In this document: in pieces, positions 1-64,000 of the stretch
How the letters are laid out: every line of letters starts with the position of its first letter
How positions within the stretch are numbered: the first letter of the stretch is position 1
Source of the DNA: a virus
Reading direction: 5' to 3' (one strand)
Length of the DNA stretch: 64,000 bases
IMG/VR virus record: IMGVR_UViG_3300010352_001575
Coordinates: 94,206-158,205 of that record
Notes under the pieces: model-generated
The model's database searches: none
Told to the model about the DNA's origin: nothing
The model's input: only the letters and a program-made list of their open reading frames with translations
Program-made: the position numbers and the translations under genes

Positions 1-13
1 ATCGCCTAGAATA

Positions 14-2344
14 ATGTTCGTAGGTCTACATCCAGACGAGGACGCGTCCACACTTGGTGTTGCGTTTTCTGACGGAAGAGAGTCAGTAATACTCAAGCGC
101 ATATTGTCCATGTGCAGCATAAACGAGTCAGACGCGTACTTTACTTACGTGGTTAAGTGTGGGTCGTTGCCCCCTGGCGCAAAGATAATAAAGAAGTGCG
201 GAGAATATCTTTTCAGCGAAATAAACAACGCCAGGCCAAAGCTTGTCGTGCTAATCGGACCTAAAGTTGCCAAGCACGTGTTGCCAGAGCACAACCTGAA
301 ACTAAACCTGCACCACGGTACCATATTCACCTCGGCGTATTATCCGGGTATAAAATTTCTTCCCATTAAGGATTTGAAGGCGATATTTGCCGATCCCTCT
401 ACCGAGACTGAGATAGTCAATGCCATAGTGTTCGGGCTTAACCAAGTAGGACGGGATACTATTGTGCCGGCCAAACGAGATTACTACACGTTGGATAGTC
501 TGGAAAAAATAGAGAAATTTTCCAAGTACGTTAAAAAGTACGACACTATGTCATTCGACATAGAAACCAACGGAGAGAAGCTTTTCTGGAACACTAAGGT
601 TTGCTGCTTCGCGGTATCTTGGGCTCCGGGAAAGGCAGCATTCTTCCCGTGGACAAAGTGCGTATATAACAACAATGCCTTTCAAGTAGTCCCGGCTTGG
701 TCTGAAGCTGATGGTAAGAAAGCTCTGGAAATGATGCATGACATTCTTAGAGACAAGCAATTGGTATTGCACCGCGGAAAGTACGACCTTAAGGTTGTGG
801 GGTCTCACTTTAATTGGACCGATCTTAACTACCACTGGGATACGGCCATTGGAGAAGCTACCTCGGACAACACAGCCATCACTGTGCTAAAGCACTTGGC
901 TTGGAAATATAGTGACATAGGCGGATACGAGCGACAGCTAGACCTGTTTAAGTTCGAGAACAACATTACCGGCAACTATTCTCATATACCAGATCACGTT
1001 ATTAGGCCCTATTGTTCTGGGGACGCGGATGTCACTTTCAGGGCGTATCTGGTTCAACAGAAGACCGTGGATAAGATAGGTGCCGATTTTATTATGCGAG
1101 ATATCAATATGCGCGCAGCCCGAGCCTTTCTGGGCGTGGAGCAGCGTGGTGTTATAGTAGACACTGCATACCTCAACAAACAGAAATTGGCGTATGAGAC
1201 TGATATCGCGGCCATAGAGCACAAGATCCACACTATCGCAGGAGTTTCGTTCAATATCGCATCGGCCGATCAGCTGGGAGAAATTTTATTCCATCGGCTC
1301 AAGCTGCCGGTCATAAACCTGACGGAAAATAAAGACGAGTCCACAGATAAAGACACACTCAAAAAGTTGCTAGGCAAGCATCAGATCATAGAGCCATTGA
1401 TGGAGTACCGTAAGAAGACCAAAACGCTAAAGACATACATATATGGTATGCTAGCTCGCGTCGACGAGAACAATCGAATACATACAGAGTACAACATCGG
1501 AGAGACTGAGACCGGGCGTACTTCTAGCTCCAACCCGAACCTACAGAACTTGCCGCGGTCTGACAAAGACATAAAGACAGCGTTTGTCGCCGCCCCAGGT
1601 AAAATAAAAGTAGAGCTAGACTTTTCTCAGATTGAAATTCGTGTGTTGGCAGATCTATCTAAAGACCCTGTGCTTATTTCGGACCTGCACTCGGGCGTGG
1701 ACATTCATAGAAAAATTGCTAGCTCCATTTACGGTGTGCCGCCCGAAGAAGTGACAGACGATATGCGTTCCAGAGCTAAGAGCGCTAGCTTTGGTATTAT
1801 TTACGGAATGAGCTACAAGACATTGGCAGAGCAAAAGAATATGTCGGTATCCGAAGCCAAAGAGGTATACGATAGGTTCTTCGAGAAGTACTGCGTTGCT
1901 AAGGCGTGGATGGACAGCGTAGTTCTGTTTGTGAAGAAGAACAAGTATGTGCGGTCTCCGTTCGGTCGTATCAGATACTTGCACACAATAGACCATCCCT
2001 TAGAGGAGCTCGCTAAGTCCGCCGAGCGCTGTGCTGTAAACACTCCCATACAGGCTACAGGTGCTGACATACCTAACTTTGCTATGTGTAAGCTCTTGGA
2101 CGAGATGCCGGAGAAGGAGTACGGCTACGAGCTGACAATGCAGATACACGATGCTATCGTGCTAGACATCGACATAGACAGACAATACGAGGTGGTACAC
2201 AAAGCCAAGGACATACTGGAGCACGCAGTGGCTCTGGCCGTGCCTACCCCGGTCGGAATAAAGGCAGGGTTCTCGCTGGGCAAGATGAAAGAAATAGAAG
2301 AGGTGCATCCTGACCGCTGGGTCTACAAGCCGGAGAAGAAATGA
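14..2344 (+). CDS. polA: Family A DNA polymerase with N-terminal uracil-DNA-glycosylase-like domain and 3'-5' exonuclease (SPO1-type architecture); probably 5'-truncated by the window edge
   Basis: ExoI SFDIETNG, ExoII HRGKYDL, ExoIII YCSGDAD; Pol motif A ELDFSQIEIRVLA, motif B RAKSASFGIIYG, motif C QIHDAIV. N-terminal YFTYVVKC...C..YL..EI..ARPKLVVLIG resembles family 4 UDG. The frame is open upstream of 14 (SPRIMFVG). Confidence 0.95.
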   Translation: MFVGLHPDEDASTLGVAFSDGRESVILKRILSMCSINESDAYFTYVVKCGSLPPGAKIIKKCGEYLFSEINNARPKLVVLIGPKVAKHVLPEHNLKLNLHHGTIFTSAYYPGIKFLPIKDLKAIFADPSTETEIVNAIVFGLNQVGRDTIVPAKRDYYTLDSLEKIEKFSKYVKKYDTMSFDIETNGEKLFWNTKVCCFAVSWAPGKAAFFPWTKCVYNNNAFQVVPAWSEADGKKALEMMHDILRDKQLVLHRGKYDLKVVGSHFNWTDLNYHWDTAIGEATSDNTAITVLKHLAWKYSDIGGYERQLDLFKFENNITGNYSHIPDHVIRPYCSGDADVTFRAYLVQQKTVDKIGADFIMRDINMRAARAFLGVEQRGVIVDTAYLNKQKLAYETDIAAIEHKIHTIAGVSFNIASADQLGEILFHRLKLPVINLTENKDESTDKDTLKKLLGKHQIIEPLMEYRKKTKTLKTYIYGMLARVDENNRIHTEYNIGETETGRTSSSNPNLQNLPRSDKDIKTAFVAAPGKIKVELDFSQIEIRVLADLSKDPVLISDLHSGVDIHRKIASSIYGVPPEEVTDDMRSRAKSASFGIIYGMSYKTLAEQKNMSVSEAKEVYDRFFEKYCVAKAWMDSVVLFVKKNKYVRSPFGRIRYLHTIDHPLEELAKSAERCAVNTPIQATGADIPNFAMCKLLDEMPEKEYGYELTMQIHDAIVLDIDIDRQYEVVHKAKDILEHAVALAVPTPVGIKAGFSLGKMKEIEEVHPDRWVYKPEKK

Positions 2345-2979
2345 TGTTCTGCTGCGACAAAAAGAAAGACAAGCACCTTACAGAAGAAACCGCCAATAAA
2401 TTTGGTGTTTTTTGCCGGCACTCTAACCCTGAATTTGACTTTAAGCAGTTAAACGATGTACCTGAGGACGCGCTCATATTCACAGTCAAAGGCCTGTCAG
2501 GTCGCACAGTAGGCTATGGCGCGCGAAACGACAGACATCCCTGGCTGTACCGGCCCATAACTCCGGGGCTAACTACAGGATATTCGCTATTCGGCGTAGA
2601 CCTGACCGCGGACGAAATAATAAACGAGCAATACGCCATTCTGGTAGAGGGCGCCTTCGATGCTATGATTCTATACCAGGAGGGCATAAAGAATGTCGTA
2701 GGAGGCTATGGCGTTCGTTTAACGCAGTGCCAGGCCGCCTTGCTGGCTAGTCTGTGTCCTACTGTTTTTGTTATGTACGACGCAGACAAGGCTGGGGTGC
2801 GCGCCGGGTACGAGTCTATCAAAATGCTTCGTGATATGGGCACGAAGGTAGTTATAGTATCCGGACACGACAAAGACCCAGACGAGTACATTTTAGAACA
2901 CGGAGCCGATAAGGTACTAAAACTATGCTTGGATCAATTGGACAATACCGAGTCAGACCAGCTTCAAATGCGCCTTTAG
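2341..2979 (+). CDS. DnaG-like primase catalytic core (Toprim), without zinc-binding domain
   Basis: Toprim motifs ILVEGAFDA, MYDADKAG, KDPDEY; upstream LIFTVKGLSGRTVGYGAR resembles the DnaG RNAP domain. Confidence 0.85.
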   Translation: MMFCCDKKKDKHLTEETANKFGVFCRHSNPEFDFKQLNDVPEDALIFTVKGLSGRTVGYGARNDRHPWLYRPITPGLTTGYSLFGVDLTADEIINEQYAILVEGAFDAMILYQEGIKNVVGGYGVRLTQCQAALLASLCPTVFVMYDADKAGVRAGYESIKMLRDMGTKVVIVSGHDKDPDEYILEHGADKVLKLCLDQLDNTESDQLQMRL

Positions 2980-3482
2980 ATTGGTACTTGGTTAGGCTAT
3001 ACACTCCTAAGCTAATTCACTCAGCAGCCAAAGACCTACACGACTTCCCGCTGTGGGTTCCGTCTACTATGTATGTGGCGCCATCATATAAGCGCCAGGT
3101 GACCAAATACTCGCCTATATGGCCTGAGTACATTTTGGTAGGTATAACCAATCACGCTAAGCTGGTTCAGCTGGACAAGGTTATACGCCATTCCAAGATA
3201 GCCGATGCCAGGTTTGTGCCTACCAAAATATCTGATGAAGATGTTGCCTGGCTGGATGGTAAGTGCCGCAAGCAGCTAGCCACCAAAAGCTTGTCCCTAA
3301 AGACCGGCAGGGATGTAGAGCTGATTTCCGGCCCGTTTACAGGGATACCTGGCCGAATCACTGCTAGCTATGGCAGCTGGATCACAGTACGAATACGGCT
3401 TGGTTGTGTACAATATTATATAAAAATATTAAAAAGTAGAGCTATAGCGCTATTATCGCCCTCTACAGCGTATAAAAAATGA
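2925..3482 (+). CDS. nusG: NusG/RfaH-family transcription elongation or antitermination factor
   Basis: NGN-like WYLVRLYT and PIWPEYILV; C-terminal KOW motif GRDVELISGPFTGIPGRI. Confidence 0.8.
   Translation: MLGSIGQYRVRPASNAPLDWYLVRLYTPKLIHSAAKDLHDFPLWVPSTMYVAPSYKRQVTKYSPIWPEYILVGITNHAKLVQLDKVIRHSKIADARFVPTKISDEDVAWLDGKCRKQLATKSLSLKTGRDVELISGPFTGIPGRITASYGSWITVRIRLGCVQYYIKILKSRAIALLSPSTAYKK
3408..3441 (+). promoter_or_regulatory. Repeated AT-rich motif, copy 1 (candidate late promoter)
   Basis: GTACAATATTATATAAAAATATTAAAAAGTAGAG, inside the 3' end of nusG, 37 nt before ORF 3479. Confidence 0.6.
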
Positions 3483-4117
3483 CCAAAACAGAACAAGAAT
3501 TACCTACCTACTCTGCATACTTGGCGGGCTTTGTGGCGTTTGAAGACATCTTAGACTTCGTCAGCAAAACCAGGCGGCCACACCCTAAGAATGCCGAGCG
3601 AATGATATACACCACGGAAACCATAGAATACATAGCCAATGCGTACCTATCGGCTAGAGAAAAAGTTTACTACGAAATGGTCAAAGCCCAGGCCAACTTT
3701 ATATCAGGGTCTGGCGACGATAGAAAGTCGAAGAAGCTGCTTCAACGCGAGCTGAGCTTATTGTTTGGAGTTCCGCAGCCAAACATTAGTGTATTCACCC
3801 GACGGGTTATGAGTAAGCTATCTTTCATAGCTAAACTCATAACCAACCCCGATACTGCTGCAGAGTTTAGCCGGCTTAAGGTTAGGCTAGACCAGGTGTC
3901 GTCCAAGCTTAGCGCCGCAGCTTCCTTGACGCTAGCTGGATATCAGGTTAGCAAAATGCTAGGCAAGGGAATAGCAGATATGCGCACCAGTATGACCGCA
4001 GTTGCTAAAATAATTTCAGACAATGCCTCGGAGTATCCACATCTGTATTCATATGTTTTAGACATCAGGAGAGACAATAATGCCAGAAGCAGAAACAAAC
4101 ACACCTCAAGACGGTAG
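3479..4117 (+). CDS. HTH protein resembling sigma-70 region 4
   Basis: YLSAREKVYYEMV...LLQRELSLLFGVPQPNISVFTRRVMSKL matches the sigma4 pattern LSEREREV...TQKEIA..LGISQ..VS...RA..KL. Confidence 0.6.
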   Translation: MTKTEQELPTYSAYLAGFVAFEDILDFVSKTRRPHPKNAERMIYTTETIEYIANAYLSAREKVYYEMVKAQANFISGSGDDRKSKKLLQRELSLLFGVPQPNISVFTRRVMSKLSFIAKLITNPDTAAEFSRLKVRLDQVSSKLSAAASLTLAGYQVSKMLGKGIADMRTSMTAVAKIISDNASEYPHLYSYVLDIRRDNNARSRNKHTSRR

Positions 4118-5465
4118 CGCTAAGAATTTAGTAATAGACGCTGCCATCAACGAGGTGAGAGCTTGGAGATCCAAGACCGATGTTTCCAATGAAAAGTTTA
4201 CTTCTCCTGAGGATATAAACTTAGCATTATTGGATTTTTCTGGAGGTGCTGTTAAGTACCTCGCAAATTTTCACCTGAATAATTATGTTAAAAACAGCAA
4301 AGAGTTATCCGAGGACACCGGGATAGATAATATAAACAATCTAGACGCCAAGGCTAGAAAACAATTAACTACGGTATCGGTCTATTCATCTAGCATAAAC
4401 CGGCTGAAACATTACTTTCTATACCTTGAGGGCTTGCTGCGAGATTCTCTGTATGAAAAAAGGTCTTTGGAGTTTAACCCGTTAGCTCCTCTAGACCTGT
4501 CCGTTAACCAGCTAAACCGAAAGGACAAATATAAGGGCGCAGAAAGGTTTATTGCATACTATGCAAAGAATGAGGGGCTCATAGCTCCGGTCGCAGATTT
4601 AGCTAACAAGCTATCATTAGACTTCAGCCAGTCAGAGGACGCGGCTACCGATGCTAACGTAGGTTCATACATTTCTCAATTTGAAGAAAAGGTAAGCAAC
4701 GTAATAGCGCAGCTAGAGGAATCCGGAGGAGTGTCTCCTGTTGCTCCGGTAGATTTAACCTGGTATCGATATGTGTGCGCAGGAGGCTTATCCGAAGCAA
4801 TTGCTAAGGTCGAATCTGGTGCTAGCATTGAAGATGTTAAGAACCAAATTGCCATAGCCGTAGGCTATCTAGAGGCGTACTTCTATCTACATTTCACGAC
4901 TAAGGCCTACCAGCGCCCGATACCGAGTCTAGCGGACTACATCGCGGCTGCCGCAGAGGCCGTGTTGGCCAACGCCAAAAAGTCTGAGGATTTATCTAAG
5001 AGTATAGTGGCTGTATCTGGAAAAATAGCAAGCAACGCATCTAGGCCGTCGTCAGGAGTATCCGCATACAGTCTTGACAGGCCAATAAACGAAGAGCAAG
5101 CATACGGAGATACCATAGCAGACTTGTCACAAAGTCCGTTAGAATCTTTGGTTAAATCTCAAGAAAAATCTAAAGAAGAAATTTCCGCTAAAATAAACTC
5201 GTCAACTAACAAGATACTGGAGAAGATTAAGGCGTCTGACTCTAACGCGTTCGCTCACATATCGGCGTCTCCAGCTTATGCGGATTATGTTTCGTTTATC
5301 CGTGATGTCTTAAAGCAGAAAGACGACAAAGGTTGGTTTTACGAGGAAGTAGCTAATAAGCTAAAGGACGCGTTGACCAAGCTGTTTCCGGAAGAAGCTA
5401 CAGAGTTTGACAATTTCGAAAGTATAAAAAGAGCAATAGACTACGAGTTAGGAGACATTCTGTGA
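4080..5465 (+). CDS. Hypothetical protein with a sigma region 3.2-like segment
   Basis: 461-aa ORF containing YSLDRPINEEQAYGDTIADLSQSPLE, similar to the sigma finger SLD.PI....D.LGD.I.D...SPE. Confidence 0.5.
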   Translation: MPEAETNTPQDGSAKNLVIDAAINEVRAWRSKTDVSNEKFTSPEDINLALLDFSGGAVKYLANFHLNNYVKNSKELSEDTGIDNINNLDAKARKQLTTVSVYSSSINRLKHYFLYLEGLLRDSLYEKRSLEFNPLAPLDLSVNQLNRKDKYKGAERFIAYYAKNEGLIAPVADLANKLSLDFSQSEDAATDANVGSYISQFEEKVSNVIAQLEESGGVSPVAPVDLTWYRYVCAGGLSEAIAKVESGASIEDVKNQIAIAVGYLEAYFYLHFTTKAYQRPIPSLADYIAAAAEAVLANAKKSEDLSKSIVAVSGKIASNASRPSSGVSAYSLDRPINEEQAYGDTIADLSQSPLESLVKSQEKSKEEISAKINSSTNKILEKIKASDSNAFAHISASPAYADYVSFIRDVLKQKDDKGWFYEEVANKLKDALTKLFPEEATEFDNFESIKRAIDYELGDIL

Positions 5466-6199
5466 CAGACGATATCGCCGAGGCAACCAACGCTGCGCCT
5501 CCGCATGCGGCAGAGCCTGCTACGCCGGCCGTAAACTACAATTTCAAGTCCATAACCGACTGTGTAGAGCAGCTCAAGTTAGAGGATCAGATACTGGCAG
5601 CATACGGGGATGATTACAACTATAAAAAAGTCATAAACCTGCTCACCAATATATCGGTCATTCCTAAGAAATATGTTCCCAAAAACGTGGCATCGGTCAC
5701 CCGGCTGTGCAACGCTCTTAGGAAAAGCAAGAACCCTACAGAGGCCAAGCTAGGGCTGCCCAAAAACATAGACCTAGTAGACTCGGGCTTCGAGCCATTG
5801 CTGGACGGTCTTGACGACATTTTTGACAAAGACAGCGGAGACGCCGGCGCCGCTCATCTAAATATAATCAGAGGTTGTCTAGTCCAGGTTATGAAACTAG
5901 AGAAGCACGCTCAGACACATCCAGATGAAGCACAACATAACGCGCTCATCAAATATATTGATCAAATCCGGCTGCTGATAGACACAGTGAAGAAAGCAGT
6001 AGACGAGAGAGAAAAGGCCAGAGACGAGATACGGCAGTTGGCAATAGAAGAATCAGACGCGCTAATGGGTGTTGTCCGGGATGTGATATATCAAATAGCG
6101 CCGCTCAAGGCTCCAGATTTTTTCAGGCTGCTAAAGGCCAAGCTAGGGGATAAGGCTTTACAGCCCGGCGTAGTTAAACAGGAGAATGCCAGTGAATAA
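5462..6199 (+). CDS. Hypothetical protein, candidate small terminase subunit
   Basis: 245-aa helical ORF just upstream of terL; positional inference only. Confidence 0.4.
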   Translation: MTDDIAEATNAAPPHAAEPATPAVNYNFKSITDCVEQLKLEDQILAAYGDDYNYKKVINLLTNISVIPKKYVPKNVASVTRLCNALRKSKNPTEAKLGLPKNIDLVDSGFEPLLDGLDDIFDKDSGDAGAAHLNIIRGCLVQVMKLEKHAQTHPDEAQHNALIKYIDQIRLLIDTVKKAVDEREKARDEIRQLAIEESDALMGVVRDVIYQIAPLKAPDFFRLLKAKLGDKALQPGVVKQENASE

Positions 6200-6455
6200 G
6201 AAAATTTTGCTAAAGCTAGCCATAAACCCAGGCGGGTTTAACTCTACTGATACAGACGGAGAGGTAAGAAGCACCGACCTACCCGTAGCAACCATAGTCC
6301 CGCCCACGGTAAAAAAAGAAAAGGACCAGCTAGACCTATACCCTCGGCCCCCGGCCGTAGTTGCTATGGACGAAGCTAAAGTAATAGACCAGGCCATAGA
6401 CTCTGGTAGCGTTGGTATGCCTGCGGCAGGATCTGACCCGTGCCATCAGCCTTAA
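6186..6455 (+). CDS. Hypothetical protein
   Basis: 89-aa ORF whose ends overlap both neighbours. Confidence 0.5.
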   Translation: MPVNKKILLKLAINPGGFNSTDTDGEVRSTDLPVATIVPPTVKKEKDQLDLYPRPPAVVAMDEAKVIDQAIDSGSVGMPAAGSDPCHQP

Positions 6456-9418
6456 AGCTGCTAAGACCAAGAAGAGAAATGGTGGGCACTACATATCGTA
6501 GAGCCTTCTACGACCAGTGCGTTAAATACATAGATAGCAAGTCCGGAGACAGCCTTCAAGAAATCTTGTGGGTAGAGGAACCGGTAGGCTGGAAAGAGTT
6601 TATAGAATCCCCGCAGCACCTCAATTTATTCTCGTTAACACCTAGACAAGAACTGTTGTTTGACTTCCTAGTCGGCGACGATCCTAAGCAGATGTTTTTC
6701 AACGGAAATAACGAGGCCATTTTGGCCTGGGCGAAGGGGTCGTTACTGGGTGGTACTGAGTTTATTACAGCAGATGGTATACGAGACACACTAGAGAACC
6801 TAGCCAATCGTCCTGGTAATTTGTCTGTATATACTAAGGATGACAATGGGCGCGTGGCTATTGCTCAAGCATCTCAAGTATTTAAGAAGCCTAATAAAGA
6901 AAACTGTTTTAGAGTGACTACTTCCTTTGGACACATTTCTGAATGTTCTGAGGACCATCAGTTTTTCACCACGAACGGATGGAAAAAGCTTAAAGAGTTA
7001 TGCGTAGGAGATTGGGTTTGCTCCGCGCAGCAAATACCTTTAAAGGCCCAGTATTCAGAATCTCCAGAACTGTGTAGGTGGATAGGATACATACTTGGAG
7101 ACGGGTGTATATCAGAAGGTCACCGAGCTCAGTTTTTTGTTTCTATACCGGAAATAGAGAAGGATTATTGCAATATAGTTAAGAGTTTTGGTGGGCATAC
7201 TAGGGTGCGACAGCACAACACCCCTAAGTCTAAAGTTGTAGATATCAAGTTCACCGGAAAGAGAAACGGTAATATTCTGGTTCAGCACGCCAAGAGATTG
7301 GGAGTTTACGGGCATACTGCGGAGAGCAAAAGAATACCTATAGAAATAATGTATTCCAGCGCTAAGTCCAGAATAGCCTTGATTGAGGCGTTGTACGCTA
7401 CGGACGGATCTATTTGCAGGCATAACGCGAAAGATCGTGCGTCTTGGGAAATTACTTATTTAGCCAAAAACAGAAAATTTATAGAAGATTTAGATTTTAT
7501 GTTGCGGTGTTTTGGTATTGTCGGTAAAATCAGAAGAGTACATACAGCATACAATGGAGAAAAGCGGTGGTACTGGAAGCACATCATAACTGACATTTCC
7601 GCAAATAAAAAATTTGCAGAAACATTCATCATTACAGGAAAACAGCATAAAGTTGAGGAAATGATTGAAGACACTCGGTTAGCTCGTGTGCAAGGGAGGA
7701 CGTGCCCTGAGACTCTAACAGAATTAGCAAAAAAAGAAATATACGCATTAGTTGGACGGCGCGGGTCGCAATTACGCGGAAGGCTTAGCAGCGGTCAGAT
7801 GCTCAACTACACCACAGCATGCACGCTTAAAAGCGTAGACAAGCTAGCCAATGAAGATTTGTTGTGGGAGCAAATAAAAAGCATAGATGCGTTAGGCATG
7901 CATCCAGTATATACACTGACTGTACCTGGGACGGCCAATTACTTATGCTCTGGCCTATTTCATCACAATTCAGGCAAAGACACACTAGCGTCAATTTTCT
8001 TGCTGTACTGTGTATACGTGCTTCTATGTGTGGAGTGCCCTCAGAGGATGTTTGGCGTGATGGAAGGCTCTAACATCGACTGCATTAACGTGGCTCCTTC
8101 AGGAGAAAACGCTCACAAAGTTTTCTTCGAATCGCTCAAGCAGCGGGCGCTGAGGTGGCGTTGGCTTAAGGATAAGTTTCGGGTGGAGTTGTCTGGAGAA
8201 TACTTAAACAAGGTTGCCGGAGAAAAGAAAAGCTCTAAAGATACTGTCACGATTACACAAGATGGTATTCTGTTTCCTAAGCAGATTCGATTGTTATCCA
8301 GAAACTCCAACCACGAGAGTGCAGAAGGATACAACACTCTAGTCGGTATCTTGGACGAATCAGACGCGTTTTCAAATAAGAAGGGCGTATGCAACGCCGA
8401 GACGGTGTATGACACGTTGAAGAGCTCTAAGAAATCCCGATTTGGCAGCATTGGCAAAATGCTATCGCTGAGCTTCCCTAGGGCAGAAGACGGGTTCATC
8501 ATCAAGCAGCTTAACGAGAACCTTAAGAATCTTCACGTGTTTACAGACACCGCCGCTACCTGGGAAATACGCCCAAGAAGTTCGTACTCCGCCAAGACTT
8601 TTGTTTTTGAGGGTAGAGAAATACCAGTAGACTTCCAAGACGAATTTGAAAAGAACCCCACCAAAGCAAAGATGTACTACCTAGCCATTCCGCCTAAGGT
8701 ACAGCAGGGCTTCTTTGAGTATCCTGACAAGCTTCGCCTGTGTGCGGATCCCGGGCGTAGTTCGTTAATAACCTGGAGTGAGTACTATGAGGGAGATAAG
8801 GTCTGCGCGCGCATAGACAGCATGCGGTCTGGCAGCTCTTCCTTGTCTTACGTTCTTACTTTGGACTTGGGCCGAAACCGGGACAAGGCAGCTCTCTCGA
8901 TGTCGCACGGGGAGTATCTCAATCCTAAGGCCCCCAATGAGTGCACCGTTGTGCAGGATTTGGTTATGAGCTGGATACCTAACAAGGCTAAAAAACTGAC
9001 AGTATCGTTCATAAACGTAGAGCAAATCATACGAAAGTTATGCGATAGGTACAATATAACCGGGGTGTGGTTTGACGAATGGCAGGCATATCAGATGGAC
9101 GAGCAGCTGAAGAAAGACCAGATATCTTCGCACACTCACGTGTTGCAGGAGCCGGACTACCAGCGGTTCAAGGAAATGTGCTATGTTCAGCGCGTGCAGC
9201 TACTGCCGTACGAGCCTATGCTTAAAGAGATGGAGCGACTGGTGCAGCTAAGAAACCGAGTTGACCACCCTGAAGGCGGAGAAAAGGACTTAGCAGACAC
9301 GATGGTCAGTGCGGTAAAGGTCGTGCTTAACCAAACGCGGTTTACTGGAAACTCTGATTTTCCTGATGTAGAACTCATAACACCCAACCTCCAGACCAAT
9401 ATGGACCCCTGGAGTTAG
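6440..9418 (+). CDS. terL: Terminase large subunit, intein-containing
   Basis: Walker A WAKG|SGKDT after intein removal, Walker B GILDESD, RNase H-like nuclease motifs LTLDLGRNRDKAA, WFDEWQ and DHPEGGEKDLAD. Confidence 0.93.
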   Translation: MPSALKLLRPRREMVGTTYRRAFYDQCVKYIDSKSGDSLQEILWVEEPVGWKEFIESPQHLNLFSLTPRQELLFDFLVGDDPKQMFFNGNNEAILAWAKGSLLGGTEFITADGIRDTLENLANRPGNLSVYTKDDNGRVAIAQASQVFKKPNKENCFRVTTSFGHISECSEDHQFFTTNGWKKLKELCVGDWVCSAQQIPLKAQYSESPELCRWIGYILGDGCISEGHRAQFFVSIPEIEKDYCNIVKSFGGHTRVRQHNTPKSKVVDIKFTGKRNGNILVQHAKRLGVYGHTAESKRIPIEIMYSSAKSRIALIEALYATDGSICRHNAKDRASWEITYLAKNRKFIEDLDFMLRCFGIVGKIRRVHTAYNGEKRWYWKHIITDISANKKFAETFIITGKQHKVEEMIEDTRLARVQGRTCPETLTELAKKEIYALVGRRGSQLRGRLSSGQMLNYTTACTLKSVDKLANEDLLWEQIKSIDALGMHPVYTLTVPGTANYLCSGLFHHNSGKDTLASIFLLYCVYVLLCVECPQRMFGVMEGSNIDCINVAPSGENAHKVFFESLKQRALRWRWLKDKFRVELSGEYLNKVAGEKKSSKDTVTITQDGILFPKQIRLLSRNSNHESAEGYNTLVGILDESDAFSNKKGVCNAETVYDTLKSSKKSRFGSIGKMLSLSFPRAEDGFIIKQLNENLKNLHVFTDTAATWEIRPRSSYSAKTFVFEGREIPVDFQDEFEKNPTKAKMYYLAIPPKVQQGFFEYPDKLRLCADPGRSSLITWSEYYEGDKVCARIDSMRSGSSSLSYVLTLDLGRNRDKAALSMSHGEYLNPKAPNECTVVQDLVMSWIPNKAKKLTVSFINVEQIIRKLCDRYNITGVWFDEWQAYQMDEQLKKDQISSHTHVLQEPDYQRFKEMCYVQRVQLLPYEPMLKEMERLVQLRNRVDHPEGGEKDLADTMVSAVKVVLNQTRFTGNSDFPDVELITPNLQTNMDPWS
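6740..7969 (+). mobile_element. 410-aa intein with double-motif LAGLIDADG endonuclease in the terL Walker A
   Basis: Starts SLLGGTEF (Ser1); block B CSEDHQFFT; LAGLIDADG motifs WIGYILGDG and IEALYATDG; ends LFHHN followed by Ser+1; excision restores AKGSGKD. Confidence 0.93.
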
Positions 9419-9450
9419 TACAATAATATATAAAATTATTGAATATAGAG
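9418..9450 (+). promoter_or_regulatory. Repeated AT-rich motif, copy 2 (candidate late promoter)
   Basis: GTACAATAATATATAAAATTATTGAATATAGAG, beginning at the terL stop codon. Confidence 0.75.
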
Positions 9451-9484
9451 ACAATTTTGATATTACCGGAGCAGGCGCACACAA

Positions 9485-12400
9485 ATGGCTAACGAAAACG
9501 AGTCGCAAGAAATCACAGACACGTACTTATCTAAGCAAAGTGCAGAAAACCCCAAAGCAAGCAGTGTATCTAGCGGCATTTACGCCGTACTAGAAAACGC
9601 ATTAAATGACGCTATTACCAACGCTGTAGAGCAGGCGTCTACGAGATACATTCATAGGGACCAAAGCAAAAGCCCTGAAATATCTGCAGAAATATCTGAG
9701 AACATAGCTAAGTCTGCACAACCTGGAATACGCGCTGGTCTATCTGAGATTGGTATTCCAGCAAACACTGTAGTTAATTTCGGGGATAAACGCGGCACTA
9801 TGACCGCGCTAGATATTGTGACAGAGGTGCTTCAGAACTTTTCATACAACATTGTCCACGCAATGCTGCGCCTTGGGCCTCCGGCCAGTGCAACGGACGA
9901 AAAAGATAGCAGTGACCAAATATCTCCTGCGCAAAGCACCTATGCAGACTGGATGAAGCACATAGTCGACGAGATTACCTCTCAAGTAAACGTATCGTTA
10001 GCTAGCGGAAAGGGAGTAGATGTTCTACTCGCGAACATCAAAGATGCTGGAGACAGGCTGGCCAATTTCACGCCCAACCACGTCAAGTACCTGCTGACTC
10101 ATCCAGAGTCGATATCGGAAAAGCAAGCTAGGAAAGCTGCCTCGGACCTAGAAAAAAACAGCCAGCTAATAAACGCGCTTCAGGTGTTTTTGTCTGTTAT
10201 TGACTTGTATGTATCGGGACTTCCAGAGGAATTTTACCAGTTTAACGAAGTCGTATCTGACATATCTTCCGAGGATTTTACAGAAGTTTCGCAAGCGATG
10301 GTTACCGAGGTAACAAATGCTATTCAAGTAGTCCAGGCCACATCGAAAGCTAACGCCGCGTTTGAGAGCCTGCTGTCATACTACATAATCGACAATCCTG
10401 ACAAGCGCACCTACAAAATACCGGATATGGCCGTGTATCTAGTGTATTACATTCTGTCCCAAGTTAAGGACGGAACAGGAAATCCTGTAATATCTCAGGA
10501 TCAGTTTGACAAATTTAAAGAGACAATATCTAAATACGGCCGTCTAGCGATTAGCAGGCCGGATGCCGACAAGGCCGCGGGCAGGCTAGGGTACCCAGAG
10601 CTTAGAAAGCAGCTAATGGCGGATTTGTTTAAGGCCAAGTCTCCCGAAGGAGAAGATGCCGGCACCTACGATTTAGTGACTACAACTGTTGATGATATTT
10701 TTGGAACATCAGAGCTAGACGAGACTAGCAGGAGTAACTGGGAACTTAAGGCGGCGCCTGCTCTTGGAGACAAATCCAGCAAGTATACTAATGCGTTTAG
10801 GTATGCACTAGGCGTGTCTCTATATGGCCTTGTTAAAGGGGACGCAGTGACCTTAGGCGATCCAAACAAGCCCCGCGGGTCCAAGACGGATGTTCCGGAC
10901 TTTAAAATAAAACCATCGTTATACGACCTTATCCGGTTGTTTAGCGCGTATGCTAATGGTGATATAAACTCTGCGGCTAAGTTTATGATCGATCTAGCGC
11001 GTAGCGATAAATACTCCGCGGATGTTTTGGTAGAACAGATCAAGCGCGCCGATGCCAGAACCATACAAGCATACGGTCTATCTCAACCGAGTTTGCTAGC
11101 CGGAACAAGTCGACAAAAAATAAGCGATTCAATGTTCATAGAGTCATTTAGAAAAGATATGTTGTCCTTGCTAGAGTCCGAAGACGTTATGACTAAGGTA
11201 GGCGAGGCTAAGCGCCAAGGAGAGCTAGACCGCAGAGAAGCACCTGCCGAGCTTAAGACCGAGTTTCCTAGAGCAGAAGTAACTGATGATGGCAAGAATG
11301 CTGCAAGCATACGCTCGATGCTAAACGAGCGCCTGAAAGCGATTCGCGATTTCAAGGCTGCACCTATAGCCCGGCAGTACGCAGATGAATCTCTAAGAGT
11401 AGCGACAGAGTCCATACTGGCTAAGCCTACTGATGCAAAGCTGCAGGGTCAGTTCAAGGGCTGGCAGTCGAAGCACCCTGAAGTATCGTTCGAGCTGCCT
11501 GAGGTTGATTTAGGCAGTATTCCCACAAATCAGGTGTTAGGCTTCTTGGGAGAAGTTTCCAAACTTAGCCAGCATAAGCTCAGAGAGGCGCTGCGCTTCT
11601 TTCTACTCACCAGCCCTTGGGGGAGCGGCGTACGCAAACTAAGCGACAAGCCATTAGCCGAAATCGTGCAAGGGTTGAGGACAACGCTAGGGCCTGTGTT
11701 TAATTCTTTGACTGATTATGAGTGGTCCAACATAGCTAGGGAAATATCTAAAAACAAAGCAGAACCCTCTAGGCCAGGCTCGATAACTAGAAAAGAGCTG
11801 TATGGCTACGCGAGCATGCTATCGGACATTATGAAAGACATCAGCAATCAGCCGCTTTTGCTGCGGTCTGCGAAGTTTGCAGGATTGCTGGTTTCATGCC
11901 TTACCAGGCTTTTTCCTCCTAAGCTATTAGCTGCCTTGGGCTTTTCCGAAGGCGCAGATATCAGCAACGAGGACGCGCAAAACTTGCCCGAAGTATATAA
12001 GACGCTTATGTCTGTGCTGTCTGACGACAAGAAAGAAAGCGAAGAAACAGGGGTATCAGCAGCTGATGCTGCGGCCGCAGTCAAAGAACTAGACGCCCAA
12101 TATCGTGTAGAGAAAGGACTACCGCCTGACGCCCCGGTAAAACGAGAGCCGATGAGCGGAACGGACGTAAAGCATAACGAGATGTACGAAAAGTTGTTGA
12201 CTCGCGGTCCAGACGCCGACGAGAAAAAGAAGGCAAAAGAATCAAAAGAGGAGAATATGACGGAAGAAAACAAACCCAATCCTGAGGGACCTGCACCGAT
12301 TCAAACCGAGTCAGCTGTCCTTAGCAGGAATTCAGAATTTGACGCAACCAACGGTCCTTGGGAGCTACACCAGGAGGCCTCAGGTAAGAAGAAATTCAAA

Positions 12401-12640
12401 AAGCGGGATCCCAAGCGCATTAGCAAGATTTCCCGGTACCTAGGCGGAGCCGCGTACTCTTCTTTTGTGGAAGGTGACGAGGTCTTGTACACTGCAGAGC
12501 ATACGCCGTTATCTGCCCGGGTTGCTGCTGTTTCGCCCGATGGCTTGTACGAAATAGTTGTAGAGTCCGGGGATGTGTACTCCAATGTACCAGAAGCGGA
12601 TTTAGTTGCAACAGATGGAACTGAGAATATCTTTGAGTGA
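9485..12640 (+). CDS. Large hypothetical protein, probably virion/head-associated
   Basis: 1051-aa ORF between terL and portal; C-terminal SH3/Tudor-like segment EGDEVLY...RVAAV...LYEIVVESG. Confidence 0.7.
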   Translation: MANENESQEITDTYLSKQSAENPKASSVSSGIYAVLENALNDAITNAVEQASTRYIHRDQSKSPEISAEISENIAKSAQPGIRAGLSEIGIPANTVVNFGDKRGTMTALDIVTEVLQNFSYNIVHAMLRLGPPASATDEKDSSDQISPAQSTYADWMKHIVDEITSQVNVSLASGKGVDVLLANIKDAGDRLANFTPNHVKYLLTHPESISEKQARKAASDLEKNSQLINALQVFLSVIDLYVSGLPEEFYQFNEVVSDISSEDFTEVSQAMVTEVTNAIQVVQATSKANAAFESLLSYYIIDNPDKRTYKIPDMAVYLVYYILSQVKDGTGNPVISQDQFDKFKETISKYGRLAISRPDADKAAGRLGYPELRKQLMADLFKAKSPEGEDAGTYDLVTTTVDDIFGTSELDETSRSNWELKAAPALGDKSSKYTNAFRYALGVSLYGLVKGDAVTLGDPNKPRGSKTDVPDFKIKPSLYDLIRLFSAYANGDINSAAKFMIDLARSDKYSADVLVEQIKRADARTIQAYGLSQPSLLAGTSRQKISDSMFIESFRKDMLSLLESEDVMTKVGEAKRQGELDRREAPAELKTEFPRAEVTDDGKNAASIRSMLNERLKAIRDFKAAPIARQYADESLRVATESILAKPTDAKLQGQFKGWQSKHPEVSFELPEVDLGSIPTNQVLGFLGEVSKLSQHKLREALRFFLLTSPWGSGVRKLSDKPLAEIVQGLRTTLGPVFNSLTDYEWSNIAREISKNKAEPSRPGSITRKELYGYASMLSDIMKDISNQPLLLRSAKFAGLLVSCLTRLFPPKLLAALGFSEGADISNEDAQNLPEVYKTLMSVLSDDKKESEETGVSAADAAAAVKELDAQYRVEKGLPPDAPVKREPMSGTDVKHNEMYEKLLTRGPDADEKKKAKESKEENMTEENKPNPEGPAPIQTESAVLSRNSEFDATNGPWELHQEASGKKKFKKRDPKRISKISRYLGGAAYSSFVEGDEVLYTAEHTPLSARVAAVSPDGLYEIVVESGDVYSNVPEADLVATDGTENIFE

Positions 12641-14019
12641 GGACGACAATGGAATTTAACGAGCCCAACGAATCAGCAGTAGACGCGTACGGAGATCAGA
12701 ACAGTCTGTACACCGGAGACATACTAGCAAAGTATGCCTCAGCTGGCAACTGGAATATTTACAAAATTCTAGACGGCACCCAGTACGCTGGAACAGGCAC
12801 CAAAGAGGAAATGCTGGAGCTAGCCACAAAGCTGCGCGTGATGCTATCCACCGGCTTGTTTCCGTACACGCACATAGAAACCACGCTAATGCACCACGGC
12901 TACCCGCAGAAAGCCATACGGGAGCAATTCAAGAACCTTACTGGCATCAGCGTAGAAGACATCGACAAACAGAACCAAGATGCTAGGATGACGCCATCGT
13001 CAATTCCTCAAGTTAACCTGGGCTGGGGAACTTCCAAGAAAAAAGAGCACGATTATCTTTTCGTTATGCCGTGGATAAACGGCTACTCCGTGTTTGGACA
13101 GAGCGGAGATATGAAGCGCGAAGAAGTGAAGCGCTGTGACGACCTTGAGTCTGCCCGAGAGTTCTGCCAGAAGAACACCAAGGACTATAAGGAAGTGAAC
13201 GCTCCGCTAAGCCTGAAGAAGTCCAAAATACGCAAGGACGACGACTACCTGCAGTTCAACGACCCGGGTCTTGGCAACATAGAGATAAAGGCAGGCCTGA
13301 GCGACGAGGCCGGGCTTATTCTAGAGTTTCTAGAGGAGTTCGGAGCAGCTGAGCCCTTAGAGAAAAAGATGGCCCACGTCAATGAGGCATACACAAACAA
13401 CGAGATATCCGCCGAAGATTACAAGCACCTATCTGCCATTCTGCACAGAAAGGCGGATAAGGCTAAGGTAGAATCTCCGGCTGCAGGCATTGAGGGAACA
13501 TCTCCGGACTCTGCAGTTGCTGATGCTTTTGCCGCTATGGACAGGGAGCTACAGAACACCTCAGTGGACAAAGAGCTGAAAGAGAACACTGCGGATCAAT
13601 ACCTGGACAATGAGTCCCAAGACGCGGTTCCGTCGCTATCAGACTCCATACGGTCAGTTGAGTACTACATAGACAAAAAGAACGAGAGTCTTAATGGCCA
13701 GTACTTCCTGTCTGTGTTCAAATTCAAATATGCCAGGATGGACATACCCAAGGAGCTACTAGAGAATGTGGACATCGGCGGTCGTCGTCCGGTTGAATAC
13801 TTACGCAGCTCGGGACAGTTTTTGGTGCTGCTCAAGATTACTGCAGCAGCTGCTTCCGATACTCCCCGGCTTGGCTTGCTTGCTTTCCTGCTTATAGACG
13901 GCAAGTACCAGACTGATGGCACTATCAAAGGCGTCACTACTAAGCGCAAATACGCGCTGGATGAGGACGGGCTCAACAAGTACTTCACGGATTGCGGAGA
14001 TATTTCGAACAATAAGTAG
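12637..14019 (+). CDS. Hypothetical protein, probably virion-associated
   Basis: 460-aa ORF coupled to the upstream gene (GTGA overlap) and directly before the portal gene. Confidence 0.7.
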   Translation: MRTTMEFNEPNESAVDAYGDQNSLYTGDILAKYASAGNWNIYKILDGTQYAGTGTKEEMLELATKLRVMLSTGLFPYTHIETTLMHHGYPQKAIREQFKNLTGISVEDIDKQNQDARMTPSSIPQVNLGWGTSKKKEHDYLFVMPWINGYSVFGQSGDMKREEVKRCDDLESAREFCQKNTKDYKEVNAPLSLKKSKIRKDDDYLQFNDPGLGNIEIKAGLSDEAGLILEFLEEFGAAEPLEKKMAHVNEAYTNNEISAEDYKHLSAILHRKADKAKVESPAAGIEGTSPDSAVADAFAAMDRELQNTSVDKELKENTADQYLDNESQDAVPSLSDSIRSVEYYIDKKNESLNGQYFLSVFKFKYARMDIPKELLENVDIGGRRPVEYLRSSGQFLVLLKITAAAASDTPRLGLLAFLLIDGKYQTDGTIKGVTTKRKYALDEDGLNKYFTDCGDISNNK

Positions 14020-14029
14020 GATATCATAA

Positions 14030-15859
14030 ATGTCAACTAATAAAGAAGAGCTGTCTGGGTTTGCCAGGAAGGCCAACGCTTCAGCAAGCTTTCCCACAGT
14101 GATATCGGCCGGGGGCGGCACTGCCGCTTCCGAGACGGTCGCTGCTATGAGAAAAACAGCTAGCATTTTCGGGGATACCGGCGATGGCATCACGCGCGCC
14201 CCGCTGCTGTATGTAGACCCGCTGTTCGACCCTGTCCTGTTGATGTTCCCGAAGGAAAACCTTAAGGAGCTGTACCGGCGCCTGCGGCACTACTTTACCT
14301 ACAATCCAATCGTAAAAAACATCATCACACTGCACTCCACATTTCCATTTGGCGATGCGGAAATACGGTGTGAGTCAAAGCGTTTGGAAGATTACTACGC
14401 GGACCTAGGTGAGCGCGCAGAGCTGCTCAAGACCATTACGCAGATGTCCCATGACTACGAGTTGCTGGGAGAGAGCGTGCATTTCGGAGTGTTCGATCCG
14501 ATAGACCTAGAGTGGTCTGAGTTTATACATCTGCCTCCGGAAAATGTTGAAATACACAACGCACAGATGGGCGGTGGCAGCATCTACCAGCTGAAGCCTG
14601 ACGAAGATTTACGCAAGAAGCTAAGTTCTGGCAAGCCAGAAGACCAGGCAGAAATAGAAGGTATGGACTCGGAGTACAAAGAGTCTTTGATGAACAATGT
14701 GCCCTGGAATATGGATGCCAATTGCATCATCTACTATCCGAACAAAACAGAGGGCTATATACTCCGTGGCGACTCGCCGCTGAAAGGCGCCCTTCGCTAT
14801 CTGCTGCTTGAAGACAAGCTGTATATGGCTATGCTGGCTATGGTAGATAGAACTATGTTCCCTATCAAGATATGGAAGATAGGTAGCAAAGAGCAGAACT
14901 GGCTGCCGTCCAAAAAGCATTTCGATGTGCTAAAGCAGAATATCGCAATGCTAAAGAACGACCCGGACGCCGACATACTTTACCATTCCTTCCTGGAGAT
15001 GGAGATAAAGAATTTATCTGCCAACCACGAAGACCTGCTGAAATACTTTGAGTGGACGCAGAAAAGAATACTGATGGGTCTTGGAGCTACTGAGTCGATG
15101 TTTGCAGAAGCTAACGCGTACGCCAAGGACTCTATCAACATAAAGCTAATAATGCATAGGTATATGTTGCAACGCGCCACAGTCAACAAGCTCATACAGC
15201 GCTCAGTATACCTGCCTATCGCTGCGAAGCGTGGCTACATCGCAGAGCGCGCCGTTTCTACGGCCACCAACGCTACCGAAGAGCAGGTGCAGATACCAGA
15301 AATAAAGCGCTATATCGTTCCCCGGCTTCTCTGGCGTCCTAGCAACCTCGTGTCCAACGCCGCCGAGCGTGAATTCCTGTGGAAGATCCGCACAGCCGGC
15401 GAGCTATCCAACAAAGCCATAATGGACAACCTAGGCATAGACCCCGAAACAAACTCACAGCAGCTTAACGACGAGCAAGGCACCCCTGCTGACCCTGTGT
15501 TTAGAGATGCTCGCAAAGGCCTAGTTAACGATATTCGCACCCGCAATCAAATACTGCGCGGGAGCAAAATGGAAGAGCTAGACTTGCCGACTAGCGTGCC
15601 AGAGACCCAGAAGCCCGCTACGGCCAAAAAGCCGTATACTGGCGGAGCGGGTGGCGCTGGTGCTGCTGGTGGTTTAGCTGGCAGCCTGGGAGATCTAGGT
15701 CTTCCATCTGGTGGCGGGGCAGGCCGGCCTCCGCTTCCTGAGGAAGATAAAGCCAAAAAGCCAGCCATAATACCAGAAGAGGTTATGTCTCCGCGCGACA
15801 AGCTAACAGAGTCGGGAGAGCTACCGGCGCCGAAGGGCGAGGGAGCCCCTATCATATAG
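14030..15859 (+). CDS. Portal protein
   Basis: LRHYFTYNPIVKNIITLHSTFPF, HDYELLGESVHF, SPLKGALRYLLLEDKL and FPIKIWKIG fit large-phage portals; Pro/Gly-rich tail; head-module position. Confidence 0.85.
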   Translation: MSTNKEELSGFARKANASASFPTVISAGGGTAASETVAAMRKTASIFGDTGDGITRAPLLYVDPLFDPVLLMFPKENLKELYRRLRHYFTYNPIVKNIITLHSTFPFGDAEIRCESKRLEDYYADLGERAELLKTITQMSHDYELLGESVHFGVFDPIDLEWSEFIHLPPENVEIHNAQMGGGSIYQLKPDEDLRKKLSSGKPEDQAEIEGMDSEYKESLMNNVPWNMDANCIIYYPNKTEGYILRGDSPLKGALRYLLLEDKLYMAMLAMVDRTMFPIKIWKIGSKEQNWLPSKKHFDVLKQNIAMLKNDPDADILYHSFLEMEIKNLSANHEDLLKYFEWTQKRILMGLGATESMFAEANAYAKDSINIKLIMHRYMLQRATVNKLIQRSVYLPIAAKRGYIAERAVSTATNATEEQVQIPEIKRYIVPRLLWRPSNLVSNAAEREFLWKIRTAGELSNKAIMDNLGIDPETNSQQLNDEQGTPADPVFRDARKGLVNDIRTRNQILRGSKMEELDLPTSVPETQKPATAKKPYTGGAGGAGAAGGLAGSLGDLGLPSGGGAGRPPLPEEDKAKKPAIIPEEVMSPRDKLTESGELPAPKGEGAPII

Positions 15860-15863
15860 TCCG

Positions 15864-15896
15864 GTATAATATTATATAAAATTATTAAATATAGAG
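15864..15896 (+). promoter_or_regulatory. Repeated AT-rich motif, copy 3 (candidate late promoter)
   Basis: GTATAATATTATATAAAATTATTAAATATAGAG, 5 nt after the portal stop. Confidence 0.8.
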
Positions 15897-15902
15897 GAAC
15901 TC

Positions 15903-16154
15903 TTGAAAAAAGAAATTGTCCTAAGTCTTAGTTTTCCAGAAGGAGTCGAGGCAGCCGCCGATAAGAAAAAGAAGCGGTTGCCTGTTATTGTGGACGCACT
16001 AGACAAAGACGCTAAGGCTCAGCCCTTTGGGCACGGGCAAAATCAGGAGAGTAATGTAGGGCCTCTGAAGGGCGATGTGAACATACAGGGGGACCCAAGT
16101 TCTGGCTGCGCAGTAATAGACACTAGCAATGGGTTTACCAGCACACACATATAG
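15903..16154 (+). CDS. Hypothetical protein
   Basis: 83-aa ORF (TTG start) after motif copy 3. Confidence 0.5.
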   Translation: MKKEIVLSLSFPEGVEAAADKKKKRLPVIVDALDKDAKAQPFGHGQNQESNVGPLKGDVNIQGDPSSGCAVIDTSNGFTSTHI

Positions 16155-16162
16155 GTGATAAT

Positions 16163-16345
16163 ATGTTTTTTAGAAAAGGCACTCCAACACAAATAACAGT
16201 ACTGACTCGTTGCGCAAAGTGCGGCGGTCCGCTTAGTCCCGAGCAGGCTAAAACAGATGCTAAGACGGGAAAAGCGAAAGTAGCATCGAACAATTTTCTA
16301 TGTGAGGAATGCAAGAAATGTTCTTCAGACAAGGCTCAAAAGTAG
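16163..16345 (+). CDS. Small zinc-ribbon protein
   Basis: 60 aa with CAKC and CEEC pairs; GGTG RBS upstream. Confidence 0.55.
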   Translation: MFFRKGTPTQITVLTRCAKCGGPLSPEQAKTDAKTGKAKVASNNFLCEECKKCSSDKAQK

Positions 16346-17679
16346 CTATTACCAATGTATACGAAAGCCGGGCCAAGCTTAAGAGCTTGAGCCAGGAGTG
16401 GCAGAAATTGGTGAGCGCCGGCGCGAATATGTCGGTCTCTCCTTTTTTAAACCCGGAAGAGTTTGACTACAACACTGAAGATTTCCTGTATTACCGCGCG
16501 CGTGCCCTTACCGCCAATGTGGTTAACATCAACGGCGACTGGTTTGACCACGACGAGCTCAAGAAAGCGTACAATACTTTTGTAGGTAAGGGTGTATACT
16601 TCAACCACGATAGCGAAAATCCCGACAAAGCTTTTGGCATCATATTAGCTGCGTCATACACCCCCGTCTATTTTAACGATGACAATTACACAGACCGTTA
16701 TGTGGAGCTGCTTGGCGCAGTGCACCGCAAGGCGTGCAAAGAGAAGCGCCCCGGCCTGCTAGAGGACATCGAGACTGGCCGGATGGCCAGCACCAGCATG
16801 GGCGTTATAGCTAAGTCCGCTCGCTGTTCCATCTGCAACACGCTCGCCCACAACAAAGACGAGCTGTGTGAGCATACCCACCCTGAGAACATAAAGTACG
16901 CCAAGGGGCGTCTGGTGGACGGCCAACCCTGCTTTGAATACAACTACGGGCTTACCTTTATCGAGGACTCGTTTGTTTATGTTCCTGCAGACCCCACCGC
17001 TAAAGTTTTGGAAATTTATGCATCAGTAGACGCTGGCCTGGATCCTACGCTGACTGAGCACCTTACCCGGTACTCGTCCGCATTATCGGAGCGTCAGAGT
17101 GCAAAATCCGGAGGACATACCAGAATGGCAGATACAAAACCAGCACCCAAAGCTGAAGATCTTGTCAGCGAAATGGCTAGCGCAGTCGCAGAGCCAGCCG
17201 CACAGAAGGTAGCTGATGTTGCTGCAGCTGCGGCACCGGCTCAGGCAGCTGCTCCCAAGGCGGAAGAGAAGCCCAAGAAAGGTGGAAAGACCGTTCAGGA
17301 TTACCAGGACTTTCTGTCAAACATGCCTAACCTTGTTAAGGAGCTAGGCGCTAAGTATATGAAGGATAGCCTGCAGCGTATGATGACGGAAGAGACGCGC
17401 AAGCACCTATCCGAGATGTCCCAGGCCCTTACTAAAGGTCTCAGGGAGTCGATGCAGCCCTATCTGGCTGAGGAAGTGGACAGAGCCAGGGAAGAGATAA
17501 AGCAAGTTCTCCCCGGAGTTTCTCTGGATCTAGCCCCTGCTACAGCATCAGTAAAGGAAAATCCTGTTGTTATTTTGACCGAGGATTTTTCTAAGTGGCC
17601 GGCAGAAGACCGGTTAGCGTTGTCCAGCAGAATAATGAATGGTGAGACTTGGAGCTTTTACGGAGAGGTGGAAAAATAA
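16309..17679 (+). CDS. Prohead (head maturation) protease with C-terminal scaffold-like tail
   Basis: NINGDWF..DEL...Y.TFVGKGVYFNHD, STSMG and IEDSFVYVPADPTAKV fit HK97/herpes-fold prohead proteases; internal Cys/His cluster CSIC...CEH. Confidence 0.75.
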   Translation: MQEMFFRQGSKVAITNVYESRAKLKSLSQEWQKLVSAGANMSVSPFLNPEEFDYNTEDFLYYRARALTANVVNINGDWFDHDELKKAYNTFVGKGVYFNHDSENPDKAFGIILAASYTPVYFNDDNYTDRYVELLGAVHRKACKEKRPGLLEDIETGRMASTSMGVIAKSARCSICNTLAHNKDELCEHTHPENIKYAKGRLVDGQPCFEYNYGLTFIEDSFVYVPADPTAKVLEIYASVDAGLDPTLTEHLTRYSSALSERQSAKSGGHTRMADTKPAPKAEDLVSEMASAVAEPAAQKVADVAAAAAPAQAAAPKAEEKPKKGGKTVQDYQDFLSNMPNLVKELGAKYMKDSLQRMMTEETRKHLSEMSQALTKGLRESMQPYLAEEVDRAREEIKQVLPGVSLDLAPATASVKENPVVILTEDFSKWPAEDRLALSSRIMNGETWSFYGEVEK

Positions 17680-19121
17680 TGGGACTTGTAACATTTTTTA
17701 AAGGTATTAGCAAGAAGGCCGCAACTGACGTAGCGCCGGTAGTCGCACAGAACGAGGTAGGTACCTCTGCTGCTGATGTGCCAGTAGCCGGAGGAGAGCT
17801 GCCGGTTATAGAAGAGACCACCAACAAAGAGGAAGTAGAGGGTTTGAAGAAAACCGTAGAAGAGCTCACAAAAGAAGTAGCAGAGCTAAAAGCAACGCAG
17901 CCAACAGATTTAACTGCAACACAACCCACAGAAGATAATACACTGGAGGAGCTGATGAAGGATAAGAACGAAGTAAAATCAGAAATCCCCGGTAATACCC
18001 CAACCACAGAACCGAATACAACTGAGGCCCCTAAAGTGGCGGCAGTCGCTGCCCCCGCGTTCAGGATATCGTATATCCTTAACCGTGAGAAAGGTTTCAG
18101 CGAATCCTATTTTGTTGCGCAGTCCGGCGATGAGATAAGAGCTCGGAGAATGGACAAGGTTATACCGGCAAGCGTTCAAACTGCCATACTGGCTAGCATT
18201 AAGAGCACTGGCAAGGCGCCTGAGAACATTGTGTCCCCGAGCGAGATAGTAGAAGAACTCAATCGTCAGGGCGTAAATTCTCTTGAGCTGTTTGACCAGG
18301 CTATGACAGATATGGAAACCAAGGCACACACGCTGACCCGTACGGCCGCGTCGAACCAAGGCGCACCGCTATACGCGCTGAACACCGCAGAGTCAAAACC
18401 TGCCTCGTTCGGTAGTGGTAGCGATCCTCTCGTTGCTCTGGACACCAAAGGGGCTGTTGAAGTTCCCCTGACTGGTTCCACCAACAAGAGCGTTGTAGGC
18501 AAGTACTACCAGAAAGCTTTTTCTGGCGCAGGTAATGAGACCGTTACCAATGCACTGAATCCGAAGTCGTCTATTAACGACGCTATCGAAGTTGCCAAGC
18601 TGCGCGACCAGATAGCTGTCTATAAAAAGGCCGCTCTGGATGCTAGGAAAGCCGCAGAAGAGATGAAGGCAGAGGCTGATAAGGCCAAGGCCGACACCGA
18701 AGTAGCCCACAAAGAGCTGGGTGACCTGAAGGAAAAAGACGAGAAGAGCCAGACTTCCGAGAAGCTTGACTCTATCGTTGACGAGCTCGTTTCTAAAAAG
18801 CTGATATCTGAGAAAGATGAAAAGGTTGCTATCGGTCATCTTTCCAAGATTGACGCCAAGAGCTTGCCGCATGTCAGCGCTCTGATCGGGATGCTAGGAA
18901 AATCTTCTGAGTCAGATGATGTTGGCGACTTATTTGGGGATTCATCTAAACCAAAGGGCGCGACTCCTCCGGCATTGCCGGCCCCTAAACCAGCTGCTGG
19001 TGCGTTCGGCGGACTGGGCGGACTAGGGAAAAAGAGCGCGTCAGTCATTCCGCAGCCGTTCGTTAAACCGAACAGCGGCGCAGACGATGATGTTACCTGG
19101 CTTAGCCAGAATTGGGATTAA
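17679..19121 (+). CDS. Scaffold-like coiled-coil head protein
   Basis: ATG overlaps the upstream TAA (TAATG at 17677-17681); long Ala/Lys/Glu coiled coil; lies between protease and decoration/MCP. Confidence 0.6.
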   Translation: MGLVTFFKGISKKAATDVAPVVAQNEVGTSAADVPVAGGELPVIEETTNKEEVEGLKKTVEELTKEVAELKATQPTDLTATQPTEDNTLEELMKDKNEVKSEIPGNTPTTEPNTTEAPKVAAVAAPAFRISYILNREKGFSESYFVAQSGDEIRARRMDKVIPASVQTAILASIKSTGKAPENIVSPSEIVEELNRQGVNSLELFDQAMTDMETKAHTLTRTAASNQGAPLYALNTAESKPASFGSGSDPLVALDTKGAVEVPLTGSTNKSVVGKYYQKAFSGAGNETVTNALNPKSSINDAIEVAKLRDQIAVYKKAALDARKAAEEMKAEADKAKADTEVAHKELGDLKEKDEKSQTSEKLDSIVDELVSKKLISEKDEKVAIGHLSKIDAKSLPHVSALIGMLGKSSESDDVGDLFGDSSKPKGATPPALPAPKPAAGAFGGLGGLGKKSASVIPQPFVKPNSGADDDVTWLSQNWD

Positions 19122-19143
19122 CCTATAGGTTCAGGAGGAAGTA

Positions 19144-19737
19144 ATGAGAATACGTAATTTTTACGGACGTGAGCTGGGCATTAACTGTGACAGTGCCCGC
19201 GAGGACATGGAACCAAGGGCAGTTCAGACTACTGACCTTGATATCTATGGTGGTAGCCCGATGTCGCTGCACAAATTCGGAACCGATGAGGACTCTAGCA
19301 TAGCGTCCTACGTCGAGCTGTTCACCGAGCTTGGTAGCGCGGCTGCTTGTAACATTCCCCTGCATGGTCTTGCAAAGTTCAACTGCAACGCCTACAAGAA
19401 TGAAACCAACGCTTCTGACGGCACCTACGGTGGCGGAAAGGGCGTTTGTGTGGTTTCCGGAGAGGGCGTGACCCTGTTCCCGAACCATTTCGCACAGTCA
19501 GATGGCTCCGTTGTGCGCGTATCGGCCTTCGTTACGACCGATTCGTTTGTCGCAATGGATGCGCTGTATGTTGACCTGGGCGTTAACAGCGCTGGCACCC
19601 CGGCTGCGGACTTCGGTAAGATCACCCGCACGCTGGATGGCAGCAACAACCAGAACACCCGCCACGGTATCGTGACGAACTTCTGGAGCTCAGCTGTGAC
19701 CCCTGTGCTGGAAATGAAACTCCAGCCGGTGTTGTAA
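19144..19737 (+). CDS. Putative head decoration protein
   Basis: 197-aa Gly-rich ORF with AGGAGG RBS, directly upstream of MCP. Confidence 0.55.
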   Translation: MRIRNFYGRELGINCDSAREDMEPRAVQTTDLDIYGGSPMSLHKFGTDEDSSIASYVELFTELGSAAACNIPLHGLAKFNCNAYKNETNASDGTYGGGKGVCVVSGEGVTLFPNHFAQSDGSVVRVSAFVTTDSFVAMDALYVDLGVNSAGTPAADFGKITRTLDGSNNQNTRHGIVTNFWSSAVTPVLEMKLQPVL

Positions 19738-19749
19738 GATTGTTCTAAC

Positions 19750-19776
19750 CCTGGGGCGGGTCTAACCCGCCCCAGG
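19750..19776 (+). terminator. GC-rich hairpin (terminator or mRNA-stabilising stem)
   Basis: CCTGGGGCGGG-TCTAA-CCCGCCCCAGG, a perfect 11-bp stem; weak U tract. Confidence 0.6.
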
Positions 19777-19915
19777 ATATTTAAGATTTTTGCTGTAAGC
19801 CGGAATAAATAGTTGTACCGGCATTGATATTTGACAATTTCGGTCCAAGCCGAAACGAAAGCAAGCGAACCAACTGACCTACTATAGGTATAGTAGGGTT
19901 GTATAGGAACATAGT

Positions 19916-22900
19916 ATGATGTTAGGTAATGCGAAGTCTTTCGCGGAAGCGTGGGCCCCTCAATACGAGGAAACCACAAACAGAAGGGGAGATGTGTGCG
20001 AGCGCGGTGCTCGTGCTCTTCTCAAGAAGGAAGCAAAAAAGGCAGAAATGCTGAAACGCATAGCCAGCGGCGAGGAAGCTCCTCTCCGTGGTGAGATGCA
20101 GGAGCTTCGTTTCCAGAACATTCTGAAAACGCCAGGCGCCGGTTTCTCCAGGCTGTCGTTCGCGTTACAGGGCCCGTTAAAGGACCGCTGTGACTACGTC
20201 TCCATCGGCCGCAAGCTGCTGCTGACTGACGTACTGCCGCAGGGCGAGATTTATACGAGTCTCGTAACTCACTCAAATGCTGGAAAATCCTTAGAGCCAC
20301 AGGTACCGGAAACGGTGACAATCTTGTGGATTGGACAATCAGCAGGGCGATATCGCCCTCAGAGACTAAATTTTGCATAGGTAACTATGCAAATACGGTG
20401 AGCTCTTCAAAAGAAGAGAAGGTATAGTCCGACCTGCATAGAAATATGCAGACTTTGGAAGAAACTCCAAAGCGCCTAGAGAAGTAGACTAGGTAGTAAC
20501 ACAGTGTCCGGCGTATGACCTTGATAAATGGCTTGTCACTTCACAGAGCAATCTGTGTTGAAAACCGTGGCTGCTGCTGGAAACTCCTTAGAGCTCTAAC
20601 TGCCAAAGGAGGCGAAAATGTTAGAGATTGGACAATCAGCACGGAAGTACCGTTGGAAGTTTAGATGGGAGTATACTACAATGACTCCTGAGCTGGCCTA
20701 CCTAATTGGTGTTTATTTAGGAGACGGCTCCATAGTTGCAAACAAACAATCGTTATGGTTTGTTTTGCAGGCTATAGACCAAGAGTTTGTAGAATATACT
20801 CGGTCGCTATGCCAAAAGCTAGTAAACGAAACCGTCCCAGAAGTACACAGGTATGTATACTCTAGTAAGAATTCTAGCCCTGTATACAAATTTGTATTTT
20901 CTAGTGGAGATTTCGCGAGCTGGATGATGAACATAACGGCGTGTAAAACAAGAATACCGCGAGAGATTGACAGAACGCCAGGTAATCCAATTCTAAAAGA
21001 ATTCTTATCTGGATTTCTAGATAGTGATGGATTCATCTGTAACAATAGACGCAAATCCGGAAGGGATAATTGGAATGTAGGATTTGGCGGAATATATGCG
21101 TGGATCCACGAAGTGGCGGATATTCTAAGAAATGAAAAATGTGTAGTAAATGGACCGTGGTTAATTAAGCGAAAGAAGTACTACTATGATTATAGGATAA
21201 CACCTAAAAGTTACGCCCAGCACGGCGTAGACTTTAAAATACATAGAAAACAAGAAAAGCTTAAACAACTACGAGAAACGAAGCTCAACGGAAATCCCCC
21301 AGAGACTGTATGCCACGCCCCCACGAAGGGTGAAGAGACAGTCCAACAGTTAGAGAAATCTAATTGAGATAATTGATGCCAGAATTCCCTGAACACTACG
21401 GACGGGGCCAGTTGCAATAAACTGGAAAATTTCGCTATATGCTGGAACATCTTCAAAAGATCTAAGTACTGGAAACAGTGAAAATCTTAGATACACGGAG
21501 ACAATCAGCAGGCAACCCGCAAGGGGCGCCTCAACGACTACACGCGAAACACTGCAAAGTGATGATATAGTCTGATCTGCATAGACATATGCAGTTAACA
21601 ATAATGGCCGTAGCAATCGGTGCCCGGGGTACTCCCCCGATGATGGAAGGAAACTTCCGTCGTATCCTCATCAATACATACTCGATCACAGTTAAATCGA
21701 GCCTGCATTATGAAGAGCTGCCGATCAGGCGCTTCCCAGTATTCGATCGTATGAAAGAACGCGTGGCTATTTCCATGGCGATCAAAGAAGACGATCAGAT
21801 ACTGACCCTGCTGGAAGATGGTCTAACGCAGTCTATTGCCGCGGGTTATGACCAGACCGTGACCAATAGCACAGCCGAGCTCTCGAAAGCCAACATCCTG
21901 TCTATCTATGGAATGCTGCTCTCGAACGGCCTGACTCCGGGCGCTTTTGTAACGCACCCGATGCGCTATGCCAGTGGTATCCTCAGCTTCGGACAAGCAG
22001 ACATTGACCAGGCTTCTCTAAACGTAATTATAGAAACTGGCCAGTTCGGCGTGCTATGAAAATGGCTCAGATACGCGTAAGCGTACTAGATACTTCACTA
22101 TATGCTGGAAACTCCTTAGAGCTCTAACTACCTAGAACGGTAAAAATGTTAGAGATTGGACAATCAGCAGGCAACCCGCAAGGGGCGCCTCAACGACTAC
22201 ACGTGAAGCTCCTAGGTAACTAGGATGAAGATATAGTCTGACCTCGATAGAGATATCGAGAGATAGGCAGAAATGACCTATCCCCGCGATAGCGGTGTAA
22301 CAAAGTGATTTGGTGTTCGCCAGATGCTGTCCACGAGGGTAAACCCCCGCAGGTTCTACCACACGACCACGCCTGAACATATCGGGCCCGGACGGAGCGA
22401 TTCGTCCGTTAACATTCAGTAAATTGCAAGGACACCCTATACTTATATAGAAAAATTTTGTATAATAAATATAGGACAATTTGCAGCCAAGCCTTGAAAG
22501 AGGAAGGTTCAGAGACTATAGACTGAATATCTCAACTGAGATAATGACATAGTCCGAACTATACGGTAACGTATAGAGATTAGCAGAAATGCCTAATCCT
22601 CGAGCAATCGAGTAACAAATTGGATAAGCTGGGTCGTATCCCTGAGTAAGCGTTCGGGGCCTGTGATAGAAATATTGCAGTGAATAACTTGACTGATGCG
22701 GAAAAATCCGAGTATCTTATGCTCCCAGAGTGGAATAACGCATAAGTGCGGAAAATTCGCAGGAGATTAAATCATGGAAAAAAGAGTATTTCGTTTCGGA
22801 AAAATTACACCAAGGCTGGCCTATGTACTAGGCGTATATTTGGGAGACGGATGGGCGTCCAAGCGAGGTGGGTTTGGCTTGTTCAGCATAGACAAAGAGC

Positions 22901-23754
22901 TGACAGACTGCATAAAATGCTACTGTGAAAGCTTTGTCGGTCCTACCCCTGAAGTTAAGCCCAGGCAATACAACAAAGGGTTTAACGGCAAAGGCGCTAA
23001 TGGTTGGGTTTACGAGTTTCACTGTCCGGAGTTTTGTTCCTGGTTGAAGGATATAACCAAGAATAAGGCGATAGTCCCAGACGTGATTCCAGTTACCAAC
23101 TCAGAAATAACCAAGAACCTATGCGAGGGTTTTATAGACGCAGAGGGCTGGGTTAAAAAGTCTACCAAAAAAACTTGTGCATACGGGCATACATACGGGA
23201 TGGGAGTTTGTAATACTAATCTAGATCTGTTAAACGGGGTTGTCTCCCGGCTAGAGCAAGTAGGAGTAAGGCACGGAAAGCTACATACAATAGTTAGAGC
23301 AGACCGGGTTAAGCCAGAATACTTCTACAACTTAGTATTACAGGACGCTGTGAAATCTCGGTTAAACTTGAGAACTCGAAGAAAAGCAGAGCGGCTTAAA
23401 GAGTACGCAAGTTTGAACTTTAAGAAACCTTGGAATAAGGGCATGACCAAAGAAGAAATAGTAGCTAAGATTGGCCATGATTATATGAAAAGAAATGATT
23501 TGATCTCTACAACGACTGAACGTCAAGCACCCTAACGGGTGGTGTTACAGTCTGACCTGCATGGCGATATGCAGTTAACATAAGTAGAACGCAAGAGCGT
23601 TGAGGTAAAAGTGATTGACTGGCCAGTTGACAATCGTTACATCATCTCCGGATGGGAAATGGTTGGCTTCGGTCTGCACAACACTGGTGGTATTTCCGCC
23701 GCGAAGCTGACATGGGGAAGCCTGCAGATGCCTGCTCGCTATCCACTGTCCTAA
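19916..23754 (+). CDS. Major capsid protein in 7 exons: join(19916..20250,20507..20525,21376..21390,21607..22055,22308..22374,22623..22643,23587..23754), 357 aa
   Basis: Exons sum to 1074 nt and read in frame: ...DYVSIGRKLLLTDVLPQGEI-PAYDLD-MPEFP-AVAIGARG...KEDDQILTLL...ETGQFGVL-FGVRQMLSTRV...TTP-DKLGRIP-ERKSVEV...GFGLHNTGGIS..., the motif order of HK97-fold MCPs of large myoviruses. Confidence 0.88.
20251..20506 (+). ncRNA. Group I intron 1 in MCP (256 nt, no ORF)
   Basis: P AATGCTGGAAA, Q CAATCAGCAGG, R TCAGAGACTA, S AAGGTATAGTCC; P1 GAGAT pairs with GTCTC with the terminal U-G; ends in G. Confidence 0.88.
20526..21375 (+). mobile_element. Group I intron 2 in MCP (850 nt) encoding a LAGLIDADG endonuclease
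   Basis: P TGCTGGAAAC, Q CAATCAGCA, R CCAGAGACTG, S AAGAGACAGTCC; the 3' end could be 21375 or 21378 (both in frame), P10 pairing favours 21375. Confidence 0.82.
20618..21367 (+). CDS. Intron-encoded double-motif LAGLIDADG homing endonuclease
   Basis: LAYLIGVYLGDGSI and FLSGFLDSDGFI; the true start may be ATG 20681 (MTPELAY). Confidence 0.9.
   Translation: MLEIGQSARKYRWKFRWEYTTMTPELAYLIGVYLGDGSIVANKQSLWFVLQAIDQEFVEYTRSLCQKLVNETVPEVHRYVYSSKNSSPVYKFVFSSGDFASWMMNITACKTRIPREIDRTPGNPILKEFLSGFLDSDGFICNNRRKSGRDNWNVGFGGIYAWIHEVADILRNEKCVVNGPWLIKRKKYYYDYRITPKSYAQHGVDFKIHRKQEKLKQLRETKLNGNPPETVCHAPTKGEETVQQLEKSN
21391..21606 (+). ncRNA. Group I intron 3 in MCP (216 nt, no ORF)
   Basis: P ATGCTGGAAC, Q CAATCAGCAGG, R TCAACGACTA, S ATGATATAGTCT; P1 CCCT/GGGG; P10 CTACGG pairs with 3' exon CCGTAG; ends in G. 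Confidence 0.9.
22056..22307 (+). ncRNA. Group I intron 4 in MCP (252 nt, no ORF)
   Basis: P ATGCTGGAAA, Q CAATCAGCAGG, R TCAACGACTA, S AAGATATAGTCT; IGS AAAT-GGC pairs with 3' exon ATTT and 5' exon GCT; ends in G. Confidence 0.9.
22375..22622 (+). ncRNA. Group I intron 5 in MCP (248 nt, no ORF)
   Basis: P AAATTGCAAGG, Q CAATTTGCAGCC, R TTCAGAGACTA, S ATGACATAGTCC; IGS TATC-GGGC pairs with 3' exon GATA and 5' exon GCCT; ends in G. Confidence 0.88.
22644..23586 (+). mobile_element. Group I intron 6 in MCP (943 nt) encoding a LAGLIDADG endonuclease; predicted terminal A
   Basis: R TACAACGACTG, S GTTACAGTCTG, P8 CACCC-TAAC-GGGTG; IGS GCGTTC-GGGG pairs 6 bp with 3' exon GAACGC and 4 bp with 5' exon CCCT. 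Confidence 0.82.
22774..23535 (+). CDS. Intron-encoded double-motif LAGLIDADG endonuclease with a C-terminal NUMOD3-like motif
   Basis: LAYVLGVYLGDGWA and LCEGFIDAEGWV; KKPWNKGMTKE near the C terminus; AGGAG RBS. Confidence 0.9.
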   Translation: MEKRVFRFGKITPRLAYVLGVYLGDGWASKRGGFGLFSIDKELTDCIKCYCESFVGPTPEVKPRQYNKGFNGKGANGWVYEFHCPEFCSWLKDITKNKAIVPDVIPVTNSEITKNLCEGFIDAEGWVKKSTKKTCAYGHTYGMGVCNTNLDLLNGVVSRLEQVGVRHGKLHTIVRADRVKPEYFYNLVLQDAVKSRLNLRTRRKAERLKEYASLNFKKPWNKGMTKEEIVAKIGHDYMKRNDLISTTTERQAP

Positions 23755-23769
23755 GCGATAGGGAATCAA

Positions 23770-23813
23770 TTGTAAAACCTGTGCCGGGTTGTACACCCGG
23801 CGCAGGTTTACAA
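23770..23813 (+). terminator. Long hairpin after the MCP stop
   Basis: TTGTAAAACCTGTGCCGGGT-TGTAC-ACCCGGCGCAGGTTTACAA, a ~19-bp stem without a downstream U tract. Confidence 0.6.
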
Positions 23814-23832
23814 CAACAACAAGGATAAAACA

Positions 23833-24300
23833 ATGGAAAACACAGAAGACTGGAAAAAAGAAGCAGCCGCAGTATTTGACGCCCCAGTGACCGCTGCGGG
23901 CGAATTGTCGTTAAAGAAGGAAGAACCTACCGACGACAACCTCCCAAATTTTTCAACAGATAACAAATTGCACTGGATGATGGATGGTGTTGACGCTAGC
24001 ACCAAGGCCGCTGTTGCCGCATTCGCCCGAGACTTTGAAAAGTGGACGGCAACGATGCTGCGGCTGCACGCAGAAGCTGGCGTAGAGTGTATGTTAACGC
24101 CTGAGATCATAGAGCATATCTGGAAGTTGCTATCTCAGTGCAGGAGTATGTTCGAAGTAGAAGCGCTTGCCCGTTACGTAATGGACGACGAAATTGTGCC
24201 AAACGAGTTTCAGCAGGTGAAGGACAGAGCCATAGAGTTATACCGAACGATACCGCTATTCGATATGGCTAACGATAAGAAGAAAGGAATGGACTTCTGA
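23833..24300 (+). CDS. Hypothetical protein
   Basis: 155-aa ORF with AAGGA RBS. Confidence 0.65.
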   Translation: MENTEDWKKEAAAVFDAPVTAAGELSLKKEEPTDDNLPNFSTDNKLHWMMDGVDASTKAAVAAFARDFEKWTATMLRLHAEAGVECMLTPEIIEHIWKLLSQCRSMFEVEALARYVMDDEIVPNEFQQVKDRAIELYRTIPLFDMANDKKKGMDF

Positions 24301-24521
24301 TGAGGCTATCACTAGAAACAGTAGCAGACAAAGTAAAAGCCATCGGCGTTATCTTGGCTTTTATTGTTGGTACCTCCGCGGTCATAGTTAGGTATTACAA
24401 TCTTCCAAAAGACGTAGCTACGCTTACCGCAGAGCAAAAAGTACTGAGGGCCGAAATTGACAAGCTAACTGACCGGTTGGAAACGGTTGAGAGACGCATA
24501 TCTCGCAGGAGAACGCAATGA
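24300..24521 (+). CDS. Small single-pass membrane protein with coiled coil
   Basis: Hydrophobic AIGVILAFIVGTSAVIV followed by a heptad coiled coil. Confidence 0.6.
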   Translation: MRLSLETVADKVKAIGVILAFIVGTSAVIVRYYNLPKDVATLTAEQKVLRAEIDKLTDRLETVERRISRRRTQ

Positions 24522-25510
24522 AGCTACCCATCACCATAGCACTGATGTTCTTGTTTTCAGGACCGGCGTTTAGTAAGGACCTGAGCCAGCAGACCGTAAA
24601 TAGCCAGATCGCAGCAGTACAGAAAGCAATTAAGGAAAAGGGCGCAAAGTGGGTGGCCGGCGAGACCTCGCTGTCTAAGCTGCCCATCGACCAGAAGCGC
24701 CGCCGCGTCGGTATTGGCTTCCAGATGCTGAACGTGCCGCCCCTGAAGCTCTCAAAGACGCGCGTTAGCGTACCGGCCAGCATTGACTGGCGCGCCAAAG
24801 GCGCTGTGTCTAACGTAGCTGACCAGGGCCAGTGCGGCTCCTGCTGGGCTTTTGCTTTAACGGCCGCGCTAGAGTCTTATGTGATGCGCGCGCCGGGCGT
24901 TACCAAGAACGTGGACCTATCTGAGCAGGTGATGGTCTCCTGCAGCGGCATAGGTTCTTGTGACGGCGGAACGCTAGACGGTGACTTCATCCGTAATGTT
25001 GGTATCCCGCCAGAAAAGTTTTACCCATACTCTGCGCAGAACGGTGCTTGTGAAGATGTTAAGGAAGGCTGGCAAACGGCTTCTTTCAAGATCAACACCT
25101 GGGGTTCAGTGCCTAAGTCCCTGAACGCCATAAAAGAAGCCCTGGTACAATATGGACCTCTTCCCACGGCTCTGTGGGTTTACGAAGATCTCATGCACTA
25201 CAAATCAGGTGTGTACTCATACACCACTGGCAAGAAGCTAGGCGGGCACGCCATACTGCTAGTTGGATATGACGACGCAGAGAAATGCTTTATATTAAAG
25301 AACAGCTGGGGCGAGGACTGGGGAGAGAAGGGTTTCTTCAAGGTAGCCTACTCTGAGCTGAACACGGTGGTTACGATGGGTCTTATGACCATTGCGTACA
25401 CGTCTGACCCGAGCCAGAACACTTTCCCGTCAGGACAATTGAAGCTGCCTGAGGTGGACACTTACGGGATTGCAGAGCAATCGCCGATACTTACCGGAAT
25501 GAGGCTATAG
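24518..25510 (+). CDS. Papain-like C1A cysteine peptidase with N-terminal signal peptide
   Basis: QGQCGSCWAF (catalytic Cys), GGHAILLVGY (His), KNSWG (Asn); signal-like MKLPITIALMFLFSGPAFS. Confidence 0.95.
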   Translation: MKLPITIALMFLFSGPAFSKDLSQQTVNSQIAAVQKAIKEKGAKWVAGETSLSKLPIDQKRRRVGIGFQMLNVPPLKLSKTRVSVPASIDWRAKGAVSNVADQGQCGSCWAFALTAALESYVMRAPGVTKNVDLSEQVMVSCSGIGSCDGGTLDGDFIRNVGIPPEKFYPYSAQNGACEDVKEGWQTASFKINTWGSVPKSLNAIKEALVQYGPLPTALWVYEDLMHYKSGVYSYTTGKKLGGHAILLVGYDDAEKCFILKNSWGEDWGEKGFFKVAYSELNTVVTMGLMTIAYTSDPSQNTFPSGQLKLPEVDTYGIAEQSPILTGMRL

Positions 25511-26550
25511 TGAGCTGGGATTTTATAAAAACAGCGTGCGAAGGCGTGTCCGACGGAATACCCTTGGAGAAGTTTGACCCGAAGGTTTTAGACAAGGGCA
25601 CCAAAGTAGAAACAAAAGAGCACGGGGATGCTGCCAATCCTGATAGAATCGCGGCTGACCACATCTTCGAGCACGGAAAGACGGAAGGCGGAGAGATAAC
25701 AAGCGAGTACTATACCGAGCTGGACAAAATGGAAAATAAACTGGAGAAAGCTGCTATGAACTGGAATTTTTTGAAGAGAGAAACCCCCAAGCCGGTTGAG
25801 AAGCCGAGCTGGGAATTCACGAAAGAGGCAATAGCCACTCCGTCTCCTAGAGAGCGCGGCATGTTGCTATCTCCTACAGTTGCGCCGGTTGTCGAGGAGC
25901 TGTGGCACGACTCTCCAGAGATGCAAGAAGAGAAGTTGCTTAACTACACTAGGACGATGCATCCGGAAGACATTCTAGAGGTTAGAGCTAACTTGGGCTT
26001 GCCGGTGCAGGCGTTCGTTACTGTGGATGCCGCCGGACTTACCGAGCTTAATCGCATTGCTGCAGAGCTAGCAGAGGCCCCCCTACCGGTTGCCAGCGAG
26101 GTATCGGCCGAGGACGCGTTCAAAGAGGTGTCTAATAAAATAAAGACACTCGCTAGCGGCGCTGCCAAGAATATTATTAAAGACTCAGAGAAGTGGGCGA
26201 CGTTGACTGCGCTGTATCAGAGTGGCAAGGACCTGAAAGACAAGGCTCTTCAGGAAGCCGTATTAGTGCTGGCGGAAGAAGCAGAGAGCGCGCAGAGCAA
26301 AGCCATAGAAATAGAGCTATCTCGTCTTGTAGACGAGGGCCAGAAGAGCAATGCCAAAAATATATTCGTCAGCACCTTTACCTCTGAGGTAGAGAAAGCC
26401 CTACCGAGAAAGGTAGAAAAAGCTGAGCAAGAATCCAAAGACGCGCAAGAATTGGCAGGGAATAGCTGGGAAGGCCTGGCTAGGGAAGTGCCGATGGAAG
26501 TAGAACCGGTTGTAACGGGAGATTCACTAGAAGCTCCTGTAATAAAATAA
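25510..26550 (+). CDS. Hypothetical protein with N-terminal DUF5661-like domain
   Basis: FDPKVLDKGTKVETKEH...IAADHIFEH...YYTELDKME resembles the DUF5661 pattern (recalled, not searched). Confidence 0.55.
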   Translation: MSWDFIKTACEGVSDGIPLEKFDPKVLDKGTKVETKEHGDAANPDRIAADHIFEHGKTEGGEITSEYYTELDKMENKLEKAAMNWNFLKRETPKPVEKPSWEFTKEAIATPSPRERGMLLSPTVAPVVEELWHDSPEMQEEKLLNYTRTMHPEDILEVRANLGLPVQAFVTVDAAGLTELNRIAAELAEAPLPVASEVSAEDAFKEVSNKIKTLASGAAKNIIKDSEKWATLTALYQSGKDLKDKALQEAVLVLAEEAESAQSKAIEIELSRLVDEGQKSNAKNIFVSTFTSEVEKALPRKVEKAEQESKDAQELAGNSWEGLAREVPMEVEPVVTGDSLEAPVIK

Positions 26551-26574
26551 AACAAAACACAAAGGAGTAACACA

Positions 26575-27408
26575 ATGGAAAACACCGAACAAAAAACTAG
26601 GGCTTTCAAAAACGTAAAGTCCTTTGCAGTCATCGTGCCGGAGCGCAACGTAATGGTCGGCGCAAACGGTGGTAGGATCACGCTGCAGGACGGCGTGGTG
26701 CCAGCTTCTGTCACAGAGTTTGTCGCTGCTGGCATTCTGAAAGAAGTAGACCCAATGGTTTCCTTGGACGAAATTGACAACACGGGCGTAGTCACATCTA
26801 AAGTAGCTGGCTGTATCGAAGAGCTGCCCGGCGCTAACGAAAAGGCAGAGGGCGTGGTTATCGCCAACCCTAACAAGCCCAAGACCGGCGCGGTAGCCCA
26901 GCCGTTCTATCGCGACCTAGTGGACACCCCGAAAGAAAAGCTCATCGCGCAGTACCAGTCGGACGGAAAGCCCAAGCCCGGAGTTAGAGAGGCGTTGGAG
27001 AACACCGAGGTAGTTATGTCGGACAAATCTACTGGCTTCCAGCTGGGAGATCTTACGACAGATGGCGGTGTTGCTGGCGAGGATGCTAGCACTATCATAG
27101 CCAAATCCCGCAAAGGCTTTGCAGCAGAGAAGACTACCGGAGATATAATTAAAGAAGGCGCTGCCAAGATGGAAGCAGCCATCAACAAGTTGCCGAAGCA
27201 GGCGCCGGCTCCCGCAGCTATTCCTGTGGATGCCACTGAGCTAATGAAGACCTGGCTGACTCGTCCTTTTATACAAAGAAAGCTATATGTACTGAAGTGC
27301 AATGACGCCACCACGCTAGACGCCATTGCTAAGTTTGAGGGCGATACCAACCTGCTGGAATGTATTTCCGATAGGATGACCGAGATAGACGCAGCCAAAG
27401 GAGCATAA
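26575..27408 (+). CDS. Hypothetical protein (head region)
   Basis: 277-aa ORF with AAGGAG RBS. Confidence 0.7.
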   Translation: MENTEQKTRAFKNVKSFAVIVPERNVMVGANGGRITLQDGVVPASVTEFVAAGILKEVDPMVSLDEIDNTGVVTSKVAGCIEELPGANEKAEGVVIANPNKPKTGAVAQPFYRDLVDTPKEKLIAQYQSDGKPKPGVREALENTEVVMSDKSTGFQLGDLTTDGGVAGEDASTIIAKSRKGFAAEKTTGDIIKEGAAKMEAAINKLPKQAPAPAAIPVDATELMKTWLTRPFIQRKLYVLKCNDATTLDAIAKFEGDTNLLECISDRMTEIDAAKGA

Positions 27409-27410
27409 CA

Positions 27411-27878
27411 ATGGAAGACAACGCTCCTAGAACAAAGATGCGCGTCTACCACCGGGCGGACGAGGACTTGGTTCTTGCTTGGGCCAGCAAAGGCCTATCG
27501 CCAGACCAGCTAAAAAATGTCACGATAATGCACGAAGGTAAAGGCCTGCGCGCGGTACTAACGCCCGTAGGTACTGAAACCCGCGGCATTACCGAGCCGT
27601 CCATTCTGTGCATCATAAAGCAGAGTGAGAGTAATATAGACCCGTTCCAGGACATTGAGCTAACGGTCATACTAGGCGGTAAGGACGCTACGCCAATAAC
27701 CAAAGTGCTCACTATCCACAAATCCGGAGTGCTGCCAGATAAAGAGAAGGACAGAAAGGCAGCCAGGTCCCACCTGATGGGTTGGGATCCAGAGACAGAG
27801 ATGTGGACGAAGATACCCTTGGTAAAAACTGAGAATGGTACCTTTGCCATACCTGTAGTGATTGTAGAAAAACGATAA
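27411..27878 (+). CDS. Hypothetical protein
   Basis: 155-aa ORF with AAGGAG RBS. Confidence 0.65.
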   Translation: MEDNAPRTKMRVYHRADEDLVLAWASKGLSPDQLKNVTIMHEGKGLRAVLTPVGTETRGITEPSILCIIKQSESNIDPFQDIELTVILGGKDATPITKVLTIHKSGVLPDKEKDRKAARSHLMGWDPETEMWTKIPLVKTENGTFAIPVVIVEKR

Positions 27879-27884
27879 CCTGAC

Positions 27885-27911
27885 CGGGCCCGGGTTAAAT
27901 CCCCGGGCCCG
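27885..27911 (+). terminator. GC-rich hairpin
   Basis: CGGGCCCGGG-TTAAATC-CCCGGGCCCG, a perfect 10-bp stem with no U tract, just before an RBS. Confidence 0.55.
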
Positions 27912-27924
27912 ATATGGAGAGGAT

Positions 27925-29928
27925 ATGAACTTTGTAGACGCTGATAACCAAATCCGAACTTGCGCTGCTGCCATTATTCACTTGGACAATTTTACCAAAA
28001 CAGACGCAGAGTTAGTCGCGGAGTGCAAAGATTTTATTCTGATGAAGCACGCTAACCTAGCTAATTACCCGGTGCTGGACGCTGAGATACTGGCGAACAT
28101 ACATACAGTTAAAGTCGAGTTGCTTAGGACATCTGGTTGGCTATCTGATTTAGCTAGCAAAATTGAGGGATTTTTCGGATCGGCCGAAGTAGATCCTAGT
28201 GACAAGCCCGTGGTTAAGCGTATCGGAGCCGAAATTCTTCAAGCGTTTGAATACGTTGCCGCCAAAGAAGGGGAAGACCCGCGCGACGCTATACAAAAAA
28301 GCTTAGATAAATTTAACAAAATATTTGAGAGCAGAATCGCTGACCTTAAGGCGGCTGATATGTCTGACGAAGCTATCACTCGTTATCAAGCTTTCTTGCA
28401 AAGCCTAATAAGCGCAACCGAGTCTCTGTCTGTCGCAGACAGCAATGCAACTATTCTGATCGGCAGAATTACTACCATTATTCACGATATTGGAGTAATG
28501 TCTCACAAAATAACCAAAGATCCTAATAAAACAGCAGAGACAATCACAGAAAAGGATAAAGAAGCTATAGCCAGATTGCGTGCGGATTACGATAGCATAA
28601 ACAGCACCCGAGAAGATTTTGAGTTGCATATGTCTGAATACAGCCCAAACATTCAAGCTAAGTTTAAGAACGCAACACGGCTGTTCGCTGGTGTTTTGCC
28701 GCAGCTTGTTCAACTAGAAACCATCAGCCGTAGCACAATCGGTGACCACAGCAGCGCCAAGAAGCCGGAAACAGGTGCAGAGACATCTACTGGATTTTCT
28801 GAGGCGACACAGCAAGTAAACAACTGGACCGCAGGTAGCTACGTTAACAAGCCTGGGATATACCACTTAAATCCTGCAGCGCTTACAGATATAGACAAGC
28901 TCTACAACGCAGTCCGCGCATCTGCTAAGCAGCTAGGGCTTGCGGTGGATAACCGCGACATCACAGAGTTTAGCTTAGATAAGTTCAACCAGGCACAGGC
29001 TGACCTAAGCAGCACCGTACCGCAAACCGTACTTAACGCAGCTACGTACCTAGAGGGCTTCTGTAGCAAAATGATATCTCCCGGCTTCAAGATGAATGAC
29101 CAGAAGCAAGCTAATAATTTTGTAAAGGCGGTTAAGGTAGCAGTACGCAAAGCTACTGAGGCCGTGTCTAAGCTCAAGCTGGGAAAGCCAGAAGGCGTTC
29201 CAGCCGCAAAACCATCGACAGCTCCGGTGCCAGCAAGCAGCTCATCACTTAGCCCGGAGACCAAATCAGTTAAACCTGAAGTTGCCCAGCCCGCTAGCAA
29301 GCCAGCAGCGGCTCCTGCGGTTGCGCGTAGCGAAGCACAAATTAGGGAAGCCGAGACGAAAAGACTTATGGACAAGTACCTTACCCATAGGATTTTTAAG
29401 AATGTACGTAAAGTTGGTCCGGGGGCTACTCGGGCTGAGGTGGCCCAAGACATATTGGCAAATGTACCACAAGCTGAATCACCTCAAATGAAGTCTGAGT
29501 TACTTAATATGTATAAGTATCTGCGAGTTCCAGAAGCAGCTAGCGCGCAATTGCCTGCCGCAGCAGAGAGTGTAGCAAAGCCAGTTTCTCCTTCGGTGCC
29601 TAGCAGCACCGAACTTGCTAAAGAAATTTTTAAAGGAAACTATAGCAAGGCCGATGAGTTTAACAAAATGTTCGCACCGGTAACTGTGGAAGATATTAAA
29701 AATCTTGATAATCGCGTAACCGCCGGCATAGCTTCGCAGCTGTCTTGGGTTAGTCAGCTAGACGAAGCGAGCGTGCGCAGCCGCCCTGCTGTTGTTATCT
29801 CAAAACTTAGCAAAACAGTTCCGATAGACGAAAAGCAGAAACGGATAATAACGACTATCTTCAATGTCATCGCTGCTAGTAAGAAAGACAAAGCAAAGCC
29901 TGTAGAGAGCAAGCTGGTAGGTAAATAA
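27925..29928 (+). CDS. Hypothetical protein, probably virion-associated
   Basis: 667-aa ORF with GGAGAGG RBS and Pro/Ala-rich linkers. Confidence 0.7.
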   Translation: MNFVDADNQIRTCAAAIIHLDNFTKTDAELVAECKDFILMKHANLANYPVLDAEILANIHTVKVELLRTSGWLSDLASKIEGFFGSAEVDPSDKPVVKRIGAEILQAFEYVAAKEGEDPRDAIQKSLDKFNKIFESRIADLKAADMSDEAITRYQAFLQSLISATESLSVADSNATILIGRITTIIHDIGVMSHKITKDPNKTAETITEKDKEAIARLRADYDSINSTREDFELHMSEYSPNIQAKFKNATRLFAGVLPQLVQLETISRSTIGDHSSAKKPETGAETSTGFSEATQQVNNWTAGSYVNKPGIYHLNPAALTDIDKLYNAVRASAKQLGLAVDNRDITEFSLDKFNQAQADLSSTVPQTVLNAATYLEGFCSKMISPGFKMNDQKQANNFVKAVKVAVRKATEAVSKLKLGKPEGVPAAKPSTAPVPASSSSLSPETKSVKPEVAQPASKPAAAPAVARSEAQIREAETKRLMDKYLTHRIFKNVRKVGPGATRAEVAQDILANVPQAESPQMKSELLNMYKYLRVPEAASAQLPAAAESVAKPVSPSVPSSTELAKEIFKGNYSKADEFNKMFAPVTVEDIKNLDNRVTAGIASQLSWVSQLDEASVRSRPAVVISKLSKTVPIDEKQKRIITTIFNVIAASKKDKAKPVESKLVGK

Positions 29929-29929
29929 T

Positions 29930-30661
29930 ATGGCGATACTCACATATGTTCAGATAAATTGGACCCTGCCTACTGTCGCGGCCGGTACCTACGATACTAT
30001 CAATGTGTACCGTTCCGGGAGCGAGTCAACTGGGTATACCAAAATAGGCACAGCCGCCTGGCCAGCTACCACGTACACGGACACGGAAAAAACCTTATCA
30101 GCCAAAGAGACAGTCAACTATGTAGTGACATTTTCGCTATCCACAGTTCCAGGCGTAGAGTCGGAGTACGCCCTAACCTACAAAACGCTATCTCCCAGAG
30201 AGAAGCGTATGGTGTTCCAGATACGGGACTCCATTTCCAGGTTTGTGACCAACCGCCTGGCCGACGAAGAAATAAGGCAATATCTAGAGCAAGGCATTAG
30301 CGCGTTCAATATTCGTCCGCCGGCGACTGAGTTCGACATATTCAATTTACCTAAGAATATGGAGCCATTGGTGTTGTACGGCGCGCTGATATTTGGGGTT
30401 ACAAACAATATGCTAGGCATTGGTTTTACTGATGTCAGCTACACAGATAATGGTTGGCAGATGACCGGTAACAGGATGGAGAAAATGAATAGCACATTAG
30501 AAAAGGTGCTAGGTATATACGACAAGCTAATCCTCCCGGCTAAGCTAGAATTTGCCTACGGCGGAGACGCAATCGGCACCGTGAGTTTGCCTATAGGTAT
30601 CGGCGGCAGGGTGGGCAACGTCCTCGGCCTCTTCGATGTACTCTCCAGCCTCGGGCGCTGA
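29930..30661 (+). CDS. Putative head-tail adaptor (neck) protein
   Basis: N-terminal FN3/Ig-like strands; C-terminal IGFTDVSYTDNGWQM typical of large-phage adaptors. Confidence 0.6.
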   Translation: MAILTYVQINWTLPTVAAGTYDTINVYRSGSESTGYTKIGTAAWPATTYTDTEKTLSAKETVNYVVTFSLSTVPGVESEYALTYKTLSPREKRMVFQIRDSISRFVTNRLADEEIRQYLEQGISAFNIRPPATEFDIFNLPKNMEPLVLYGALIFGVTNNMLGIGFTDVSYTDNGWQMTGNRMEKMNSTLEKVLGIYDKLILPAKLEFAYGGDAIGTVSLPIGIGGRVGNVLGLFDVLSSLGR

Positions 30662-30683
30662 TATATTACTGATAGGCTAATTT

Positions 30684-31526
30684 ATGCGATCAAGTTCGAA
30701 TAACCTAACTAAAGTCACCTGTTGTATCTGCGGCCAGGGATTTGAGGTTAAAAATTCGTACTACAAACAACAGATAGCTAGTGGTTGTACCGACTTTGCT
30801 GGGCATACAAGAGAGTGTTTTAACAAAAATAGAATAAATAAGATCACGCTTAGCAGACAAACTCCAGAAGCCAGGAGGTTAACCTCTCTAGCCTCTAAAG
30901 CTATGTGGGCTAGCGGAAACAAGGCAAAGCATGTTGCGGCGATAAAATTAGGTATGCAAAACAGTGAAGAATACAACTCTTCGCAGCGCATTGAGAGAAT
31001 AAAAACAGCACTCAATCGTCCGGAGGCCATAGCTAAGCTATCCGCGCTTACCAAAAAAGTTTGGAAAGACGGCTACGAAGCTAGACGCCAGGCTGTTGCT
31101 AGCGGTATGGCGGCTAGCGAGAAGTATAACTCGCCAGAAAGGCTGGCAAAAGCTTTGCAAGCGTGTAGGAAAGCTCCGACAGGCATAGAGCAATCGATAA
31201 TCGACTTTATTAAGGATGCCGGGCTACCTTTGAGATATACTGGAAACGGCACCTTAATGGTCGGAAAGCTAAACCCAGATTTTGTATCTACCGACGGAGC
31301 TAAAAAGATTATAGATGCAAATGGGTGTTATTGGCACATGTGTAAGAAGTGTTTTCCTGGGGTAAAATCTAGCGGCAGCATTCCTGAGGGCGGTAGACAC
31401 CGCGTCTACTCGGCCGCAGGCTACACCCGTCTTGTTATCCGGGAACACGAGCTGGCTGACGATGCCTGGAAAACCAAGTTGCTTAACTTTGCAAACTCTA
31501 AAATTACTGCTGGAACAATCTTATGA
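30684..31526 (+). CDS. Free-standing PD-(D/E)XK (Vsr/DUF559-like) homing-type endonuclease with basic repeat region
   Basis: NPDFVSTDGAKKIIDANGCYWH...LVIREHEL; N-terminal CCICG and the internal repeat SEEYNSSQRI / SEKYNSPERL. Confidence 0.7.
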   Translation: MRSSSNNLTKVTCCICGQGFEVKNSYYKQQIASGCTDFAGHTRECFNKNRINKITLSRQTPEARRLTSLASKAMWASGNKAKHVAAIKLGMQNSEEYNSSQRIERIKTALNRPEAIAKLSALTKKVWKDGYEARRQAVASGMAASEKYNSPERLAKALQACRKAPTGIEQSIIDFIKDAGLPLRYTGNGTLMVGKLNPDFVSTDGAKKIIDANGCYWHMCKKCFPGVKSSGSIPEGGRHRVYSAAGYTRLVIREHELADDAWKTKLLNFANSKITAGTIL

Positions 31527-32677
31527 ATAATTTTTATATCACCGCCAGTCACGATTATAGCTGCCTGATGGTCCGGCCGCCTAAAGACATCGCGGCAGAG
31601 GCGCTCGCCTGGATAAACCAGAATGTCACTGATGATATGGTTTACACGGATGGGAATGAAATTGTCGGCCGGGAAGTAACCCCGCACATCACAGTAAAGT
31701 ACGGCCTGCTAACCGATAAGCTATCTGATGTGTCCAAGTTATACCCTAGCAAGCCGTTTAAGGTAAAGCTCCGCGAGGTATCTAAGTTCGACACAAACCC
31801 CGACTACGATGTGCTGAAGATGGATGTAGAATCAGATGCACTCCGGGATTTCAACGCAGAGGTATCGGAGTTGAAGAACGAGGACTCTCACCCTAATTAC
31901 TGCCCGCATATGACTATAGCCTATGTCAAGAAGGGCGCCGGGGACGCATTGCTAGGTACTGACATATTTGCAGGCAAGGAATTCACCATTGACGCTTACG
32001 AATTTTCTACTCCGGACGGTACTCATATTGTGAAGCGCGCGGCCGACGAGCACGGTCTGGGCGTAAAGATAGACGAGGCTGGCGAGCAATACTTTTCGGT
32101 TTTTGACTTTTCATCTGCTTTTGACGAGATGCTGTACGATTATTACCTGCCCGACCCTCGCGATGATAAACCCAACCACTATGTTACGGACATAGGCGGA
32201 GTAAAAGTAGGCTTTGGCGCTAAGTATATGCTTAACAAAATATTGACCAAGATACTGCCAAAGATATACCCATCCGGCAAGATACCTATAAACCAAGTCA
32301 CTTCCAAGCCGATACCTAAAATAGACGACCAGCTTGTTCGCAGGCTTGGTAGCATCCATGCAGTGTCGTATGTGGCTCATCTGCCCGGGCATAAAGACGC
32401 CAAGGGCAACGCAGCTCCGTGGGTAATAAAGGACCACAAGACCGGCAAGGTATTGTCTAGCCACGCCGACGAGGCTGCGGCTAAGAAACACCTGCAGGAT
32501 ATGCACATTCACAAGGGCAGCAACGCGGACATCGCTAGCAAGGTTATAGACCTAAGCGAGAAGGGCAAGGAGCTAAACGCGGGCAACCCGGCTCCTCAAC
32601 CTACAGTAGATGACCGTATGTTCGGAGATGAGAATCAAAGCAAAACACTGAACATCACGCCAGGCGGACCGCAATAG
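31523..32677 (+). CDS. 2H phosphoesterase (T4 gp57B/Acb1-like) fused to an unknown C-terminal region
   Basis: Two HxT motifs, GREVTPHITVKYGL and YCPHMTIAYVKKG. Confidence 0.8.
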   Translation: MNNFYITASHDYSCLMVRPPKDIAAEALAWINQNVTDDMVYTDGNEIVGREVTPHITVKYGLLTDKLSDVSKLYPSKPFKVKLREVSKFDTNPDYDVLKMDVESDALRDFNAEVSELKNEDSHPNYCPHMTIAYVKKGAGDALLGTDIFAGKEFTIDAYEFSTPDGTHIVKRAADEHGLGVKIDEAGEQYFSVFDFSSAFDEMLYDYYLPDPRDDKPNHYVTDIGGVKVGFGAKYMLNKILTKILPKIYPSGKIPINQVTSKPIPKIDDQLVRRLGSIHAVSYVAHLPGHKDAKGNAAPWVIKDHKTGKVLSSHADEAAAKKHLQDMHIHKGSNADIASKVIDLSEKGKELNAGNPAPQPTVDDRMFGDENQSKTLNITPGGPQ

Positions 32678-32679
32678 CG

Positions 32680-32711
32680 GTATAATATTATATAAAATTA
32701 TTAAATATGAG
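32680..32711 (+). promoter_or_regulatory. Repeated AT-rich motif, copy 4 (candidate late promoter)
   Basis: GTATAATATTATATAAAATTATTAAATATGAG, 3 nt after a stop codon. Confidence 0.78.
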
Positions 32712-32764
32712 TATGTACAGCGTAGTGATACGCGTGTATTCCAAAGAAACAGGAGATCTATAAA

Positions 32765-33718
32765 ATGTTCGATATCAATTTCTTCAAGTCAGCAACTGCA
32801 GCCGGCACTGATACAAAAGCGCCGATCACGGAAGGCCCGAAAGGCCCTGCACACAACTACAACGGGAAACCAGAGGTTCCTGCCGGATCTGTAAAAGTTG
32901 ATGGAGTTAAAGCTCCTATTTCTGAGGGCGATGCTGGTGAGAAGCCGCAGCACAATTTAAAGAACGCCTCTATGGACAAGAAGTACCAGGAAGCAGGCGA
33001 CAAAGGCGATACCAAAGTAGCTGGACAGCCTGAGTGTCCTAAAATCCCTATGGGTATGGCTGATGCTAAAGTCACCGTCCCGCAGGAAGATGGCGAGAAG
33101 GGCAAGCTAACCAATCCCTCTGGCGAAACTGCAGACCCCTCTGCTGAGCTGCCTAAGCCCAAAGATGAGAAAGCCATTGCCGGAAAGTTTATGGAAGCGG
33201 GCGGAACCGGTGGCTTAGTTGAGAAGCCTAAAGATTTCACCGCAGATGTCTCTGCACACGCTGAGAAGGACGCTAAGACGATAACCCCCGGAGAGAAGGG
33301 TCTTGGCAAGAAATCTTTCTCCATAGAGTGGGTGAAGTATTCCGCAGTTGAAAATCAACAGATGGTTAGCCACGCGGCTGCCGCGGTGATAGAGAACCTG
33401 CTTGTTATCGCCAATCGCGCCAACATCTCTCTGGAAAACCCCAAGCTCGCTTCAATGCTGAAGTTGGCTGAGGATATTCACGGCCTGGCAGAAGCTGGCA
33501 ATCTTTCTGGAATTCCGGAGACGATGGAGCCATTGCCTGCAATGCCGAGCGATGCCGCTGCTCCTGCTCCTGTAGCCAAGCCCGTAGCTGGCGACGCCGT
33601 AATTCCTCCGGCAGCGCCCATGGACGCGGTTCAGCCTATGATCCCGTCTGCCAGCGAAGTTCCAGGCACTCCGGAACCGCTAGCCCAGGACAAAGAACTA
33701 GAAGCAATATTTGAATAA
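32765..33718 (+). CDS. Hypothetical low-complexity protein, probably head-internal
   Basis: 317-aa Gly/Pro/Lys/Ala-rich ORF; AGGAG RBS; starts MFDINFFKSA. Confidence 0.7.
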   Translation: MFDINFFKSATAAGTDTKAPITEGPKGPAHNYNGKPEVPAGSVKVDGVKAPISEGDAGEKPQHNLKNASMDKKYQEAGDKGDTKVAGQPECPKIPMGMADAKVTVPQEDGEKGKLTNPSGETADPSAELPKPKDEKAIAGKFMEAGGTGGLVEKPKDFTADVSAHAEKDAKTITPGEKGLGKKSFSIEWVKYSAVENQQMVSHAAAAVIENLLVIANRANISLENPKLASMLKLAEDIHGLAEAGNLSGIPETMEPLPAMPSDAAAPAPVAKPVAGDAVIPPAAPMDAVQPMIPSASEVPGTPEPLAQDKELEAIFE

Positions 33719-34808
33719 TCAGGAGTTTTTAATGCAGATACCGTTCTTACGATCGGCTAGCATTACATCAGTCGCTGACTTAGCAGGATTTGCAGAAAAG
33801 TCACACGCCGCCATAGAGACACACTTGGCGGCGTTTCCTGCGTCTTCCCGCACTAGCTTGCACGAACAGTTGGATGCTAAACTAGCAGCAGCTGGTTTAT
33901 CCGCCGGGGATACTGTTGAGATATCTATCGAGATAACCTCCGCGGCGGCGGCGGTGAACCAGCCGGAAAAGTCAGCGTTTAACAAAGAAGTATTTTTGCG
34001 TGAGTTCGAAGATTACATCCTAGCTCGTCTAAGAATGTTCAACGAGCTAGCAGATAGCGATGCATACAAAACGTACTTCCCTAACCTTAAAGCAGAGGTA
34101 GAGAATCTGTGCGATACAGCAGCTAACATAGCTGCCAACTACGCAGATATGCGCTCAGACGTGTCTCAGTTTTTTGGCGAATTTAAAAACTTCAACATCC
34201 CCAGCAGCCTATATCTTAAGCCGAACACAAAGATAGTAGGAGACGCGAAAGAGGATATGACAATATCTGGTGTTATCACGTCCACTACCAAGGTTATAGA
34301 ACACTGCTCGAACTTGTTGACTGAGTATGGCGAGGCTATAGACGCTCTTGCGCCTGAAAAGGCTACGTTGCGGGAGCTAAAACAAATCGCAGACAAAGTA
34401 GGCGATGTAATAAGACTAGCTAAAAACCAATATGTTACGCTATCGTTTTTCGAAAGCAGCCTAGCTAAAGATGCTAGCCTACCAGAAGAATATACAGCTA
34501 TTCGTAACGATTTGGCGAATGTGCAGAAAGTGGCTAACAGTTTGCTGTACGAAGTAGAGAAAAAGATGAGCGGTGCAAGCTCTATTAAGACAGACCAAAC
34601 CGATACCGAGGCTGCATCTGATACAACGCCAGAGAGCGCTGCAGATTTTTCTGGGTATCAAGACACTGGGTCAGATGACGACGACCAGTTTGTGCCACCC
34701 TCTAAACAGTTAGCACAAGATGTAGCAGAGCAGACTAGTGAGGAAGAGGAAATCAGAAAAGAGCTGCCCGTAAACGTTATTAACCCTAAAAAGCGCCGAG
34801 ACGAATAA
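33711..34808 (+). CDS. Hypothetical protein
   Basis: 365-aa ORF; the likely start is ATG 33732, after AGGAG. Confidence 0.7.
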   Translation: MNNQEFLMQIPFLRSASITSVADLAGFAEKSHAAIETHLAAFPASSRTSLHEQLDAKLAAAGLSAGDTVEISIEITSAAAAVNQPEKSAFNKEVFLREFEDYILARLRMFNELADSDAYKTYFPNLKAEVENLCDTAANIAANYADMRSDVSQFFGEFKNFNIPSSLYLKPNTKIVGDAKEDMTISGVITSTTKVIEHCSNLLTEYGEAIDALAPEKATLRELKQIADKVGDVIRLAKNQYVTLSFFESSLAKDASLPEEYTAIRNDLANVQKVANSLLYEVEKKMSGASSIKTDQTDTEAASDTTPESAADFSGYQDTGSDDDDQFVPPSKQLAQDVAEQTSEEEEIRKELPVNVINPKKRRDE

Positions 34809-35758
34809 TGCAAATACCAGCATACCCGCTAACAGGAGAAGTTCCACCAGTAAACCCAGACGAGGTAGGCGTAGGCCCATACGCTGGCGATGGAACTAAC
34901 CCAGACAAGTCTAAAGAGAAGGGGTTAAAAAACGACTGCGAGTACGAGATTCCTAATAAAGGTAGAGAAGTAACGCCCCCTGCATACCGTAATCACGGCG
35001 GGCCACAGCTTGAGACATTTACTCCAGGCACCGACGCACAAACTCCCGGGAGCATAAACGGGGAGCCATCGGGCGGAATGGGCTGGGGTTATCTAGGCGA
35101 TGCAGTGCAGAGCAGCGCAGCATCTGCCGTAGACGCGTCGTATTCCCAGTTCCTGAAATCCGCATTTCCAATTATCGAATATTTAAAAAGTATGGGTGCC
35201 ACCCGGACCACCGCGAAAGACGCCCTAGCTAAGAAGTACGCGTTTTTGTACGAACACCGTCCGTGGCTTAAGTCCGTGCAGAATGTTTTCCTAGATAAGG
35301 TATTCGGACAGGAAGTTGTGAAGACCGCCGCAGTAAGCATTGAAGAGCTTAAATACGGAGCGCCAGAAGAGGATGTCACGCGCCCAGCAACTAAGGACCT
35401 GTTTGTTTCCGGATCTGTGATTAGCTGTCTGGAGCCGGCTATCATAGGCAAAGTGATTTCTGTAAGCCAGGACTGTACCTACGCAAAGATAGCCTGGGCG
35501 CTTGGCTCTGCTAGCATTGCGGCCACAGCGCTATCCAACATAGTCGTGTTATCGTCTGTTGCCTCTGCTCCATACAAAAAGTATTTTTCAACATCGCCAG
35601 CGTTGCTAAAGCTGGCAGAAAAAACATTGCTCCAGCCAGAAGGTAACTCTAGCGCGCCCGTAGAAATCATAGAGACTAAGCCCGGCGTGAAGCTCCCTCC
35701 TAAAATAAAGAAAGCCGATGGTACCACCTTGGAAAACAAAGGAGAGGAACAGCAATGA
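34808..35758 (+). CDS. Hypothetical protein
   Basis: 316-aa ORF, translationally coupled on both sides. Confidence 0.7.
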   Translation: MQIPAYPLTGEVPPVNPDEVGVGPYAGDGTNPDKSKEKGLKNDCEYEIPNKGREVTPPAYRNHGGPQLETFTPGTDAQTPGSINGEPSGGMGWGYLGDAVQSSAASAVDASYSQFLKSAFPIIEYLKSMGATRTTAKDALAKKYAFLYEHRPWLKSVQNVFLDKVFGQEVVKTAAVSIEELKYGAPEEDVTRPATKDLFVSGSVISCLEPAIIGKVISVSQDCTYAKIAWALGSASIAATALSNIVVLSSVASAPYKKYFSTSPALLKLAEKTLLQPEGNSSAPVEIIETKPGVKLPPKIKKADGTTLENKGEEQQ

Positions 35759-37230
35759 CCCCAGAACTTGAAAACAGGGAAGAACCTAAGTCGTCCAGAA
35801 AGACGGTAGCGGTCGACTTCGATAATACCATTGCTGCGATGGGCCCAGACAAAAGCATCGGCGAGCCACTCCCTGGTGCTATTGAGTTTTTAAAGAAGAT
35901 AGAAGAAATGGGTTGGAAGACGGTTATTTACTCATCTCGTCCGGTATTCCCAGGTGGCAAGGAAGAGATAGAGGCCTGGCTGCTTAAACACGACCTGCCA
36001 GCATACAAGGTGTGGACCAAGCCGCTAGCGCACTATTATGTAGACGATAGGGCCGTTGCATTCAAAGGTAACTGGGACGAGGTGTCTACTGAGATACTTG
36101 GCGGCGCCACCGAGAACACTGCTGACAATATCGCCAAAGGAAAATACAGTTACTACGAAATAGCTGATAAATTTGGAGTAGACAAAGACCAATTCGCGGA
36201 AGACATTGGTAGACTGTTCGAGACTGATTCAGAGCAATGGGATAGAGTGGTTAGCTCTGTCGGAGAGAAATACAGCATTTTCGTAGATAAGGATAAATTT
36301 TTAAAATCTGCCAACTCAGACCTGGCAGTCAGAGAGGCGGTAAGCTGTGCCTACTCTGGGTTCGCATCTTCTAGGCTGTACCCTGGGGAGCACGTATGCC
36401 TCTCGATTAACGAGAGATATGGCAATATTGCCAGAGTTGTGTCTGTAGGCGAATCAGGCTATTCTCTGCACGACCTTAACACTTCGGAAGACATAGAGAT
36501 TCCAGAGCAGTATTCTGGTCTAGCCAAGAAAATAATATTAGGTTCTGTTCCAGCTGACGCGTTTAAGCCATCTTGTGGCATAGCCGTAGCAGCTAACAGC
36601 CTGTACCCTGACGGGTTGGCGTACAGAGATATCAGAAATTGGTATGATAGGCATTCTGATCAACTGAATACCTATATTTCCGGACGGCCTGTTCGCGGGT
36701 ACTACCAGCTGAAGCACAAGCTAGTATCTCCTATCGGACCATTTAGCCGAGTCATGTCTCAGTTCGATGCTAGTATCATAAACGAGCCGCTTATGGGCTT
36801 TGGCTATTGTACTCGCCCAGATTCTGAGCTATACGCTATCAAGTTTTCCCCGGCGCAAGGCAGCAGCTTGCCCAGCTGCACCAGCGATGTGGTTATCAGC
36901 ATTTTGTCCGCGTTGTCGGCTAGAAACGCACAGCTAATGTTTGACGGCAGCGATGGTCTGGTGCTCATAATCCAGACAGAACCATCAGCGGATAATTTTG
37001 ATGAAATTGCCCGTAACTGCGTATCAGACATTGTGTCCGATATGCAAGAACCTAGTGTTATGTGTGCCGCAATGCCTCCGGCCGGAGGGTTGAACATACA
37101 ACCAGGACATAATGACAACGGCGCTGTGTTGGTGCCTTACACTGTCAACCAAGACACCGGCCTAAGCTGCGTGCCGGTAGACGTTGAGGACATAGAGGAA
37201 TTTGACCCGATGTGTGCGAAAATACTGTGA
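35755..37230 (+). CDS. HAD-superfamily phosphatase/nucleotidase domain fused to unknown domains
   Basis: HAD motif I AVDFDNTI, motif II IYSSR, motif III/IV KPLAHYYVDDRA. Confidence 0.8.
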   Translation: MTPELENREEPKSSRKTVAVDFDNTIAAMGPDKSIGEPLPGAIEFLKKIEEMGWKTVIYSSRPVFPGGKEEIEAWLLKHDLPAYKVWTKPLAHYYVDDRAVAFKGNWDEVSTEILGGATENTADNIAKGKYSYYEIADKFGVDKDQFAEDIGRLFETDSEQWDRVVSSVGEKYSIFVDKDKFLKSANSDLAVREAVSCAYSGFASSRLYPGEHVCLSINERYGNIARVVSVGESGYSLHDLNTSEDIEIPEQYSGLAKKIILGSVPADAFKPSCGIAVAANSLYPDGLAYRDIRNWYDRHSDQLNTYISGRPVRGYYQLKHKLVSPIGPFSRVMSQFDASIINEPLMGFGYCTRPDSELYAIKFSPAQGSSLPSCTSDVVISILSALSARNAQLMFDGSDGLVLIIQTEPSADNFDEIARNCVSDIVSDMQEPSVMCAAMPPAGGLNIQPGHNDNGAVLVPYTVNQDTGLSCVPVDVEDIEEFDPMCAKIL

Positions 37231-39491
37231 GGGATACAATGCAGACAGATAGCCAATGGCAGTTTGACACTGAGTTAGCCAAGACAGCGGCCGAAGCTAC
37301 CGCTACACCCAATGCAGGTGGCGTTGTCTCTGACGTGTTTATGCACAATCTAGATAAGGTTTCTAAAAAACTTCAGATACCTGAGCTACTTAGCGGGGCG
37401 TTGGCAGTTCCTGAGCCAGTATCTGCTGAAGGCAGAGAGCCAGTAGCCAACCGGCTAGTAAAAGATAGAAAAACTGAGCGCATAGAGTTAGCTCTTAAGA
37501 AATACAGGCAAAAAGTACTAAACACATATAGCATAGCAATGCAGACACAGCGTGATAGCGTTGAGAAGGGCGCAGACGTGAACGTAGTTGGGCAGAACAT
37601 AACCAAACTAAGCATTGATGCCGCCGCCTTTGAGGATTGTTTTGAGCAGTTTAGCAAGCAGCTGAGGCTCTGGGCAAGTTCATCTCCGAGGTTGCCATCC
37701 TGGGCCATTGGTTACGGAGAGGACAATACCGCGCGCTGGCTAGGCAACAAAGTATTTTCCTTGTTGCTATCTCACATTGCGGCTAGCCGCATACTCATAG
37801 TGCCAGAGGCAGAGGAGATGTCTAGAAATCCCGGGTATGGCACATCAAACGTGTACTTACACCCCAAAACGCTAGCAGAGGCCAAACAAAACTTAGATAA
37901 TTTAGTGGAGTCTCCTGAGTTTGAAGCGTTGCCTGAGGTTATGAAAGACTTGCGCATTAGCCGGGCTAATTTAGATTACTCGTTAGCCAAGATGCGCAAA
38001 AGCTTATCTGTAACCAGTTCTCAAATATCCCTGGTAAGTCTTATAGCTCGTTTAGCCAATCCCAGCGTGTCCAAAACAGGTGGTTCAAGCGACATATCAA
38101 CAGAAGAGTCTAAGAAGCAGCTTTTCAAAGAAACCACAGAAGTTAATGCCGAAGTCCAGCAGGCTATACTAGATTTGCAGGCTGAGGCCAACCAGACGCC
38201 TAGGTATATGGCCGCGTTCAACAAAGCTATTGCAGGGCTTTCGCTAGCCACGCCAGAAGAGGTAAACGCGCTAGCCCAAGATCCATCAGGAAAAAATAAC
38301 AAGGCAGCAAGGATTTTGTCGGCTCAGCAGATCATAACCGACGCGCTAGCTGCTTTTAGCGCCAAGCTGACTGACTTTGTTTCTGCAAACTTTAGATTTG
38401 CAGAAGCAATCGACAACCTAGCTAATGACGCTGTCTTTGAAAACATAGAAGAAGAAGCAAACAAAGCCAAAGAACTAGCGGAAGCCAACATATCTCACGA
38501 AGAAGAGGCGCCTGACGCTTTGATTCCTAAGCCTACCGATCCTGCTGCATATGAAGTAAAGGATACTGTTCTTCCGCCTAAGCCCCAGGAAGATACATCT
38601 ATTCCAAAAGCTAAACGCGTACAAAAGAGTTCAGTTGCCGATATCAGCAAAACCGAGGAGCCAGTAATTATGAGCGATAAAATGCCTTTCCGTGTAGGTA
38701 GCCCTGTCAGGGTATCTGAAGATAACGAGAACTATATAGTCATAGACTCTAGCGAGGCAGATCCTAACATCCGCCTGGTTATCCCGCTTAGCTCAGTTAA
38801 CACGCACCAGTTTGTGTCTCCTATAGCCATATCGGTGGACAAACTATACCCTCTTCGCCGGTTAGCCGCCTCTGCTGGGGATGTGATTACTTCTCCAGAA
38901 GGTGAGCTACTGTGCATCACTGGCTCTGTCAACATCGAGATGGGCACTGGCTCTATCCGGCACGAGGACGGGCGCACCGAGCAAGATTGCGACTTGGAGC
39001 GCTATGGCTTCAAAATGGAAGACCTGCAACCTATAGACCTATTTGTCTGCCCGTTCGAGGGTAGCGTCATAACCGCCGGAGAAGAGCACAATTGCCCGAA
39101 CCGGCCGATGTCTCACTTTGCCTCGGCAGGAGATGAGGCGCTAACTGCAACCTTGCAAGCCAAGCTGGCTGAAGAAGAGAAAGCCAAAGAGCTAAAGAAA
39201 TCTGCCGCGGCCTCTGCAGCTGCCAGCCCCGAGATGTTCAAAAGCGCGATATCTGCTGTGTTAGATAGTCCCGCTAGCGATGAGTTTATTTCCCGCGCGG
39301 AAGAGCCTGAGCTGCTTAACGATATTGAATCGGCGATCCACATAGGCGCATCAGTTAAGAAGCTAGAGCTTAACCGGTTGGGAACCGTGGTAGGAAAGAG
39401 CAAGCGCTGCGTATATGTTCACTGGGCCGATGGTGTAGAAGAGCAGTGCTGGCCTCAGGAACTATCGGTTGCCAAAATTGAGGGTGTGTAA
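37212..39491 (+). CDS. Large hypothetical protein
   Basis: 759-aa ORF with several SH3-like segments (VGSPVRV, IGASVKKL...GTVVG...VHWADG). Confidence 0.7.
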   Translation: MCENTVRDTMQTDSQWQFDTELAKTAAEATATPNAGGVVSDVFMHNLDKVSKKLQIPELLSGALAVPEPVSAEGREPVANRLVKDRKTERIELALKKYRQKVLNTYSIAMQTQRDSVEKGADVNVVGQNITKLSIDAAAFEDCFEQFSKQLRLWASSSPRLPSWAIGYGEDNTARWLGNKVFSLLLSHIAASRILIVPEAEEMSRNPGYGTSNVYLHPKTLAEAKQNLDNLVESPEFEALPEVMKDLRISRANLDYSLAKMRKSLSVTSSQISLVSLIARLANPSVSKTGGSSDISTEESKKQLFKETTEVNAEVQQAILDLQAEANQTPRYMAAFNKAIAGLSLATPEEVNALAQDPSGKNNKAARILSAQQIITDALAAFSAKLTDFVSANFRFAEAIDNLANDAVFENIEEEANKAKELAEANISHEEEAPDALIPKPTDPAAYEVKDTVLPPKPQEDTSIPKAKRVQKSSVADISKTEEPVIMSDKMPFRVGSPVRVSEDNENYIVIDSSEADPNIRLVIPLSSVNTHQFVSPIAISVDKLYPLRRLAASAGDVITSPEGELLCITGSVNIEMGTGSIRHEDGRTEQDCDLERYGFKMEDLQPIDLFVCPFEGSVITAGEEHNCPNRPMSHFASAGDEALTATLQAKLAEEEKAKELKKSAAASAAASPEMFKSAISAVLDSPASDEFISRAEEPELLNDIESAIHIGASVKKLELNRLGTVVGKSKRCVYVHWADGVEEQCWPQELSVAKIEGV

Positions 39492-39497
39492 GTCCCT

Positions 39498-40556
39498 ATG
39501 GGTTCTAGGTTCCCCACCCAGTATAATTCCCCATCATTACCTTGGGGAACTCCGCCGGGAACGATAGACACAGAATTCAAGGTATTGAACACTACTGGGT
39601 CTGTTGCTGCGATATTTTCTGCCGGGAGCGTGGTTGTATCTCACACCAAAGGCGCCTACAACACCGTAGCAGTATCGTGGCCGCCAGTAGCGAGTGCAGT
39701 ATCGTACACAGTATACAGCGGCTTCAGTTTGTACTTTGCTAACGCCGCGGCTGTCGGCACCGTAAACGCTCCCACTGTCTCGTACACATATCAATACTCC
39801 GAGTCTCTGCCTACTGATGTATACCCGCAGGTGTGGGTAAAGGCCAACTTTGCTGCGGTCCCGTCCGTGTTTGTGCAGGCGGATCCAGCTTCTGTAGACA
39901 ACGCCATCGACTATTCTTCCCGGGCCAATAACCCGCTAGAGACTAGCTATGCAGATATCATCATAGACAACGATTATATGCGGTTTACTTTTGCTGAAGT
40001 ACGCCGGCACTTCATTACTATGATGCAAAACGACGGAGAAGATTTTGAGATATATGCGCGCAAATGGGCGGGGCCCGCGTGCGTCTGTCGGCGCAGAACT
40101 GATATGGTGCTAGGAAGAGATCTGATACAGGGCGCCATAGTAGATTCAGAAAAAGGTATTGGCGAAGAGCCGAATATCTACGATGACCCGCCGAACGACG
40201 AAATAAGCCGCTGCTCGTATTGTTTTGGTACCGGCATACAGGGCGGGTATTTCTACAAGTATGAGACCCCACTTAGATATAGCGCTACTCCTGTTCGTCA
40301 AATCGTGTTCGGAAAATATGCACTAGAGTTAAACCAGAATTTCAATACCTGGGGGCTATGGATACCGAAAGTCCACGATAAAGATTTTGTTGTTAGGGTT
40401 AAAACAGGGGAGAGGTATGAGGTCTCCGGCGCCAAGATAGGCGAAATACGCGGTATTCCGATGCATCAAGAAATGCTGCTATCCATTATCAATCCCGGGG
40501 ACATTCGTTACACGATTACCGACGCGGCCATAGCCGCAGGCGAGGCAGCCACTTGA
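39498..40556 (+). CDS. Putative head-closure/neck protein
   Basis: CVC...CSYCFGTGIQGGY Cys motif seen in large-phage neck proteins; N-terminal FN3-like region. Confidence 0.6.
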   Translation: MGSRFPTQYNSPSLPWGTPPGTIDTEFKVLNTTGSVAAIFSAGSVVVSHTKGAYNTVAVSWPPVASAVSYTVYSGFSLYFANAAAVGTVNAPTVSYTYQYSESLPTDVYPQVWVKANFAAVPSVFVQADPASVDNAIDYSSRANNPLETSYADIIIDNDYMRFTFAEVRRHFITMMQNDGEDFEIYARKWAGPACVCRRRTDMVLGRDLIQGAIVDSEKGIGEEPNIYDDPPNDEISRCSYCFGTGIQGGYFYKYETPLRYSATPVRQIVFGKYALELNQNFNTWGLWIPKVHDKDFVVRVKTGERYEVSGAKIGEIRGIPMHQEMLLSIINPGDIRYTITDAAIAAGEAAT

Positions 40557-41446
40557 GCACCACGACTGATGGCTTAACTGTAGTAGACCAGCGGACTATT
40601 GCGCGCGGTACTGGTGCGTACGATACTTTTGACGCAGAGCGTGCCGCCGCATCTGTTTCTGCTGTTGTAGACGCCAACCACGTTACTTATGTTCCGTATG
40701 TGCCTGCAACCGGTTTAGGTGATTACGCCCTGTCAGTGGTGTCTGGAGGCAGCCGGCTCACCTGGTATGGTACTCACAAGCCCGCAGCAGCGGTGTTGTA
40801 CACAGTAACATACACCTGCCACGCGTCTCTTTTGTTTAAGGGCGTAGATTTTATCAAGACAGCCATAGTGAAGTGCCTACGGGTCGCGTACACCGTCCAG
40901 CCGTTTTACACCGATTTCGTATACAACGCTAGTGATGTTCAGACCAAGATATCCATACTGCCAGCGTGGCCTAACCGGGTATTTAAGACTCCTGCCATAA
41001 TAGTATCGGTAGCCCCGGGTGGCGCAATGGAACCAACGCACCTAGCTCAGAACGAGAGCATAGCTATCGTAGAGGACGAGGACGGGAACCCATCCAGCGC
41101 GGTATCTTCCGGTGGTATGGGTATTCCGATATCGATAGAAATAGTTTCTACTCGCAATTCCGACATATGCAAGCTATGCGATTTGACCGTTTTGTTTTTA
41201 AGAACTTTGTTTACCTGGCGGCTGAGCAATTATGGTATCAGCTTCAAGAACATCACTATCGGTGGAGAGGACACCGCCGTTATAAACAATCAAACCTATT
41301 ACAAGATAGCTATATCATTTACCTGCTACACAGAGTATCAAGTAGCACTTCCTATTGCCTTAGTAGACACCATTAACAAAACAAACTTCAAGCTATACGA
41401 CACAGAAAGCGATTTGTTGTTAAACGAGTACGATACACCAGTGTAG
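40553..41446 (+). CDS. Putative tail terminator/completion protein
   Basis: ISILPAWP...PAIIVSV, directly before the sheath module. Confidence 0.5.
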   Translation: MSTTTDGLTVVDQRTIARGTGAYDTFDAERAAASVSAVVDANHVTYVPYVPATGLGDYALSVVSGGSRLTWYGTHKPAAAVLYTVTYTCHASLLFKGVDFIKTAIVKCLRVAYTVQPFYTDFVYNASDVQTKISILPAWPNRVFKTPAIIVSVAPGGAMEPTHLAQNESIAIVEDEDGNPSSAVSSGGMGIPISIEIVSTRNSDICKLCDLTVLFLRTLFTWRLSNYGISFKNITIGGEDTAVINNQTYYKIAISFTCYTEYQVALPIALVDTINKTNFKLYDTESDLLLNEYDTPV

Positions 41447-41450
41447 TCCA

Positions 41451-41483
41451 GTATAATATTATATAAAATTATTAAATATAGAG
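41451..41483 (+). promoter_or_regulatory. Repeated AT-rich motif, copy 5 (abuts tnpB)
   Basis: GTATAATATTATATAAAATTATTAAATATAGAG, identical to copy 3. Confidence 0.8.
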
Positions 41484-42611
41484 TTGCACACGCACAATAT
41501 GAAACTGGTTTTCAAATACACGGCGTACGCCAACAAGCTAACCCAGCGAAGATTTAATGAATCTGCCGGGTTGTGCTGCGATTTGTACAACTTAGCCCTG
41601 GAACAGCGTATAGCTGCGTTTAAGTCCGTGTGTAGCCGGTCGGTGTCTAAGTACGATCAGCAGAACGAATTACCAGAGTTTAAAAAAGCAAATCCAGAGT
41701 TTTCTGGTGTGTATTCTCAAACGCTGCAAAATGTGCTTATTCGTTTAGACAACGCTTTTCAGAGTTTCTTTAAACGCTGCCAGGCACACGAGGCACCTGG
41801 ATTCCCGAGATTTAAGAGCAAAGATAGGTATACCACTATTGTGTATAATACTTCTGGGTACACGATTCGTGGAAAGTATATCACATTCTCCAAGCTTGGT
41901 ACCTTTAAGCTAAAGCTCTCTCGGCCTATACTAGGAGACATTAAGTGCGTTACGCTTACAAAGAAATCCAACGGAAAATTTCAGGTAGCATTCAGCTGCG
42001 ACAATGTTCCTACTAAAATTTTGCCAATAACTGGCAAAGCGATCGGCTTAGACCTCGGATGCACCGATATCGTTTCCGATTCTGCCGGTATAAAAACTGA
42101 GAATCCCAAATTTCTAAAAGTATCGCAAGAAAAGCTTAGAAAATTGCAAGCAAACTACGCAAGCAAAAAGACAGCTAAAGCTCGTAAGTGCTTAGCTAAA
42201 CTGCACGAAAAGGTAGCCAATCAGCGAAAGGACTTTCTGCACAAGCTTAGCCGAAAGTACATAAACGAAAACGATTTGATTTGCGTTGAGAAACTTCAGC
42301 CACAAAAGCTGGCGGATAAGTCGTACAAGAATATTCGTAAATCAATGATAGAAGCATCCTGGGCGATGTTGCTACAGCAACTTCGCTACAAAGCAGAATA
42401 CGCTGGTAGAGACATAGTTGAAGTAAACCCCAGGAACACTTCAAAGATGTGCAGTGACTGCGGCGAACTAGTTGAAAAAACACTAAGCAACAGAATACAT
42501 AAATGCAAATGTGGCCTTAGCATAGACAGAGATGTTAACGCCGCTAAGAACATATTAAGGGCCGGGCAGGCCCCTATCCGAAAGGATAAAATCCTAAGCC
42601 TAAAAGCTTAA
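41484..42611 (+). CDS. tnpB: IS200/IS605-family TnpB RNA-guided nuclease (orphan, no tnpA in window)
   Basis: N-terminal HTH (LYNLALEQR), PGFPRFKS, RuvC-I GLDLG, RuvC-II CVEKL, Zn finger CSDC...CKC, RuvC-III DRDVNAAKNI; all three acidic catalytic residues are present. Confidence 0.95.
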   Translation: MHTHNMKLVFKYTAYANKLTQRRFNESAGLCCDLYNLALEQRIAAFKSVCSRSVSKYDQQNELPEFKKANPEFSGVYSQTLQNVLIRLDNAFQSFFKRCQAHEAPGFPRFKSKDRYTTIVYNTSGYTIRGKYITFSKLGTFKLKLSRPILGDIKCVTLTKKSNGKFQVAFSCDNVPTKILPITGKAIGLDLGCTDIVSDSAGIKTENPKFLKVSQEKLRKLQANYASKKTAKARKCLAKLHEKVANQRKDFLHKLSRKYINENDLICVEKLQPQKLADKSYKNIRKSMIEASWAMLLQQLRYKAEYAGRDIVEVNPRNTSKMCSDCGELVEKTLSNRIHKCKCGLSIDRDVNAAKNILRAGQAPIRKDKILSLKA

Positions 42612-42640
42612 GAATGCCAAATATAGAGATATCTTCAGGA
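42559..42640 (+). ncRNA. Predicted 3' part of the TnpB omega/reRNA (scaffold, right end, guide)
   Basis: Hairpins GGGCC-GGGCA-GGCCC (42559-42573), TATCC-GAAA-GGATA (42575-42588) and TAAGC-CTAAAA-GCTTA, ending ATGCCAA at 42620, similar to IS605 right ends (...ATGTCAA); guide would start at 42621. Confidence 0.55.
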
Positions 42641-42647
42641 GGATAGA

Positions 42648-44204
42648 ATGTCAACATTTTTACCCGGCTTCACCCGGCCGAGATCAGTAGTTTTTCAACA
42701 GGTAGTTTCCGCAAATCCTGCCCTTGTTTCGTTGTTCCCCGCTTGCTTTATCGGCGCCGGAGACAGAAAGAAATGGTATTCCCGTACCCTAGCCGCCGGC
42801 GGCACTGCTTACGGAGCTGAAGTAACCAAAGGTTCTGGAGCTTCTGATGTGTTCTATTCGACTGCAGCTCTAGCTGACGCGGATATGAATGTGTCCATCT
42901 TCGACAAAGATCAGAATGAGTACGTGATGGATGTCGATTGGCAGTTGTTAACCAACACAGCTGGCGTTAACTCCATTGAGTGGTTGACTAGCTCTGTGGC
43001 GCGTGCCCCAATCACTGGTGCGCTATACTATGCCAACTTCAAAATTCCTAAAGTTCCTGTGGTGGACTACCTGCCTCGCAGATTTACAACCTTAAAAGAC
43101 CAGTACGACTGGTCTGGAGAGCCGGGCTACGGAACGCTAGGCGAAGATGTGAACGGTTCCTACCTGCTTAACGGCGCCTCTTGGGGCCCTACCGTCGGTA
43201 TGGCCAATGGCCTGGGCGAGTGGTGGTCAGTAGAGCTAGACCCGTACGACGAAACCACGTACCTATCTCCTGGTGGCATCGAGCTAATTGGCACAGGCAC
43301 TACAATAGATGATGTGTTCACGACCGAGGGAAATCTTCTCACGGCGTTCACACAAGCGCTGACCAAGATTATGGCTATCAAAACTTGGGCGGTTGTGCCA
43401 ACCTTCCCGATGACCTCTACAAAGAGCGCGGGCGCTCAGTACACAGAAGTTAATAAAACTCTGTTGCCGGTTCTCAAACAGCACATCAATGACGCTAGGT
43501 CCATCGCCCAGCAGAAATTCCGCGTAGCGCTTATTGGCGCACCGGTTGGTTCTGACACGGGTATGACCGATCCGACACTGCTATACACCGATGCTCAGGC
43601 AGCTATGGTAAGCCGCGCAATGTCATACTGCGCGCCGTCCACTCCTCAGTATCTGTTCGAGGGCTACCCCAAAGATGTCGATGGTTCTATGATTGCTTCC
43701 GCAATTGCTGGTATAGCGTCTAACCCGAACTTCGACCCGGGCGAGCCAATTGCCGGAAAGCAGCTAGCTGGTTTCTACTCAATACCAACTATCTTCAACA
43801 CTCAGCAGGTTAACCGTCTGGGAGTTGCTGGTGTTCTGCTCGTCGATAGCGTGACTTTCGGAACCCCGGCTGTAATGCTAGACTGCACGACCGACCAAAC
43901 TTCCGGAGTTGCCAGCCAGCTAACATACACGAAAACCGCAGACTTCCTGTCTGAGTCTATTAATGACGCTATCAACAAGGCCGTCATTTACTCTAGAAAT
44001 ATCAAAGGTAGCGCGGCGTCTGCTGTAACGAGCAATGTTACCACGTTGCTGGACAAGGCTATGGAGCTAGGCTTGATAAACGCATATACTCCGGTAGCAG
44101 TGCAGACTAACCCCCAGGAATCCAGGCAGCTAGATGTGGCTACGACTATCACAATAACTCCTCAGATACTGTGGACGTACACTAAACTGGGTATCCAGAT
44201 ATAA
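42648..44204 (+). CDS. Tail sheath protein
   Basis: MSTFLPGFTRPRSV N terminus; C-terminal sheath motifs DGSMIASAIAG, EPIAGKQL, VNRLGVAGVLLV, TTDQT; AGGAGG RBS. Confidence 0.9.
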   Translation: MSTFLPGFTRPRSVVFQQVVSANPALVSLFPACFIGAGDRKKWYSRTLAAGGTAYGAEVTKGSGASDVFYSTAALADADMNVSIFDKDQNEYVMDVDWQLLTNTAGVNSIEWLTSSVARAPITGALYYANFKIPKVPVVDYLPRRFTTLKDQYDWSGEPGYGTLGEDVNGSYLLNGASWGPTVGMANGLGEWWSVELDPYDETTYLSPGGIELIGTGTTIDDVFTTEGNLLTAFTQALTKIMAIKTWAVVPTFPMTSTKSAGAQYTEVNKTLLPVLKQHINDARSIAQQKFRVALIGAPVGSDTGMTDPTLLYTDAQAAMVSRAMSYCAPSTPQYLFEGYPKDVDGSMIASAIAGIASNPNFDPGEPIAGKQLAGFYSIPTIFNTQQVNRLGVAGVLLVDSVTFGTPAVMLDCTTDQTSGVASQLTYTKTADFLSESINDAINKAVIYSRNIKGSAASAVTSNVTTLLDKAMELGLINAYTPVAVQTNPQESRQLDVATTITITPQILWTYTKLGIQI

Positions 44205-44219
44205 CGAGGTAATTAAACA

Positions 44220-44822
44220 ATGCCGAATAACATTGCTGCTCCGCAAACACTAGCTAGACTTAAGCCGTATATCGAGATATACAGTGGGGGTACAGTAGCC
44301 CCCACAGATCTCAAACAGATACCTGCGGCTACCAACGTTGGTACCTCTGCTATCGCTACGGTTAACAAGCTTAGCTTTGAGGTCCAGCGCGACCTAGGCA
44401 AATGGCGCCAGTTTGACCAAGGCAGGATGGGCAGACCCGTCGAAGTAGTTCCTGGCCTTCCGTCTTACTTGATTAAGATGGAAAAAGTTGTGCTATACAA
44501 CAGCCCCAGCGCCGCGGCTGGAAGCAAAGAGCCAGATAACATACTAAGCCTTTTCAAGCTGACAGACAACAGCTTTAAAGGTTTCGACATCATGGACCAG
44601 ATTAAGCCATTGGAGATTAAGGTAAAGCTATACTCTCCAACTACCTCCGCCGGTGCCGTGGTTTCCGGGTATACCCCGCACGTAGTGCTTACCTTCTCAG
44701 GTTTTTGGTTTGAAGGATTGCCAGAGATGGAGTTTGAAGCAGTAGAGGGCGGAAAAGAACAGCTCGTAATCCAAGCCTGCAACGGTGAGGCAGCGAGCAT
44801 GTCTGTAGCTGTTAGCTCCTAA
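44220..44822 (+). CDS. Tail tube protein 1
   Basis: 200-aa ORF after the sheath; WRQFDQG..GRPVEVVPG pattern. Confidence 0.7.
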   Translation: MPNNIAAPQTLARLKPYIEIYSGGTVAPTDLKQIPAATNVGTSAIATVNKLSFEVQRDLGKWRQFDQGRMGRPVEVVPGLPSYLIKMEKVVLYNSPSAAAGSKEPDNILSLFKLTDNSFKGFDIMDQIKPLEIKVKLYSPTTSAGAVVSGYTPHVVLTFSGFWFEGLPEMEFEAVEGGKEQLVIQACNGEAASMSVAVSS

Positions 44823-44831
44823 GGAGTTCTA

Positions 44832-45461
44832 ATGCGGCTGCCGGTTACTATTGGACGGCTGGCTCAAAGCTGCGAGATATACGCCACCACCGGAGGAAAC
44901 CTAGACCCCACAGCCATCATCACATCGGTAATGGGGTCTGCGGTAACAACCGGCGGTGCGTTCAGTCTAGGCGCCAACCTGCTTTCGTTGTTAGGGGCTA
45001 CTGAAAAGATAGGCGCAGTAGAGAAAATCACTCTAACAGATGAGCGAGAGATGAACGCAATTCACTCTATCGGCTCATTCGCCTTCGAGCCCGGAGTGAT
45101 AACCCCGGGAAAAATAACTCACACAATCGCGCTAGATAAGGTAGAGTTAAACAGGGAGTCGGCGCTGGAGTCGTTTGGTTTTACAGGCTGGAACCTGTTT
45201 TATCAGCAGGTGCCGCTGCTGCTAAGGCAAGTATTCACAGATCCGTCGGACGATTCAAAAACATACGACATAATGTATTTGAATTGCTGGATCAAGTCTA
45301 TGGGTCCTGTGACATTCGATTTATCAGGTTCGGGAAGCACGCTAGTAAGAAATTCCCTGACTTTGATATGTGGCAAAATAATAAACTCCAAAGCACTGTT
45401 ATCTAACTTGCTAGGAGCTACCACAAAGGTATCAGGATCATTCAGCGTACCAGGAAGGTAA
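44832..45461 (+). CDS. Tail tube-like protein 2
   Basis: IGAVEKITLTDER.MNAIHSIG...ITPG and YLNCWIKS tube motifs. Confidence 0.65.
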   Translation: MRLPVTIGRLAQSCEIYATTGGNLDPTAIITSVMGSAVTTGGAFSLGANLLSLLGATEKIGAVEKITLTDEREMNAIHSIGSFAFEPGVITPGKITHTIALDKVELNRESALESFGFTGWNLFYQQVPLLLRQVFTDPSDDSKTYDIMYLNCWIKSMGPVTFDLSGSGSTLVRNSLTLICGKIINSKALLSNLLGATTKVSGSFSVPGR

Positions 45462-45464
45462 TAT

Positions 45465-45977
45465 ATGAAAGTCATAAACAAGACAAACCCGCCGGCCCCC
45501 GTATCTGAACCTGTGCAGGCTGCTACTGCTGCACCCGAGCAGATAACGCCATTCTCTGAGCTCAAGGATTTGATCGGAACCGCTTCGGTAGTTTTTACTG
45601 GGATATATTCTAAAGAGCTAGAGGTAGTCCCTGGCTATCTGGTTAAATTCAAAACTTTGAGCAACGCGGATAATCTAAAGATGGCTGAGATGGTAAAGGT
45701 ATCCGAGTCCACCACAACAGCTCAGTACTTAGAGGCTGCAATAGTGCCAACACTTACATACGCGATTGATAGCATACGCGTCGTTGATCCTGCCGGCGAT
45801 AAGGTTAGCACTTTCAATTCCGACGACCCTAAAATAGAAGACGCGCGCCGAAAGGAGTTGCATGCGCAGCTATCTTCCAAAGTGCCGCAGGCTTTCTTAA
45901 ATCTTTTGTTTAGCAAGTACCTGGATGTCGTGGCTGAATTCAGGGATATAATGCAAACGGGTGTTAAAAAAAAATAG
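45465..45977 (+). CDS. Tail assembly chaperone (G-like); -1 frameshift extends it to 46276
   Basis: Lies between tubes and tape measure; ends GTT AAA AAA AAA TAG. Confidence 0.7.
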   Translation: MKVINKTNPPAPVSEPVQAATAAPEQITPFSELKDLIGTASVVFTGIYSKELEVVPGYLVKFKTLSNADNLKMAEMVKVSESTTTAQYLEAAIVPTLTYAIDSIRVVDPAGDKVSTFNSDDPKIEDARRKELHAQLSSKVPQAFLNLLFSKYLDVVAEFRDIMQTGVKKK

Positions 45978-46276
45978 TATTTGATGTAAACTACGCCCGG
46001 AAGTTATGGAGTATCTGCTCATATTTCAAAGTTCTGCCCACAGACCCTAAGTTAAAGCAGCTAGAGCCGTTTCAGATGTTGTGGATTATGCAGAATATAG
46101 AGCAAGATACGAAAGAAGCTATGTCCGCGCACACAACCAAGCCAGCGGACGCAAGCAACATCGAGACTACAAAATCATCTGCATTTAGTTTCAATGCAGA
46201 CGAATTAGTAGATTCCGGTCAGCTCGGAAAGATTCTAAGTATGGCGGATAGCACAACTACAGAAAATGGCGCCTAA
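45974..46276 (+). CDS. Frameshift extension of the tail chaperone (T-like segment)
   Basis: The -1 frame from the A9 run is open: IVFDVNYARKLWSICSYFKVLPTDPKLKQLEPFQMLWIMQNIEQ..., contiguous with listed ORF 46076..46276. Confidence 0.7.
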   Translation: MVFDVNYARKLWSICSYFKVLPTDPKLKQLEPFQMLWIMQNIEQDTKEAMSAHTTKPADASNIETTKSSAFSFNADELVDSGQLGKILSMADSTTTENGA

Positions 46277-48206
46277 TATTCCTCCAGCAAACCCGCCCTT
46301 TGGCGGTTTTGACCCTAAAGCGTTCTCGTCTTCCACCGGGGACGCCAATGCCGCGGCCATAAACGAGGCTATCAAAGGGATGGTAGCACAGCTTGATAAG
46401 TTTAAACTAGCTGGGCTGCAAGACACTACGGATGCGTTAAAGGCTAAATTTAGTGATCTAGCCGACATGACCAAAGTTAGCGCCAATACCCTTGCTGGCG
46501 CCATCGGCGTAGCTGAAGGAGAAATCATTGCGCCAGCGCAGGTGTTAGCTCAAAGGTTTGCGGAAGTAAACACAGAGCTAGCGGTTTTTGGCAGCAGGCT
46601 GGATGAAGAGATAATCGCATTACGTAAATCAATTAAAGAACAGAGAGATTTGCCAAATCTTAGAGGCAAGCAGCGGAAGCAGCTGGACAAGCAAGAATTA
46701 GAGTTGAAGAAAAAGGTGAGCCAGAAGCAGGAGATGTTGGACAGAAGTGATAGCATACAGAGACAGCGAAGAGAACTAAATCAGTACCAAAACACACTCC
46801 GAGCAGCCAGAGAGGCCGTAACAGAGCCCGCCGCGCTGCAGCACAAAACCTGGAAGACGATATCTGCTGATGCAGTAAAGGCATCTAAAGAATCACAGTT
46901 AGCGAATTTTAAGAGTAAAAATGTTCTTACAGAGTACCTAGGCACGAAGCTAGAGCAAACCGCGGCTGGCCGCGGTAAGGGCGCTGCGGCGGCCAACCTA
47001 GGCCTAAGCGCAGTAGGAAGTCTAGGTGTGTGGGGGCTGGTAGGAAAGGCGATAATGGATGGCCTTGCTGGTGCTGTAAGGGCCAATACCGTGATGGCAC
47101 CCACGATGTTAAGGTCTTTCGGGGGTATCGGAGCAGGAGGTGCGGAAGAGGGCATCCTGCACTTACGCGCTGGGTCATTAGCCCTCAATAACTTTGCCAA
47201 AGAAACCCGCGGCCTGTTGTCCCAGGACGAAATGGCTGGGTTTATGGGTGTGTTGAATAGCTCTGCGCTGTTCAATCCTACTATACTCGCAAAAACAGGC
47301 CAAAGCATTTCAAGCATCGGCCCGCAGATTGGTAAGCTATCCGGCAGGCTGACTCTGCTAGGCAAAGCGTTAGGAATGACAACTGCAGAATCTGCTAAGT
47401 TTTTTGCAGATATGAACGCAGCTGGGCTAGTAGACTTAGGAAAAGATTTTCAAATATCCTCAGAAAAAGCATTTGACACTGCGCTTAGCAACATTCAAAA
47501 AATACAAGTAGCTCAGGGTGGAGATTTGTTCATGGCCAACTCCGCCCTGCAGAGAACGGTAGGCTTAACCCGGCAATTTGGCGTTGGTGCGAATAAAGCT
47601 ACTGAACAGCTAGCTAGCACCTTAGGTATATTATCCGACTTCGCGTTCGAGTCTAAAGATGAAGCAATGTACAATATGTTTAAGAACGCAGAGTGGCGCG
47701 CGCAAACTGTCGATACTTTGATGGGCATCGGCGCCGGAATAGACGCTATCTCTATGGCCGGCTACAATATGGCGACTGGTCAGGGTGGCGCGGGTGGCGC
47801 ATTCGGAGACATATACAAAAACCTTACTGCAGGACCCTTGGATCGGCTCACTAGTTTTATGGACGTTGTCGCCAAGTTCGGAGGAGGGGACAGAGGCAAG
47901 ATGGCCACCTGGTTTACTCAGCTAACCAAAGACCCCACAGCACTAAAGGCGTTAACAGAAATCACTAGCAACCCAGACCGGCTTAGGGAATTTAAGAACT
48001 TAAAAGGTGCTGAAGATCTGAAGGGCTATCAACAGGAGTTTAAGTTGAACGACGACAGCATAGACGCATTGGCCAAACTAATGATAGTATCCGACGACCC
48101 GATGAAAGCAGTGGTAAATTTACTTACAAACATAGCCCAAGGCCTAGCACGGTTAGTCACAATCGCATCGCTTAACCCATTTGGGGCTAAGCGAGCAGGC
48201 GGGTAA
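46266..48206 (+). CDS. Tape measure protein
   Basis: 646-aa Ala/Gly/Leu-rich helical ORF after the chaperone. Confidence 0.75.
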   Translation: MAPNIPPANPPFGGFDPKAFSSSTGDANAAAINEAIKGMVAQLDKFKLAGLQDTTDALKAKFSDLADMTKVSANTLAGAIGVAEGEIIAPAQVLAQRFAEVNTELAVFGSRLDEEIIALRKSIKEQRDLPNLRGKQRKQLDKQELELKKKVSQKQEMLDRSDSIQRQRRELNQYQNTLRAAREAVTEPAALQHKTWKTISADAVKASKESQLANFKSKNVLTEYLGTKLEQTAAGRGKGAAAANLGLSAVGSLGVWGLVGKAIMDGLAGAVRANTVMAPTMLRSFGGIGAGGAEEGILHLRAGSLALNNFAKETRGLLSQDEMAGFMGVLNSSALFNPTILAKTGQSISSIGPQIGKLSGRLTLLGKALGMTTAESAKFFADMNAAGLVDLGKDFQISSEKAFDTALSNIQKIQVAQGGDLFMANSALQRTVGLTRQFGVGANKATEQLASTLGILSDFAFESKDEAMYNMFKNAEWRAQTVDTLMGIGAGIDAISMAGYNMATGQGGAGGAFGDIYKNLTAGPLDRLTSFMDVVAKFGGGDRGKMATWFTQLTKDPTALKALTEITSNPDRLREFKNLKGAEDLKGYQQEFKLNDDSIDALAKLMIVSDDPMKAVVNLLTNIAQGLARLVTIASLNPFGAKRAGG

Positions 48207-48208
48207 TT

Positions 48209-49000
48209 ATGGCAGATATCAAGAACCTAGCATACTTAAGCACACGCAATCGCCCGGTAAGGTACTACAAAAAGCCGCAGATTTCCTGGGTCATAAGCCC
48301 TGAAGACGCCAAAAAGAACGGAATCAACAAGGTAATGAATTTTCCAGATGAGCGCGCCGGCACTGCTTGGAAAGCAGCTGGGTTAAATTCTCTAGCAGAC
48401 AAATTAGCGGGAGACTATTATACTTTCCCCCACGTGCAGAATATCGAGCTAAAATATGCTAGGGATGTATCGGAGCAATACGGTTTGCAGGCTTTTTCTG
48501 TTCTGCCCTGGTATACCAAAGCAGTTGTGGTCACTGTAAAAGGTCTTGATTATCTTGGCTCATTCGTGTCTGCCGGTAGCTTGCCGCTTATAAAAACATT
48601 GGCCAATTCGTTGGTTATTAACCAGATGAGAGATGAGTTAATGGCCGTGGACGCAATGCTAGCATACCCTGGGGTAGTAAACACAGATGACGCCGCACAA
48701 AACAACAATATTGGTTTCTTGTCTGCAATCACTATAGGTATACCTGGAGAGGTTGATCGCGTGGAGTTAATGGGTTTTATCAAGGGCCTAGACATTTCCG
48801 AATCAGTGGAAAAACCATTTCTGCATTCATATACTTTGACCTACATTGGACTGGACAACTATTTTTACCGACAGAAAACCGCGGCAGATCGTGCAGCTGC
48901 GGATGCTGCCGTAGCTACGACCCCGTCCACTACTACAACAATAGCCGAAAGCAAGCCAGAGGGCGCTACTATCAAATCAATAAGTCTCCCCCAGGCGTAG
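48209..49000 (+). CDS. Putative tail tube initiator/baseplate hub protein
   Basis: Follows the tape measure; GFIKGLDISESVEKPFLHSYTLTY tube-fold pattern. Confidence 0.55.
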   Translation: MADIKNLAYLSTRNRPVRYYKKPQISWVISPEDAKKNGINKVMNFPDERAGTAWKAAGLNSLADKLAGDYYTFPHVQNIELKYARDVSEQYGLQAFSVLPWYTKAVVVTVKGLDYLGSFVSAGSLPLIKTLANSLVINQMRDELMAVDAMLAYPGVVNTDDAAQNNNIGFLSAITIGIPGEVDRVELMGFIKGLDISESVEKPFLHSYTLTYIGLDNYFYRQKTAADRAAADAAVATTPSTTTTIAESKPEGATIKSISLPQA

Positions 49001-49017
49001 AGATGAGCGTGTAAACT

Positions 49018-52000
49018 ATGAACGCACAAAAATCTCTAGTAGGAGTCCAGAAGAAGGTCAAGGTACTGCTATACAAATATAGCAGTGAGTCTGCCATATA
49101 TAAATTATTAAACACCCCCGGATCAGATCCAGAAACCACAGGGGATAAGTCGCTGGTTTTCTCCCCTCCAGGCACTGACCCAACAGATCTAGAGGTATCC
49201 TCTGGTGTAGTGTCTAGAGAGCTGAACAGCGGAGCGGCTATTGTTAGGTTGCCGTACGACTCTTGGTTTAGCCGGTTTTTCGGATCAGCCAACCAAGACA
49301 CAGAAGCGGCTGATTTGTTTAGCAGCGCAGAAAGCCATATCCTCCCTACAGTACAAGATTTTTACAAAAACATTACATCGCTGCTGTGCAGCGCTAATTC
49401 GCTATCGTGGCGAAAAATGTTTACTAAAAATTACCTTGCCAATTTTGGAAAGGTAGCCACAGCGCTGCGGGACAAGTTGCTGATCGCAATGAACGAGGTA
49501 ATCAACCTGGTTATCGCGGCCGGAGTTAACACCGAAACGCTATCGAGGGTTGTAGTTCAGTACGACATCAGCCCTTACCTGGTGAAAAGAGTGCATATCA
49601 CTGCGTCTACAGAGTTTAATAACAATGTCAAACTAACCCTAGCCGTAGACCCAATGGCAGTATCTTCTGATATGGGTAATACTTATCTATCTTCTTCCGG
49701 ACGGTACGCTAACACCGTTTCAAAGCAAGATAACAAGCTGGTTGACATTGCTGAGAACGATATAATTGAAGTAAGGGTGCTATATACCGGCGTACGTGAC
49801 GGCTTGCTGAAAGAAGGTAAGTTTATCGACGCCAACGGATACGAGCGTGTTTTCATTGGCTATGTATCTGGGTCCAGAAGATCAAAAATGTATAATCAGG
49901 TTGAGACAGTGGATGTAGACTGCTACGGGCTCTCTAAGTTGCTAGAGACTAGCTATGTATCGTTTGACCCATCAATGAGAGAACAAGCAATGGGTCCTGC
50001 GGCTTTGTTCGAGAATGGTGCTGAGATAGACGCACCAGAGTTTCGCGGACTAAACAATAACTTTAGTGGTCAATCGTTGGAAGAGGTGTTTGATAGGGCT
50101 ATTCGCAGCTTAGCATTGGCGTCAGCAAGTAATAAGAAACTTACAGCAAGCGCAGAGCTAAACCCAGCAGAAGCCGACTCTCCGGCTCCTAGTAAGAATT
50201 TAGACATGATAACGTATCGTATGAATCCTGGCGACGTGCTTCCTAGTTCACCTAGTGCTAACGAGACTCTGCACTTTAGTTTTCAGTTCGCTAGACACGT
50301 TCCTTTCCTGCTATATCTAGCTAAGGCATACGCAGACTACGAACCTGGAGTAGACAATACCGGGCGCTACGCCGAGGTGATAGGAACGGCAGAGCGTGCC
50401 CAGCTCAAAGCGTTTAACCTATTGGCGGCCAACGCGTTTAGGTTGTGGTACTCGGAGATGAAATCATTTTCGGAAGTAATCGGGATGATTCGCCAGAGTT
50501 CGCATATGGAGATTTTCGAGGACCGACCGGCAGTGTTGCGGTTACGGCCGCCTAAGTACAATATCATCAATTTTAACAAGAAGATATCCGACTTCGAAGG
50601 AGAGGAGCCAGTTCCGGCAGGCGGATCCAGGCCGTACATCGAAGTACCTCTTATCTCAGACAATGCAATTACGCAAACTGAAAAGCTCATAGCCGACTAC
50701 GCAATAGACCCAGCGCAGATTATCGATATTAGCTTTCAGCGCAAAGATCCCGATATACAAACCAGAACAGATGCCACAATGCAGATCCCCATTGCCGGGG
50801 AGCTATCACAGGGGTATACCTCACATTTCACAGACTTAGGCCTGCTGGTAAAATATGGGCTAAGGATGCGCAGCCCGGTTAGCAATCCGTTTTGTTTGAG
50901 CGAGACGCTTTGTGCCATGGTGGCTTCTTTTTCCCAGGCAGTGAGCAACGCAAAGACAAGGTCGTGCTCTCTAACTCTGCGGGACGACAGAGAGTATCGC
51001 CCCGGTCGGCTATACTACATACCAATGAACGCTGCTAAGGTCAACGACCCTAGCGGAGTAATCAGCAAGGGTGTTGTTGGTTACGTGGAGTCTGTGACGA
51101 CCACAGAAGCGTACAAAGAAGTACCAATACATAGTCTGGAGATGAACTATGTACGCTATGCTGAGATAATAAAGCTGGATCAGAAAGACTCGGACAAGCA
51201 ACCACTGTACTACGCCAACTTTAAGCGATTGCCGGAGATAGACTCTATATTGGGGCAAGCGGCCCACGATAAGTCCACTGCTCTTGAGATACCGCGAAGT
51301 CCGCTTGCAGCAGGAAAAACCAAGAAAGATTTTGGTACGGGGGTATCACTATCGGGAGAAGACTTTTACATTGTAGACAACTCACCGCAAGACACTACTT
51401 TATCTGCGCAGGCTGCGCGGCCTACAGCAAACTTATACGAGCAAGGTAGTTATTTAACTCCTATAAACGGCAGACAGTTTCAAGGTAGACAGCTCACCAA
51501 AACTCTGTTGACGCAACTATCTATAGTGTCTCTAGACCCGCTAGCCAATTATTCCAATAGAAGCGGAAAGTCGGGTACATCGGTTGGCAAGGGTAACCGA
51601 GCATATGGCGCTTCAGCTAACTCGTTCGAAAATTACGAAGAGCAGTGCGTTCAGAATCTTGCTGCCATCATAAACTCAGCGATATATAGCGGTGCAGTAA
51701 GTCTAGCTATAAGTTCCAAAACGTGTGTCGGAGAAAAACCAAATAATATAACCTGGTTTAAGCAGGTAGGCGACATTAATGACAGCTCCGGTTATTCAGC
51801 GAGCGATTTCGCGAACGGTGTGCTTACTACATCAGGCCCCATATCTACCGGAAAAGTAACGGTAACCACATATTTTAAGCTAAATCAGTCGTGTATGCTA
51901 TCGACTATTGAGATACTGCCCAGCGCGGGAGCCACACGAATCCGCAGACTAATAGCAACCTTTGTACCAGCGCATAAGATAGCGTCTTTGAGCAGAATAA

Positions 52001-53121
52001 TTAGTTCTGGCGGAGCTCCTCTAGCATATCTGTCTAGCACTATACCGCCCAGTGTTACTACTATGTTATCTCCGAGTTTAATACATTTTTCAGATCTGTA
52101 TTTGTCAGAGTGGACGCTAGGCGATATGTTCGCTAAGCAGTCTTTCAGCTCCGAGTCAGCCGCGTTCTCGTCGGTGCCTACCTCCTTTGAATTTACCCGC
52201 GGTCTTGGCGAGGATATAGACTTCGTTAACCACGCAGCAAACGCCACGGACCCTACCGGGTGCACCGCCAGTTATCAGGGGTTGTACTTAACCAATTATA
52301 TCCCGGCTGCGCCTAGCAGTACTGCGACTACCACATCAGCTACTATTAATAAACTTTGTGATGCGTTAGGCGTGCCTAGCGGATGGCGCAACACTGCCTT
52401 ACCTGTAGCCCGAACGTCGAGCATTAACAGTATAAACTCGGACAGCGCTGCCGGGGCTATATTAGACAATATCAGCACTATAGGCTATGGGCTAAAATTC
52501 CCAATGATATTGAAAGACTCATACTATAAGAGTATGTTTCCCGACGCTGATAGGGTGCTAGGGACGTACATACCCAGTAAGAACAATGACGGTATGGGAT
52601 CATTCGGGCTATCCGCGATAATAGGTCGAGTACATACAGCAGCAGCTAATAACACGTTTTATTTGACGCTCGCCTCGGCATTTAAAAAATCAGGCATATT
52701 CTCTTACGGAGTATCGGGATGGGATGCTAATAGTGCTAAAATGCTGCAGGCCAACTATCCGTTAATAGATGTTGAGTATGTTGTGCATAAAACCTGTACC
52801 TCAGTGCCTAAAACCACAAAATCTGCTCTTATTGGCACTGGTGGCTATCTTACGAAATCTGGCGTAATCGCAGATAATCTAACCCTTTTGCTGACAAGTA
52901 GCACAAAGACTTTGCTGTCGTTCAATATCCGCATGTCAGGCATAAACAAGGCGCCTATATCCACCTTGTGGTCTAAGTATGTTTTTGGAGTTTCTAACAC
53001 TATAAGAAATGCTGACCAGATGTTTTCAGCAACCTACGCGAATACGCAAACTGTCCCGTACCTCGGCCTGTACCGTAGAGGGACTCCGATGCAATATGCA
53101 CTATACTTGAACCACCAATAG
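49018..53121 (+). CDS. Large baseplate hub-like protein
   Basis: 1367 aa; VFIGYVS, EIFEDRPAVLRLRPPKYN, LVKYGLR and EYRPGRLYY are hub-like (gp27/gp44) features; long unknown C-terminal region. Confidence 0.6.
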   Translation: MNAQKSLVGVQKKVKVLLYKYSSESAIYKLLNTPGSDPETTGDKSLVFSPPGTDPTDLEVSSGVVSRELNSGAAIVRLPYDSWFSRFFGSANQDTEAADLFSSAESHILPTVQDFYKNITSLLCSANSLSWRKMFTKNYLANFGKVATALRDKLLIAMNEVINLVIAAGVNTETLSRVVVQYDISPYLVKRVHITASTEFNNNVKLTLAVDPMAVSSDMGNTYLSSSGRYANTVSKQDNKLVDIAENDIIEVRVLYTGVRDGLLKEGKFIDANGYERVFIGYVSGSRRSKMYNQVETVDVDCYGLSKLLETSYVSFDPSMREQAMGPAALFENGAEIDAPEFRGLNNNFSGQSLEEVFDRAIRSLALASASNKKLTASAELNPAEADSPAPSKNLDMITYRMNPGDVLPSSPSANETLHFSFQFARHVPFLLYLAKAYADYEPGVDNTGRYAEVIGTAERAQLKAFNLLAANAFRLWYSEMKSFSEVIGMIRQSSHMEIFEDRPAVLRLRPPKYNIINFNKKISDFEGEEPVPAGGSRPYIEVPLISDNAITQTEKLIADYAIDPAQIIDISFQRKDPDIQTRTDATMQIPIAGELSQGYTSHFTDLGLLVKYGLRMRSPVSNPFCLSETLCAMVASFSQAVSNAKTRSCSLTLRDDREYRPGRLYYIPMNAAKVNDPSGVISKGVVGYVESVTTTEAYKEVPIHSLEMNYVRYAEIIKLDQKDSDKQPLYYANFKRLPEIDSILGQAAHDKSTALEIPRSPLAAGKTKKDFGTGVSLSGEDFYIVDNSPQDTTLSAQAARPTANLYEQGSYLTPINGRQFQGRQLTKTLLTQLSIVSLDPLANYSNRSGKSGTSVGKGNRAYGASANSFENYEEQCVQNLAAIINSAIYSGAVSLAISSKTCVGEKPNNITWFKQVGDINDSSGYSASDFANGVLTTSGPISTGKVTVTTYFKLNQSCMLSTIEILPSAGATRIRRLIATFVPAHKIASLSRIISSGGAPLAYLSSTIPPSVTTMLSPSLIHFSDLYLSEWTLGDMFAKQSFSSESAAFSSVPTSFEFTRGLGEDIDFVNHAANATDPTGCTASYQGLYLTNYIPAAPSSTATTTSATINKLCDALGVPSGWRNTALPVARTSSINSINSDSAAGAILDNISTIGYGLKFPMILKDSYYKSMFPDADRVLGTYIPSKNNDGMGSFGLSAIIGRVHTAAANNTFYLTLASAFKKSGIFSYGVSGWDANSAKMLQANYPLIDVEYVVHKTCTSVPKTTKSALIGTGGYLTKSGVIADNLTLLLTSSTKTLLSFNIRMSGINKAPISTLWSKYVFGVSNTIRNADQMFSATYANTQTVPYLGLYRRGTPMQYALYLNHQ

Positions 53122-53125
53122 CTAT

Positions 53126-54091
53126 ATGATACACCAAAACACAGACGGCGCATATCTAAGAATAGGTTATGTTATCGCGTTTAGCGAAATATCCAACACG
53201 ATTTCCATAAAGACATTCGAGGGTGTTACATACGACAATGTGCAGCTAGATCAAAACATTGCCAGTATGCCGTCCCCCGTAGTCTCTTCTACCACACGCA
53301 GCGGCCTTAAGACAGAAATAATGGGCTCGCTTGTGTGGTATGTCCTTTTGAACAATGTACCCAAAATAATGACGCTAACTGCCGGAGACCCACTAATTGT
53401 GGCGCGCGCCGAGGCAAACACCCCTTTTAGCGCCGTTAGGTTTAGCGTGGTAGATCCACTGCTCAAGCTGAGGCAAGAGGGTGACCACTTAGTACAAGCT
53501 CCTGGTGTCATAGACAAAACGCTGGGCCAGCGAGAGCACGGTGCTTGGCTGCTTTTGAAGGACCAGGGGGACGCGGTATTGGCGACCCACGATCTCGGCG
53601 CTTCTCTCCGCCTATCCCCCGAAGGGTATGTATCTGTGTACGGAACAAAGTACACTATACAAGGCGACGCGTCCAAAATAGCCGAGCTAGATGGCGTGTT
53701 AACTCTGACAGTGCCTGGTTCAGATATTGATATGTCTGCTAGCCAGATCAACCTGACCTCTGCCGCTGGCGAAATTAATTTATCATCCAACATTACTAGA
53801 ATCATAACTGATAGCCTGACTCTATCGTCCACCGGACAGATAGGTATGCTCGCCGACGAAATAGACCTAGAGGCGCCTAACATTTTGGTAACAGCAGGCC
53901 AGTCTATGACGATCATTTGCGGAGACGCGGTTATAGAGATAACCCCCGGTCAGGTGCGCCTCAACGCAGGGGCGGGCAAGTTGCTGCTGAATGGCGGTTA
54001 TCCGGTTGTCGTAGCTAAGACCGAGAACACGACCGAGATAACTAGTATAGACGACCTGATGGTATCTACCAGTGTGAGGGCAGGCGTATGA
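53126..54091 (+). CDS. Baseplate central spike (gp5/gpV-like)
   Basis: N-terminal OB-like LRIGYVIAF; C-terminal beta-helical repeats INLTS...INLSS...ITLSS. Confidence 0.65.
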   Translation: MIHQNTDGAYLRIGYVIAFSEISNTISIKTFEGVTYDNVQLDQNIASMPSPVVSSTTRSGLKTEIMGSLVWYVLLNNVPKIMTLTAGDPLIVARAEANTPFSAVRFSVVDPLLKLRQEGDHLVQAPGVIDKTLGQREHGAWLLLKDQGDAVLATHDLGASLRLSPEGYVSVYGTKYTIQGDASKIAELDGVLTLTVPGSDIDMSASQINLTSAAGEINLSSNITRIITDSLTLSSTGQIGMLADEIDLEAPNILVTAGQSMTIICGDAVIEITPGQVRLNAGAGKLLLNGGYPVVVAKTENTTEITSIDDLMVSTSVRAGV

Positions 54092-54471
54092 CGACATACC
54101 GAAACGCGTTAAAGCAACGCGGCATAAATATTAACAAAGATATGGATGCTGCCTCTATGGTATCGGCGATATCTAAGATTCCTCCGGCAATGCTCGCCGC
54201 TATCCCGGGGTTAGCCAGCTTGGCGGCCGCGCTGACGGTAGCCAACACAGCCGCAGCTACGGCCCAGCAAACATACCAGACTGCGTCCAAGATGTACAAC
54301 ACTACCAAGAAGGTTACAGATGCTGCCTCGGCTGTGCTAACCGGCAATCTGAAGCAGGCCGGGGAAGAGGCCGCCAAGGAGGCGGCCAAGAACACATCCA
54401 CAGTTGCACAAACAGCCATAAACACAGCCAAAACCGCTGTTTCTGACGCCGTAGATTCGGCAAAGGTATAG
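54088..54471 (+). CDS. Hypothetical Ala/Thr-rich protein
   Basis: 127-aa ORF, coupled by ATGA overlap. Confidence 0.6.
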   Translation: MTTYRNALKQRGININKDMDAASMVSAISKIPPAMLAAIPGLASLAAALTVANTAAATAQQTYQTASKMYNTTKKVTDAASAVLTGNLKQAGEEAAKEAAKNTSTVAQTAINTAKTAVSDAVDSAKV

Positions 54472-54473
54472 CT

Positions 54474-55007
54474 ATGCTGACCAACGATACCATTATTTCT
54501 ATAGAAAATTATATAAAATTATTAAATAAGGAAACAATAGCCAACATTGCTACCAGCGCGGATGAGGCTATTTCCGACATAATTTCGGCCGAGTCGGACA
54601 AGATGACACTAGCAATGGCCAAGCGGAAAGCGGCTATGTGTTTAGCCCAGGATATTGGAGCGAGAAAGATAGTTGTTAGCTCTGAAATGCAGAACACTAC
54701 CACACAGTTCGTTAGAGAGCTACAGAAAGCGCAGCAGTCTGGCGCGCAGCAGCCAGCGTCAGGGGCGTACAATAAGTACAATCAAGAGAGCCATAACACG
54801 AATGTAGCCGGCGCGCCCGCATTCTCAGATAACGTAGCCAAGCTAGCAGACACAGTGGCAGAGAATACAAAAGAGTTAGCATACTTAGACGCATTTGAGG
54901 CCAAGATTTTGGACGCTATGGCAGACCTATCCGCAGAATCAGAACGATCTTCCGATATAATATCGTTTGCTGCGGCCATAAAGACTGCGATAACAGGAAC
55001 TCCGTGA
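54474..55007 (+). CDS. Hypothetical protein
   Basis: 177-aa ORF; motif copy 6 lies in its 5' end, so the true start may be downstream. Confidence 0.55.
   Translation: MLTNDTIISIENYIKLLNKETIANIATSADEAISDIISAESDKMTLAMAKRKAAMCLAQDIGARKIVVSSEMQNTTTQFVRELQKAQQSGAQQPASGAYNKYNQESHNTNVAGAPAFSDNVAKLADTVAENTKELAYLDAFEAKILDAMADLSAESERSSDIISFAAAIKTAITGTP
54501..54531 (+). promoter_or_regulatory. Repeated AT-rich motif, copy 6 (intragenic)
   Basis: ATAGAAAATTATATAAAATTATTAAATAAGG; core TATATAAAATTATTAAATA is intact. Confidence 0.6.
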
Positions 55008-55432
55008 AAGACATAAGATATCTAACTGCAGGCCCCGGCGGAGCATACGGATTGTTCTCTGATGTTTCGTTTGTTGCGTCCGAGGGTGGCAATGTGGACC
55101 TAGCGGTGGTAGACGAAGAAGAACGCCTAAAGCAGGATGTTGCTAAAATAATGCTAACCGAATTAGGTACCGCGCCATACCCGAACTACGGCGCCGGTCT
55201 AGCCAACTACATTTATCGAAAATTTAATAGCATTGACGTGCTGGACAACGTTCAGAAGGACATACTGACAGCGCTATACTACCTCATCTTCCGGGAGCCA
55301 TCCACCAACCCAGCGGAGAGGATTGGCCGCATTGACGATATATCTGTCAGTTATGCAGACCAGGCTATAACTTCCGAGATATCCATAACTACCGAGAAAG
55401 GCACCGGTGTAAATCTAGAGGCTGTAATATGA
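55004..55432 (+). CDS. Baseplate wedge gp25-like protein
   Basis: LKQDVAKIMLTELG..PYPNYGAGL is a gp25/gpW pattern. Confidence 0.8.
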   Translation: MKDIRYLTAGPGGAYGLFSDVSFVASEGGNVDLAVVDEEERLKQDVAKIMLTELGTAPYPNYGAGLANYIYRKFNSIDVLDNVQKDILTALYYLIFREPSTNPAERIGRIDDISVSYADQAITSEISITTEKGTGVNLEAVI

Positions 55433-56925
55433 TAATTCCTGTCGCGCAGCAAGCTAATCGCATTGTTCAGCTGATAAAGGCTCAGAACAGCAGCGTAATA
55501 CCGGACCGATCCTCGGTTATCCACGATACCTTTGTGCTCCCGATGGCTAGCACTGCGGCATGGAGCGATGCGCTTATCGCGTACGGCCAGTCGCTACAGT
55601 CTTTAGATTTGATGGCTGCTGCATTGACAGATACCGATATGCTGACTGCTATTGCAGAAGCAATGCAGGTATCGTACAACCAGGCTTATGAATTTGTTGT
55701 TAATGGCATCTTGCGTTTCGGCGCCAACTATGGCTGCTACCTAAAACCCGCCACCGCAGCGACCGCGTTTATATCTATCTACTCCAACTCTTTACCAACC
55801 AGTGACATAAGCATAGCCGCGGGCTTAGGCGTAGAGACCGCCCAGGGAGTAAAGTACTATGTGCCTAATAGCCTTATGCTCACGGTTGACTCGGCCCCTG
55901 CGTTCTATGACGCTACGCTAGACGCTTACGCGATACAGGCATTAGCCGAGTGCTCCCAAACCGGAACAGCAGGTAACACCGGCACAGAAACTATCGTATA
56001 CTTTTCAGATACCGCCGCCCTGGTAGGCATCGACGGAGTTACTAACCTTACGGAGGTGAGCTCTGGCTTTGCACAAGAGACCATTACCGAGTTTATAGCC
56101 CGAGTAAAGCTAACCATTTCTGGTACTAGTCTTCAAACTTCAGATGGCATAGCTGCTGAGGTGCTGAAGCTTACCTCGTTGCCTGACGTGTATGTTGTGG
56201 ACGCGCAATCCCCGTATTCTATTCGCAACGATGGCTATGGTGGTGTTGTTGACGTGTACACTCGCAACTCGATACCTGTGTCCACTTCACAGACAATGAG
56301 CACCGTAACCCAGGCATCGGGCATGATATTCGCGCTCCAGCCGGTTATAGACATTCTCAGCGTATCTTACCAGACTGATGTGTACGTGAAAGATACCGAC
56401 TTTATTTTGACTAAGGATACTCGGCCGGCGCTTCAAGGTTCTTCGTCTGCGCAAGATAGAATAGAATGGCTGACGGCAAACCACCCTCCGGATGGTTCCG
56501 ATTATACGGTCAACTATGTGTACAACCAGGCCGTGCAGCTCATAAAGAGCGTGCTAGCTGAGCCATCGCTTACTCCTCTAATGGGAGATGTAGTGGACTG
56601 CGCGCTAGGAAGAGAAGGCACGCCTACTTATGTCGGCATACAGTTTAGCGTGGTTCTAAACTCCGCCGCCGCTAGGGCGACCGTTCTAGACAACGCTGTG
56701 GCCGCGGTATACTCATATATCTCCGGCCTAGGATTCGGAGACGCATTGGCTATTTCTGATGTTGTCGGGGTGCTAGAAGGTGTTGCCGGAATTGCTACTG
56801 TGAATGTCACTCCTATTCGTTTTGCGGTATACAACACGACGACCAACACCTATGGGGCTAATCTCGATACGATTACACCAGTCGGTGCGTCGTTTATCAA
56901 ACCTTGGGAAATTGTGATCGGATGA
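55429..56925 (+). CDS. Baseplate J-like wedge protein
   Basis: LKPATAATAFISIY, ALAECSQTGTAGNTG, VTNLTEVSSGFAQET, YISGLGFGDAL. Confidence 0.85.
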   Translation: MIIPVAQQANRIVQLIKAQNSSVIPDRSSVIHDTFVLPMASTAAWSDALIAYGQSLQSLDLMAAALTDTDMLTAIAEAMQVSYNQAYEFVVNGILRFGANYGCYLKPATAATAFISIYSNSLPTSDISIAAGLGVETAQGVKYYVPNSLMLTVDSAPAFYDATLDAYAIQALAECSQTGTAGNTGTETIVYFSDTAALVGIDGVTNLTEVSSGFAQETITEFIARVKLTISGTSLQTSDGIAAEVLKLTSLPDVYVVDAQSPYSIRNDGYGGVVDVYTRNSIPVSTSQTMSTVTQASGMIFALQPVIDILSVSYQTDVYVKDTDFILTKDTRPALQGSSSAQDRIEWLTANHPPDGSDYTVNYVYNQAVQLIKSVLAEPSLTPLMGDVVDCALGREGTPTYVGIQFSVVLNSAAARATVLDNAVAAVYSYISGLGFGDALAISDVVGVLEGVAGIATVNVTPIRFAVYNTTTNTYGANLDTITPVGASFIKPWEIVIG

Positions 56926-57227
56926 GCGTACCAGATCCTACTAACCTAATCTGTTCCCGCTACCCCGACCGCACTGGGTTTATTCTAGTTTGGGACTCCA
57001 GCGTTAGCTCTGGGATGGCCAGCGTGAGCTACGACATTGAAGAAGACAGAACTGGCAACGGGGAGTATACTGTGGTTAAGAATGTTGTGGACGACGGCCT
57101 AGCAGATAGGCAATGCACAGAGATAGACGCTAGCGCTACACAGCAGTATTTTTTTAGGGTTAGAGCAATAGAGGCAACATCCGCGCCAGATTATTCAGAT
57201 TATGTCTATGTGAGCGGCGGGCTATGA
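56904..57227 (+). CDS. Small FN3-like structural protein
   Basis: FILVWDSS...YDIEE...YFFRVRAI...SDYS fibronectin-III pattern; likely start ATG 56922. Confidence 0.6.
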   Translation: MGNCDRMSVPDPTNLICSRYPDRTGFILVWDSSVSSGMASVSYDIEEDRTGNGEYTVVKNVVDDGLADRQCTEIDASATQQYFFRVRAIEATSAPDYSDYVYVSGGL

Positions 57228-60160
57228 CGGTATCTCCATCACTCCAGTTTAAAGATAAGAATGCCACGCTGCAGATGTATGGTACTGCGCCGGGCTCCGA
57301 GGTATACCCAAAAGACGCCAATCTGTGCCCGTACTTCAACACCACCGATGACAAACTTGTATATGTGAACCACCTGCCAACCTTGTCGGTAGGCGACGCC
57401 CTGACCATAAAGATAAACGGCAAGATAGTTGGAACCTCCTACATACGAAACTCTGATGGTTTATATATCTACGAGTTCAACCCACCGTACGGATATTTCC
57501 AGCTAGCCACAGTACTGCCGGACACTACGGAGATAACGCAAGATTTTACTTCTAAGAACCTGCTGCTGTTTTCCGCAGTAGAAGGACAAGAGTACGAGAG
57601 CTACCGCGACCAAGCCCTGGACATTATTGGCGGAGCCAATGCCAAGAACTATGACGATGGCGGCATCTTCCTAAGAATTTGCACGGACGCGCAACTATCC
57701 ACGAACTATGCGTCTCATCTGGGCTTTGACCGCCCAGTAGACTGGACATATCTTACCTATGTCGGCGCCATTGCTGGCGATATCGAGAATGGCATTCAAG
57801 GCACTACTGGCTCGCTAGCCGCGACACCTACAGTAGTAGGCTCCTCGTTCTCTGGTTTGGCTATTACCAATCTGTTGCCTACAGAACTCTTCTGGTATCG
57901 CGGGCGTAGCACCACTGCAGTGTCTGGCGGCTTTGCTGGTAATGTTGCCGATATCGATACCTACCCGTCCAGGTACCCAAGCATCGTGACCTGGGGAACC
58001 AGCTCTGACGCAACGCTATACCTACTGTTTAAGAATTCCGTAGCGGCATCGCTAACCGGTCTGTACTCTGTGGGTATAGACAGCAATAACAAGCTAGTCG
58101 CAGCGATGAAGCCAACGCTGGATAATAAACTCAGAACTAGCATAGCCAACTTTTGCCCGCTCTACGATGTGTTCGTAGCGCCATCTGGATTTGCCTTCGT
58201 AATAGCAGACCACCGAGTGATAACCACCAAAGTTCAGAAGCAGGGCGTGTTCTCGGCCAAGAAGGACGGGGCATCTGTAGACTCAGTAAAAGATGTTATA
58301 GAATCCGTCACAGATTACCGCCCTACCACCACAGACATGCGACACTTACAACTAGACTATAGGCTTCGTGCTACAGGAATCAGGCATGGCGTAGCCACCC
58401 CGCTAACTGTGGAGGACGTTGCTGCTGGCCACACGCTAACTCCAATAGCCGGGTACGCTGCGCAGTATTTGGTTAATCCAGCTACAGGTAGCACCACAGC
58501 AACTCACGGGGTGTACGCCTGGGGTAGAGAGGTAGGTTTCGACACCAGCATACCAAAGCTATACGCGGAATACGGCGGAGCTTGGGATGCAGCCGGCCTA
58601 GCCGCAGCAGCGTCAGCATTTCCGCCCGATACCTGCTTTTCTTACGGCGTTCCTACTGCTGCGAACCCTACGTATATCGCGATGGTGGTTAAACTTCCAT
58701 CTGCAGACTTTAACATACTGGCCGGCATCAACTACGATGGCAAGATGGAAGTATGGCCAGAGGCCACGCGAGATGCCAACGGTTATCTGCCTATCGCCGA
58801 ATTTGCTGTTGATAGTGCACTGCAGAAGCTGACGCTATCTGAATCGATGACTCCTTGCCCGTACGACAACCTGGCTCGGCTTGTGAATGTAAAGACCAAC
58901 GCTGGTTGGGTAGCAGGTAAGGACTTAGACCCAACAAACGATACACTTAACGGAGGCTACCCACAAAGTCTAGCGATTGATGACACAACCCACACAATAC
59001 CCGCGTCACTTATCACGCTTGGATATACACCGAGTCAGTTCAATGCCGGGGCGCATTACACCAATAACCACGTTATTGACATTATACATGACGGCTTCAC
59101 AATCGCGGATGATGTCATAGTCAAGACTGCTGTGAATGGCGTAGACCAATTATCTTACTCGTGGATAAATCCATTTGCTGATCCGCCTGCATATTTACAT
59201 AATATTTTTCAAGAACAGTTTATTGGTCTTTCTACGTTCACTTTGGCCGTATACCCAGTAGCCAATTCTACGGAATTATATGTGAACGGAATTTATCAAA
59301 AAGAAAACATAGACTATACAGTGTCAACCACTGGCGTTGTTGCTATATCTACCAGCATAGACGCATCAGACGTTATAGATGTGGTGTGCGCGGGAAGTAC
59401 TCCTGTGTATACCAAAGAAAGCTTCACGGCTAATCCAGCTACGCTAAGTACGTCTGTCATATCCGATCACCACATCAAGGTCTGGTTGAACGGCACTAGG
59501 CTATTTCTTGAGGCAGGAGATTATACAATAACAGGAGCCACGCTAACACTTAACGTAGCATTCTCTGCAGGAGATACGATAGACGTAATGTATATCGGTG
59601 CATCACCTGCACCGTGTTTTTATTCTGTTTCTCTGGACCGTAGTGCATTACCTGATTCTGGCGAAGTACATACTAGCTTCCCATTCGACTATATGTCTGC
59701 TATGCTGTACATAAACGGCGTAGCACAACCGAAAACAGAGATTATCGAATCTCCTAACACAGGTAGTGTTCTTGTTTCTGCGTCAATCATGGCCAATACC
59801 TTTAGCGGAGATATCTTGACAGTGGCCACTAATAGACAACTCGCGTACAACGTCGCTGTGCGCCAAGTTTTAACAAACGGAACTACAGTTAATTATTACC
59901 AAGGCTTGGACTTTTTAGTTAACTACACTACGGGTAAAATCGAGTGGATTACCGGACGGCCCCAACCAGATACAGGTACTTCGTACTATGCTAGCTATGC
60001 CTATTTCCCTGAGGACATTTTGACAAAGTTGTTAAGAACAGTCCGCCCGGCGACTGGTATAATCTCTCAAAGATATATCGCTACTGACGGGCAGGAGTTC
60101 AACCCCTATGATAGATTTGCGTGGCCGTTCAAAGACCCGCAGGACGATTTGGTAATGTAA
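57224..60160 (+). CDS. Baseplate wedge/tail structural protein
   Basis: 978 aa; repeated ELYVNGIYQ / KVWLNGTRL / MLYINGVAQ modules; C-terminal LLRTVRPA wedge motif. Confidence 0.6.
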   Translation: MTVSPSLQFKDKNATLQMYGTAPGSEVYPKDANLCPYFNTTDDKLVYVNHLPTLSVGDALTIKINGKIVGTSYIRNSDGLYIYEFNPPYGYFQLATVLPDTTEITQDFTSKNLLLFSAVEGQEYESYRDQALDIIGGANAKNYDDGGIFLRICTDAQLSTNYASHLGFDRPVDWTYLTYVGAIAGDIENGIQGTTGSLAATPTVVGSSFSGLAITNLLPTELFWYRGRSTTAVSGGFAGNVADIDTYPSRYPSIVTWGTSSDATLYLLFKNSVAASLTGLYSVGIDSNNKLVAAMKPTLDNKLRTSIANFCPLYDVFVAPSGFAFVIADHRVITTKVQKQGVFSAKKDGASVDSVKDVIESVTDYRPTTTDMRHLQLDYRLRATGIRHGVATPLTVEDVAAGHTLTPIAGYAAQYLVNPATGSTTATHGVYAWGREVGFDTSIPKLYAEYGGAWDAAGLAAAASAFPPDTCFSYGVPTAANPTYIAMVVKLPSADFNILAGINYDGKMEVWPEATRDANGYLPIAEFAVDSALQKLTLSESMTPCPYDNLARLVNVKTNAGWVAGKDLDPTNDTLNGGYPQSLAIDDTTHTIPASLITLGYTPSQFNAGAHYTNNHVIDIIHDGFTIADDVIVKTAVNGVDQLSYSWINPFADPPAYLHNIFQEQFIGLSTFTLAVYPVANSTELYVNGIYQKENIDYTVSTTGVVAISTSIDASDVIDVVCAGSTPVYTKESFTANPATLSTSVISDHHIKVWLNGTRLFLEAGDYTITGATLTLNVAFSAGDTIDVMYIGASPAPCFYSVSLDRSALPDSGEVHTSFPFDYMSAMLYINGVAQPKTEIIESPNTGSVLVSASIMANTFSGDILTVATNRQLAYNVAVRQVLTNGTTVNYYQGLDFLVNYTTGKIEWITGRPQPDTGTSYYASYAYFPEDILTKLLRTVRPATGIISQRYIATDGQEFNPYDRFAWPFKDPQDDLVM

Positions 60161-60169
60161 GGAGATAAT

Positions 60170-62353
60170 ATGACAGTAGACTACAGCCAGTTTAAAATGA
60201 AATCATCCCCGGTATGGGCTTTACAGCCTGTTTCGCCTGAGGTACAGAACAAAGCGTGTTCAGGTGATCCTGATAACTTAATCAATAGGCTATCCGACCT
60301 GCTTGGTATAGACGCTAACAATTGGGGTATTTTTCCTGCGGCCGCGATTCGGAATAGTGATGCATCGGCAACTTACTACGAAGCATACAGCACAGTTAGT
60401 GGTTCTGTCTACTACGATTTTTTAGTCACAGATGACCAATCAGCTAACACAGTGTCGGTCGGGTATGGTTTAGCGTATGATAGGAGCGGACGGCGCATAG
60501 TTATTGGAGACACTGACGCTTATGCGGCGGCCAACCCCGCAGCCGTAGACGCCTGGGGTTATGCTAAGCCTAAGTCCACTGGTTGCCAAGACATACCAGT
60601 ACCTACTAGTGCTGTTGCTACTTTTTACTTGTGCGTGTCGCATCTTCCAGTCGTTGAGTCTTATAGCAATCCCAAAACCTCTGTAGATCCAGTATCAGGA
60701 GAAGTTAGGTACACCAGAATCACCGATGGATATGAGATAGAGTTATTATCCAGTGCTCCTACAGATGGTACTCATGTATTATTAGCAACCATTGTCGTAG
60801 ATATCAGTGGTAATTTTGTGGTTACGCAAACTGCTGCTATTCGAAAGTACATCCGAATGCCGGGAGCTCTTGTTAGCTCCCCGACAGAAGGATTGGACGG
60901 GGTGCCGCTGGTTAAGACTGTTGCACAACACATACAGGCAGTAGGTACCAGTGCTGAGGCTTACTCAGTAGTCAATCCTCATATGCAGAAATTGAGAGAT
61001 TTAGACGGCTGGGAAGAAATAGAGAACTCGCTGGCCGCGTCTTTCAGGGCTGCGTTCGCCAACGGGCTAATAGACACAACGTATAGCAACGCATTCGCGT
61101 ACACAGGCAGCGGTAGCTCTACTATTACATTCTCAAACTTAGACACCGGAGAATACGCATTTGTTAACGGCTATCTGTACACTGGAGATCAGGTGTACAA
61201 TGGCACCACTCAGCTAGATCTAGGAGATTCAATACCTGTATCCCCGACTACGCAAGCTAACTATTATGTGTACCTAGAAGAGAACAACGACACTGATAGC
61301 ACGCACAAGCTGCAGTTTGTTCTATCCGTCTCGGCTCCAGTAGCTACTGACCAAACGAAGTTGCTGCTTTGTACGCTGACCTGGTCTGGGTCTGGATATA
61401 TCTTCAACGCGGCCGACAATCGTAGATTCAGTATTGTGGCAGACAGCAGCAGGCAGGCGGACGCCGCCACTGCAGCTAACGCCGTACAGCAGTCCAAGAA
61501 AATATCGTCGCTGGAGGTAGTGGGCAATTCAACAATTCCTACAATCGTAGGAAATACAAATATGACCACCGGCAATCTGACCCTCACTGCCGGGAACATT
61601 GGCCTAACCGCTGGGAATATAACCCTAACCGCAGGCGGTTTAACTGTGACAGCTGGCGTCATTTCTGGCGCGACACTAGTATCCACAGGCGCGACAACCG
61701 TAGGCACCGACCTAACTGTGCAGGGACACCTAAACGGCAACACAGGTAGCGGGTTGCTAACGATACCAGGTAGCGTGTCTATCGGCGGCGTGCTAACCAT
61801 TAGCACGCTAAGCGTCTTAGGAAACTTCTCTGCGGGAGGAACGATAACCGCTAGCGCATCGTCGGCTCCTTTCCAGGTTCCAGAATATGTGGGTGCGGTG
61901 TCGTACGCTAGCTATCTGCCTGCTGGGACTATTGTTATGTGGATTGGCGCTACGGCGCCTGCGGGATACTGTCTAATTGATAATAGCTTGATTGCGCAAG
62001 CAGAGACCAAATATCCGGATTTATGGGCGGTAGTGCCAAATGGCTGGAAGTCAGGAGATGCAATCCAGTTGCCAGACTGGCGTGGCTTGATGCCTATGAA
62101 CGCCAGCGGTACATACCCTTTACTAGATACAGGCGGAGAAGCTACGCACGTGCTTACCGAGTCCGAGATGCCTACGCACCACCATGCTATACCTCAGTCT
62201 TTCGGAGGTTTAGACGGAGCGGCAGGTTCTCCGTACCGATACGTGGGAGCGGCTTTGGCTGGAACGGATACCACAGATGTTGGTGGCAGCGTAGCACATA
62301 ACAACCTGCCTCCGTACGTGGTAGTCAACTGGATACTAAAGCTAGCGGCATAA
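60170..62353 (+). CDS. Tail fibre protein with collar domain
   Basis: C-terminal LPAGTIVMW...APAGY...DWRG...GGEATHVLTESEMPTHHH...HNNLPPYVVVNWILK; TAGN heptad repeats. Confidence 0.85.
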   Translation: MTVDYSQFKMKSSPVWALQPVSPEVQNKACSGDPDNLINRLSDLLGIDANNWGIFPAAAIRNSDASATYYEAYSTVSGSVYYDFLVTDDQSANTVSVGYGLAYDRSGRRIVIGDTDAYAAANPAAVDAWGYAKPKSTGCQDIPVPTSAVATFYLCVSHLPVVESYSNPKTSVDPVSGEVRYTRITDGYEIELLSSAPTDGTHVLLATIVVDISGNFVVTQTAAIRKYIRMPGALVSSPTEGLDGVPLVKTVAQHIQAVGTSAEAYSVVNPHMQKLRDLDGWEEIENSLAASFRAAFANGLIDTTYSNAFAYTGSGSSTITFSNLDTGEYAFVNGYLYTGDQVYNGTTQLDLGDSIPVSPTTQANYYVYLEENNDTDSTHKLQFVLSVSAPVATDQTKLLLCTLTWSGSGYIFNAADNRRFSIVADSSRQADAATAANAVQQSKKISSLEVVGNSTIPTIVGNTNMTTGNLTLTAGNIGLTAGNITLTAGGLTVTAGVISGATLVSTGATTVGTDLTVQGHLNGNTGSGLLTIPGSVSIGGVLTISTLSVLGNFSAGGTITASASSAPFQVPEYVGAVSYASYLPAGTIVMWIGATAPAGYCLIDNSLIAQAETKYPDLWAVVPNGWKSGDAIQLPDWRGLMPMNASGTYPLLDTGGEATHVLTESEMPTHHHAIPQSFGGLDGAAGSPYRYVGAALAGTDTTDVGGSVAHNNLPPYVVVNWILKLAA

Positions 62354-62359
62354 GGATTG

Positions 62360-62390
62360 GTACAAAATTATATAAAATTATTAAATATAG
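62360..62390 (+). promoter_or_regulatory. Repeated AT-rich motif, copy 7
   Basis: GTACAAAATTATATAAAATTATTAAATATAG, after the tail fibre stop. Confidence 0.72.
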
Positions 62391-62392
62391 CA

Positions 62393-62671
62393 ATGCTAAA
62401 GACCAACGATGTATTGTGTATTCCTATCAATATGCGCATCCTGGAGAAGCACGGCCACGAGGATACGGTTTATTACCTCTGTCAGTGCGACTCAGTACCT
62501 CTTGGCGTTGTGCCGCACGATGCACCTTACTTTATTGTGTCTGAGCACGTGATGAGCACAGACAGGAAACTAACGAAAAAAGAACGGGATGTCCCGGACG
62601 CTATCCTCAGGTGGGGATTGCTAGAGATAGAAAAATTGGAACAAGCCGAAATAGAGGAAGAAGATGATTAA
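62393..62671 (+). CDS. Hypothetical protein
   Basis: Listed ORF 62357..62671; its first 12 codons span the motif, so ATG 62393 is preferred. Confidence 0.55.
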   Translation: MLKTNDVLCIPINMRILEKHGHEDTVYYLCQCDSVPLGVVPHDAPYFIVSEHVMSTDRKLTKKERDVPDAILRWGLLEIEKLEQAEIEEEDD

Positions 62672-64000
62672 CATATTTAAAAACCTGACAAAGCTGCTAG
62701 CCGCCGCGGCACTATTTTCCGTTGTTGCATCGCCCGCGACTGCGGCCCCGTCTTCTAAAATCAAGCTCCAGGATCTGGCGTTTGTTCCAGTGGTGTCGAC
62801 AGACACATTGCAATCTGGCACTACCTTCTATGTCTCTAGCGGTACAGTAAACCAGGAGCTGAACATACTCGGCCAACTGAAGTTCTCAGACGGCACCTTG
62901 CTAACCTCCACCAATGCCATCGCTGGCTACTTGCTCAGCTCTACAAACACCTGGACGGCGCCGAATACTTTCCTACAAATCGTCACAGCCAATATAACAG
63001 GCAATGCGGGCACCGTGACGAACGGGGCGTACATAAACATAGACAACAACTGGGCCCAGACCCAAAAATTTCAGTACGGCATTCTGGTAGAAACCGCGAC
63101 AGTCAATGGCGACCTCACCGCCAACACGCTCTTGGGTTCAACCATGACCATCACAGGTCAGGCCAACTTTAACGATGTATACGGGTCAACCTCAACGTTT
63201 TTATTGACCAATGCATCTACGTCCAACGTATCCAACCTGGGAATATGGGATGCAGCCTTAGCATACAAAACCATGTTCAGGGGCGGAGCACAGACCGCTG
63301 ACATCACATATACTCTGCCGGCGTCCACGGACGCAGCCAAATGTCTTAAGACCGGCGTAGACGGGGTCACTCTGGAATGGGGTGACTGCGGCGGGGCTAT
63401 GACCAACGTGGCGTACACCAACGTCAACAACAATTTCACAACGGACCAGACCGTATACGGCAAGGTCCTTATTACAAGCGCAACTATGGTGTCCAACGGA
63501 ATAACTTCATCGTACGACTCATACACCAAGTCTGTTCTGCATTTAGACGGCTCTCTAACGGACGACACGGGGAAGACCTGGTCGGGCAGCCCATCGTATG
63601 ATGCGTCGGGCAAGTTCAGTCAGGCGCTTCAAGGCAATGGGTCGGCCATAACCACGTCCGACACGCTCACTGACTTCGACTGCACCGGAACAGGGGAATG
63701 CACGATAGACTTCTGGTATAAAGAAGCTTCAGGTGTGGGGTTCGGCGCCGACATTTTCTCGCTCAACAATTCCAACAAATGGTTCATATACAGCGGAGGC
63801 GAAGGCAGCGGGATCAGCTCGATCTGCGTTGGCCGCTCAGGCCTTTGGTCGGAATGCACAGACCCAGGCACATTAACTACAGGGGTATGGTCACACATTG
63901 CTGTCGTGGTTCACTCTGGTTCGACCAAAGTGTATATCGACGGACAACTTGAAAAAACAATAGCTCATAACATAGAAGCTCCCGGCGCCAGCATTAGTCT
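62664..64000 (+). CDS. Signal-peptide-like protein with a LamG/concanavalin-like domain; runs off the window end
   Basis: Translated by hand, no stop to 64000: MINIFKNLTKLLAAAALFSVVASPATA-APSS...; LamG-like SVLHLDG, CTIDFWY, WSHIAVV, KVYIDG. Missing from the ORF track because it has no stop. Confidence 0.85.
   Translation, partial: MINIFKNLTKLLAAAALFSVVASPATAAPSSKIKLQDLAFVPVVSTDTLQSGTTFYVSSGTVNQELNILGQLKFSDGTLLTSTNAIAGYLLSSTNTWTAPNTFLQIVTANITGNAGTVTNGAYINIDNNWAQTQKFQYGILVETATVNGDLTANTLLGSTMTITGQANFNDVYGSTSTFLLTNASTSNVSNLGIWDAALAYKTMFRGGAQTADITYTLPASTDAAKCLKTGVDGVTLEWGDCGGAMTNVAYTNVNNNFTTDQTVYGKVLITSATMVSNGITSSYDSYTKSVLHLDGSLTDDTGKTWSGSPSYDASGKFSQALQGNGSAITTSDTLTDFDCTGTGECTIDFWYKEASGVGFGADIFSLNNSNKWFIYSGGEGSGISSICVGRSGLWSECTDPGTLTTGVWSHIAVVVHSGSTKVYIDGQLEKTIAHNIEAPGASIS

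Follow-up and report, generated by a model that had tools for sequence, protein, structure and literature searches.

In a tailed phage of ~178 kb from activated sludge, six related group I introns divide the sole gene for the major capsid protein (MCP) into seven exons, as the present analysis confirms. The locus occupies 19916-23754 of the window, the 64,000-nt stretch of the phage genome that was analysed; the intervening segments total 2765 nt, or 72% of its 3839 nt. Very probably, a single HK97-fold MCP gene has been colonised by six compact group I introns of one family and its late transcript must self-splice: each of the six introns would leave it through two transesterifications initiated by GTP, and the resulting 1074-nt mRNA would encode a 357-aa capsid protein.

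The interrupted gene and its product

Removal of the six segments (256, 850, 216, 252, 248 and 943 nt) leaves a single stop-free 1074-nt ORF of 357 aa (Table 1), reproducing exactly what an earlier sequence-only reading had proposed; its view of the locus as an MCP gene interrupted by group I introns is supported. The joined protein had been expected to run continuously with intact MCP homologs, and it does so: aligned with 11 uninterrupted relatives, it has zero gaps at any junction. Against an HMM of the relatives it forms one domain of 331.6 bits, while three fragments sum to only 226 bits. A phmmer search with the exon 4 region finds 40 relatives, the intact ones 327-341 aa long; the closest of these, P0003, is 48% identical in exon 4, and the micro-exon 6 peptide DKLGRIPE has a 100% match in P0003, P0004 and P0007.

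Table 1. Exons, introns and intron ORFs of the MCP locus, in window positions.
Feature	Position	Strand	Description
MCP exon 1	19916..20250	+	335 nt, ends ...GEI, phase 2; tblastn with intact relative P0003 residues 2-101, E 9e-26
Intron 1	20251..20506	+	256 nt, compact group I; hairpin insertion after P7
MCP micro-exon 2	20507..20525	+	19 nt, PAYDLD; 100% match in P0003 and P0004
Intron 2	20526..21375	+	850 nt, group I; LAGLIDADG ORF in P6 region
LAGLIDADG ORF, intron 2	20618..21367	+	249 aa; PF14528 E 6.7e-5, 23.5 bits; phrog_4645 endonuclease E 2.4e-12
MCP micro-exon 3	21376..21390	+	15 nt, MPEFP; relatives have xPEFx here
Intron 3	21391..21606	+	216 nt, compact group I
MCP exon 4	21607..22055	+	449 nt; tblastn P0003 residues 113-257, E 6e-40
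Intron 4	22056..22307	+	252 nt, compact group I
MCP exon 5	22308..22374	+	67 nt, FGVRQMLSTRVNPRRFYHTTTP; aligns to P0003 residues 258-279
Intron 5	22375..22622	+	248 nt, compact group I; most divergent of six
MCP micro-exon 6	22623..22644	+	22 nt (21 nt in alternative register), DKLGRIP+G
Intron 6	22645..23587	+	943 nt, group I, LAGLIDADG ORF; register ambiguous, 22644-23586 gives same mRNA
LAGLIDADG ORF, intron 6	22774..23535	+	253 aa; PF14528 E 1.6e-6, 28.7 bits
MCP exon 7	23588..23754	+	167 nt, (E)RKSVEVKV...ARYPLS then stop; tblastn P0003 residues 287-341, 56% identity, E 7e-17

What identifies the product as a capsid protein? Single exons searched alone have no match in Pfam or PHROGs; the exon 1 region of the window matches phrog_2522 at E 2.4e-5. 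Intact relatives match this family (“major head protein”) at full length (1e-25 to 1e-38), two of them (P0008 and P0014) pass PF25209 and PF05065, barely above the cutoffs, and the nearest cultured match of the family is the major head protein of Bacillus phage G. The HK97 fold predicted for the product was borne out on P0003, which was modelled in place of the spliced window protein: its AlphaFold model (pLDDT 74.9, core above 85) has HK97 gp5 (8cfa, 2fs3, 1ohg) as its top Foldseek PDB matches (E ~1e-10, probability 1.0), and the best 50 of 368 matches at E<=0.001 are all capsid or encapsulin shell proteins. The product of the locus is an HK97-fold major capsid protein of the phage G-like phrog_2522 family.

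The surroundings are those of a head gene cluster in order: TerL (6440-9418), portal (14030-15859) and prohead protease (16309-17679), then a scaffold-like ORF, lie upstream. The 177.7-kb record, a 90%-complete genome, was searched for an intact MCP gene elsewhere and holds no second copy; nor does it hold, outside the locus, further introns or endonucleases of these families. All detectable introns of the 178-kb genome are thus gathered in the gene for the most abundant virion protein. Gene callers report only fragments of such a gene, and phages of this type appear to lack a capsid gene; many “proteins” of public catalogues, P0016, P0021 and P0030 among them, are in reality exon-intron read-throughs, P0021 being a homolog of the intron 6 ORF fused to MCP exon sequence.

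Ribozyme cores, splice sites and intron ORFs

A search with Rfam RF00028 (Intron_gpI; gathering score 50 bits), suggested by the sequence-only reading as a check, bears out three introns and nearly a fourth: introns 3 (21381-21594, 81.7 bits), 4 (22046-22260, 82.8) and 5 (22363-22576, 84.0) give full-length matches, and intron 1 (20226-20451, 47.8 bits, E 3.4e-10) falls ~2 bits below the gathering score. Introns 2 and 6 as wholes have no match reaching threshold because each contains an ORF insertion of ~700 nt; truncated matches of 15.6 and 17.9 bits, respectively, come from their 3' halves. Group I core elements had been claimed for all six segments, and here the claim holds: (i) the core blocks P4, P5'/P4', J6/7-P7 and J8/7-P7' are common to 6/6 introns; (ii) a perfectly paired P3 helix of 5-7 bp is present in every one, with a sequence unique to each (that of intron 1 comes from the Rfam alignment), for example UUUCGC/GCGAAA in intron 3, CUUCAC/GUGAAG in intron 4, CGUGGC/GCCACG in intron 2, with halves 746 nt apart, and CUUGAC/GUCAAG in intron 6, with halves 834 nt apart; and (iii) P7 shows a compensatory change, from GACUA/UAGUC to GACUG/CAGUC, in the ORF-bearing introns 2 and 6. 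The P8 hairpins differ among all six. Intron 2 matches intron 4 with 88% identity across 67 nt of its 5' part (E 3e-20), and the 3' part of intron 6 is 83% identical to intron 3. This homology to compact introns, the covarying P3 and the weak truncated Rfam matches are evidence that introns 2 and 6 are complete.

Each intron has a guide sequence matched to its own insertion site. All of introns 1-5 combine U.G at the 5' splice site with a terminal G (introns 2 and 4 derived by hand). Intron 1 forms P1 GCGAGAU/GUCUCGU, intron 3 CCCU/GGGG and intron 5 GCCU/GGGC, each with the U.G; intron 5 adds a P10, GAUA/UAUC, and the guide of intron 4, 5'-AAAUGGC, pairs through AAAU with AUUU of the 3' exon and through GGC with GCU of the 5' exon. 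A ...CCU↓G site type and GGGG/GGGC guides are common to introns 3, 5 and 6. The U-G pair that had served to place the splice sites is therefore valid for introns 1-5; in intron 6, U.G and a terminal G are incompatible. Similarly, the proposed P9.0 covariation stands for introns 1 (GU/AC), 3 (AU/AU), 4 and 5 (UU/AA) and extends to intron 2 (UU/AA), but the “GT-omega” of intron 6 is not strictly correct because P9.0 pairs there only if the last base is A23586, not G23587.

The ORFs of introns 2 and 6, both placed between P6 and J6/7, exceed the PF14528 cutoff of 22.5 bits, have two LAGLIDADG-like motifs per protein, as read from the translations, and are 27% identical to each other. That of intron 2 starts in P5 after an AAGGAGG Shine-Dalgarno sequence and stops 8 nt upstream of the 3' splice site, overlapping P7-P9; that of intron 6 has AGGAG upstream and its stop codon within the P8 loop. 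Both are predicted LAGLIDADG homing endonucleases, housed in a peripheral intron loop.

Would such introns splice unaided? Splicing presumably occurs and is efficient, and the 19-, 15- and 22-nt micro-exons are presumably retained, not skipped. It is unlikely, but worth weighing, that the segments do not self-splice and instead rely on a neighbouring ribozyme or on a protein cofactor from phage or host, or that they impose a regulated delay on capsid synthesis. Because each endonuclease ORF extends into the 3' core (P7-P9), translation competes with folding, and LAGLIDADG proteins can serve as maturases. At the micro-exons, 15-22 nt separate neighbouring ribozymes, a situation in which exon skipping has precedents: Twort orf142, with its 23-nt exon (PMC10136302), and SIOphi (PMC11878797). 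Yet every intron retains a complete P3-P9 core and its own guide, four score as full-length Intron_gpI, and the phage introns of this kind examined to date have proved self-splicing in vitro (PMC11878797, and for Twort the work cited in it), all of which argues for autonomous ribozymes.

The splice register of intron 6

Intron 6 offers either a U.G 5' splice pair with terminal A23586 or a G-C pair with terminal G23587, never U.G with a terminal G. The U.G register has a 6-bp P10, GAACGC/GCGUUC, and P9.0 GU/AC; the G-C register has P1 CCCUG/CGGGG and P10 AACGC/GCGUU and is without P9.0. Should the ribozyme cut after U22643 and use G23587, the mRNA would be frameshifted and the capsid protein truncated. 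Homologs of intron 6 occupy the same site in two other contigs, L014 and L018, and the site is also occupied in sequences from a further DNA run, X3. The L018 homolog is canonical, with U.G and terminal G (...AAAUG↓GAGAG) in phase 0; in that of L014 a G-C cleavage pair is unambiguous and the normal terminal G lies one base over, in phase 1. Both registers, as read from these predicted pairings, occur in the intron 6 lineage. It is possible, if rather doubtful, that intron 6 and its homologs are a natural series in which the splice register slipped by one base with the mRNA unchanged, the window copy being intermediate. If this is true and the phage is viable, an essential gene with very high expression relies on a ribozyme that departs from one of the two best-conserved rules for splice sites; to make capsids, the phage would also have to keep three micro-exons, 15-22 nt long, between adjacent ribozymes.

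Alternatively, the gene could be partly dead: intron 6 would have lost its terminal G through a G to A change at 23586, permitting no in-frame exon ligation, a prospect we consider improbable; just as improbably, the assembled genome would yield a truncated capsid protein or depend on a helper or co-infecting relative. The register that keeps U.G, the 6-bp P10 and P9.0 does end in A23586, the homologous L018 intron is canonical at that position, and the guanosine-binding G-C pair of P7 is unaltered, so there is no compensation for a terminal A. However, the L014 homolog unambiguously uses the G-C register with a terminal G, which the window copy fits too; exon 7 is intact, at 56% identity to P0003; and a 97%-identical relative from an unrelated 2025 sample retains the same intron 6 at depth 21, which favours a replicating lineage.

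Known systems and strain variation

The sequence-only reading called six introns in an MCP gene exceptional, which was overstated: an MCP gene in five fragments has been published (PMC7886860), and members of the present MCP family from other metagenomes carry four or five insertions. The locus is a dense new example of a known phenomenon, not a new kind of element. A close parallel is the crAss-like Zeta-group cMAG OLRF01000054 (Yutin et al. 2021, PMC7886860), in which group I introns, some encoding endonuclease domains, likewise fragment the MCP gene. These phages, too, are uncultured (145-192 kb), and their introns were recognised by bioinformatics only. However, the Zeta MCP gene is in five fragments, and three of its four gaps have intron-type protein domains, whereas the window gene consists of seven exons and six introns, with an Rfam RNA model backing four of the introns; the MCP family also differs (phage G-like phrog_2522, ~340 aa), and Zeta genomes have up to 14 introns spread over many genes, while those of the window phage are all in the MCP gene (PMC7886860).

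Staphylococcus phage Twort orf142 (tail tube) has three group I introns (Landthaler and Shub 1999, as cited in PMC10136302 and PMC11878797). As those citing papers describe it, orf142 similarly combines related compact introns in a late structural gene with a 23-nt internal exon between two similar introns; splicing and exon skipping were shown by experiment in Twort, whereas the six introns and three micro-exons of the present MCP gene are known from sequence alone. MCP genes with a group I intron encoding a homing endonuclease are also found in mycobacteriophage LittleE, where splicing was shown to be efficient (PMC3706429), and, according to the citation there, in lactococcal phage Tuc2009, but each has one intron. 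Core genes split by ~200-nt and endonuclease-bearing introns, many confirmed by metatranscriptome or cDNA reads, occur in Jug (jumbo gut) phages (PMC12880540) and Bastillevirinae (PMC11878797), with a maximum of two or three per gene, in terL, nrdD and DNA polymerase; Jug introns are spread genome-wide, 18.5 per genome (PMC12880540), unlike those of the window phage.

Also close are the contigs L014, L015, L018 and X3, which have both the capsid family and the intron family in common with the window gene. Other metagenomic members of the MCP family are split at the same sites and at different ones; in L015 the insertions number at least four, one with an HNH ORF, and lie at sites that differ from those of the window. 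Six is the highest count among the members compared. In a ~97%-identical relative from DNA run X3, the stretch between exons 1 and 4 is exactly the 34 nt of exons 2 and 3; sites 1-3 are therefore empty, and with insertions at two other sites the relative has about five in total. One X3 strain is without introns 1-3; another has intron 1 and is without introns 2 and 3. For sites 4 and 5 the joined form appears in an RNA-library contig (X21 record 18), in which exons 4, 5 and 6 are joined and introns 4 and 5 exactly deleted, with an exact 248-nt skip at intron 5 (GA..TG). The spliced RNA sought at these junctions is thus matched by one contig, but the contig, at depth 2 and 94% identity in exon 4, is indistinguishable from an intron-less relative or library DNA. 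Exact excision restores a frame colinear with intron-less alleles, as seen in the 11 intact relatives, in empty-site DNA for sites 1-3 and in the joined form for sites 4 and 5.

Such variation between close strains, with two intron sets in X3, might suggest that assembly merged strains into a mosaic and that no genome has all six introns, but this is very improbable: single 31-mers or reads link introns 1-2, 2-3 and 5-6 because exons 2, 3 and 6 are 19, 15 and 22 nt, the 67-nt exon 5 links introns 4 and 5 inside one read, 99% of the locus 31-mers are present in an independent assembly of two runs of the likely source, and the link that depends on assembly is only that across the 449-nt exon 4, from introns 1-3 to introns 4-6.

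The introns probably spread between co-infecting relatives through homing driven by endonucleases; reverse splicing into sites like ...CCU↓G may have contributed. Near-identical strains with different intron sets offer a good natural setting in which to follow how introns home and turn over among co-infecting phages, and the family is also suited to the study of micro-exon skipping and of the splice-site deviation that a ribozyme tolerates in an essential gene. The intron sites lie mostly within the more conserved peptide motifs of the MCP.

Layout and identity of an interrupted capsid gene

Between positions 19916 and 23754 of the window (bases 94206-158205 of an IMG/VR virus record of 177,741 bp with an estimated completeness of 90%), the ORF list holds the major capsid protein (MCP) in fragments only, along with two ORFs of ~250 aa. 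That this locus is a real MCP gene with six introns, as the sequence-only reading had proposed, is very probable: the six intron lengths were reproduced exactly, and removal of the six segments joins seven exons into a single 1074-nt ORF without an internal stop, encoding 357 aa. In two activated-sludge runs, 99% of the 31-mers of the locus are present; these runs are therefore its likely source.

Parts of the MCP gene, with P3 pairings of the introns and domain matches of the intron ORFs (PF14528, LAGLIDADG domain family)
Feature	Coordinates	Length (nt)	P3/P3'	Remarks
Exon 1	19916-20250	335		
Intron 1	20251-20506	256	CUCAC/GUGAG	P3 read off the RF00028 alignment
Exon 2	20507-20525	19		
Intron 2	20526-21375	850	CGUGGC/GCCACG	746 nt between P3 strands
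LAGLIDADG ORF in intron 2	20618-21367			PF14528 E 6.7e-5; phrog_4645 E 2.4e-12
Exon 3	21376-21390	15		
Intron 3	21391-21606	216	UUUCGC/GCGAAA	
Exon 4	21607-22055	449		
Intron 4	22056-22307	252	CUUCAC/GUGAAG	
Exon 5	22308-22374	67		
Intron 5	22375-22622	248	AUUCAGU/ACUGAAU	
Exon 6	22623-22644	22		
Intron 6	22645-23587	943	CUUGAC/GUCAAG	834 nt between P3 strands
LAGLIDADG ORF in intron 6	22774-23535			PF14528 E 1.6e-6
Exon 7	23588-23754	167		

How well does the joined product resemble a capsid protein that was never interrupted? The largest MCP fragment, used as a phmmer query, retrieves 40 relatives, some of them intact at 327-341 aa. The closest intact relative, P0003, matches the window by tblastn in seven pieces, all in order, and runs uninterrupted across every proposed junction (...GEI/PAYDLD/IPEFG/AVVVGAR ... 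GQFGVL/HGVR...TTP/DKLGRIPE/RKSIEVKV..., with slashes at the junctions). Alignment with 11 intact relatives bears out the continuity of the joined protein: there are zero gaps at the junctions, and no unexplained insert is left in any exon, so core-less "mini-introns" are absent. An HMM built from the intact relatives recognises the spliced product as a single domain at 331.6 bits (E 2e-103; HMM positions 14-313), compared with 226 bits summed over the three raw ORF fragments. Junction-spanning peptides predicted from it include GEIPAYDLDMPEFPAVAIGAR, named beforehand, and the stretch of residues 291-307 across junctions 5 and 6. The gaps contain stop codons in every frame and score as structured RNA, and taking them out exactly brings back colinearity; on these grounds an intein origin, a pseudogene with frameshifts and a non-standard genetic code were rejected as causes.

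Single exons match nothing in Pfam or PHROGs, so the identity of the protein is drawn from its intact relatives. These align over the full length of phrog_2522, "major head protein", with E from 1e-25 to 1e-38, and have marginal matches to the Pfam Phage_capsid families; the nearest cultured match is the major head protein of Bacillus phage G, at ~30% identity. The HK97 fold expected of the product agrees with an AlphaFold model of P0003 (18 aligned relatives, pLDDT 74.9), the predicted structure having HK97 gp5 as its first matches (E ~1e-10, probability 1.0). When searched against the entire record, exon 4, phrog_2522 and the alignment of the family match these pieces alone; there is no intact MCP elsewhere in it.

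Upstream of the MCP gene lie TerL, portal, prohead protease and a coiled-coil scaffold-like ORF. The TerL-like ORF (6440-9418) is unusually long (992 aa), with terminase matches restricted to its C-terminal half and a helicase-like match at residues 182-365. A papain-like peptidase C1 gene adjoins MCP both in this phage (24518-25510, phrog_16701), where its product has a hydrophobic, signal-like N-terminus, and in the unrelated metagenomic contig L015 (1546-2544, PF00112), so the neighbourhood is conserved. G+C-rich perfect hairpins, which surfaced as weak chance matches to microRNA models, stand on both sides of the MCP gene, one directly after the upstream 197-aa ORF (19746-19779) and one directly after the MCP stop codon (23768-23815); they look like terminator or RNA-stability stem-loops.

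Ribozyme cores and their distribution

Infernal searches with the Rfam model Intron_gpI (RF00028; gathering score 50 bits) recover the proposed cores in part. Three full-length matches exceed the gathering score (21381-21594, 81.7 bits; 22046-22260, 82.8; 22363-22576, 84.0) and a fourth (20226-20451, 47.8 bits, E 3.4e-10) falls slightly under it, but the two long segments give truncated matches only, because Infernal cannot span insertions of ~700 nt. For introns 2 and 6, respectively, these reach 15.6 and 17.9 bits; they lie in the 3' halves and span P7-P3'-P8-P7'-P9. The 5' halves, searched against Rfam as truncated matches, give nothing at E<=1. The 5' part of intron 2 is 88% identical to intron 4 over 67 nt, the 3' part of intron 6 is 83% identical to intron 3, and the P4, P5'/P4', J6/7-P7 and J8/7-P7' blocks are common to all six introns. 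Introns 2 and 6 thus appear complete, their likeness to the compact introns being stronger evidence than the truncated Rfam scores. The long-range P3 pairs perfectly in every intron with a different sequence in each, the P8 hairpins are each intron's own and all different, and the two introns that bear ORFs have GACUG/CAGUC as P7 in place of the GACUA/UAGUC of the other four. Both of these endonuclease ORFs, which share 27% identity and have Shine-Dalgarno sequences, are placed between P6 and J6/7 and extend into the 3' core.

Short ORFs in the compact introns 4 (22146-22223, MLEIGQSAGNPQGAPQRL...) and 3 (21478-21570, MKILDTRRQSAGNPQGAPQRL...) are translated ribozyme core; the same peptide starts the catalogue "protein" P0030, and it is a handy signature for spotting this intron family in protein databases.

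Every intron is restricted to this one gene. Across the other 114 kb of the genome (120,741 bases of overlapping pieces), Rfam at gathering score finds tRNAs, one tmRNA and one small RNA motif only, and no introns; matches of nhmmer profiles of the 5' and 3' cores, and of tblastn with both endonucleases, are confined to the MCP locus. A dense array on the minus strand at 5.2-15.9 kb of genome stretch C1 (L003:5209-15916) holds 27 tRNA matches, a tRNA-Sec-like match and a full-length tmRNA (84.3 bits), directly adjoined by a match to the abiF RNA motif (41.5 bits).

Splice sites and the two registers of intron 6

In introns 1-5, a U at -1 pairs with the guide G and the last base is G (introns 2 and 4 by hand); P1 of intron 2, UGAU/GUCA, is a tentative assignment. 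P10 is clear in four introns: 3 (7 bp, one bulge), 4 (AUUU/AAAU), 5 (GAUA/UAUC) and 6 (5-6 bp). The proposed covariation of P9.0 holds as GU/AC in introns 1 and 4, AU/AU in 3 and UU/AA in 5, to which a check by hand adds UU/AA in 2; in intron 6, it holds in one register only. A strict enumeration (T at -1, terminal G and the proposed lengths) had zero solutions and thereby brought the anomaly of intron 6, whose splice site breaks the rule, to light.

The mRNA around intron 6 is fixed by homology (...AUC CCU GAA CGC AAG...), and two registers yield this same sequence: in (i), cleavage follows U22643 and the intron ends in A23586, which preserves the U.G wobble, P9.0 and a P10 of 6 bp; in (ii), cleavage follows G22644 and the intron ends in G23587, which preserves the terminal G but puts a G-C pair at the 5' cut and loses P9.0. 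The homologous intron in contig L018 is canonical in the first register, and that in contig L014 is unambiguously in the second (G-C pair, terminal G); the window's intron 6 is therefore intermediate. Combining the cut of the first register with the last base of the second (U22643 with G23587) would throw the message out of frame. Two other 3' sites that offer U at -1 and a terminal G and keep the reading frame, G23613 (970-nt intron) and G23595 (952-nt intron), were rejected because they lose ERKSVEVKV or ERK, present in all intact relatives and encoded in the window. Skipping of exon 2 or exon 6 would cause a frameshift, and that of exon 3 would cost five residues.

Known phage introns and turnover among relatives

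The sequence-only reading is supported in its interpretation but overstated its novelty in calling the gene exceptional. Introns in capsid genes have been published, one in LittleE, with splicing shown (PMC3706429), and one in Tuc2009 (cited in PMC3706429). Published counts for a single gene, namely three introns in Twort orf142, where a 23-nt exon is at times skipped (PMC10136302), up to three in Bastillevirinae genes (PMC11878797), two to three fragments of terL in Jug phage (PMC12880540) and five of MCP in the crAss-like Zeta group (PMC7886860), stay below six, and no published phage gene with six introns was found in the literature. The MCP gene is a dense new instance of a known phenomenon; distinctive are its phage G-like capsid family, the restriction of every intron in the genome to it, its three micro-exons, the turnover of its introns between strains and the irregular splice site of intron 6. 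Its introns appear to have no close cultured relatives: blastn of intron 3 against cultured phages aligns no more than the J8/7-P7'-P9 core (~35-50 nt) with phage introns already described, e.g., those in the DNA polymerase genes of Vi06 and PhAPEC5/7.

Exons 1 and 4 as queries find no close relatives in IMG/VR, and P0003 as a query finds one intron-free locus, L002. This capsid family is a hotspot for introns. The catalogue contains many "proteins" that are MCP exons running on into introns, such as P0021, in which TTPDKVGRMP is followed by a LAGLIDADG protein. The MCP of L015 has at least four interrupting segments, at sites other than the window's, with three Rfam matches (65.2, 80.9 and 39.9 bits) and an HNH ORF in one segment; L018 has an intron with LAGLIDADG_2 at AIA/MAI and the site of intron 6 also filled. 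With these counted, insertions occupy at least 10 distinct positions in this protein of ~340 aa. Five of the window's six sites lie in 9-residue windows of above-average conservation (68th-87th percentile; intron 4 site, 35th), which fits endonuclease targets in conserved sequence. Two Rfam intron matches in L015 (4088-4303 and 4321-4972) are only ~17 nt apart, the second with the HNH ORF in place of LAGLIDADG; the gap (4303-4321) would be a further micro-exon of this capsid family.

Contigs assembled for every run extend the comparison to other samples. DNA run X3 holds a relative (two contigs, depth ~21-23) ~97% identical over introns 5-6 and exon 7. Exactly 34 letters, reading PAYDLD MAEFP, separate its exons 1 and 4; this is the length of exons 2 and 3, so sites 1-3 are empty. 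It has a ~220-nt intron-3-like insert within exon 1, ahead of IGRKLLL, a ~865-nt insert at 21774 (AIS/MAI), a divergent insert at site 4, and introns 5 and 6. X3 also contains another, less common strain, with intron 1 but without introns 2 and 3. In the X3 relative whose sites 1-3 are empty (record 19), 7 synonymous changes fall within the 19 nt of exon 2 and one change, which turns Pro into Ala, within the 15 nt of exon 3, in genomes otherwise ~97% identical; this fits co-conversion tracts or endonuclease-target divergence at intron sites.

In X21, an RNA library made from activated sludge, exon 4 is followed after 10 letters by exons 5 and 6 on a single 270-nt contig (depth 2); intron 4 is missing exactly, leaving 3+7 exon letters, as is 22375-22622 (248 nt, ends GA..TG), with only 21 letters on the short side of this second joint. 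Spliced mRNA would give such a contig, and so could a relative that lacks these introns or DNA present in the library. The contig agrees fully with the window in exons 5-6, shares only 94% identity with it in exon 4 and has other bases at 5 of the 10 letters that span site 4, a weak hint that its source organism has this same intron 5. Runs X19 and X20, labelled RNA but probably DNA, match the conserved intron cores only, at great depth, and carry no information on splicing at this locus. In two wastewater runs, many contigs with unrelated flanks match the cores at 21559-21594, 22103-22180 and 22221-22260, at summed depths up to ~2000: in wastewater, members of this intron family are plentiful in many genomic settings besides this one.

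Follow-up and report, generated by a model that had tools for sequence, protein, structure and literature searches.

Introduction

One of the closest described counterparts of the locus studied here is orf142 of phage Twort, which contains three group I introns and a 23-nt exon that is skipped (Landthaler and Shub 1999, as presented in PMC10136302, PMC3073962 and PMC11878797). [quoted passage not shown] However, the introns flanking the Twort exon are highly similar and its skipping was seen by RT-PCR, whereas the introns described here are only 58–59% alike across the short exons. Our locus also differs in having six introns, three micro-exons and two LAGLIDADG genes. A short exon between dissimilar group I introns, as in our case, is found in the 23S rRNA gene of Coxiella burnetii, where a skipped exon of 34 nt separates Cbu.L1917 from Cbu.L1951 (PMC10136302); this is a bacterial rRNA gene with two introns, unlike a phage capsid gene.

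A heavy load of group I introns in core genes, including the capsid gene, has been described in other phages: the major capsid protein (MCP) gene of the crAss-like Zeta phage is split by group I introns into five fragments (PMC7886860), and Jug phages contain about 18 introns per genome (PMC12880540). These are different phage groups from the virus considered here. The capsid gene of Faustovirus E12 is likewise divided, into 13 exons of 13–527 bp by 12 introns, and most of the junctions are supported by RNA (PMC6247863), but this is a eukaryotic giant virus, with introns of 0.4–3.3 kb and GIY-YIG endonucleases. Comparable behavior of closely spaced mobile insertions is known from the MCM inteins of Haloferax, whose homing is affected by the insertions present in the recipient allele (PMC10643990); in contrast to our introns, these were tested in vivo, and what was seen there was that two inteins homed poorly together into empty alleles, not an overlap of targets. 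Capsid genes with many introns, and group I introns separated by short exons, are thus already published, and the gene described below is a well-supported further case.

The Capsid Gene and Its Seven Exons

The window, a stretch of 64,000 nucleotides, is part of a virus record of 177,741 bases with 29 tRNA genes, which are clustered on the minus strand (G000 C1 5206–14101). In the head module around the region of interest, the order is portal, maturation protease and MCP gene. The MCP matched phrog_2522 and, in a profile comparison, gp27 of Bacillus phage G (PDB 6WKK; E = 4e-65), and the model of an MCP homolog (P0001) matched HK97 capsids in Foldseek with an E-value of about 5e-12. Judged by these profile and model matches, the product is an HK97-fold major capsid protein of the phage G gp27 type (PF25209). 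Phage G gp27 itself belongs to the same protein family and shares the fold, but is a distant relative, one residue shorter directly after the motif encoded by exon 2. All group I introns detected in the 178-kb record are confined to the MCP gene. Gene callers reported exons 1 and 4 as fragments and missed the micro-exons entirely, so that phages with such split capsid genes drop out of capsid-based surveys.

Two other reading frames in the window deserve mention. Just 3′ of the capsid gene, at 24518–25510, lies a papain-family C1 cysteine protease gene encoding a hydrophobic N-terminus (Pfam E = 3e-52). At 6440–9418, a 992-aa ORF contains the LAGLIDADG-like motif WIGYILGDG and may represent an intein in a terminase-region gene.

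The gene is on the plus strand and consists of seven exons (332, 19, 15, 449, 67, 21 and 168 nt). Exon 1 (19919–20250; an in-frame ATG is also present at 19916) ends in the U of the P1 U·G pair, and is followed by intron 1 (20251–20506, 256 nt), which contains no ORF, has an 8-bp P1 hairpin and ends in G; the same site is filled in L041. Micro-exon 2 (20507–20525) encodes residues 111–117, IPAYDLD. Intron 2 (20526–21375, 850 nt) carries an endonuclease ORF (20618–21367) of 249 codons, for which a 228-aa start at 20681 was also called. Micro-exon 3 (21376–21390) encodes residues 118–122, MPEFP, and is followed by intron 3 (21391–21606, 216 nt), which has no ORF, exon 4 (21607–22055), intron 4 (22056–22307, 252 nt), exon 5 (22308–22374) and intron 5 (22375–22622, 248 nt); a similar intron begins at the latter site in L017. 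Micro-exon 6 (22623–22643) encodes residues 295–301, DKLGRIP. Intron 6 (22644–23586, 943 nt) carries the second endonuclease ORF (22774–23535, 253 aa), and exon 7 (23587–23754) includes the stop codon.

Spliced together, the seven exons gave a stop-free ORF of 356 aa that aligned to intronless homologs without gaps through all three micro-exons, and the peptide spanning exons 5, 6 and 7 was identical to that of intronless homologs. A spliced-alignment DP, constrained only by the condition that exons end in T and introns in G or A, returned the identical six introns with each of six intronless reference proteins, with and without a 3′-motif prior. Two relatives display the junctions in their DNA. 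In L040, exons 1, 2 and 3 are unbroken and identical to ours in amino-acid sequence (100%), and site 3 is filled by another intron, which also encodes an endonuclease; in L069, exons 1–2 and 3–4 are contiguous as predicted, and a homolog of intron 2 is the sole intron. The three micro-exons are thereby established at the DNA level, and the coordinates that an earlier note had assigned to them turned out to be exact by the spliced ORF, the DP with six references, the L040 and L069 junctions and the P1 U·G pairs. Other borders for exon 2, with the 5′ site at a second U·G pair or the 3′ site after G20511, which would give a tidier P10, were rejected because the homologs need Ile-Pro-Ala-Tyr and the L069 and L040 DNA displays the junction. 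From the group I anatomy described below, and because the host gene encodes the capsid protein, we infer that all six introns are spliced.

Anatomy of the Six Introns

Rfam model RF00028 matched introns 3, 4 and 5 at 82–84 bits and intron 1 at 47.8 bits (E = 3e-10), while the ORF-interrupted introns 2 and 6 were recognized through their P3 and P7 halves. Complementary P3 and P7 halves were found by script in all six introns. Together with the Rfam matches, they indicate a group I catalytic core (P3, P4, P6 and P7) whose P7 contains the G-C pair that binds guanosine. A P1 helix with a U·G pair is formed at all of the 5′ sites, to which the exon side contributes 3–7 bp (6/6 introns), and for each intron the cognate P1 was the best or equal-best among the six exon ends. 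The cognate P10 ranked in the top 1–8% of positions for introns 1, 2, 3 and 6; introns 4 and 5 have a P10 with only four weak pairs. The terminal ωG is present in introns 1–5, and intron 6 ends in A under a U·G 5′ site.

The neighboring pairs 1/2, 2/3 and 5/6 are only 58–59% alike, and the P3 strands pair across introns at two to three of five positions. Neighbors similar enough to combine into one chimeric ribozyme, as in Twort, therefore do not flank any of the micro-exons; only introns 3 and 4, which surround the 449-nt exon, are of this kind. These two are 74–78% alike, the 5′ P3 strand of intron 3 pairs with the 3′ strand of intron 4 at five of five positions, and P7 is common to both. 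The segments 21431–21590 and 22094–22256 of introns 3 and 4 include a 45-nt identical core block as well as the compatible P3 and P7. Because the ribosome-binding sites of both endonuclease ORFs (22760–22776 and 20605–20620) lie in or beside ribozyme core helices, folding may limit translation of the two intron ORFs.

With the U·G 5′ site at 22643, only A23586 as the end of intron 6 restores the full protein. Intron ends at nearby Gs with the same 5′ site were rejected, since they introduce stops or frameshifts, and in-frame Gs delete three or six residues, including the near-invariant R303/K304. We also rejected an assembly error, as the A is found in four further assemblies (100% identical), though these perhaps derive from shared samples. 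Since G is the first base of intron 6 as well as of exon 7, moving the two splice sites by one base would leave the mRNA unchanged and provide a terminal G; this is possible, but the 5′ exon would then end in G and the U·G pair would be abandoned. The P7 G-C pair is unchanged in intron 6. A homologous intron at the same site in L074 is 62% identical and has the same tail, but ends in G. A second A-ending intron was found in L075 (8295–8555, at aa 320), with a perfect 7-bp P10. The Coxiella intron Cbu.L1917 also ends in A, as intron 6 does.

The P10 helix runs unbroken beside the U·G pair for 6 bp in intron 6 and 7 bp in the A-ending intron of L075, a length of at least 6 bp that was reached by 3 of 39 introns; the mean for G-ending introns was 1.7 bp. 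The chance of both A-ending introns having a long P10 is about 0.004, a post hoc figure in which bulged P10 helices were left uncounted and the introns are non-independent. For these reasons we would go only so far as to hypothesize that a long P10 compensates for the absent ωG. A terminal A in a presumably essential gene provides a test of how far P10 can replace ωG.

Intron Crowding in the Capsid Family

In the MCP family as a whole, we counted 39 introns at 29 distinct sites, seven of which fall within 45 nt at residues 107–122. The close relatives of the window gene represent different states of occupancy: sites 1, 2 and 3 are filled in the window, only site 2 in L069, and only site 3, by a different intron, in L040. 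Since L040 joins exons 1, 2 and 3 in its DNA and L069 joins exons 1 and 2 as well as 3 and 4, sites 1–3 vary independently. Other micro-exons are formed by other pairs of sites, measuring 18 nt in L018 and 21 nt in L039. Five of the six intron sites in the window lie at the 69th–98th percentile of column conservation. At site 3, two unlike introns compete for one position, and the layout of the one in L040 (133–1082) resembles that of intron 6.

The homolog of intron 2 in L069 has a nucleotide identity of 87.6% overall, and 129 of its first 130 nt are identical. In the exons, 28 of 164 nt (17%) around sites 1–3 are substituted relative to L069, compared to 21 of 406 (5%) elsewhere (Fisher p = 2e-5). 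This excess resembles the diversity peak reported beside mobile introns in yeast mitochondria (PMC5378118). Synonymous differences from L069 are ≈3 times denser at the hot spot (20150–20250, 20507–20525, 21376–21390 and 21607–21636) than in the rest of the gene.

The most fragmented member of the family is L075 (2836–8555; JGI 3300060601, Ga0592795_0000467), in which the same capsid gene contains 13 introns, 11 of them with an Rfam match. Its internal exons of 10, 21, 10, 35, 35, 13, 119, 14, 14, 23, 4 and 420 nt splice to a clean protein, and break the rule of a 15-nt minimum exon that five exons had suggested. On either side of the probable 4-nt exon (7578–7581) lies a group I core of its own, one scoring 63.7 and the other 51.8 bits. 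The definition of this exon is based on the placement of the U·G pair and on the two cores, and protein homology hardly distinguishes it from a single long insertion. Its four bases are probably shared by the predicted upstream P10 and downstream P1. The family constitutes a natural test set for the splice-site fidelity of tandem group I ribozymes across exons of 4–21 nt. For one L075 intron (4791–5723), no U·G 5′ site fits; it needs either a 5′ exon ending in C, which places Asp at an invariant Glu, or a displaced junction at which the intron would end in a base other than G.

That introns come and go independently at crowded sites accounts for the micro-exons, so they need no function. We consider it most probable, at roughly 0.7, that they are by-products of intron crowding, the leftovers of independent landings in one conserved stretch rather than a device. 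Mobile group I introns would enter the HK97-fold capsid gene independently of one another, at numerous positions within its most conserved coding motifs, and wherever two neighboring positions came to be filled, the few codons between them would be left as a micro-exon. The occupancy patterns themselves are observed, and homing is presumably their cause. Each intron would select its own splice sites by its own guide sequence; with the P10 of the upstream intron on the start of the micro-exon and the next P1 on its last four bases, both helices could form. By these computed pairings, the introns would be expected to splice in any order, probably with a 5′-to-3′ bias from transcription. The product that matters would be the full 356-aa capsid protein, and any skipping would be a splicing error by which the phage loses part of its mRNA. 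Endonuclease recognition most likely covers about 17–30 bp within the flanking exons, so that neighboring introns would leave cleavage unblocked but might shorten the homology available for repair.

The Intron Endonucleases

Both intron ORFs scored above the Pfam cut-off for LAGLIDADG_3, and their translations contain the motif pairs YLGDG/FLDSDG and YLGDG/FIDAEG, in which the acidic residues of the catalytic site are present. By sequence, both are predicted to encode intact two-motif LAGLIDADG homing endonucleases. An intronless site 2 is present in the close relative L040; for intron 6, the intronless homologs found were more distant. A centered target would reach the neighboring insertion point only if it were longer than 30 bp for intron 2 or longer than 42 bp for intron 6. 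Characterized monomeric LAGLIDADG enzymes other than I-MG11 read about 17–22 bp. Published target lengths are 14–40 bp for meganucleases, the monomeric enzyme I-MG11 reading 17 bp (PMC13748971); for yeast intron enzymes they are about 20–30 bp (PMC5378118).

The L040 allele, with site 2 empty and site 3 filled, would be a natural substrate for the enzyme of intron 2. Together, the alleles with sites 1, 2 and 3 filled, with site 2 only and with site 3 only could be used to test whether a filled neighbor helps or hinders homing. Unless donor and recipient share the neighboring intron, a filled neighbor would leave just 15–21 nt of exon homology on one side.

Splicing Order, Gating and Exon Skipping

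In the predicted pairings, each micro-exon does serve the intron before it as P10 target and the intron after it as P1 substrate, as previously proposed: nt 6–12 and 16–19 in exon 2, nt 1–6 and 12–15 in exon 3, and nt 1–4 and 18–21 in exon 6. These footprints do not overlap, leaving gaps of 3, 5 and 13 nt, respectively, so that base pairing forces no order of splicing. Predicted P1 formation likewise had no consistent dependence on upstream splicing, and the suggestion of the earlier note that the micro-exons could impose an order found no support here. An obligatory order, imposed by steric exclusion or by a guide masked until the upstream intron is gone and delaying capsid synthesis, would nonetheless find some encouragement in the linkers between P10 and the next P1, which measure just 3 nt in exon 2 and 5 nt in exon 3. 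When a short window is folded, moreover, the 3′ end of intron 1 masks the guide of intron 2, giving a P1 probability of 0.00 before splicing and 0.71 after it, but the masking was gone with 60–90 nt of context (0.32 vs. 0.22; 0.93 vs. 0.71), and exons 3 and 6 gave no trend; the folding-ensemble test of order swung with window size and produced no consistent signal. Intron 2, furthermore, is also present in L069 without introns 1 and 3, and since its first 130 nt differ there at a single base, it does not appear to be tuned to its neighbors. At the L075 4-nt exon, which would be used whole by both helices, a constraint on order is expected, and the case is more convincing there than in the window. 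A steric clash between two folded ribozymes 15–21 nt apart, to which base-pair maps are blind, is possible, and intron 6, lacking the terminal G, may be rate-limiting and impose an order for another reason. For the window micro-exons, we regard an obligatory order as unlikely. The same low weight is given to a broader scheme in which crowding makes adjacent ribozymes share exon bases and relaxes the terminal-G rule: splicing would be ordered, weakly in the window and obligatorily at the L075 4-nt exon, introns with a long P10 could end in A, and the resulting relay would throttle capsid mRNA or gate the alleles open to the endonucleases. Gating in its simpler form, in which occupancy of one site controls homing at the next because the endonuclease target or the repair homology spans the neighboring insertion point, strikes us as doubtful, if less so than a fixed order. 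Targets can reach 40 bp (PMC13748971), and a site for intron 2 that is off-center or longer than 30 bp would cross site 3; L075 has endonuclease-bearing introns flanked by exons of 10–14 nt; and neighboring inteins interfere with each other's homing in vivo, although the enzymes in that study still cut their own sites (PMC10643990). Targets of ≈17–22 bp, on the other hand, fit inside exons 2 and 3 (34 bp) and inside exons 6 and 7, and the three alleles are too few for a test of co-occurrence. The target overlap suggested earlier thus persists as a possibility for intron 2, given a long or off-center site, and is unlikely for intron 6.

Tandem group I introns skip exons either through one chimeric ribozyme or through a distal splice site, and in engineered tandem introns, skipping is suppressed when the P1 and P10 elements are distinct; how natural skipping works was described as not yet analyzed (PMC10136302). 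Candidate routes can be drawn for the window: exon 3 could be lost if intron 2 used the 3′ end of intron 3, exons 2 and 6 through a distal 5′ site after upstream splicing, and exon 4 if introns 3 and 4 formed a chimeric ribozyme. By calculated energy, the guide of intron 2 has a slight preference for the start of exon 4 (−7.1 kcal/mol) over that of exon 3 (−6.2 kcal/mol). Alternative P1 helices can form as well: for intron 2, one of 3 bp at the end of exon 1; for intron 6, one of 3 bp at exon 5 and one of 4 bp at exon 3. The cognate helix has 4 bp in either intron. Because intron 2 favors exon 4 and introns 2 and 6 each have a 3-bp P1 one exon upstream, skipping could be frequent. The exon ends are alike, GAU in exons 1 and 2 and CCU in exons 3, 5 and 6, and there are precedents in the 23-nt exon of Twort, the 34-nt exon of Coxiella (PMC10136302) and the polymerase transcripts of SIOphi (47%; PMC11878797). 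The cross P10 between intron 2 and exon 4 ranks among the best 2% of positions, but one such pairing in 30 off-diagonal tests is about what chance would give. The chimeric route is poor for the micro-exons, given the dissimilarity of the flanking introns and their weak P3 cross-pairing; the best chimera, of introns 3 and 4, would drop exon 4 and shift the frame. The gene is also presumably essential and highly expressed. On balance, we hold appreciable skipping, which would lower capsid output and yield no useful isoform, to be a tentative possibility, below even odds but ahead of a fixed order and of gating. It is compatible with crowding and differs from it in amount only. That skipping of exon 3 or 6 is programmed, so that capsid proteins lacking 5 or 7 aa are made as minor forms and act in assembly or on capsid size, is by contrast highly improbable. 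The frame arithmetic put forward earlier is correct, in that skipping exon 3 gives 351 aa, skipping exon 6 gives 349 aa and skipping exon 2 leads to a stop after 117 aa, and PMC3073962 calls Twort skipping “suggestive of programmed exon skipping”. In the family, however, more sites are in phase 0 than in any other phase, so that in-frame exons are expected by chance, and close relatives lack the intron pairs altogether. Among 120 homologs, the micro-exon residues Y114, D115, D117, E120, K296, G298, R299 and P301 are near-invariant, with 98–100% conservation and 0–2 gaps. Skipping exon 3 would remove E120 (120/120) and F121 (90%), and skipping exon 6 would remove K296, G298, R299 and P301. In the P0001 model, exon 6 forms the start of a long β-strand with a pLDDT near 90, and exons 2 and 3 form a long loop before the spine helix, which we take from the HK97 topology to be the E-loop. 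(In a first model, based on 22 sequences, the loop was of insufficient quality.) Skipped products are thus, from conservation and the model, most likely faulty capsid proteins and unlikely to be useful; exon skipping itself, as suggested earlier, stays plausible, with precedent and candidate pairings, and useful shorter isoforms are not supported, the residues concerned being 90–100% conserved and essentially never gapped.

Further Alleles

Where the N-terminal regions were weak (L011 site 44, L030, L037, L055 and L062), the DP proposed “introns” that had no group I motifs; these were discarded. Degenerate pattern scans of viral contigs for introns at sites 5 and 6 gave one chance match and one intronless exon, and a scan of genome contigs returned nothing. 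Proteins P0148 and P0149, which have a near-identical exon 4, both end in NVIIEIR, suggesting an intron ≈20 nt 5′ of site 4 in conspecific alleles. In protein P0157, the C-terminal part of the capsid protein is fused in frame to an endonuclease. This enzyme is 54% like the one encoded by intron 6, and the fusion lies near the position of that intron.

Follow-up and report, generated by a model that had tools for sequence, protein, structure and literature searches.

Group I introns that end in A are already documented. The ND5-717 intron of hexacoral mitochondria carries A at its end and is still precisely removed in vivo (PMC6545197, PMC8146996), as the initial annotation of the locus described here had noted. 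Its ligation site is AGGGU/CCAACU (PMC6545197, PMC8146996), and because the downstream exon starts with C, its mRNA cannot arise from any register that has a terminal G. The 23S rRNA intron Cbu.L1917 of Coxiella burnetii, in the words of the paper's title, 'lacks the canonical omegaG' (Raghavan et al. 2007, J Bacteriol 189:6572), and adjoins a second intron across a 34-nt exon (PMC10136302). Capsid and tail introns with homing endonucleases occur in Cluster J mycobacteriophages (PMC3706429), and in Twort three introns interrupt orf142, one exon of which measures 23 nt (cited in PMC10136302).

The intron compared with these systems lies in a window of 64,000 nucleotides of viral DNA, from a phage of sludge. 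It is the last of six introns in the major capsid protein gene, and the 177.7-kb record contains no other capsid gene:

19916 to 23754, + strand: major capsid protein gene, with seven exons and six group I introns
19916-20250, 20507-20525, 21376-21390, 21607-22055, 22308-22374, 22623-22643 and 23587-23754: exons of the capsid gene
22623 to 22643, + strand: exon 6, a micro-exon of 21 nt encoding DKLGRIP, whose last 4 nt (CCCT) are the exon strand of P1
22644 to 23586, + strand: intron 6, with a length of 943 nt if U stays at -1 (register 0); 22645-23587 in the alternative register (+1)
23587 to 23754, + strand: exon 7, ERKSVEVK...YPLS with the stop; its first base in register 0 is G23587, which register +1 makes the terminal G of the intron

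P0003 matches the 357-aa spliced product of this gene from one end to the other (52% identity, E 2e-130), and none of the junctions carries an indel in the alignment. Across intron 6 the mRNA junction is established as ATCCCT+GAACGC: at the exon 6/7 junction 11 homologs read ...TTPDKLGRIPERK... without an indel, all of them with GRIPERK, and the exon 6 motif is invariant across homologs. An intron-less allele occurs in a close relative (L238), where I-P-E-R-K is read straight through and the sequence joins window position 22646 to 23599; it was reached via P0039 in searches with the C-terminal exon peptides, which apart from P0039 returned the queries' own sequences only. The GRIP|ERK frame is required because of these homologs, the intron-less allele and the match of the spliced protein to P0003 over its whole length, and it upholds the 3' splice site that the initial annotation had placed before GAACGC. 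Intron 6 must be removed precisely for the phage's only capsid protein, and as predicted here its removal is precise and restores the host reading frame. Contigs of three wastewater 'RNA-Seq' runs, which are probably DNA and cannot show RNA ends, held no joint across intron 6. Megablast of the capsid region (19000-24000) against phage records gave no match, and the sole relative in tblastn was the head protein of Bacillus phage G, at 27% identity. A related-locus search with exon 4 alone found nothing, while the family alignment recovered 25 loci, each matching in one stretch of about 0.8-1.0 kb and thus apparently uninterrupted, which were left out of the comparisons below.

The last base of intron 6 in register 0, A23586, is genuine. 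Read support for it had been put forward as a check in the initial annotation, with G at this position as a finding that would refute the proposal, and it is A, not G, in four other assemblies (ENA, JGI and two Logan runs), in which positions 22600-23640 of the window are identical at 1041/1041 nucleotides. A sequencing or assembly error at this position, or decay of the gene into a pseudogene, has a negligible chance of being true and was rejected: the assemblies contradict it, the capsid gene is single, all its exons are intact, the exon 7 protein is 100% identical in L238, and nothing was found in its favour. The intron 6 sequence moreover recurs without change in five or more assemblies, which come from different samples, and this recurrence argues that the phage is fit. 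In run X3 a relative of about 96.5% identity retains intron 6.

The elements of the ribozyme and of its open reading frame were placed as follows:

22640 to 22659, + strand: P1 hairpin, made of CCCUGAGU (22640-22647), loop AAGC and internal guide GUUCGGGG (22652-22659)
22650 to 22655, + strand: guide half of P10 (GCGUUC), pairing with GAACGC at 23587-23592 over a perfect 6 bp
22661 to 22680, + strand: P2 hairpin
22688 to 22693, + strand: P3 5' strand, CUUGAC, with partner GUCAAG at 23522-23527
22697 to 22761, + strand: P4 (22697-22702 with 22756-22761), enclosing P5 and P5a
22762 to 22773, + strand: P6 5' strand, GGAGAUUAAAUC, with partner GAUUUGAUCUCU at 23497-23508; the endonuclease reading frame lies in the P6 loop
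22774 to 23535, + strand: predicted LAGLIDADG homing endonuclease reading frame, 253 aa (Pfam PF14528, E 1.6e-6, above the curated cut-off)
23509 to 23552, + strand: 3' half of the catalytic core, with J6/7 and the P7 5' strand (ACAAC GACUG), the P3 3' strand, P8, J8/7 and the P7 3' strand
23514-23518 with 23548-23552: P7 (GACTG with CAGTC), with the G-binding pair G23514-C23552
23528-23541: P8, followed by J8/7, GUGUUA, at 23542-23547
23553 to 23586, + strand: 3' end of intron 6, with J7/9 UGAC (23553-23556), the P9 hairpin (23557-23574) and a 12-nt tail, UUAACAUAAGUA
A23555-U23585 and C23556-G23584: P9.0, with A23586 next and then G23587

Rfam, at E values up to 1, gives no hit for intron 6, whose P6 holds 723 nt of reading frame, and the intron was identified by homology to its sister introns and relatives. 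It matches sister introns 3-5, to which Rfam gives 82-84 bits, element by element, and its P4/P5/P5a layout is the same as in the sister introns scored as Intron_gpI. Core helices P3-P9 are in place together with the G-C pair of the P7 G-binding site, which is unchanged, as the initial annotation had stated, and intron 6 is on these grounds a predicted self-splicing group I intron. The reading frame in P6 probably encodes a LAGLIDADG homing endonuclease, homologs of which (54-61% identity) occur in all three related introns; its last codons run through the 3' strand of P6, J6/7, the 5' strand of P7 and the 3' strand of P3 and reach their stop in the P8 loop.

These three homologous introns were found at the very site of intron 6, in L232, L027 and L156. 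Among the four orthologous introns P3, P6, P8, P9 and P9.0 covary and P7 is invariant, which establishes a conserved core: in the relatives P3 is UCUAAC/GUUAGA, UUUAAC/GUUAAA and CCUAAC/GUUAGG, and P6 is GGAGAA/UUCUCC and AAGGUCAA/UUGACCUU; P9.0 varies as AC/GU, AU/AU, AA/UU and AG/CU. The exon-side pairs of P1 covary as well, with U.G, U.G, U.G and G-C at -1 and C-G, U-A, U-A and G-C at -4, while 4/4 members have G as the first intron base, C as the partner of that G, and G as exon base +1. P1 and P10 pairs were counted by script; MAFFT placed the L156 guide one base off. L232 and L027 are canonical, with both the U.G pair and a terminal G, and J8/7 reads AUGUUA and GUGAUA in these two, so that the GTGTTA singled out in the initial annotation is indeed present but is a family trait and no mark of a terminal A. 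A scan of viral contigs for the core pattern CAACGACTG...ACAGTCTGA returned more than 119 introns, located in other genes; the specific tail pattern matched 85 times, the real matches being only L156 and L157, and with N at the terminal position it gave no match. P0022 seems to run into a different intron at the same capsid site.

At its 5' end, exon 6 closes with ...GGTCGTATCCCT at 22643 and intron 6 opens with GAGTAAGCGTTCGGGG. P1 is CCCU/GGGG, with U22643.G22656 followed by G22644-C22655, and the 6-bp P10 adjoins G22656, beside the U.G pair as had been proposed. The junction is ambiguous because the first base of the intron and the first base of the exon are both G. Three cut pairs only yield the required mRNA, namely U|...A|, G|...G| and A|...A|, so that intron 6 must lack one of two elements, the terminal G or the 5' U.G pair. 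As judged by its ends, the intron must break one near-universal rule, either with A for the terminal G or with a cut after G and not U. In register 0 the U.G pair is present and the terminal nucleotide is A23586, whereas in register +1 the pair at the 5' site is G22644-C22655, without U.G, and the terminal nucleotide is G23587; U at -1 and a terminal G come together in no register giving the required mRNA. With the CCT 5' site, G23584 as the 3' end leads to a stop and G23587 to a frameshift, both as initially annotated. A conventional pair of ends does exist in frame, with a cut after U22647 (paired with G22652), an end at G23584 and the junction CCUGAGUUAGAAC, and it offers both a U.G pair and a terminal G. 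The initial annotation had named the resulting P-E-L-E-R as the outcome that would tell against its own reading, but this two-residue insertion occurs in no homolog, all of which read GRIPERK, nor in the intron-less allele. Its wobble would also close a 4-nt loop, P10 and P9.0 would both be lacking, and L232 and L027, with their canonical ends, splice in the register corresponding to 0; the junction is very improbable and was rejected.

We favour, at a probability of roughly one half, the reading in which intron 6 functions as a group I intron that ends in A (omega-A) and carries a LAGLIDADG gene. Exogenous G would attack after U22643, wobble-paired with G22656 in P1, and the 5' exon would then attack the A23586/G23587 bond, leaving an intron that ends in A. 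In established ribozyme biochemistry it is chiefly the U.G wobble that determines the 5' cut, and the preference for register 0 comes from this intact pair, from the rule that ties P9.0 to the terminal nucleotide and from the unusually long P10, which has 6 bp in the window against 4 bp in L156 and 2 bp in L232 and L027. P9.0 pairs the last two bases of J7/9 with the two bases before the terminal G in introns 1-5, L232, L027 and L157, and the terminal G stands right after it in nine related introns (the same eight and L156), so that the P9.0 already described for intron 6 names A23586 as its terminal nucleotide. L232, the nearest relative, shares J7/9 (UGAC) and the tail, UUAACAUAAGU, with intron 6, except that G replaces A at its end; this identical 12-nt tail adds support to the candidate omega-A end, and relative to it the terminal A would be a derived G-to-A change. 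The 3' site may be held from two sides, by the 2-bp P9.0 just before A23586 and by the long P10 just after it, and we infer that P10 makes up for the missing terminal G.

Several points count against an omega-A end. The G-C pair of the G-binding site being unchanged, A should bind poorly, and in model ribozymes a terminal G-to-A change blocks exon ligation. Cutting at G22644|...G23587| leaves the mRNA unchanged, provides a terminal G and retains 5 bp of P10, and L156 suggests that the family can work with a 5' G-C pair and a terminal G one base downstream. What had been proposed for the end of intron 6 thus stands as to the placement of the junction and the three lines supporting it, but the terminal A itself is not proven, the shift of both sites by one base giving the same mRNA at the cost of the 5' U-G rule, as had been pointed out. 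The sequence tells registers 0 and +1 apart through P9.0 and the U.G pair only, and not through P10 or the reading frame.

That both splice sites lie one base downstream is a serious contender, held at somewhat less than an even chance. The first cut would follow G22644, paired with C22655, and the intron would end at G23587, keeping the terminal-G rule, breaking the U.G rule and leaving A23586 as a one-base spacer after P9.0. The unchanged G-binding pair would stay in use, the G, C and G shared by all four family members count in its favour, and L156 appears to have taken exactly this register: in no register giving P-E-R-K can it have U at -1, and its P9.0 (AA/UU) and its 13-nt tail, matching the canonical tail of L157, put the terminal G one base downstream. 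However, in the window the U.G wobble is still there one pair below and should steer the first cut to register 0, which combined with a second step in register +1 gives a frameshift; P9.0 would be one base away from the terminal G, unlike in nine of nine related introns, and the tail is base-for-base homologous to the canonical tail of L232. To our knowledge, no natural intron has a purine at -1.

In vitro, loss of the wobble or of the terminal G reduces fidelity, and with micro-exons and six tandem ribozymes mis-splicing is plausible. Splicing could accordingly be heterogeneous or depend on a protein helper, with both registers and mismatched pairs in use and only some transcripts functional, the intron being a parasite with a mild defect, tolerated by the phage. 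We consider this improbable, as capsid protein is needed in large amounts and the unchanged sequence across samples speaks for a fit phage.

The four introns at the capsid site may, tentatively, record that both splice sites slid by one base, a change that leaves no trace in the mRNA, as intron and downstream exon both start with G. In such a series, for which we would not claim even odds, L232 and L027 (U.G and terminal G) could represent the start, the window an intermediate and L156 the end state. The window intron would perhaps have lost the old terminal G and kept the old wobble and P9.0; in L156 a 5' G-C pair would have arisen, P9.0 and the terminal G having possibly moved by one base. 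If sliding is true, group I introns can splice with a purine at -1, and splice sites in ribozyme introns can drift in position. Terminal G and 5' U.G are the textbook recognition elements of group I introns, and a fit, recurrent phage depends here on an intron without one of them. The site offers matched natural controls in two canonical relatives, one differing in its tail only at the terminal nucleotide, and further ones in L156 (5' U lost, terminal G apparently moved by one base) and the intron-less L238; this set could be used to ask how far P9.0 and P10 replace G binding and whether splice sites slide. For annotation, programs demanding U...G ends will mis-call such capsid genes.

Compared with known systems, intron 6 represents no new class of element, omega-A introns being on record. 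Cbu.L1917, going by the title of its description, is likewise a bacterial-type self-splicing group I intron without the canonical omega-G, and it too stands beside another intron over a very short exon. It resides, however, in an rRNA gene and not in a protein-coding one, it is presumably unrelated in sequence to intron 6, and by contrast with it the A-ending reading of intron 6 competes with a register giving the same mRNA. With ND5-717 the likeness is A in place of the conserved terminal G; that intron resides in an organelle, is obligatory, passes on by vertical inheritance and harbours genes in its P8, and some of its kind are back-spliced, whereas intron 6 is presumably mobile, carries a gene for a homing endonuclease and has relatives with canonical ends at its own site. 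Introns of phage structural genes share with this locus the split late gene, the endonuclease genes, several introns per gene and very short exons, but have standard ends as far as reported, while in this capsid gene the terminal G or the 5' U is missing from one intron out of six. Hur and Waring, in Nucleic Acids Res in 1995, reportedly described natural introns with C.G for U.G at the 5' splice site. These indicate that the 5' wobble can be replaced by a Watson-Crick pair, which bears on the downstream register and on L156; they keep a pyrimidine at -1, where L156 and that register would have a purine (G).

The capsid gene, with a scaffold-like gene upstream and head genes downstream of it, is located in a 177.7-kb IMG/VR phage record that includes the window and in which no second capsid gene was found; the runs holding this stretch are activated-sludge metagenomes. 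All capsid-gene junctions were placed by P1, P9.0 and P10 and then compared with homologs, giving the following features:

19916-23754, capsid gene
19916-20250, exon 1
20507-20525, exon 2
21376-21390, exon 3
21607-22055, exon 4
22308-22374, exon 5
22623-22643, exon 6
23587-23754, exon 7

The spliced product (357 aa) aligns end to end with the capsid homolog P0003 (52% identity, E 2e-130), and none of the junctions shows an indel. Rfam recognizes four group I introns in the gene, and two further ones, missed by the Rfam model, carry LAGLIDADG ORFs. Each of introns 1-5 is preceded by U at -1 and terminates in G; among the six, only intron 6 departs from this pattern. Introns 3, 5 and 6 (5' sites 21390/21391, 22374/22375 and 22643/22644) are all inserted between CCU and G with a C-GGG guide; since G starts both intron and downstream exon, moving both splice sites one base downstream (register +1) gives an identical mRNA, and introns 3 and 5 would end in G in either register. 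A relative in run X3 (DNA contig, ~96-97% identical) joins 20250 straight to 21607 via 34 bases encoding exons 2 and 3 (PAYDLDMAEFP), an allele without introns 1-3 that confirms those junctions at the DNA level; intron content varies between very close relatives. Between the scaffold-like and capsid genes are also found a 197-aa ORF (19145-19737; no Pfam match) and, after it and just upstream of the capsid gene, a strong GC-rich, terminator-like hairpin (CCCTGGGGCGGGTCTAACCCGCCCCAGG, 19745-19775).

The sequence features of intron 6 from which the initial annotation had proposed a terminal A were all present as described. In P1 (CCCU/GGGG), U22643 pairs with G22656; immediately upstream of G22656, the guide bases GCGUUC match GAACGC (23587-23592) in 6 bp without a mismatch (P10); P7 is GACUG/CAGUC; and the AC of J7/9 (UGAC) pairs with G23584-U23585, followed by A23586 and then G23587. 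A23586 is real and not an error, as 22600-23640 (1041 bases) is identical in four other assemblies with the same endonuclease (one 119-kb ENA contig, one JGI contig and two Logan assemblies). In a search across 1.8 billion proteins, eleven homologs showed ...TTPDKLGRIPERK(S/A)VEVK... with no indels, and L238, a close relative in which intron 5 is present and intron 6 absent (97% identity to the window across the intron 5 end and exon 6, 92% downstream), reads ATC CCC GAG CGT AAG (I-P-E-R-K) uninterrupted. The mRNA must therefore be ...AUCCCU GAACGC..., which rules out the conventional-looking pair U22647/G23584 and its product P-E-L-E-R. Only three cut pairs yield the required mRNA, namely after U22643 and A23586 (register 0), after G22644 and G23587 (register +1), and after A22645 and A23588. 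No pair combines U at -1 with a terminal G, and the conclusion that intron 6 breaks one of these two near-universal rules is thus firm.

We favor register 0, in which the intron would end in A (omega-A), with a probability of about 0.5. In introns 1-5, in L232 and L027 (loci with related introns at the intron-6 site) and in L157 (a relative with an intron at the intron-3 site), the dinucleotide immediately preceding the terminal G is paired with the last two J7/9 bases, and these P9.0 pairs covary (AC/GU, AA/UU, AU/AU, AC/GU, AA/UU, AC/GU, AU/AU, AG/CU); for intron 6, the same rule points to A23586 as the terminal base and so favors omega-A, as does the U.G wobble, intact in register 0. Tetrahymena ribozyme biochemistry indicates that this wobble fixes the first cut, and once the first cut has fallen in register 0, the second step must also be in register 0 for the mRNA to stay in frame. 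With its 6 bp, P10 would hold the A23586-G23587 bond in place at the active site and could offset weak binding of A, whose tolerance as terminal base is presumed. Among the three lines originally proposed for the 3' site, P10 and the reading frame fail to separate omega-A from the shift. Heterogeneous or helper-dependent splicing of intron 6 appears very improbable.

Capsid fragments among the protein-search matches run into intron after GR(I/M)P, and the contigs of these read-through fragments and of endonuclease homologs revealed three further introns at exactly the intron-6 site: L027, L232 (same sequence in L233, another sample) and L026 (99.9% identical to L156, another sample).

Intron ends in the four distinct members of the intron-6-site family, register 0 (-1 pair; last intron base; P10)
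Window intron 6: U.G; A; 6 bp
L027: U.G; G; 2 bp
L232: U.G; G; 2 bp
L156/L026 (L156 sequence): G-C; U; 4 bp

A 77-nt 3' core, starting at CAACGACUG and reaching the exon, aligns without gaps in all four, and P3, P6, P8, P9 and P9.0 covary among them, hence these introns are ribozymes under selection. L232 and the window have identical J7/9 (UGAC) and tail (UUAACAUAAGU), followed by G in L232 and A in the window, so the A of the window is a derived change of the homologous terminal base. A tie between J8/7 and omega-A was not borne out, similar sequences (AUGUUA, GUGAUA) occurring in the canonical relatives; the J8/7 of intron 6 is a family trait.

L156 bears on the competing explanation, to which we grant an appreciable probability short of even odds, that intron 6 uses register +1 and keeps its terminal G. 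The P9.0 rule and the wobble favor omega-A, but the G-binding pair of intron 6 is unchanged, and in L156 no register compatible with P-E-R-K puts U at -1. The P9.0 of L156 (AA/UU) abuts the first G of the exon, and the L156 tail of 13 nt, AUUAACAAAAUUG, is matched by that of L157, AUUAACAUAACUG, which is canonical. From these features, L156 most likely ends in this exon G, and its 5' cut would follow CCGG, where the splice-site pair is G-C; that it recurs in two samples and has intact exons suggests that it is functional. The family could then work in the shifted register, the G-C pair being presumably tolerated. In the L156 phage, too, the capsid gene (L156:480-5964) is in at least seven pieces, with another intron after ...WEQIGVGIH, and a heavy load of introns is a recurring trait of this capsid family. 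The capsid fragment P0022 (ENA ERZ27247683) continues from ...TTTPDKLGRLP into KRRSLGLPEEIPGCK..., differs in this from the other intron read-throughs, and may carry a different intron type at the intron-6 site.

Within intron 5 of L238, an HNH-type endonuclease ORF (...CVHHVDYDKKNCQENNLALLCRSCHSKTN...; L238:1-470) was found, while intron 5 of the window (22375-22622; 248 nt) has no ORF. Seven of the codons closest to the empty site 6 of L238 show synonymous differences from their window counterparts, as would be expected from co-conversion or a cleavage-resistant target. L157 (Ga0172381_10372241, reverse strand, ~1042-1122) is close to window exon 4 (34/35 bases identical), and its intron-3 site carries an intron 3' end of intron-6 type (CAGTCTGAGCTATATAGCGATATATAGATTAACATAACTG followed by GCC); intron modules apparently change places between sites within one gene.

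Omega-A has been documented in hexacoral ND5-717, with precise splicing in vivo (PMC6545197, PMC8146996), and in Coxiella burnetii Cbu.L1917, an element that according to the paper's title "lacks the canonical omegaG". Endonuclease-bearing group I introns in phage capsid genes are already well known, and intron 6 therefore belongs to an established kind of element. Its novelty is that of a phage example accompanied by matched controls at one site, in canonical, shifted and intron-less forms; were the shift true, a purine at -1 would be new as well, and so would a slide of both splice sites by one base.

Follow-up and report, generated by a model that had tools for sequence, protein, structure and literature searches.

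A transposase-less tnpB cassette in the tail of a promoter-like motif upstream of a phage sheath gene, and its possible role as an RNA-guided homing element

The window analysed here, a stretch of 64,000 nucleotides, comes from the 177.7-kb genome of a sludge phage in which a 1145-bp insert carrying a tnpB gene now stands between the tail sheath gene and its promoter motif. The features of the locus are as follows.

41453 to 41483, + strand: copy 5 of a promoter-like motif, complete (ATAATATTATATAAAATTATTAAATATAGAG), identical over 31 nt to copy 3 (15866-15896)
41472 to 41475, + strand: TTAA, candidate TAM, read from sequence, beside the guide-matching sequence of the empty allele
41474 to 41483, + strand: left copy of the 10-nt junction repeat AAATATAGAG, exact match, in the motif tail
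41484 to 41498, + strand: 15-nt leader TTGCACACGCACAAT 5' of the tnpB ATG, without left-end hairpin or Shine-Dalgarno sequence
41499 to 42611, + strand: tnpB, 370 aa, ATG at 41499, stop at 42609-42611
42480 to 42620, + strand: predicted omegaRNA scaffold (hairpins, covariation, lower dS), 5' limit approximate
42559 to 42573, + strand: omegaRNA hairpin GGGCC-GGGCA-GGCCC, covarying
42575 to 42588, + strand: omegaRNA hairpin TATCC-GAAA-GGATA
42595 to 42610, + strand: omegaRNA terminal hairpin TAAGC-CTAAAA-GCTTA, followed by AGAATGCCAA
42612 to 42620, + strand: right-end terminus GAATGCCAA, CCAA here and TCAA in relatives
42619 to 42628, + strand: right copy of the 10-nt junction repeat AAATATAGAG, exact match
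42621 to 42640, + strand: predicted guide ATATAGAGATATCTTCAGGA (16-nt version to 42636), overlapping the start of the sheath RBS
42637 to 42642, + strand: sheath RBS AGGAGG, its first part within the predicted guide
42648 to 44204, + strand: tail sheath gene (phrog_279, 3e-11)

The protein belongs to the TnpB class, as both the OrfB_IS605 RuvC-like domain (PF01385, 7e-19) and the zinc-finger TNB domain (Cas12f1-like_TNB, PF07282, 4e-24) are present, each match beating the curated cut-off; the Pfam match to HTH_OrfB is weak, and phrog_506, annotated as 'transposase', matches the product at 2e-93. The RuvC triad consists of D185 (GLDLG), E264 (VEKL), and D345 (DRDVN), and the CxxC...CxC zinc finger is intact (C318, C321, C336, and C338). 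Triad and cysteines alike are invariant in an alignment of six sequences, which bears out the view that the nuclease residues have been kept. The gene has a GC content of 42.6%, i.e., 5-9 points below the 48-51% of the adjoining genes.

The insert lies in the tail of a motif that recurs along the genome. Its core, TATATAAAATTATT, is found seven times in the window (six exact copies and one with one mismatch), 13 times when up to two mismatches are allowed (0.6 expected), and ten times in the whole genome, nearly always directly 5' of genes. Copy 5 is the presumed driver of tnpB and, by read-through, of the sheath gene, the promoter role of the motif being judged from its sequence and position. 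A scan for sigma-70 promoters and terminators gave nothing on the + strand above shuffled controls, and it found no + strand terminator between tnpB and the sheath gene.

Neither TnpA nor the left-end subterminal hairpin of an autonomous IS200/IS605 element is present in the cassette. A search for Y1 (HUH) TnpA (PF01797) gave no match at E<=1 anywhere in the 177.7-kb genome, whereas control genomes were positive, and the canonical left end of relatives (a hairpin and a GATGAATTGG box) was not found 5' of tnpB, where the gap between motif and ATG is 15-23 nt; the 15 nt at 41484-41498 leave no space for the hairpin and the box. The first-pass annotation had described a tnpB without tnpA or left-end hairpin and with the same 10-mer, AAATATAGAG, on both sides, and this description holds on all three points. 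Exact copies of the 10-mer occur at 15887, 41474, and 42619. With one mismatch allowed it is not rare (nine matches, 5.5 expected), and its placement at both junctions is regarded as real because a natural contig, described below, deletes exactly the 1145 bp between the copies. Thus, the locus does not look like an insertion without target-site duplication: the repeat stands at both junctions, a single copy is present in the natural empty allele, and such a repeat is not a normal product of IS200/IS605 chemistry.

The predicted scaffold overlaps the 3' end of tnpB and ends at the right end, as a structured omegaRNA does; TnpB has been reported to process its own mRNA into omegaRNA (PMC10278001). 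In the hairpin at 42559-42573, compensatory changes affect six of seven pairs (nine sequences), and nine of ten relatives retain the terminal hairpin on a changed stem sequence, the exception being the closest one, L013. For five of six tnpB pairs, dS over the final 66 codons is below that of the first 300, clearly so in four. Rfam contains no matching family over the region. In the relatives, the covarying hairpin is followed by GA(A/G)TGYCA(A/C), after which similarity ends, the last shared sequence being GAATGTCAA, GAATGTCAC, GAATACCAC, or GAGTGTCAA. This end point agrees in six independent phage relatives and four canonical IS605 relatives and coincides with the right end that had been predicted at 42620; because the boundary lies there, the guide is placed from 42621, also as predicted. 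The right end of IS608 terminates in TCAA. A second GAATGTCAA (42646-42654) was considered as the right end and rejected, since the empty allele keeps this stretch and such 9-mers occur at chance frequency.

The guide target at 42621..42640 is the sole 20/20 match in the genome, and no other contiguous seed exceeds 9 nt. Shorter matches that had been noted behind TTGA or TTAA are indeed present at 9443 (TTGA and 9 nt) and at 15889 and 41476 (TTAA and 8 nt), and they gave rise to the second of two models in the first-pass annotation, in which the TnpB-omegaRNA complex is a domesticated regulator that binds the tails of late-promoter motifs through an 8-9 nt seed and tunes transcription without cutting. 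We find this model highly improbable, and it fits the genome poorly. Matches of at least 8 nt occur at 15 sites, most of them outside motif copies: only three of ten motif copies have one, compared with 12 non-motif sites that match equally well. The 8-9 nt matches to the motif are explained as a by-product, because the cassette is inserted into a motif copy. Moreover, TldR proteins lack catalytic residues of RuvC or the nuclease part at the C-terminus, whereas here the RuvC triad and the zinc finger are intact. Phage-encoded TnpB-like RNA-guided transcription factors of this kind are known (TldR, nuclease-dead, from prophages; PMC13418256), and the present cassette resembles them in that a TnpB relative is carried by a phage and its guide reaches into a promoter region. 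In L013, a motif tail (TTAAATATAGG) likewise stands directly 3' of the right end, but the guides of four other family members are unrelated to any promoter motif. The guide-motif match of 8-9 nt, which continues into the sheath leader, and the lack of any sign of a host target for the guide also set the cassette apart from TldR.

Removal of the element had been predicted to rebuild the motif and the sheath leader, with TTAA in front of a perfect guide target, and an allele of exactly this kind occurs in a natural relative. A contig (X3) from another sludge metagenome, representing a relative at 95-98% identity, passes from 41473 straight to 42619: it follows 41438-41473 without differences and continues with 42619-42941, skipping 1145 bp, and the position of the joint is ambiguous over exactly the 10 nt of the AAATATAGAG repeat. 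The full motif is followed by TTAA and then by a 20/20 match to the guide, with no listed change across 42621..42640. The basis for this allele is one contig of 359 nt with a depth of 3.2 and 36 nt on its left side; it was found by placing metagenome reads and contigs on the window and not by a search of IMG/VR, in which an exact search with the rebuilt empty junction gave no match. Joints at 41483 (X1), with sides of only 23-34 nt, were taken as cross-talk between motif copies. Thus, tnpB is present or absent at one locus in close relatives, and the empty allele carries the guide target, which is the pattern of a homing element. In a more distant relative (L011/L012), a 301-aa gene, a 61-nt spacer with a similar motif, and the sheath gene follow one another without tnpB; because tnpB is missing between the same two genes there, its absence is the ancestral state. 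The 10-nt repeat also offers a trivial path to the X3 allele, i.e., repeat-mediated deletion without nuclease activity.

TTAA is a candidate TAM of the phage cassette, and TTAY that of the canonical relatives, as judged from the sequences that flank them. The left flank ends in TTAA in the L008 and L002 cassettes and in TCAA in L014. In seven elements with a recognisable left end (that of L013 is decayed), TTAY stands 7-10 nt 5' of the left-end CCAAGAA box; the nucleotides directly 5' of the box have no TAM consensus, TTAY being found only 7-10 nt further upstream. In the empty allele, TTAT is offset by 3 nt from the register of the guide, and cleavage by TnpB is highly TAM-sensitive (10.1101/2023.03.14.532601), which counts against homing.

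The best explanation of the locus is that the cassette descends from IS608-like IS605 elements and consists of a transposase-less tnpB and its omegaRNA in the tail of the sheath promoter-like motif. We lean, with confidence a little above even, towards reading the 1145-bp insert as a TnpA-independent, RNA-guided homing and anti-loss cassette. Transcription would start from motif copy 5, and read-through would supply the sheath gene. The last ~140 nt up to 42620 would become the omegaRNA scaffold and the next 16-20 nt from 42621 the guide; because the guide is the 16-20 nt 3' of the right end, the TnpB-omegaRNA complex would be aimed at the tnpB-free allele (...TTATTAA followed by ATATAGAGATATCTTCAGGA...). 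Such alleles could come from co-infecting relatives or from sister copies of the genome in which recombination between the 10-nt repeats has removed the cassette. A cut empty allele would be repaired from a tnpB-carrying genome and the cassette would thus be copied or restored without TnpA, which would amount to homing, to the cutting of competitors, and to policing of its own loss. The carrier itself would be immune, as its right target copy stands behind the right-end terminus GCCAA and not the ATTAA of the motif, and its left target copy matches the guide over 8 nt only. Spread by cutting rival genomes, a principle that is known but rarely documented in phages, is most likely what such a cassette would do, because the close relative without it keeps the exact predicted guide target. 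Vacant donor joints are indeed cleaved by TnpB, which drives retention of the element (10.1101/2023.03.14.532601). The first model of the first-pass annotation, that of a homing or competitor-cutting nuclease, is therefore the best reading, since the right end, the empty allele, and the intact nuclease residues all support it; the TAM, cleavage, and homing itself are what we infer.

The cassette has relatives, although IMG/VR yielded no close ones when scanned with the single TnpB or sheath protein sequence, a 53-nt match was all that blastn against GenBank phages gave for the locus, and profile scans of IMG/VR and metagenome contigs added to the finds of the protein search only relatives of at most 47% identity. 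The closest TnpBs (61-64% identity) are all encoded in phage contigs, at different sites, and all without tnpA; the left end is absent as well, except for a decayed remnant in the closest of them, L013. TnpA-bearing relatives (L041-L043; 44-47% identity) have the left-end hairpin and a TTAY flank. The tnpB genes of L002, L006, L008, and L014 are under purifying selection (dN/dS 0.14-0.18). The phages of L002 and L008 are ~80% identical, and each has an empty site for the cassette of the other. In silico removal of the cassette restores an ATGA stop/start overlap in L006 and L014 and one 1224-aa ORF in L002, where the ATG at which the split downstream gene restarts comes from the right end of the cassette. 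Microhomology of 2-10 nt is found at four of five cassette junctions, with none certain at the fifth.

These comparisons bear on a different account, in which the insert is an inert hitchhiker: an IS605 remnant stranded without tnpA and left end and kept by its harmless position and co-transcription, whose TnpB-omegaRNA complex is not formed or leaves the empty allele uncut for want of the right TAM. In that case, the tnpB-free relative would represent the ancestral state or a repeat-mediated deletion. This account is unlikely, but it deserves serious attention, as tnpA and left end are both absent, the canonical TAM would be TTAY and not TTAA, and the 10-nt repeat permits precise loss without a nuclease. 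With its TCAA right end and TTAY target, the lineage of the cassette is like that of IS608. The TnpB of IS608 was inactive in the assay of 10.1101/2023.03.14.532601, and the terminal omegaRNA hairpin is degraded in L013; both observations count against homing and speak for inertness. However, a remnant would be expected to gain stops and to lose the right-end sequence beyond the stop codon, whereas six lineages at different loci keep an intact ORF, the D-E-D triad, the zinc finger, and the covarying RNA module, and the dN/dS values point the same way. Moreover, the changes of location among related phages require some mechanism of mobility.

A wider version of the homing reading, which we put forward tentatively and at clearly less than even confidence, would make these cassettes a lineage of free-standing, RNA-guided homing genes adapted to phages, which have shed tnpA and the left end, enter sites by microhomology, remain silent within operons, and, by cutting the rebuilt site, drive themselves through phage populations and guard against their own loss. 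Because tnpA and the left end are wholly shed in this scheme, the mobile unit would begin at the tnpB ATG and finish at the right end. Operon silence would be achieved by re-use of the start codon or promoter tail of the target, and the right end could provide a restart ATG.

The position of the insert could also suggest that it was co-opted to alter expression of the sheath gene, through a longer bicistronic transcript (timing or dosage) or by setting omegaRNA maturation in competition with the sheath mRNA, with nuclease activity irrelevant. The insert parts the sheath gene from its promoter motif with no + strand terminator found in between, the guide adjoins the sheath RBS, and the L002 right end likewise serves its downstream gene with a restart ATG. 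Nonetheless, the 95-98% relative and the distant relative both live without the insert, and the conserved catalytic residues and RNA scaffold would be left unexplained, which makes this account very unlikely. The suggestion that omegaRNA processing would also cut the mRNA at the sheath RBS is speculative.

Compared with known systems, the cassette shares with IS608-type IS200/IS605 elements (H. pylori IS608, G. stearothermophilus ISGst2) the TnpB domain set, an omegaRNA that overlaps the tnpB 3' end, a guide taken from the DNA flanking the right end, and a (T/C)CAA right end, the canonical relatives examined ending in TCAA. Unlike them, it has no tnpA and no left-end hairpin, has a 10-nt junction repeat, adjoins a target TTAA rather than TTAY, and is embedded on the coding strand of a late operon. 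That TnpB acts as a homing nuclease for its own transposon is already known, and TnpB-dependent, TnpA-independent spread has been shown in plasmids (PMC11870625, as summarised in PMC13565253, its ref. 89), whereas the phage case is treated as theoretical in a 2026 review (PMC13565253). As in TnpB-driven homing (restorative homing, 10.1101/2023.03.14.532601; PMC11870625 as described in PMC13565253), the vacant site is what the guide matches, the carrier allele would be protected by an element that parts TAM from target, and the expected outcome is copying by homologous repair; here, however, the genome is that of a lytic-type phage, the vacant allele is found in a natural relative and does not stem from TnpA excision, and the case is known from sequence alone. 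The free-standing homing endonuclease genes of T-even phages (Seg, Mob; intronless homing) are similar in that a nuclease gene lies between conserved phage genes, is present or absent in close relatives, differs in its site from one related phage to another, and is closely packed, its start and stop codons overlapping those around it. In contrast to Seg and Mob, recognition by the cassette would depend on an RNA guide and a TAM rather than on protein, and self would be told from non-self by the insertion itself, not by substitutions in the neighbouring gene.

Within this context, the locus is a natural test case, in which the guide, a wild empty allele, the basis of self-immunity, and sister cassettes can all be read from the sequence. 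If cleavage occurs, it would represent an RNA-guided gene drive between competing phages and provide a compact nuclease of 370 aa whose TAM may be shifted; if it does not, the locus is an ordinary stranded tnpB of a kind common in phages (TnpB matches are present in 440 phage records). In L002, a ~115-nt 'duplication' around the cassette was considered as a target duplication and rejected, since removal of the cassette yields the continuous 1224-aa ORF; an internal repeat within the gene that was interrupted is the likelier explanation.

The viral contig around the window (177.7 kb, about 90% complete) carries a single copy of tnpB and no Y1 transposase. The features at this locus are as follows:

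41453-41483: complete copy of a promoter-like motif upstream of tnpB, identical to the copy at 15866-15896
41499-42611: tnpB, a 370-aa ORF with OrfB_IS605 and Cas12f1-like TNB domains
36 nt 3' of the tnpB stop codon: tail sheath gene (phrog_279)

The tnpB product is assigned to the phage 'transposase' family phrog_506 (2e-93), and the RuvC triad (D185, E264 and D345) and four zinc-finger cysteines are invariant in an alignment with the five closest relatives. The core of the motif is present in 7 copies in the window and 10 in the genome, nearly always immediately 5' of a gene; here, the tnpB ATG follows the motif after only 15 nt. The motif tail, AAATATAGAG, lies at 41474-41483 and again at 42619-42628. 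The gene at 9485 has a leader whose end (...GGCGCACACAA ahead of its ATG; compared region 9427-9484) resembles the 15-nt tnpB leader (TTGCACACGCACAAT, 41484-41498). Both genes lack a preceding Shine-Dalgarno sequence; the sheath gene has AGGAGG.

In the nearest TnpBs (P0005-P0009, 61-64% identity, on phage-like metagenome contigs), the stop codon is followed by GAATGTCAA, GAATGTCAC or GAATACCAC, beyond which the sequences are unrelated, and relatives carrying Y1 tnpA (44-47% identity; contigs L041-L043 and also L087) end in GAATC, a hairpin and then GAGTGTCAA. Based on these termini and that of the window (...TAAGC-CTAAAA-GCTTA-AGAATGCCAA), the right end is placed at 42620 and the guide is predicted to start at 42621 (ATATAGAGATATCTTCAGGA); the placement made in the first-pass annotation thus agrees with the point at which the similarity of the relatives stops. 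The hairpin GGGCC-GGGCA-GGCCC (42559-42573) covaries, with compensatory changes in 6 of 7 pairs, and 9 of 10 elements, all except L013, keep the terminal hairpin with stems that differ in sequence. Within a set of four relatives sharing 80-85% identity, dN/dS is 0.14-0.18. As would be expected for an overlapping RNA, five of the six pairs show lower synonymous divergence over the last 66 codons of tnpB, four of them clearly.

Activated-sludge runs X1 and X2 contain the phage itself, and sludge run X3 contains a relative with 1.5-5% differences. A 359-nt X3 contig shows no differences over 41438-41473 (upstream gene end and motif) and then resumes at 42619-42941, a jump of 1145 bp in which 10 nt are assignable to either side; no differences are listed for it in the predicted guide target (42621-42640). 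It follows that this allele consists of the motif, TTAA, a 20/20 guide match and the sheath RBS, so the tnpB-free target proposed in the first-pass annotation does occur in a natural relative, although its support is weakened by being a single low-depth contig. In a distant relative (contigs L011/L012, sheath 40% identical), the upstream 301-aa gene and the sheath gene are separated by a 61-nt spacer that contains a similar motif, and tnpB is absent. Since this relative is tnpB-free and the GC content of tnpB is lower than that of neighbouring genes (42.6% vs. 48-51%), the absence of tnpB is ancestral and the cassette is an insertion. As for the allele in X3, it may represent the ancestral state or have arisen later by deletion between the 10-nt repeats. 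IS200/IS605 chemistry yields no such repeat, whereas the window cassette has one; possible origins are microhomology-mediated capture or a split motif gene-converted by another motif copy.

Homing by TnpB is already established. TnpB cuts vacant donor joints, thereby keeping its transposon (10.1101/2023.03.14.532601), and TnpA-independent spread has been reported in plasmids, the phage case being treated as theoretical (review PMC13565253). Given this published retention and spread, the guide match to the vacant site and the protection of the carrier, the cassette reads, from sequence, as a TnpA-independent homing and anti-loss element that would also harm cassette-free competitors in mixed infection. 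A guide matching the vacant site with the carrier protected is the arrangement that TnpB needs for homing: in the carrier, GCCAA rather than ATTAA precedes the right target copy, guide matching at the left copy extends over only 8 nt, and no guide match elsewhere in the genome exceeds 9 nt. However, in the seven elements whose left end is recognisable (a remnant in L013), TTAY precedes the left-end CCAAGAA box by 7-10 nt, whereas the left joints of phage cassettes have TTAA (window, L008 and L002), TCAA (L014) or CTA (L006); TTAT is present in the empty allele but 3 nt out of register. This mismatch of the candidate TAM weakens the homing reading, as TnpB is highly sensitive to TAM changes (10.1101/2023.03.14.532601). 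The inactivity of IS608 TnpB in that study and the 10-nt junction repeat also weaken it.

It had also been proposed that TnpB-omegaRNA acts on promoter motif copies through guide matches of 8-9 nt. These matches are real, but they follow from insertion of the cassette into a motif, and regulation is unsupported: 12 non-motif sites match the guide equally well, matches of at least 8 nt occur in only 3 of the 10 motif copies, the nuclease residues are intact, and the guides of other family members are unrelated to promoters. A motif tail also directly follows the L013 right end, which fits regulation loosely; descent of both cassettes from one motif insertion accounts for it equally well.

Solo tnpB genes are common in phages (hits in 440 phage records). 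Less documented is a lineage that mostly lacks left ends and is packed into operons, combined with an empty allele occurring naturally in a close relative, empty sites that two phages provide for each other, and microhomology at the junctions. All six phage cassettes (window, L002, L006, L008, L013 and L014) lack tnpA, and a left end persists only as a decayed remnant in L013. The phages L002 and L008 share about 80% DNA identity and have tnpB in different locations, each providing the empty site of the other. Once the cassette is removed, a 170-aa ORF in L006 again overlaps a RuvB-like gene by ATGA; in L014, a 204-aa RNase_T-like ORF is restored, and its end overlaps the following gene by ATGA; in L002, two ORFs become a single 1224-aa ORF. 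With the cassette present (L002:418-1760 vs. L008:2309-2671), the upstream part of the latter gene ends a few codons into tnpB, and the downstream half restarts at the ATG in ATGAGAATG, which lies within the right end and overlaps the stop codon of tnpB. Junction microhomology measures 10 nt in the window, 6 in L006, 4 in L014, 2 in L002 and 0-3 in L008. The interrupted L002 gene contains a diverged internal repeat, about 115 nt long, on both sides of the cassette.

The L013 phage is related to the genome containing the window (flanks match G000 at about 15.5-17.9 kb, with the same promoter motif), and its tnpB locus differs. Its cassette may be a decaying copy: the left end is decayed (TAGCCA...GGATGATTCGG, hairpin lost) and the terminal omegaRNA hairpin is lost (L013:1201-1255, 2339-2400). 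After its right end come a motif tail (TTAAATATAGGT), 3 nt and a complete promoter motif. L013:2787-3173 holds a phage-encoded tmRNA (Rfam RF00023, 132 bits); the homologous region of the window's genome is outside the window, at about G000 15.5-16.0 kb. Upstream of the tmRNA are a sigma-70-like promoter and a stretch of ~150 nt (L013 2495-2640) that is 88% conserved.

A second copy of the family terminus GAATGTCAA at 42646-42654 overlaps the sheath start codon, 34 nt past the real right end; the X3 relative has GAATGGCAA there. Right-end-terminus 9-mers are about as common in the genome as chance predicts (10 in 355 kb), and the probability of a second copy so near the right end is low, about 0.001-0.002, but this proximity was noticed post hoc. 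The sheath N-terminus is MSTF, as in the restart ORF after the L002 cassette. Contigs from X1, the source metagenome, break within the tnpB 3' region (window 42529-42562); one matches as far as 42562 and diverges beyond it, suggesting that the same sample contains another tnpB-like element with the conserved GGGCCGGGCAGG region.
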